From Paraspadella gotoi (lineage: Eukaryota; Animalia; Chaetognatha), in the NCBI GenBank assembly GCA_051294375.1, contig JBJCIZ010001164.1, positions 1 through 15,020 on the forward strand: 15,020 nucleotides of DNA, in the 5' to 3' direction. The notes below the pieces were generated by a model. It ran no database searches. It saw only the letters and a list, made by a program, of their open reading frames with translations, and was not told where the DNA came from. Made by a program: the position numbers and the translations under genes. This document shows, in pieces, positions 1-15,020 of this stretch (the first letter of the stretch is position 1; the number at the start of each line of letters is the position of its first letter).

Positions 1-110
1 TGTCGGGCATTCACTTATATCATGTAAGAACATCGAATTAGGATAAATTATGCCAAAAAAAAAAAACGATGTCCGTCCGTCCGTCTGTCCGTCCATCCCA
101 CCTTAGCAAA
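1..110 (+). repeat. Dispersed repeat fragment with (GTCC/GTCT)n microsatellite, DINE-1/HINE-like; second copy at 8111-8228
   Basis: TGTCGGGCATTCACTTATA...GTCCGTCCGTCCGTCTGTCCGTCCATCCCACCTTAGCAAA recurs at 8111-8228 with mostly small indels. GTCY microsatellites are typical of DINE-1/HINE elements. Confidence 0.8.
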
Positions 111-135
111 NNNNNNNNNNNNNNNNNNNNNNNNN
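111..135. other. Assembly gap (25 N)
   Basis: Run of exactly 25 N. Confidence 0.99.
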
Positions 136-2212
136 TATAGATAGACGAGTCCGATCGTTTCAACGTTAATTCGGAAATTTCATAAAATAAGTTTTCGAAT
201 ATCCTGTTCAACGTGTGCCGTAACCCGTCTCCCCGGATCAAGATCTCTACGGGTTGTTGGCTTTCGTAATTAAATCAGGTCGGCGTCTTCGATCTGTTCG
301 ACGTCGCTTTCTTCGGCCCCGTCTGTGGATGTGCCAACGGCGGAAAATAACGCTAAACGAATTTTTAAACTGAAACTTGATAGATTTTTGCTTATTTGTT
401 CCCGATGTATAATATTACTAAAAAGAGGTTGGCTCTGTTGAGCAGTTCGACAAATCGGCCGACTCTTCGCGATGAACAGAATCTATATGATTGAATTATT
501 TTACCTAATGATTTTTTGATATGAACTTAAAATAAAATCTACATTTTCTTGTGAATAAAACCGATAAAGACTTTCGTATTCGTCCTCTTTACGAGTAGAC
601 TAATTTTTTTTTAAATTTGTGTTAGTAAAATCTTACGGGTTACAATTTCTTCTTCCTCCCAATCGTCGGACTCTTCTCTGAGGTTCCGAGGTCCCTTCGT
701 CGACGTCGGTTCCTCTTCGACGGGGTGGGTGTTCGTTGTTGGGTGGCGTGGAATCCAGGTTCGTGGGACTCGTCTTCGATGTAGCATCGCTGCGTTGGGG
801 CGGGTCCCTGCGTTGGTGGAGTCGATGTTCTCGGGATTCGCTTCGGTGGAAGGGGGGGTTGGGGTGGGTTGACCTCGTGTCGAACTTTCTCCGTTCCTCT
901 TTGCGAAGAATGGATCCACGAATCGATGGGGCGCTGAATCCAAAAGTCGCGGTGAACGATACGTGATCGAAGGCATGGTGGGTCGTTGATTCTTTAAAAA
1001 CGATACGATGTCGGAGAGTTCAAGCGTTTTCACGAGAAGTTTCTAACTTTTTTTGTTTTTTAATTTCGAGTGGTCCGTGATTACGTGTTTAAAGTACAGT
1101 GGTAAATGTTTGTGTGTTAGAAAAAATTTACATGATCCGCAATTTGGGTTCTGATAATTACGAATTTGTGATATTAGTAATTTTTTTTCGTTTTCGTTTT
1201 TCCGTTTCCATGATTTAGTTGTCAGGGGGGGGTTGTGGGGGGTAAGGGGGGCGTTAGTAATATCCATGATGATCGCTTCGTTCGCCGCAATATCCTGACG
1301 GTCTCCTTCGCTCGGTGGTGGAGTTGGTGAGTTCATCATCACATCTTCTTCTGCGGGTGGAGCGGGTCGAAAAAATAATCGTTTATGTACATTTCTTCGT
1401 AGGTAAATGGGTAGCTTCGAGGAATTCGGCGTTAAAAAGTCATTTCCATGTTTAGTAGAAAACATTCGTAACAGGCGCAATTAAGTTCTTGTTGGCATAA
1501 TTATCTTTGTCCATTTTTTTAAATAGGTCGTCGATGAGTTGCTGTATGAAATCTGGGGGTCTTCCGCTTCCGGATTCATCGAATCGTGATGGACGACGTT
1601 GTCGGTTTGTGAAGAACGGCGTCGTGAAACTCGTTGTTGGGTGACGGTGACGGGGGGTACGGTGTCAGGATCGGTATCGTAGAAAAATCAGGAATATTTT
1701 CGAAGCGAAAATACGAATCTACTTTATCGGCGCTCGATCGGGTGGAATTTTTTTCGGTGGGAACTGATAAGTCCAGGGGGGCGCGTTGTCGCGGTCCTTG
1801 CGACAATTCTCTGAGATGTTCTCCGGCGGTTTGTAAAACGGCTTTGGTAACGCTTGACGGTTCGGGAGTAGAATTTTTTATTTCGATTTGTTTTCGCAAA
1901 AAGATTTAAAGGAACGAAATGAGTTGTTCCTGTTGCGCGCGGATGGTGTGGCAATTTTCACAGTGTTTGGCAATTTCGTTCTTGCCCCATAACAAAATTT
2001 ATTTTGTCTTTTAACTTGCTTGAGCGGAAAATCAATTTGTTCGCTTCACTTTGTATATGGTTAGAGACTTGCTCGAAAAAAAGTTTCGTCTGTTTTCGCT
2101 TCGTTCTTCTTCGAAGAAATTAACGGAGAAATGAGGACTCGCAGCATGGTGCCGAAATGGGGAGAATGACGTCGACTCGTTTTCCGCTCGCAATCGAAAA
2201 CGCGATCGTCAT
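136..2212 (-). pseudogene. Frameshifted long ORF, probably the N-terminal region of a Maverick/Polinton (adintovirus-like) protein-primed DNA polymerase B; truncated by the gap
   Basis: ORFs 1043..1480 and 611..1033 share a frame and are separated by one TAG. Neighbouring segments join with small indels: FFEQVSNHIQSEANKLIFRSSKLKDKINFVM / KNEIAKHCENCHTIRAQQEQLISFL / LRKQIEIK...RAPLDLSVP... / DESGSGRPPDFIQQLIDDLFKKMDKDNY / ...CGSCKFFLTHKHLPLYFKHVITDH... / FSLKIRLA(VIFRR)... / NYESQQPVEILIRGDGLRHTLNRIFENLFYEISELTLKRS(G)LVYL. By eye the last part resembles the segment ending in the GSGW motif ahead of the Polinton pPolB core. No catalytic polymerase motifs are in the window. Confidence 0.5.
1070..1141 (-). 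other. C2H2-type zinc finger coding segment (C-x2-C-x14-H-x4-H)
   Basis: CGSCKFFLTHKHLPLYFKHVITDH within ORF 1043..1480. Confidence 0.55.
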
Positions 2213-2280
2213 GGTTCAGATGGCACGCACGACCGCCGCGTTTACGGAAAACATTGACAGATGTTTTGAGTTTGCGGTAG

Positions 2281-2322
<42 letters not shown>

Positions 2323-2496
2323 AAACGTTATGTCTCCGCCTCTCTCTTCTCTCTCTCTCTTCTCCCTCTCTCTCTCTCTCTCTTAACGTTTTTTATGGTC
2401 TCTCTCTCTCTCTCCTCTCTCTTTCTCTCTCTCTCTCTTTCTCCTCTCTTCTAACTATTTGTCTCTCTCCTCTCTCTCTCTTCTCTCTCTCTCTCT
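2281..2496. repeat. Interrupted (CT)n microsatellite cluster
   Basis: Several CT runs separated by short spacers; TTAA(A)CGTT occurs twice. Confidence 0.97.
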
Positions 2497-2735
2497 ACTT
2501 TTTTCGGTGGTTTTTTCATTCTTTGCCTTCTTTATCATAAATGCACTAAGACCCTAGAGCTCCTTCAGCGAAATGTATTTTCTTCCTGTCAAACTGATAA
2601 GTTTTCTTCCATTGGTTTCGCTTTTCACTTTCACTTTTCACTTCTTCACCTTTCTCGCATTCTCACTTTTTTTTTCGCTGCCCGTTTTTATCCGACTTCA
2701 AAAGTTTTTTCTCACTTTTCTCTTTCTTGCGCTGC

Positions 2736-2772
2736 GCTCTCTCTCTCTCTCTCTCTCTACTCTCTCTCTCTC
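2736..2772. repeat. (CT)n microsatellite
   Basis: Direct inspection. Confidence 0.95.
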
Positions 2773-3158
2773 AATAACAACCGAAGATGATTGGCTCATG
2801 ATCACGATATACTGCTTCACGCGTCGCCGTCGCCTCGTCCAGTCATCCCGATGACTATTACTATTATTGCGGGGTTCTATACCGAGCCGCCGGCCGTCAC
2901 AGCTTCAAACGTATGAGGATGACGCCGCCGCCTTCCACCTTTGCTTTTTCTACCGTCGCCGCCGACGACCCCGCCAATCGATTGGAACAATTTTTTTTCG
3001 GCGGGTATTTCAATTGGCCGCGGCGCGAAGGCCGGACGCTTCTCGGGGAACTCACGGTTATGGATCGCTACGACGCCGCGCGATCGAAACGCAAACCCAC
3101 GCACTGGTGACGACGACGACTGACGACGACGTACGATTCGTCGCTCGCATCGTGAGTA

Positions 3159-4140
3159 TCACGCCGACGACGAGCGCCGTTGCCGTGGCCGCGATCGTCG
3201 AGCGCCGCGTCGACGACAACTAATGCCGCCGCCGACGACGACTTTGATGCCGCGCCGTATCGACGACTTGATACCGCGCCGCCCTGACGACGACGACCGC
3301 TGTGTGTCATTCTCGCCGGCCGTTCGAATGCCCGTTTCGGCGACGATGATGACGACGCATTGTAGATGACGACTGATTTTCAGCGAATGAGACTGATCGA
3401 ACGACCGGGGCATCATCTGTCGATGGAACCTGAGGTAAAAAGAATATGCGGTCTTCGCGTCTTTTAGGGCCAATCGTTATATCCGAAAAAAACTTTTTTC
3501 AGTCGTCGGTGGGCAGATGGCGATGCTTCGAAAGCTGGCGCGCAGGGGGACGAATTCGGTGGATGACGAGGTAATCGCATGCTAATAGCCAATTTTCTCT
3601 TTCGCTTCAAATTGATTAGTTTTTTAATTTTTTTTACAGCTGGCTGATAATTCCTCCGTTTAGCTTCGCGAGTTATGGCCGGGGCCACGTCACTTGTCTG
3701 CGATTGATCGCCTAGGTTTATTCTACGTCATTCATCGAGCTGAAAGCGACTGTTGGACGTCGTCCGGCCGGAGACGCCCGAGCCCTCCTCCCCTCGAGAG
3801 AGTGTCTCGAGATGCACTATTTGCTGCCCACGGAACGCGAAAGGAAGCAGATCGATCGAAGCGAGACTCTCCCGGCGTCTCGAGTACGACGATTGCCCCC
3901 GACGCACGCGATTCTCCTTAACGTCGATCTAACGCCCGAATTTCGCGTCAGCCTTTGCGGCGTTCATAATACGCGCCCGAGTGTCTTTCGTTCATCGGGC
4001 TCAAGCTTCACGGCCCCGGCCGGTGCCGGAGGAAAACATTTATGGAGGTATTAGAAAGGCGTTGTGGAAAGCGAGGAGGATCTCGCTTAGTTGGGGACGG
4101 ATGGTGGGCGATGATGAATCTGGTGGGGGGATCGCCTATT
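3159..4140 (-). pseudogene. Possible frameshifted ORF of unknown function with basic K/R-rich segments and an Arg/Ser-rich end
   Basis: Coding-like fragments in shifting frames, e.g. RARIMNAAKADAKFG, SLASIDLLPFAFRGQQIVHLETLSRGEEGSG, AVKKIKKLINLKRKRKL, KKFFSDITIGPKRREDRIFFLPQVP, RRGIKSSIRRGIK. No recognisable domain. Confidence 0.3.
3211..3281. repeat. Three imperfect ~24-25-bp tandem units (CGACGAC..TTGATGCCGCGCCG) in a GAC/GCC-rich tract
   Basis: Units start at about 3211, 3236 and 3261. Confidence 0.7.
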
Positions 4141-4146
4141 TGACCC

Positions 4147-4192
4147 TTCTCTCTCTCTCGCTTTCCCACTTACGAGGCGTGGATTGATCTTA

Positions 4193-4226
<34 letters not shown>

Positions 4227-4246
4227 ATCTCTCTCGGTCTTTCCCG

Positions 4247-4287
<41 letters not shown>

Positions 4288-4307
4288 CACTCTCTCTCTC
4301 TCTTCTC
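4147..4307. repeat. Interrupted (CT)n microsatellite cluster
   Basis: Direct inspection. Confidence 0.95.
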
Positions 4308-4545
4308 GTGTCGATAATAAATTTTAAATTTTTTTGGCACGAGTTTCGAACCACTTTCCCCGTTTGAACGATTGAATCTTGTTAAAAACGAAGAAACTAA
4401 AATTCGAAAATTCTAAAAATGGCTATCTAAAAAAATATTATTTGAAACGACTTGCCGAATCCAGTGACGATCGCGTACAGTAATCAATAGTCATATTTAA
4501 AATTGAAAATAGATTTTTAAAAATATTGTGTTTTTAACTTTAAAG

Positions 4546-4695
4546 CTATCCACTATCGAATGACGCGGAAGGCTGTTTCAAGCTCAGCCATCCTGGCACG
4601 AGACGGAGATTATACTCGTAGTAGTTGTAGCCATTATGATTATTGTGTCTGTCATTGTTTATTATTGATGTGCATGCCAAAAATAAACTGCGTAG
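4546..4695 (+). CDS. Candidate host exon encoding a transmembrane helix of a single-pass membrane protein (frameshifted)
   Basis: Acceptor tttttaactttaaAG ends at 4545 and donor GTtagt starts at 4696. 4609-4659 reads IILVVVVAIMIIVSVIV, continuing LLMCMPKINCV after one indel. There is an in-frame TGA at 4561. Confidence 0.4.
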
Positions 4696-5091
4696 GTTAG
4701 TTTCTAGATTATTTCCTACTGTTCCTAACAATGTTCGTAGTTAGTCTCGCTTCCTTTTGATAGATTGTAGAAACCTATGTACTTGCAACAATAACAAAAT
4801 TATTTGCCAATGAATAATTCTATTGCTGCTAGTTAACTTTGCCTGGAATTAAGATTATCTGGGGAACCCGCAATCACGAAAGTTTGTTTATGGGCACGCC
4901 CCGTTCCATCAGAGTGGCAGAAGCTAAAACATTGCCTCTGCGGTATGAGCTGTCAACGATCGTGACGCAGTTTTTGGAAGGAATATGCAGCGGCGCCCCA
5001 GCAGTTTAGCCCGTAAAAAACGCAGGAACATCGATGCGTTTCTAGATGTTATGTTCGCGCCTGGAATTTGGAACAGACGCCCGCGTATATT

Positions 5092-5128
5092 CTGTCTGTC
5101 TCTCTCTCTCTCTCTCTTCTCATCTCTC

Positions 5129-5165
<37 letters not shown>
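5092..5165. repeat. (CT)n microsatellite
   Basis: Direct inspection. Confidence 0.95.
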
Positions 5166-5169
<4 letters not shown>

Positions 5170-6097
5170 CCTGAAATGTTCTGTTCGCGCAGGCGCGGTT
5201 GAATCGCGGCAATCATTTATCTCGCGCGCGCGTTTGCACAGGTCGATTCGTGATTTGCATTGTGACCGACGCGCCTCTCGGTGCTCCCTAATGCCACCTA
5301 CTCATGCGGTGATGAATATAAAAAACTATGACAATACTAGTTGGATGAAAATACGTTGATGAACTAATTTAAATATCTCCTGTAATATAACGAGAAATTT
5401 TATTAATGCCTAATATTCGACTTTGCCTTTAAAAATAAGTCATTAATATGGGTTGCTCCATGTAAGTTTCTGCCGTCAATTGTACATCCTAGAAAGCTAA
5501 CTATACTGTTGTCACAAACAGGGATCTCTCAGAATAAAAAAGTTGTACATCCCATAGTTTTTAAAGACAGGACATCTTTGTAACTAGGATACATTTAATT
5601 TTGCTTGGGCATAGTCCTAAAAACACGTGTTTGCCACCATTCCTTCCAGACGAGAAGGGTTGCTTGTAGAGATCTACACGCTGCATCTTAAGCTTTCGTT
5701 GAGACTGACCAGCGCAGAAGAGCTCATCGGCGCATATTGTGAGGCATTATCTATGACCTTTGTCTTAGGTCGAATTGTTAGTGCGTGGTTGGTGCATGAA
5801 TAATCATTTTGTATTAGCAAGTGGTTTTTATTATAGGAAGATCCTCTATTATAGAACGCAAATAGTTTCTGGACTTAGCGACTGCTCCTTGTGGTGAGCC
5901 ACACAGAATTGTCAATCAAATCAGAACTTTTCTCCTAGTGAAACAACACCGAAATTTTCTATTTGTCAAAAATGAGCAAATTATTTTTAACATGCCATAT
6001 GTGTAGTTTAACTATTGGATTAATTTGTGCTATATGAGACCTTGTAGCCAAATGTTGTCAAAAGCTTTTTGCATAGTCTAGCGCTTGACAAGGAGAA

Positions 6098-6115
6098 AAA
6101 GAGAGAGAGAGAGAG
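6098..6115. repeat. Short (GA)n microsatellite
   Basis: Direct inspection. Confidence 0.85.
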
Positions 6116-6320
6116 CGACATATAATTTAAAAACGTTTTCTGCTTTGTAAATAAACATAAACAGAATACCAATATTGAATATGAAACATGCAGAATTGTT
6201 TAAAAGATCTGATGATAAAGAAGCCATATATGAAAATTCAACTCCTATGATATCACACTTTCAGAAGCCCATGCTGATGCCCAAAAAAGCGAGACGAAAG
6301 CTAAACCGAAAAAAAAAAAT

Positions 6321-6350
6321 CTAGACAGGACGGGCTTTGCCCCCGCCTGG
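6321..6350 (-). mobile_element. Possible Helitron-type 3' terminus (GC hairpin followed by CTAG)
   Basis: Minus strand reads CAGGCGGGGGCAAAGCCCGTCCTG-T-CTAG. The hairpin is imperfect and the base after CTAG is A rather than the canonical T. Confidence 0.3.
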
Positions 6351-6425
6351 CTCGATAATAGAGGATATTTGTTTGTTTTGAATAAAATCCGTAAACAAAA
6401 CATTTAAATAACTGCTCCTGACTCA

Positions 6426-6604
6426 ATTTTTAAGGACATCGATGATGACAAGCTTTGAATATAAATTATAATTAATCTATAATTAATTAATTAATTATAA
6501 TCTATAATTAATTAATTAATCTATTAGATTAGATTAATTAATTAATCAATAATTAATTAATTATCGCTAGGCCAGATCCGACATTGTTTGCTCAAACTTG
6601 TTTT
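6426..6604 (+). mobile_element. DINE-1/HINE-like non-autonomous Helentron 3' fragment, copy A
   Basis: AAGGACATCGATG..., then a (TAAT)n array, then GCTAGGCCAGATCCGACATTGTTTGCTCAAACTTGTTTT. Homologous to 9545-9684 (direct) and 7277-7375 (inverted). The CTTGTTTT end resembles the DINE-1 3' end. Confidence 0.6.
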
Positions 6605-7276
6605 ATACTGAATTAGAAAAAAATGCTAATAGAGCAGACATTTTTAAATCAAATTTGAAACGTTTTTAAACTTTAACCCTTAAAATTCTTTACTAACTGG
6701 AACGCGTTTATCAAAATGCTCTCTCTATTACATTTTTACAAATGTTTTTAAGATTGTTCATCAAATTTTTAAATCAATATTATTGCAGTCGTTTAGGCCA
6801 TGCCAAACTCTCACTATTCAGTGTAGATTCATTGTAGCTCGAATTTACTTTACCTTTCATTTAACTGAAGATTTTTAATGACTGCTAAAACCAACTAGAG
6901 AAACAAGATTAATTGTTTTAATCCTTCCTTCTAAATTTGCCTTTACCGCTGTTTTAATTGCTTACCTAAAAATTTTTAACAACCAGATGAAAAAACAAAT
7001 CTATAGAAAATGTGTTTGTCTATTTACCGATTAAAAAAAATTAAAACAGAATTTTTTACATATAAATAAAAAAACTTTTTTTTTTCTTGGTTGATTACTT
7101 GCGTGATTTTATAATGTATTTCTCGATATATTAGCTCTTTAAACATCAATGATTATGCTCATTGTTAAGTTTGAATGACCTCCTCTAACCGCGATTCTTT
7201 TTTAGTCCTACCACCGAAGTTATGTATCTTTCCATCTTTTCTAATAGCTATAATAGTTACTTTTAATAAACCAAAT

Positions 7277-7375
7277 AAAAACAAGTTTGAGCAACACATG
7301 TCGTAACTGCCTACGAAAATTAATTAATTTAATTAAATCGATTAATTTAATTAATTCAAATAATCACTGATGTTT
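7277..7375 (-). mobile_element. DINE-1/HINE-like 3' fragment, copy C (inverted)
   Basis: AAAACAAGTTTGAGCAACACATGTCGTAACTGCCTACGAAAATTAATTAA... is the reverse complement of the copy A end and contains a small TCGTA/TACGA stem-loop. Confidence 0.6.
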
Positions 7376-8084
7376 TCTCTTTCTGATATAGGTTTTTATT
7401 TCCTCTTGCTTTTTAACAAAAAAGCCTACTAAAAAGGAATGCCCACATTACTTGAATTTGCTCTGCGCCGTTTTTAGAGCCTTAATTATGTTAATTACTA
7501 CTAATTTATGTTACATGTTATACTATTAAGAAGGCTCCATTAAGTATATAGAAATTAACTCCTTGACTTCTAAATGCGGTGAAATTCAAGTCAATTCAAT
7601 CTCATCAGCCCGAGTCCGCATTAGGAGGCTATACCAAAACCAAACAATATGCATAATAATTAGACTCTTCTCTAACTGAAACGGAAAATCTTAAAGTGAG
7701 CAAATGAAGAACTCCATAGAAATATAACTAGCGACCATCTATTACTATCCTATGGCCAACTGAACTGATTATTCGGGCTTGGAAAATATTCCACATCTAA
7801 TTCCCGTCAAACTGTGCACTCAGTAGTGGGACGTTTTTAAAGCGGGAGAAGGCCCTTATTGACTTTCAACCAAAATTGGACCCCAATCTTTCAGAAGCGT
7901 TTATGAAGAGCAGATGTCATTCTTTTAAGCTGCCCGTGTCACATAGTGGTTTTTGCCAATTGTTCTTGTCGTATTGCCCTTTAATAGTTTAGAACAAGCT
8001 CTGGTTATGTTAAGTATTCTTCAATTAAAATTTTAGTCGGCTCTGCTTATATCAGCAGATCGTCGACTCTATAATTCACTAAGA

Positions 8085-8515
8085 CGGTCCGGTCGGCCGC
8101 CCCTCAATTTTGTCGGGCATTCACTTATACATGCCTAAGAACATCGAAATTAGGATAAAATTATGGCCAAAAAAAAAAAAACGATGATCCGTCCGTCCGG
8201 TCTGCTCGTCCATCCCACCTCTAGCAAAAAACTCTATTAATCATTTATGTTTAATTAATTAGTCAATAATTAATTAATCAGTCAATCAATTAATTATTAT
8301 ATCAATCAATTTATTATCTATTAATTAATATTCAATCAATCGATTTATTTATCAATTAATTAATTATTTAATCAATCAAGCAATCAAGTCAATCGTTATC
8401 GGCATTATTGTCGTCGTCGCCATCATCGTCGTTGCTTTTGTCATGGTAAGTGACGAAAAACAAACATTTTGGATCAAATTAATTAGTTTATTAATTTATT
8501 AATTAATTACCGCTA
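8085..8515 (+). mobile_element. DINE-1/HINE-like fragment: conserved block, GTCC microsatellite, then TAAT/CAAT array
   Basis: 8111-8228 matches 1-110 and is followed by an (A/C)ATTAAT-rich array at ~8235-8395. AATTAATTACCGCTA at ~8501-8515 resembles AATTAATTATCGCTA of copy A. Confidence 0.5.
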
Positions 8516-8738
8516 ATGATCGTGCGAGTGGAAATGAGTTTCAATGGAAAAAACAAAAGTCATATTTACTTGAAGAATTTTTACTTATATTTACTCATAA
8601 TTGAATAAAAATTGGATAGATAAATGAAAATGAAATTTTGTGTGTGGGTAGGAAACTATGAGATTAAGCTGGATATAAGTTTTTGATGGAATCGTAGGAG
8701 TGGAAAAGAGTTTAAAACAAAAAACCAAAAGGCACATT

Positions 8739-8914
8739 TATGTCAATTGTCCTAATTTTGTCAGTGGACCAAATTAAGCAAGTTAACCAAATTATGCCAG
8801 TTGACCAAATTATGCCAGTTGACCAAATTATGCCAGTTGACCAAATTATGTCACTTGACCAAATTACATCAATTGACCATATTATACCAATTGTCCAAAT
8901 TATGCCTGTTTACC
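8739..8914. repeat. 18-bp minisatellite, about 10 units, consensus TATGCCAGTTGACCAAAT
   Basis: Three perfect units at 8793-8846 with degenerate units on both sides; period is exactly 18 throughout. Confidence 0.97.
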
Positions 8915-8953
8915 TGTTTTCTCCATCCATTCCTTACCTTCATTCTCTCCGCT

Positions 8954-8978
8954 NNNNNNNNNNNNNNNNNNNNNNNNN
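8954..8978. other. Assembly gap (25 N)
   Basis: Run of exactly 25 N. Confidence 0.99.
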
Positions 8979-9012
8979 TCGCCCTACGCGTGTAAAGCCT
9001 GCCCGATCCGAC

Positions 9013-9175
9013 CTCTTGCCAACTCGAGGGAAGCGGAGAATTCGATATTCCACTGCGTTGATGTCGTCCATCGTTTTCAGGCAATTATCTAAACCAAAAT
9101 CTAGAGACCCTATGCTATCTTATGAATCCGTCCGTGGTTAATAATCTGAACCGAACTGCCACCAAACACCAGCGC
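9013..9175 (+). repeat. Direct repeat copy 1 (partner at 14886-15020), upstream of the hairpin array and twister
   Basis: GCCAACTCGAGGG..GGAGAATTCGATATTCCAC.GCGTT.GATGTCGTCCATCGTTTT..GGCAATTATCTAAAC.AAATCTA is shared for ~90 bp; weaker gapped similarity continues to CAGCG(G)C. Confidence 0.85.
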
Positions 9176-9196
9176 TATCCTTCGCACAATTTCAAG

Positions 9197-9279
9197 CGAG
9201 CCATTGACGTGCTCGGAGGCACCAGTCATTCGCCTCCCGACCCAAAGGGTCGGGGTTTTCTAGCCCCGGTGGCCACACG
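9197..9279 (+). other. Array of abutting GC-rich hairpins upstream of the twister
   Basis: CGAGC/GCTCG (9197-9215), GGAGGC/GCCTCC (9215-9237), CCCGACCC-AAA-GGGTCGGG (9236-9254), GGGGT/GCCCC (9252-9267), GTGGCCAC palindrome. Confidence 0.55.
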
Positions 9280-9280
9280 C

Positions 9281-9363
9281 CTAGCAGTTACGAGGGACGG
9301 GGCGCTTAACCCGCCTGTAACATGGTGTTACAGGCCTGTTCCGAAGCTCAGGGAACTCGCTCG
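9281..9363 (+). ncRNA. Twister self-cleaving ribozyme, P5-type permutation, with minimal self-complementary P1
   Basis: P5 CTAGCAGTTAC (9281-9291) / GAACTCGCTCG (9353-9363), imperfect. P2 GAGG (9292-9295) / CCC (9310-9312), one base short. Conserved G9296-A9297. T1 CGG (9298-9300) pairs with loop CCG (9341-9343). P1 GGCGCT (9301-9306). Cleavage motif U9307|A9308-A9309. T2 GC (9313-9314) / GC (9346-9347). P3 CTGTAACA-TGG-TGTTACAG. P4 CCTG/CAGG enclosing T-TCCG-AA-GC-T (cf. canonical UCCC-AA-GC). Confidence 0.75.
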
Positions 9364-9544
9364 ATTGTTTGAACGGGTTCTTCAACTAACACATAACAAA
9401 ATTACTTATCTCGTGCATTGGTGAGCACCGACTCCAACACACAACCAGCAACAACAATAACTTTCAGGCGATATGCCTTCAACCTGGCGATGCCAATTTC
9501 CGCCCACAACACAGTGGAAAATATAAGTCATCATTTTTACTTTT

Positions 9545-9684
9545 ATTTTAAAGCGACATCAATATGATAGCTGTATATAAATTTATTATTAAATATTAAA
9601 ATTAATTAATTAATTAAATTATCGATTATTTAATTAATTAATTTTTTGTAGCAGACTCCGATAATGTTTGCTCAAACTGGTTTT
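9545..9684 (+). mobile_element. DINE-1/HINE-like 3' fragment, copy B
   Basis: AAGCGACATCAATATG..., then (TAAT)n, then GTAGCAGACTCCGATAATGTTTGCTCAAACTGGTTTT; homologous to 6426-6604. Confidence 0.6.
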
Positions 9685-10312
9685 TGTTGTATTCTTGTGC
9701 ACTTCGTTGCCCGATTTAAATCGATGTTAAAAACAAACCGCCTTGAAGTAGACAGTAATTATTGTTTGTGCTAGTAGACTAGAAACCATTCAATATAAGA
9801 GTATGTTACTGAGATCCAGACAGTGGATCCCTTATTAACCGCCGCGCTCTCAAGCTCGTATCCCTCTTAATTATATAATTTGCTAGTATGGGGGGGAGGG
9901 GACTAGGCGTGGCTAGAACCATCCAGACCTGGCGGTGTCTTGGCAGAGGATCTGACAGTTAGCCTTGCGCTCTCGGGCAAAACCCATGGTATGGAATGGC
10001 CCGCTGATCTAAGAATTCGAAGGAAACGCCTGTTTGTCGTGGAGTATTTAGCAAATATCCACCATCACCCCCTTCTCTCCAGTACACCCTGAGCCCTAGC
10101 ATTCGTAAAACTCCATTTATAATACAATAAAATGAATATCATAATAACTCAGCTATATAATATATTTATATATCCCCATGCCACCATCTTTCCAACGGTA
10201 AAACACATGTACTCACACTACACACTACTATCTCACCACCGCGACTTCTTGTTTAGTTCTGTTCAACCCACTAGATTGGTTTTCCGCGCTTAATTAATTC
10301 TTAGGGCCTCAC

Positions 10313-10636
10313 AATTCTGTCCGGAAAGGTGGCGTTTAATAAACCAACATTAAACAGTTTGAAATCTTTTATAGTTGTCATAAACGCACTTGGACATTCG
10401 CGGCGGTCAGCTTTAATGATAATAGATTTTTGGATATGAAATTTAATTGTAGACATTTCAATGTCCCGGGACAGGAATGCATTATCGCGATATATTTCTT
10501 CATCGTGCGGCAGAAGTCTTTTAACCAAAATTTATCCCATTTGGATTTCTGAGACAGCCATGGGATTTTATCTTTAACCTCGTGGCTGAGCAGCCATAAC
10601 AAAAGTGTCTGCTAGAGCTTGTGACTCGCTGAGACC
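10313..10636 (-). CDS. Candidate host exon, Ly6/three-finger-like (ODR-2/HOT-like) extracellular Cys domain, frameshifted
   Basis: On the minus strand a polypyrimidine tract and cAG acceptor (10638-10637) precede it, and a GTgagg donor starts at 10312. The stitched translation RHFCYGCS.HEVKDKIPWLSQKSKWDKFW...NAFLSRDIE(C)LQLNF...KADRRECPSAFMTTIKD resembles the CYxC...C...CxSxCxT pattern, but one expected Cys reads Phe and several indels are needed. Confidence 0.35.
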
Positions 10637-10638
10637 CT

Positions 10639-10680
10639 GAGAGAAGAGAGAGAAAGAGAGAGAAAGCGAGAGAAAGAGAG
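10639..10680. repeat. (GA)n-rich tract
   Basis: Direct inspection. Confidence 0.9.
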
Positions 10681-11488
10681 CAGATGACGAATGCATTAAA
10701 ATTACTGCTAAAAAACGCCCACGGATGGAGGAGAAACTGTTACCCTTAGGCGATCCTTTTTTTGCCGGGTACCCCTCCGAGTTTTTTAACGCTAATATGA
10801 CCCCGGCGGGTAGTCTTACCGATTAACTTCTATACTTATAAACTATCGAGTTTGCTTAAAAGTACCAAAGTTACTTTAAAAAAAGCACCAGGGTAGCCAT
10901 ACATAAAGAAAATGCACATAATACCCCACCATAATACGTTTATAATACGTTATTGAATCAACGGAAACCAGTGCTGCGCCAAATACATGTAAATCACTTC
11001 AAAGCGTCTTAAATCTTTGAACTGTTAAGACCTGCGGCACAAATAACATTTTGCTACTTGCAAAAATATTTTGTAAATCAACAATAATATTTTTTTTTTG
11101 TTTCAATATTATGATTAAAATGCTTTTGATCAATTATCGTCGCTTTAAATTTTTTTTTTTTTTACCCGTTTAATAAATTCGACTCGAGTTATCGTATTAT
11201 TTGACGAAAAGGGAATTAAAATGAAAAGAAGAAAGCCGAAAGCCGATAGGAGGCCTAAAGGTAAACGGGTTAGCGGGTTGGATAGGAGCAATGGCTGAAC
11301 ATGGACTTATGCGTGGCCAGATTTACAAGAGAGCCCTTCCCCTTGCGGTTTCGATCATCCGACTCGATTAAAAAAAAAAATATACTTAATATGTCAACTA
11401 CAAGGAATTTGTCGCGTTGAAAAAAAAAAATACTAATTATCTCTGGAAAATCTCGTTAAGGCCGCAGAGGTTTTTGCAAGAAAAATGT

Positions 11489-11532
<44 letters not shown>

Positions 11533-11543
11533 GGGGAGGGGGG
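11489..11543. repeat. (GA)n microsatellite followed by poly-G
   Basis: Direct inspection. Confidence 0.95.
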
Positions 11544-12167
11544 CGTGAGAGATTTAAAAATCCCTTTCAAAACCCATGACAGTCCAATTTTTCCTCCGAT
11601 TCCAAGCGGAAAGTCGTTATTTTTTTCCGACTTTAGCGAGTCTAAGCGCCCATCGTATGCGGCGCTCATTCGATTCGAAATGACAAAGGATAATGAGACT
11701 GCACGAATTTTCTAAAAAAAAATTAATTCACGCGAACAATCTGCGCCAGCCGCTGCCGAGCATTAGCTGTAAAAGGAGGGCGGGCAGGAGCGGGCTGCGG
11801 TCGCGAGCACGGCCTTTCTCGATTTGAAAATTAGTTGTATACCCGTGTCAGGTGATCGTCGAGAAAAAAAAAAGGAATTTAGCGTGAACATGGAGACGGG
11901 CGTCCAATCGAGAGCCGTCGCCCCTGACACCGACGAATCGGGCGGCGCTCGAATCAAGCCAGCGTTCCGATATCCGACGCCATCCGACGCCGCAAATTAA
12001 ATTATTCTTCCACGGCTGGAGATAAGGAGGAAACTGGGAGGAGGGTAGGCCGAGTGGGAGAAGGTTTGGATCAAGAGCTAGCTAAAAAAAAAAAGGGCCT
12101 TATTTTCCTGGAACGCCAAATTTCGTTTTCTAAAATTTCGGAATAATAAATTTTTTTGGATTAAAAA

Positions 12168-12348
12168 TTAGGTTAGAGGTTTTGGGTAGAGATTAAAGAT
12201 TAGGGTTTAAGGATAGCGCGTAAGGGTTAATTATTACTGATGAATATTCTTGGTTGGCGTTAAGCATTAGGATTATAGGGCGTTAGGCAATTGCGGTAGG
12301 TAATAAGTTTGTAATTAGATTTAAATTAAATTCAGGGTTAAAATTAAG
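12168..12348 (+). repeat. Degenerate telomere-like (TTAGG/TTAGGG/TTAGGC) tract
   Basis: TTAGGTTAGAGG, TTAGGGTTTAAGG, TAAGGGTTA, TTAGGATTATAGGG, TTAGGC and TTCAGGGTTA all lie on one strand. Confidence 0.45.
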
Positions 12349-12355
12349 TTCTCAG

Positions 12356-12831
12356 GAAATAGAATCTGAAACTGCAGGCACCATTAGGAAAAGAGAGCGA
12401 AAAAACGGCACACGATGAACTTATTTAATGAAATAAACAAGGGAGAAAAGGCGAAGACCTTGGAATCCAGTTCATACCTTGATATTTAAGGGATGAGAGA
12501 ATAAAGAACGAAAAGAGGGCGCTTTTGAAACTTATAAGCAAGATTCAAAAGCGAGAATATTGGCTAAGCGAGACAGCGAAGCTCTAGAAAGGATGACTTT
12601 AAGAAAAAAAAGTCAGAGTTCCGCCGAGAAAGCGAAAAAGACGCCTAAGAACAATGCGCGAGGGCGGCCGAAATCAAAGCCAAAAAGTTTAATTTGAGAA
12701 AAGAGGAGTTTAAGGAAACGCGTAACGAGAGAAGAGAGGACGGGTAAAAAAAAAGGTGAGACAGGTTACGCAAGCGCAGCGACCGCAGAAGGTGCGTCCT
12801 TAACGCTAGAGCCGCTCACGGGTCCAAATCG
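12356..12831 (+). other. Purine-rich, exon-like segment with K/E/R-rich broken frames
   Basis: ttctcAG at 12355 and GTatgg at 12832; fragments such as EGAFETYKQDSKARILAKRDSEALERMTLRKKSQSSAEKAKKTPK. No continuous frame. Confidence 0.2.
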
Positions 12832-14885
12832 GTATGGGGTTTTTAATCCTGTTTTGTTGCTACCTTAACATTGGTAAGAGATAGAAGGGAAGAGATCACA
12901 AAATAAATTTATGAAAAACATGCCTAATGTTATAATTATTGTGAACGCTTACTGTCGAATCCTTTGCCTCAACATCTCGGGGGGTTCGGCGAGATTTCCG
13001 ACCGAAGGCTTCGTAGTGGATGCTAAATCTCGACCCTGGAGCCCCATAGAAAATAATAAACATTTTTTCTACACCTTACTTTAAAATTACTTTTTGTCTA
13101 TTTCAAAACTATTTGAAACGCTTTTAAGCGGCTAGAAATAAAGGAGCGGTGAGACACCGAGGGGGAAGAAGTTACGGATTTTGTAGCTCAATTTTTCCAT
13201 TTCTTGTCGAAAAGTCCTGTCAACTCTTCGTTTTAAACCACATTTCTGCATCCTTCTGCAAATCATTTTCCGTTGCCTCACTTCAAGCTAATCTTCCTGT
13301 AATAACATTTGATTTGCTTTGCCACATCAATTTTTCGCTCCCTTTGCCACTGCCTTGACACCTCTACTTGGCCATTTTTATTCCCATTCTTTTTTCCCTC
13401 CATCATCCCCATTTTTTTTCTCTCCCCGCCCACGTTCACTGGCGCGCCTGGAGTGGACGGGGGCGAAGGCCGCCCCTTTCGACAGCGGGCCGTCGCTAAA
13501 TTCCATTTTGCGAAAACAAAGAATTTGGAAAAATCCGAAAACAGATTTAGCGGCGCTGGTGAAAAAAAAGCGGAGGAAATTGAAGGCGTGATGAATAATG
13601 AAATATTGTGGAACCAGGAAAGAACGTTTAGTTTTCAGAAGTGATCGTCATCTTCCCCCCAAAAAAATTATTTTAAAATTAAAAAAAAAATAAATAAATA
13701 AAAAACTAATAGTAGGTTAGTTGACGCTTTCACCTTGGCAAAGGTCGACTTAAAATCCAATTTTTATATTGCAGAAAAAAATCTTCAAAATCTCTTTAAG
13801 TTTTAGTTTCGCGTTTCATTTATTTTTTTTTTTCCCGGGAATTGTTCCCCCCCCCTTCCCGTTTTTAAAAAAAATTTCGGAGGGATACTTGAATATTCAA
13901 GTTAATCAGTTAAATATGACGAAAAATTCATAGAGAAAAATAAAAATAGATAAGAGCGAATATATAATTATTCAAAAATTTGTGAGAAAAAAAAATGTGA
14001 TAGAAAATCAGCTCGGAATAATTTTTTTTTTTATGTAAAAAAAAAAAAAAAAGAAAACCAAAAAAAATTATTCCCTTTTTACGAAACTTCACTCCACTTC
14101 CTTTGTTAAATCTTATCTCTCACAATTCTTTCCTTTCCTCCTCACCCTCATTTCTTTTTATTCCTTCGTTCTTTTTTTTTTCCCCCCGGACTTCCTTGGC
14201 TCGCTATTTTTTCTTTTCCTCTCCTTTCCTTTCCTTCCTTCCTTCCCTCCCTCTTTCTTTCTATTCACAGATGGAAAAGAGGAACGGTTCGAGTTACGTT
14301 TTATCTGGAGACTCAAAAGACTCTCCTGCTGCAGCCGTCGTTCGTCGACATCCGTCTCTAAAGGTAAAGCCGCTCCGCAGCCGACGCGATCTTCCATTTC
14401 ACCTTTCACTAGTTTTGATAAAAATAAAAGATTTTCAATTCGACCTTCTTTTGAAATTCACTCTTTTTTTTTTTTTTTTCAAATTATACAATTTTTTAAA
14501 ACCAAAACGGTAATTCAAATTCTGAGTTGCGTCCGTGTAGTTCGACCACGCATACCATTTAGACCATATATATAAATATATATATAAACACATATATAAT
14601 AAATTGATGAATGACGAAGTATTCCCTAAGATGTTGAGATTTTTTTAACGTAAGTTGGACAGACCAACGAGAGACAGACAGAGTCAAAGAGAGAGAAAAT
14701 GAAAGCTAATTATTAAATGGTTGAATAAGAAAAAAAAAAACACGCTCACAGAAAAGTAAGTTTGCTAACAGACCAGCTCATCTTTCTTATTTTACGAATA
14801 ACTGTCACTAAACCAATTATAGAAATATTAATCAATCGCCTTTGAAACGTCCCTAACTATTAGACCAGCCATCCAAAACATACTC

Positions 14886-15020
14886 TCTCTGCCAACTCGA
14901 GGGGAAGGAGAATTCGATATTCCACGCGTTTGATGTCGTCCATCGTTTTGGCAATTATCTAAACAAATCTAAGGAGTATCATTATGGTGGACTAAAATCC
15001 ACCAACCATTCATCAGCGGC
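14886..15020 (+). repeat. Direct repeat copy 2 of 9013-9175, running off the window edge
   Basis: Offset is 5873 bp at GCCAACTCGAG (9018 vs 14891). Confidence 0.85.

Follow-up and report, generated by a model that had tools for sequence, protein, structure and literature searches.

The locus at 9292-9352 of a chaetognath contig (Paraspadella gotoi, JBJCIZ010001164.1) raises the question of whether a twister ribozyme of permuted, P5-type order is present in an animal assembly and, if so, how an RNA that has no P1 hairpin could cleave. The window analysed here is the whole stretch of 15,020 nucleotides. A type-P5 class of twisters was reportedly described by Roth et al. in 2014. The first-pass annotation of the window had placed all twister elements in permuted order at this locus. 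The core from P2' to P4' stood up at 9292-9352, and its strand order is that of type P5 (P5-open); the P1 hairpin did not, and the P5 stem is marginal. All conserved twister core bases (U/AA, GC, UCCNAAGC, and GA-NGG) lie at 9296-9347 in comparison with the Rfam consensus lines, and both pseudoknots can pair, T1 between CCG 9341-9343 and CGG 9298-9300, and T2 between GC 9313-9314 and GC 9346-9347 (Table 1). We could also reproduce the perfect 8-bp P3 stem and the P2 helix that is one base short (CCC facing GAGG, three pairs and the A9293 bulge versus the 4-bp norm), and the annotated cut site between 9307 and 9308 and G9296 both fall at conserved twister positions. Two features had gone unmentioned, the U9339.U9348 mismatch beside L4 and the palindromic linker that replaces P1. 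In twisters the general base is a conserved G (available text of PMC9901934 and PMC11662667), and G9296, which occupies the conserved position, is predicted to play this role. We conclude that 9292-9352 is almost certainly a twister-derived motif.

Table 1. Features of the candidate twister motif and its neighbourhood (positions are those of the window).
Feature	Position	Strand	Observation	Basis
Dispersed repeat	9013-9103 and 14885-14971	+	89% identical in a 93-column alignment with 6 gap openings	
Two GC-rich hairpins	9237-9269	+	just upstream of the motif	
Proposed P5	9283-9289 with 9354-9361	+	7 pairs, C9358 bulged, marginal	
P2' strand GAGG	9292-9295	+	three pairs with P2, A9293 bulged	sequence
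Conserved G-A	9296-9297	+	position agrees with Rfam twister-P1 and Twister-P5 consensus lines	
T1' CGG	9298-9300	+	complementary to CCG 9341-9343	sequence
Linker GGCGCU	9301-9306	+	6 nt, self-complementary, replaces the P1 hairpin; candidate dimer helix	
U/AA	9307-9309	+	predicted cut between 9307 and 9308; A9308 predicted general acid	sequence; available text of PMC8501958
P2 CCC	9310-9312	+	one base short of the 4-nt consensus	
T2 5' strand GC	9313-9314	+	pairs with GC 9346-9347	sequence
P3 hairpin	9315-9322/9326-9333	+	8 Watson-Crick pairs, 3-nt loop	
P4	9335-9338/9349-9352	+	4 pairs; G9334 precedes P4	
L4 UCCG-AA-GC	9340-9347	+	adjoined by the U9339.U9348 mismatch	
Competing hairpin	9352-9381	+	-12.7 kcal/mol, takes the P5 3' strand	
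Intron-like stretch GTGAG...TTTCAG	9421-9467	+	47 nt, ATG within a few bases after; candidate by sequence only	

A core descriptor in P5 order matched the window at this single locus, in two registers. The alternative register, with GAGGG at 9292-9296, was ruled out by a T1 mismatch and zero P2 pairs. A reading of the core in P1 order was likewise rejected, the downstream sequence offering no pairable P2' together with GA and CGG.

The form of the T1 pseudoknot, CCG/CGG, had been annotated as an unusual one, which it is not. It differs from the commonest form by one compensated pair, seen in a single copy of the motif. Type-P1 patterns gave at least 186 viral loci, 183 of which were parsed, and 79 unique twisters with P2=4 and P4>=3 remained among the matches listed; since the reference sets were built with 4-nt P2 patterns, they are silent on the frequency of a 3-nt P2. 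Among these listed natural phage type-P1 twisters the outer T1 pair is C:G in 35, A:U in 29, U:A in 11, G:C in 3, and C.U in 1, and the CCG/CGG form is found in three of the 79. Most T1 pairs of the rice twister Osa-1-4 can be swapped (PMC5113685), and its C27G/G47C double change has a relative activity of 0.86 (available part of the PMC5113685 supplement). Given the natural CCG/CGG forms and the activity of the rice double change, the T1 pairing supports a selected structure, yet it is not new. Some phage contigs carry two type-P1 twisters near each other (L191, at 61-110 and 620-684; L222; L223).

What sets the motif apart is the palindromic linker in place of P1; the pseudoknot is ordinary, and cutting is a prediction. 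A P1 hairpin is not possible in GGCGCU, as the pairs G9301.U9306 and G9302-C9305 would leave a loop of 2 nt. All six positions of the linker are self-complementary, with G.U at the ends, and the self-duplex has a calculated energy of -8.3 kcal/mol; 4-6% of random 6-mers are equally self-complementary. The linkers of natural P5 twisters (at least 120 viral loci) are 17-22 nt long and form hairpins of 4-9 bp in all six unique sequences among the matches listed. In a co-fold of two copies of 9292-9352, by a method without pseudoknots, the minimum-energy dimer was joined via the P3 arms, not the linker. Metazoan hammerheads with a helix III of 1-2 bp and a palindromic loop work as dimers, according to the available text of PMC4209133.

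We propose that two GGCGCU palindromes in a tandem transcript could pair into a 6-bp intermolecular P1. In each active site, P2', G9296, A9297, and T1' would then belong to the 5' half of one copy, and UAA, P2, T2, P3, and P4 to the 3' half of the other. With the general base supplied by G9296 and the general acid by A9308, the cut at U9307/A9308 would follow once the copies pair. Multimeric element RNA would thereby be cut into units, which has also been suggested for the minimal hammerheads that Penelope-like elements carry. Our preferred reading is that 9292-9352 is a worn or mis-assembled mobile-element twister in P5 order, which would cut at U9307/A9308 as a palindrome-paired dimer; we regard this reading as evenly poised. 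In our assessment, it would be favoured by the chance estimate, the incomplete pairing of the other P5-order core matches with CCG/CGG, the activity of the swapped T1 pair, the imperfections tolerated by twisters, the self-complementarity of the linker, the hammerhead precedent, and the repeat and intron-like context. Counted against it are the model misses, the 4-6% odds of such a palindrome, the co-fold through the P3 arms, the fold gap, the occupied T2 GC, the U.U mismatch and the sensitivity of P4 pair 4, the single copy, the want of an element protein, and the lack of a twister core at the sites inspected in the Naiad and Chlamys supplement text. A more specific version is rather doubtful: an obligate-dimer twister that would cut tandem transcripts only and would belong to a Penelope-like retroelement, lying within its pseudo-LTR and followed by a short intron of the 5'-UTR.

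The covariance models, a test named in the first-pass annotation, gave the motif no help. On the unpolished sequence, the Rfam scan returned no twister match in the window at E<=5, nor in a 251-nt segment at E<=10. In particular, the gathering threshold of the type-P5 family RF02684 (37.6 bits) was not reached by the motif, which gave no match at E<=10. As a control, the same tool matched seven of nine phage type-P1 candidates, including two CCG/CGG forms at 53.6 and 44.6 bits, and scored two bacterial type-P5 twisters at 41.7 and 28.4 bits. A bacterial type-P5 twister above the Rfam threshold, L368:1501-1562, has its middle T1 pair swapped. The Rfam P5 model begins at P2' and consists of an 8-bp P1 hairpin and a 4-bp P2, with no P3 and no P5 stem, and this architecture plausibly explains the miss. 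We also constructed two models of our own, R1 from 38 type-P1 3' halves and R2 from 6 type-P5 twisters. With R1, 9307-9352 headed the 11 matches at a non-significant 9.6 bits (E 0.15), and a chance locus (L006) scored higher, at 17.1 bits. R2 ranked the motif first of 8, again non-significantly (10.1 bits, E 0.27) and in a mis-aligned form; with this model a true Rfam member scored no more than 10.3 bits. Neither ranking counts as support for the motif.

To estimate how often such an arrangement is expected by chance, we used the window to train an order-2 Markov model and generated 59.0 Mb of sequence. This contained 21 core-only matches, one site being counted twice, and none of the 21 combined T1 with P2>=3, P4>=4, and P3>=8. 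The product of core matches and sampled pairing probabilities yields 1.5e-8 to 7.3e-8 expected matches this good per window, or 0.004 to 0.018 per 250,000 windows, a figure that is optimistic because the tolerances were set after the candidate had been seen.

Pattern searches of the viral, metagenome, and bacterial collections retrieved no relatives. None of the 42 bacterial loci with a P5-order core and CCG/CGG had P2=4 and P4=4 in the pattern scan; similarly, none of the nine viral and nine metagenome loci of this kind, inspected by eye, combined a paired P2 with a P4 adjoining L4. The P3-order pattern scan gave at least 120 loci, none of which, among the matches listed, had P2=4 and P4=4. 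One repeat, with copies at L132:430-485, L133:391-446, and L137:679-734 that are 90-98% identical, carries the core letters of a P5-order twister with CCG/CGG. Its P2 is fully pairable, a P4 adjoining L4 and a model match are lacking, and the repeat is either a chance occurrence or a further variant.

The assembled copy deviates from the twister norm at several positions. P4 consists of four pairs followed by U9339.U9348, which can be read as a closing mismatch or as two loop-end insertions. For the P4 closing pair of Osa-1-4, values of 0.12 for U.U, 0.48 for U-A, and 0.29 for U.G were obtained from the available part of the PMC5113685 supplement by a manual count of the columns in the matrix row, with two blank cells allowed for. 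The available text of PMC11662667, a survey of type-P1 twisters only with a supplement that lists thousands of twisters, describes L4 insertions at locations 1 and 9 as tolerated in natural twisters. In the same text, natural type-P1 twisters, about 94% of which were active among those assayed, tolerate bulges and deletions as well as an imperfect P1 or P2 and imperfections at most P4 positions. The sensitive spot is pair 4 of P4, where mean cleavage falls from 0.76 to 0.58 when the pair is imperfect.

The predicted folding of the copy is also unfavourable. The proposed P5 has an energy of -1.0 kcal/mol and a pair probability of at most 0.02, and the modelled stem probably does not form. The twister secondary structure has -16.3 kcal/mol versus -32.4 kcal/mol for the minimum-energy fold, a gap of 16.1; the gap of natural type-P1 twisters has a median of 3.9 and is 16 or more in one of the 79 among the matches listed, although these have another topology and the comparison is not like for like. 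For the 3' half that the two types have in common, the gap comes to 4.3 kcal/mol, and four of 54 natural type-P1 twisters have one as large. P3 can extend by two pairs, absorbing the T2 GC, which is free with a probability of 0.0004 (below 0.1 in 7 of 54 natural twisters). Because of the short P2, the U.U mismatch by L4, and the competing fold, the copy is more likely to be weak than fast, and we doubt that it cuts well or fast as assembled.

Some of these defects may originate in the assembly. The window contains two 25-N gaps, 111-135 and 8954-8978. The stretches 1-110 and 8111-8228 are duplicates, 89% identical with 8 gap openings, and the first copy adjoins the gap 111-135. The 8 and 6 gap openings in duplicates of about 100 nt, together with the two gaps, make indel errors plausible, and the short P2 and the P5 bulge could plausibly be read errors.

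The motif lies in a GC-rich island (GC 0.51 versus 0.32-0.37 on either side) that starts directly after the gap 8954-8978, and the second copy of 9013-9103 suggests that the island belongs to a dispersed repeat. As to pseudo-LTR-type copies, 9013-9103 is the sole part repeated within the window; its second copy lies about 5.9 kb away and lacks the ribozyme, and the gap hides the sequence 5' of 8979. An open frame (14857-15018, 54 codons or more) covers the copy at 14885-14971, runs off the window, and has no protein match. Upstream of the motif, 9237-9253 forms a GC-rich hairpin with a perfect stem; its loop is AAA, and GTTTTCT comes directly after it. This hairpin may resemble the end hairpins of the IS200/605 type; it has no exact match in the viral contigs. 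The intron-like stretch downstream is the only GTRAG...TTTCAG pair of 40-60 nt in the window, with about 0.002 expected per 200 nt for a pattern that was picked after the sequence had been seen, and its TTTCAG is presumably a nematode-type acceptor.

The reading frames upstream of the motif are broken, and one of them may resemble the terminal part of a GIY-YIG domain of the Penelope type. No reverse transcriptase, GIY-YIG, or other element protein was found in the short broken flanking frames with Pfam, NCBIfam, two protein collections, PDB sequences, and the ESM Atlas. In particular, Pfam gave 0/12 and 0/12, NCBIfam two weak matches (E about 0.1), three word-index searches no match, and the ESM Atlas a best value of 0.84, which is a lead only. 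The sole phmmer match of these frames, P0001, was rejected as a repeat-sum artefact. No tRNA gene was found. We consider it probable that the host of the motif is a mobile element of some kind.

In the available text of PMC8557442, the Penelope pseudo-LTR carries a 5'-UTR intron, and Naiads are without canonical hammerheads. The available supplement text of that paper on Naiad and Chlamys elements has no twister core at its 21 TCC-N-AAGC or 8 TAA-P2-GC sites, and the motif of the window does not occur in the Naiad part by exact short-motif searches, which line breaks and variant cores would escape. The literature search, which covered subscription papers thinly and other sources in part, returned neither a palindromic-P1 twister nor any twister from a Penelope-like element.

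Alternatively, the palindrome could be incidental and the RNA a P1-less monomer that cuts itself at U9307/A9308; the linker would then be a simple loop with no more than a single closing G.U pair. The available texts of PMC11662667 and PMC6154101 describe P1 as dispensable and its imperfections as tolerated without loss of cleavage, 10 of the 79 natural type-P1 twisters among the matches listed have fewer than three of three P1 pairs, and the palindrome itself could be a product of chance at the frequency given above. However, the data on a dispensable P1 come from open-ended type-P1 twisters, and a covalent connection of 6 nt between T1' and the cut is far below the 17-22 nt of all six natural P5 twisters among the matches listed; a self-cutting monomer seems unlikely to us. 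The short P2, the U.U mismatch by L4, the marginal P5, the T2 GC absorbed by P3, the 16 kcal/mol gap, and the broken frames upstream would all be consistent with a dead fossil, a real twister descendant, from a dimeric family or not, whose deviations are true mutations and which cuts in no form. Yet its core bases, both pseudoknots, and the 8-bp P3 are intact, natural type-P1 twisters mostly remain active (about 94%) and tolerate deletions and bulges (available text of PMC11662667), and the indels may be assembly errors; we consider a fossil quite unlikely.

The start of the island after a 25-N gap, its deviating GC content, and the origin of the retrieved P5 twisters from phage contigs and bacterial genomes would fit the joining of foreign DNA at 8954-8978, with a P5 twister of phage or bacterial type on it. 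This explanation is very improbable, as host-like sequence surrounds the second copy of part of the island at 14885-14971, the viral, metagenome, and bacterial collections contain no relative by pattern, and there was no prokaryotic protein match. The least probable explanation, and to us a scarcely credible one, is a chance arrangement of short motifs round an unrelated hairpin. No covariance model gave a significant score, and the descriptor was fitted after the fact; however, 16 fixed bases stand in order together with the T1, P2, P3, and P4 pairings, for which the expectation is 0.004-0.018 per 250,000 windows.

Compared with known systems, the motif shares with RF02684 (clan CL00120) the order P2', GA, T1', (P1), UAA, P2, GC, P4, UCCNAAGC, P4'; the model has no P5 stem either, and a P3 is present in three of six natural P5 twisters among the matches listed. 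It differs from RF02684 in having a 6-nt palindrome instead of the 8-bp P1, a 3-nt P2, and U.U by L4, as well as in its eukaryote-like surroundings and in giving no match to the model. The motif has the build of a twister and would act as one. Because it has no P1 hairpin and its model score stayed below the threshold, we assign the motif to the twister class as a variant and not to RF02684 as a member.

The animal retroelement twisters described in the available texts of PMC8501958 and PMC7761336 are of type P1 and lie at RTE 5' ends. The RTE/Perere-3 type-P1 twisters and the T-variants (RF03160; available text of PMC8501958) have the same core as the motif, whose P3 starts with CUGUA like that of the S. 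mansoni examples and of the consensus for RF03160. In contrast to the motif, whose catalytic G lies 5' of the cut, the RTE/Perere-3 twisters are open at P1 and have this G 3' of the cut in the available descriptions; the element must therefore supply both sides in the case of the motif. No RTE protein was found near the motif. A closer parallel in design is provided by the hammerheads of Penelope-like elements and animal retrozymes (available text of PMC4209133), in which a palindromic helix is likewise too short in the monomer and completion by a dimer has been proposed. These belong to another ribozyme class, and both the element and tandem copies are known there, whereas the motif is a single copy by sequence.

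If palindrome-paired cutting by the motif is true, a second ribozyme class has converged on the dimer-only design of the Penelope-type hammerheads, and both the animal lineage and the element would be ones not so far known to use twisters. It would also support tandem-dependent cutting as a need of the elements, as opposed to hammerheads that are mere passengers, a question left open in the available text of PMC8557442, and would point to a class of eukaryotic twisters missed by Rfam. For such a claim, one imperfect copy that is not assigned to an element makes a poor test case by itself.

Several other features of the window deserve mention. An AT-rich repeat is present in three copies, 9580-9688, 6499-6604, and 7274-7364 (inverted), in each of which a conserved tail (about 40 nt) comes after a TTAA-rich tract, and resembles the terminus of a small non-autonomous transposon. 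An 18-bp tandem repeat of 9.8 copies at 8738-8914 lies in an open frame and encodes a six-residue repeat. Finally, the minus strand of 611-1905 contains stop-free frames of 109-145 codons that are rich in P, T, S, and E and have no Pfam match; they are possibly one frameshifted gene.

Follow-up and report, generated by a model that had tools for sequence, protein, structure and literature searches.

The window, that is, the whole stretch of 15,020 nucleotides analysed here, is repeat-rich; its microsatellites and its lack of long frames suggest a eukaryotic host. A Pfam search returned 0 matches in 106 of the window's 193 frames of at least 38 aa, and these 106 frames yielded no remnant of an RT or endonuclease, a test weakened by the frequent indels. 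One repeat, shared by positions 1-110 and 8111-8228, includes a poly-A run and a (GTCC)n tract, and we take it to resemble DINE-1/Helentron-type short elements. A minisatellite with an 18-nt period and 9.8 copies occupies 8738-8914, directly before a gap of 25 N; both N runs in the window have this length, presumably a mark of long-read gap filling. At 9237-9253, 30 nt upstream of the motif considered below, stands a perfect 7-bp GC-rich hairpin followed by a T run. The window holds no second copy of 9100-9540, tandem or otherwise, and the hammerhead core CUGANGA does not occur on either strand of 8900-10700.

The motif itself (9283-9361, forward strand throughout) reads as a circularly permuted (type-P5) twister-like fold and is the sole match to our pairing descriptor within the window. 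According to the descriptor its ends are joined by P5, in which 9283-9291 pairs with 9353-9361 over 8 bp with single bulges at 9290 and 9358. The upstream strand of P2 (9292-9295) makes two of three pairs as read and all three if A9293 is an extra base; a P2 of 3 bp is also seen in the Rfam-scored twister loci L096, L125 and L132. An alternative register with GAGGG at 9292-9296 was ruled out, as it gives no P2 pairing. The central segment 9296-9312, GACGGGGCGCUUAACCC, comprises G9296, A9297, the T1 strand CGG, the hexamer GGCGCU, UAA and the P2 strand CCC. The G and A (9296-9297) match GA in the Rfam Twister-P5 consensus, and the G takes the general-base position, a role described for the conserved twister G (PMC5408937; here and below, citations refer to the accessible text of each paper). 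The pseudoknot strand T1 (CGG, 9298-9300) has its partner CCG at 9341-9343, a two-sided change relative to GGG/CCC that occurs naturally in locus L320, which Rfam Twister-P5 scores at 49 bits. The loop-less, self-complementary hexamer stands in the P1 position (9301-9306), and the following UAA (9307-9309) contains the cleavage site predicted between U9307 and A9308 by analogy with published twisters (PMC8501958). The downstream P2 strand CCC and the second pseudoknot strand T2 (GC, with its partner GC at 9346-9347) occupy 9310-9314, followed by the P3 hairpin (9315-9333) with 8 Watson-Crick pairs, a 3-nt loop and a pair probability of 0.99 as read. P4 (CCUG/CAGG) and L4 (U CCG AA GC, 9340-9347) together span 9335-9352. 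The same P4 is found in the P1-type twister loci L340, L354, L395 and L453; as read, a U-U pair (9339/9348) replaces the G-C that is invariant in twister P4, and the G-C returns if both U are extra bases. The window thus has the type-P5 strand order P2'-GA-T1'-P1-UAA-P2-T2-P3-P4-L4 with the ends at P5, together with the conserved G, A, UAA and L4 word U-NNN-AA-GC and both pseudoknots (T1 of 3 bp, T2 of 2 bp). It lacks the P1 hairpin of this type, having a 6-nt linker that offers no loop beyond one G-U pair.

Block-wise dinucleotide shuffling of the window yielded 55 core matches in 4822 shuffles, none of which had a P3 of at least 7 bp (the window has 8), and four of which had a P5 of at least 8, the value in the window; a smaller run gave a core match in 6 of 400 shuffles. 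Given that the descriptor tolerances were chosen after the window was seen, the core rate is optimistic, though the margin in P3 is wide. Pairing of the flanks extended into a rod was not above shuffles (239/300). Searches with the Rfam twister model (RF02684, Twister-P5) returned no match at E<=1 in the window and none at E<=10 in 9150-9500. Our own model, built from 29 P5 twisters (29 of the 35 listed, near-duplicates dropped), ranked 9293-9352 first among 6 matches, but at a non-significant 7.8 bits and E 0.87. Such scores, and the flaws of P2 and of the P4 closing pair as read, would be expected of a chance look-alike that is no ribozyme. Both the Rfam model and our own, however, leave pseudoknots unscored and penalise a missing P1, and Rfam's gathering score also misses six clear P1-type twisters (L309, L319, L326, L327, L328 and L332). 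Since none of the 4822 shuffles reaches the core plus P3, and the compensated T1 has a natural precedent in L320, a chance origin is very improbable, and the motif is very probably a real twister-type fold.

The flaws of the helices are best considered together with the quality of the sequence. The DNA of the window is of raw-read quality, with about 8% extra bases. In the 119-column alignment of 1-110 with 8111-8228, 2 columns are mismatched and 10 are gapped; the 94-column alignment of 9013-9103 with 14885-14971 has 10 gaps but no mismatch, and 7 of the gaps stem from extra bases in the copy that lies 200 nt from the motif. A continuation of the latter repeat would be indicated by homology between 9104-9200 and the end of the window, which was not significant (218/2000). 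Dropping five single bases (9290, 9293, 9339 or 9340, 9348 and 9358) renders P2 (3), P3 (8), P4 (4), T1 and P5 (8) Watson-Crick, in a search that left out 9296-9335 and confined its 4- and 5-base steps to likely zones. For a stretch of 79 nt the expected number of extra bases is about 6.1. Because the flaws of P2, P4 and P5 vanish with a number of removals near this expectation, they are consistent with read error, and the copy seems to be young and not decayed; we infer that the five bases are read errors. They account for these flaws but not for the short P1, as errors in this region consist of single-base indels, mismatches being almost absent, and would therefore not remove six or more bases. 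The chance that the hexamer itself holds no extra base is about 0.62; two of its five distinct one-base removals keep the GCGC core, and four of nine two-base removals are in-register palindromes.

The initial annotation had read only 6 nt between the T1 strand and UAA, too few for a hairpin, and this parse is correct, as 32 distinct natural P5 linkers measure 12-30 nt and are hairpins by eye. These linkers were drawn from a viral scan allowing 2-30 nt (47 loci) and from four further loci, with a 5-nt sub-match inside the L137 hairpin left out. The hexamer was also rightly described as self-complementary when terminal G-U pairs are allowed, since GGCGCU pairs with itself at all six positions and forms a self-duplex of -8.3 kcal/mol. 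On the same terms 216 of the 4096 possible hexamers (5.3%) are fully self-complementary, and 47 form a self-duplex as stable as that of GGCGCU (1.8% at local composition). Taken alone, the palindrome is a 2-5% event and modest evidence. Many natural P1 stems start with GGC and finish with GCC or GCU, and among 224 single deletions that shrink natural P1 hairpins to 6 nt, 68 (30%) likewise leave a self-complementary linker, so that the palindrome is compatible with a dimer design as well as with a deletion in this copy alone.

Palindromes in the corresponding position were found in Naiad elements, for which the last 500-600 nt of 32 of the 54 consensi in File S5 of PMC8557442 were inspected by eye, names being assigned from file order and headers. 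Five of these tails (Scon, Mmer, Mgal, Mphi and Bpla) contain a P5-order twister-like fold with a short P2, a P3 hairpin, a 4-bp P4 with G-C closing and an adjacent P5, and the remaining 27 show no such fold in the part inspected. After the T1 strand the five carry the loop-less palindromes GGAGCGCTCC, GGTGCGCACC, TAGCTAGCTA, TGATGCATCA and TGGCGCCG, each followed by a second near-palindrome. Given that these centres remain palindromic despite sequence change, which a hairpin loop would not need, they favour pairing between copies for the class, the five counting as related bivalve families that are not fully independent. Window-like words revealed no matching family in the Naiad supplement, where line breaks can hide words. 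Another eight of the 32 tails (CGi, Sglo, Olur, Tgra, Pmar, 1_Skow, 1_Pfla and 1_Chem) share a different arrangement of GGGTG, a 10-nt palindrome, CAG and, later, CACC, in which the palindromes vary (for example TGACCGGTCA, TAGCTAGCTA, TTGCATGCAA, CCACATGTGG and ACTCTAGAGT). Judged from its sequence, this GGGTG motif is possibly a second palindrome-armed ribozyme, and we take it to recall twister sister. Five nematode Naiad tails (1-3_Nbra, Hcon and Hpol) end in CTGA(C/T)GAG ... GAAAC words with long flanking stems and are hammerhead-like; some are labelled only HHR_core or half core in PMC8557442.

These tails also bear on the reading that the copy in the window is a deletion derivative, perhaps inactive, of a longer P1 hairpin or of a two-palindrome Naiad linker whose middle went missing, for example between two UAA words. 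The second palindrome of Naiad_Mmer and Naiad_Mphi has TAA as its first and its last bases, and its loss would give the layout of the window; the frequency with which collapsed hairpins remain self-complementary and the common GGC starts and GCC or GCU ends of natural P1 stems point the same way. All other helices are, however, mismatch-free once the five extra bases are set aside, as in a young copy, and the other GC-rich hairpins near the motif are intact. A deletion is an unlikely origin of the short linker.

Published twisters indicate that P1 can be dispensed with, as the initial annotation had stated. A P1-deleted mini-twister cleaves at a near wild-type rate (PMC5408937), and P1 flaws did not reduce cleavage among 1948 type-P1 twisters (PMC11662667), but cleavage of P1-less twisters has also been called inefficient (PMC8501958). 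In that survey of type-P1 twisters, cleavage fell from 0.76 to 0.58 when the fourth P4 pair was flawed (PMC11662667), a penalty that would apply to the window if the U-U pair is real. The only dimer mentioned in the accessible text of PMC5408937 is a crystal artefact.

The stability of alternative structures was computed from nearest-neighbour energies, in which pseudoknots are not counted. Closing GCGC with a single G-U pair would cost 3.9 kcal/mol, which leaves the monomer without P1. In the monomer, the pair 9300-9311 of a rival hairpin (9298-9301/9310-9313) has a probability of 0.74 against 0.03 for P2, pseudoknot energy being left aside. With the five bases dropped, a single monomer is predicted to favour this hairpin at -30.6 kcal/mol over the twister fold at -27.2 kcal/mol. 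In the same version the strand-swapped dimer, whose two hexamers form a 6-bp P1 in register, has a nested structure and reaches -66.1 kcal/mol, or -57.5 kcal/mol without the hexamer (a gain of 8.6), against -54.4 kcal/mol for two twister-folded monomers and -61.2 kcal/mol for two monomers with the rival hairpin. As read, the swapped dimer (-42.5 kcal/mol) falls short of two monomers with the rival hairpin (-45.2 kcal/mol), and in each of the three versions computed, an unconstrained cofold has its minimum in a different structure. An entropy cost estimated at ~8.5 kcal/mol at micromolar RNA would cancel most of the gain, and tandem arrangement therefore matters.

It could be argued from the published cleavage data that the motif is a natural P1-less twister cutting as a monomer, in which the six bases do no more than join T1 to the site of cleavage and the palindrome arose by chance or survives from an old stem. 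The 5% prior for a palindrome would allow this, and the P5 order would hold the cleaved strand both covalently and by P2, such that P1 would not be needed for binding. This reading sits poorly with the palindromes kept at the P1 position despite sequence change in five Naiad families, with the predicted preference of the monomer for the rival hairpin and with the result that no short non-palindromic P5 twister was found among the matches listed in the viral, GTDB and metagenome scans. Cleavage as a simple monomer is, in our view, unlikely.

The initial annotation proposed instead that two copies exchange strands to form a shared 6-bp P1, such that cleavage would be favoured in tandem or multimeric transcripts, and called the motif a possible dimer-dependent twister. 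The exchange agrees with the nested dimer gaining 8.6 kcal/mol and with the folds in 5 of 32 Naiad tails, but the word 'dependent' is not supported, P1 being reported as dispensable. In the mechanism that we propose, a loop-less palindrome of six bases takes the place of the P1 hairpin and would pair with its counterpart in another copy. Within tandem transcripts, copy n would then contribute its downstream half and copy n+1 its upstream half to a normal P1-type twister whose P5 loop is one unit long and whose P1 is built from the two hexamers, and cleavage at U9307/A9308 would release unit-length RNA. In a lone copy the rival hairpin would mask the T1 and P2 strands, and pairing of the hexamer would disfavour it. 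The presumed setting of the motif is the tail of a retroelement that has many copies and is probably Penelope-like. We tentatively favour, at a probability falling somewhat short of even, a shared-palindrome P1 by which cleavage in tandem or abundant transcripts would be favoured by the dimer and not strictly dependent on it. It is doubtful that the motif would be an obligate two-copy twister, in which the single shared 6-bp P1 would enable cleavage only in tandem or concentrated transcripts; on this stricter reading it would be the smallest of a set of unpublished palindrome-armed P5 twisters in Penelope-like tails and would parallel the dimeric hammerheads by convergence.

Searches of sequence collections for relatives produced many candidates. 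Short-linker patterns gave 91, 27, 39 and 12 loci in viral sequences and 120 of about 2500 in a further run (4 of 64 parts), 9 loci in GTDB, and 120 of about 330 in metagenomes (24 of 64 parts). No true short-P1 P5 twister is present among the matches listed; these collections hold little animal DNA and are mostly prokaryotic, so that the blank says little about animals. Loci L309, L319 and L332 proved to be tandem or plain P1-type twisters, L333 has a 12-nt hairpin linker, and further filter passes are long-P1 twisters, while L037, L269, L303 and L359 are weak matches judged to be chance, as is the single match of the bivalve-type pattern in viral contigs. An element-like pattern had 0 matches in metagenomes, a weak negative because it assumed a 4-bp P2 and the P4 as read, and blastn against phages gave just 3 short weak matches. 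Several arrangements of ordinary twisters were noted along the way. Type-P5 twister pairs stand 240-300 nt apart in phage contigs (L096, L098, L132 and L137), and in two genomes of gut bacteria (L327 and L328) a P1-type twister has a RAGATH-16 RNA as its neighbour. In the related phage contigs L319 (106-210) and L309 (minus strand), P1-type twisters are paired head to tail with a 6-nt spacer, the second twister having no good 5' P1 strand and both pairs falling below the Rfam gathering threshold. The junction of two such adjacent P1-type twisters mimics the short-P1 P5 form exactly, down to the 6-nt spacer, and the window could in principle hold a junction of this kind. It has, however, just one L4 word (at 9340), a second GA-CGG half that would fit is missing from the vicinity, and the flanks pair as P5 directly at the motif, which makes this explanation highly improbable.

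A natural dimeric or palindrome-armed twister was not found in the literature searched, which excluded most subscription papers and in which supplementary alignments could hold short-P1 cases. The accessible texts of PMC10085705, PMC6765202, PMC7761336, PMC13725137, PMC8557442 and bioRxiv 10.64898/2026.07.22.740005 (0 occurrences of 'twister') describe no such twister. If the preferred reading of dimer-favoured cleavage is true, two unrelated ribozyme classes would have converged on a helix shrunk to a palindrome, and cutting would sense tandem arrangement or copy number. P1, dispensable in vitro, could then act as a switch, giving an 80-nt concentration-dependent ribozyme. It would also bear on the seeming lack of ribozymes in Naiads, as it appears from the accessible part of PMC8557442, and would explain why such motifs escape Rfam. 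Should the monomer cut alone, the motif would still represent a P5 twister that naturally lacks P1, in a genome of eukaryotic appearance.

Among known systems, the window resembles the bivalve Naiad folds, with which it shares the P5 order, a short P2, a P3 hairpin, a 4-bp P4, an adjacent P5 and a loop-less palindrome after T1. Two of them (Naiad_Mgal and Naiad_Bpla) have the same CCUG/CAGG P4, and the palindrome of Naiad_Bpla has a GGCGCC core. The Naiads differ in having two palindromes in a linker of about 20-25 nt, whereas the window has one of 6 nt, and in their pseudoknots, with T1 of GGU and ACC or UCC and T2 of AC/GU or CC/GG against CGG/CCG and GC/GC in the window. Naiad elements have an ORF with an N-terminal GIY-YIG and a C-terminal RT and occur as partial tandem copies (pseudo-LTR); no coding remnant was found in 106 frames of the window, a test that indels weaken, and 9100-9540 has no second copy there. 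With these differences the element may function like Naiads at most, and it is not assigned as one. Provided that accurate copies bear it out, the window adds a minimal form that has a single palindrome, in register, and other pseudoknot pairs. The accessible text of PMC8557442 reports no canonical hammerhead in Naiads and makes no mention of twister.

Among defined ribozyme families, the type-P5 twister (RF02684) shares with the window its strand order, GA, UAA, T1, T2, the L4 word, P2 and P4; the window differs by lacking the P1 hairpin, by its long P3 and P5, by its setting in eukaryote-like repeat DNA and by going unscored by Rfam. Schistosoma Perere-3 (RTE) retrotransposons carry type-P1 twister variants at their 5' end; these retroelement-linked twisters still cut with a poor or missing P1 (PMC8501958), but they derive P1 from the target site, and the accessible text, with 0 occurrences of 'dimer', describes neither a palindrome nor a proposed dimer for them. 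Their type-P1 order is not present in the window, which has no fitting downstream GA-CGG half. The analogy drawn at the outset with hammerheads has a precedent, as dimeric hammerheads with a short palindromic stem III are known from Penelope-like elements (PMC6765202), but it is weaker than was implied, since those require stem III and twister P1 is reported as dispensable. The dimer-cleaving minimal type-I hammerheads of Penelope-like elements and animal retrozymes (PMC6765202, PMC7761336) belong to another ribozyme class, and for the window dimer action is predicted only; in both, a core helix has shrunk to a short palindrome that two copies could share.
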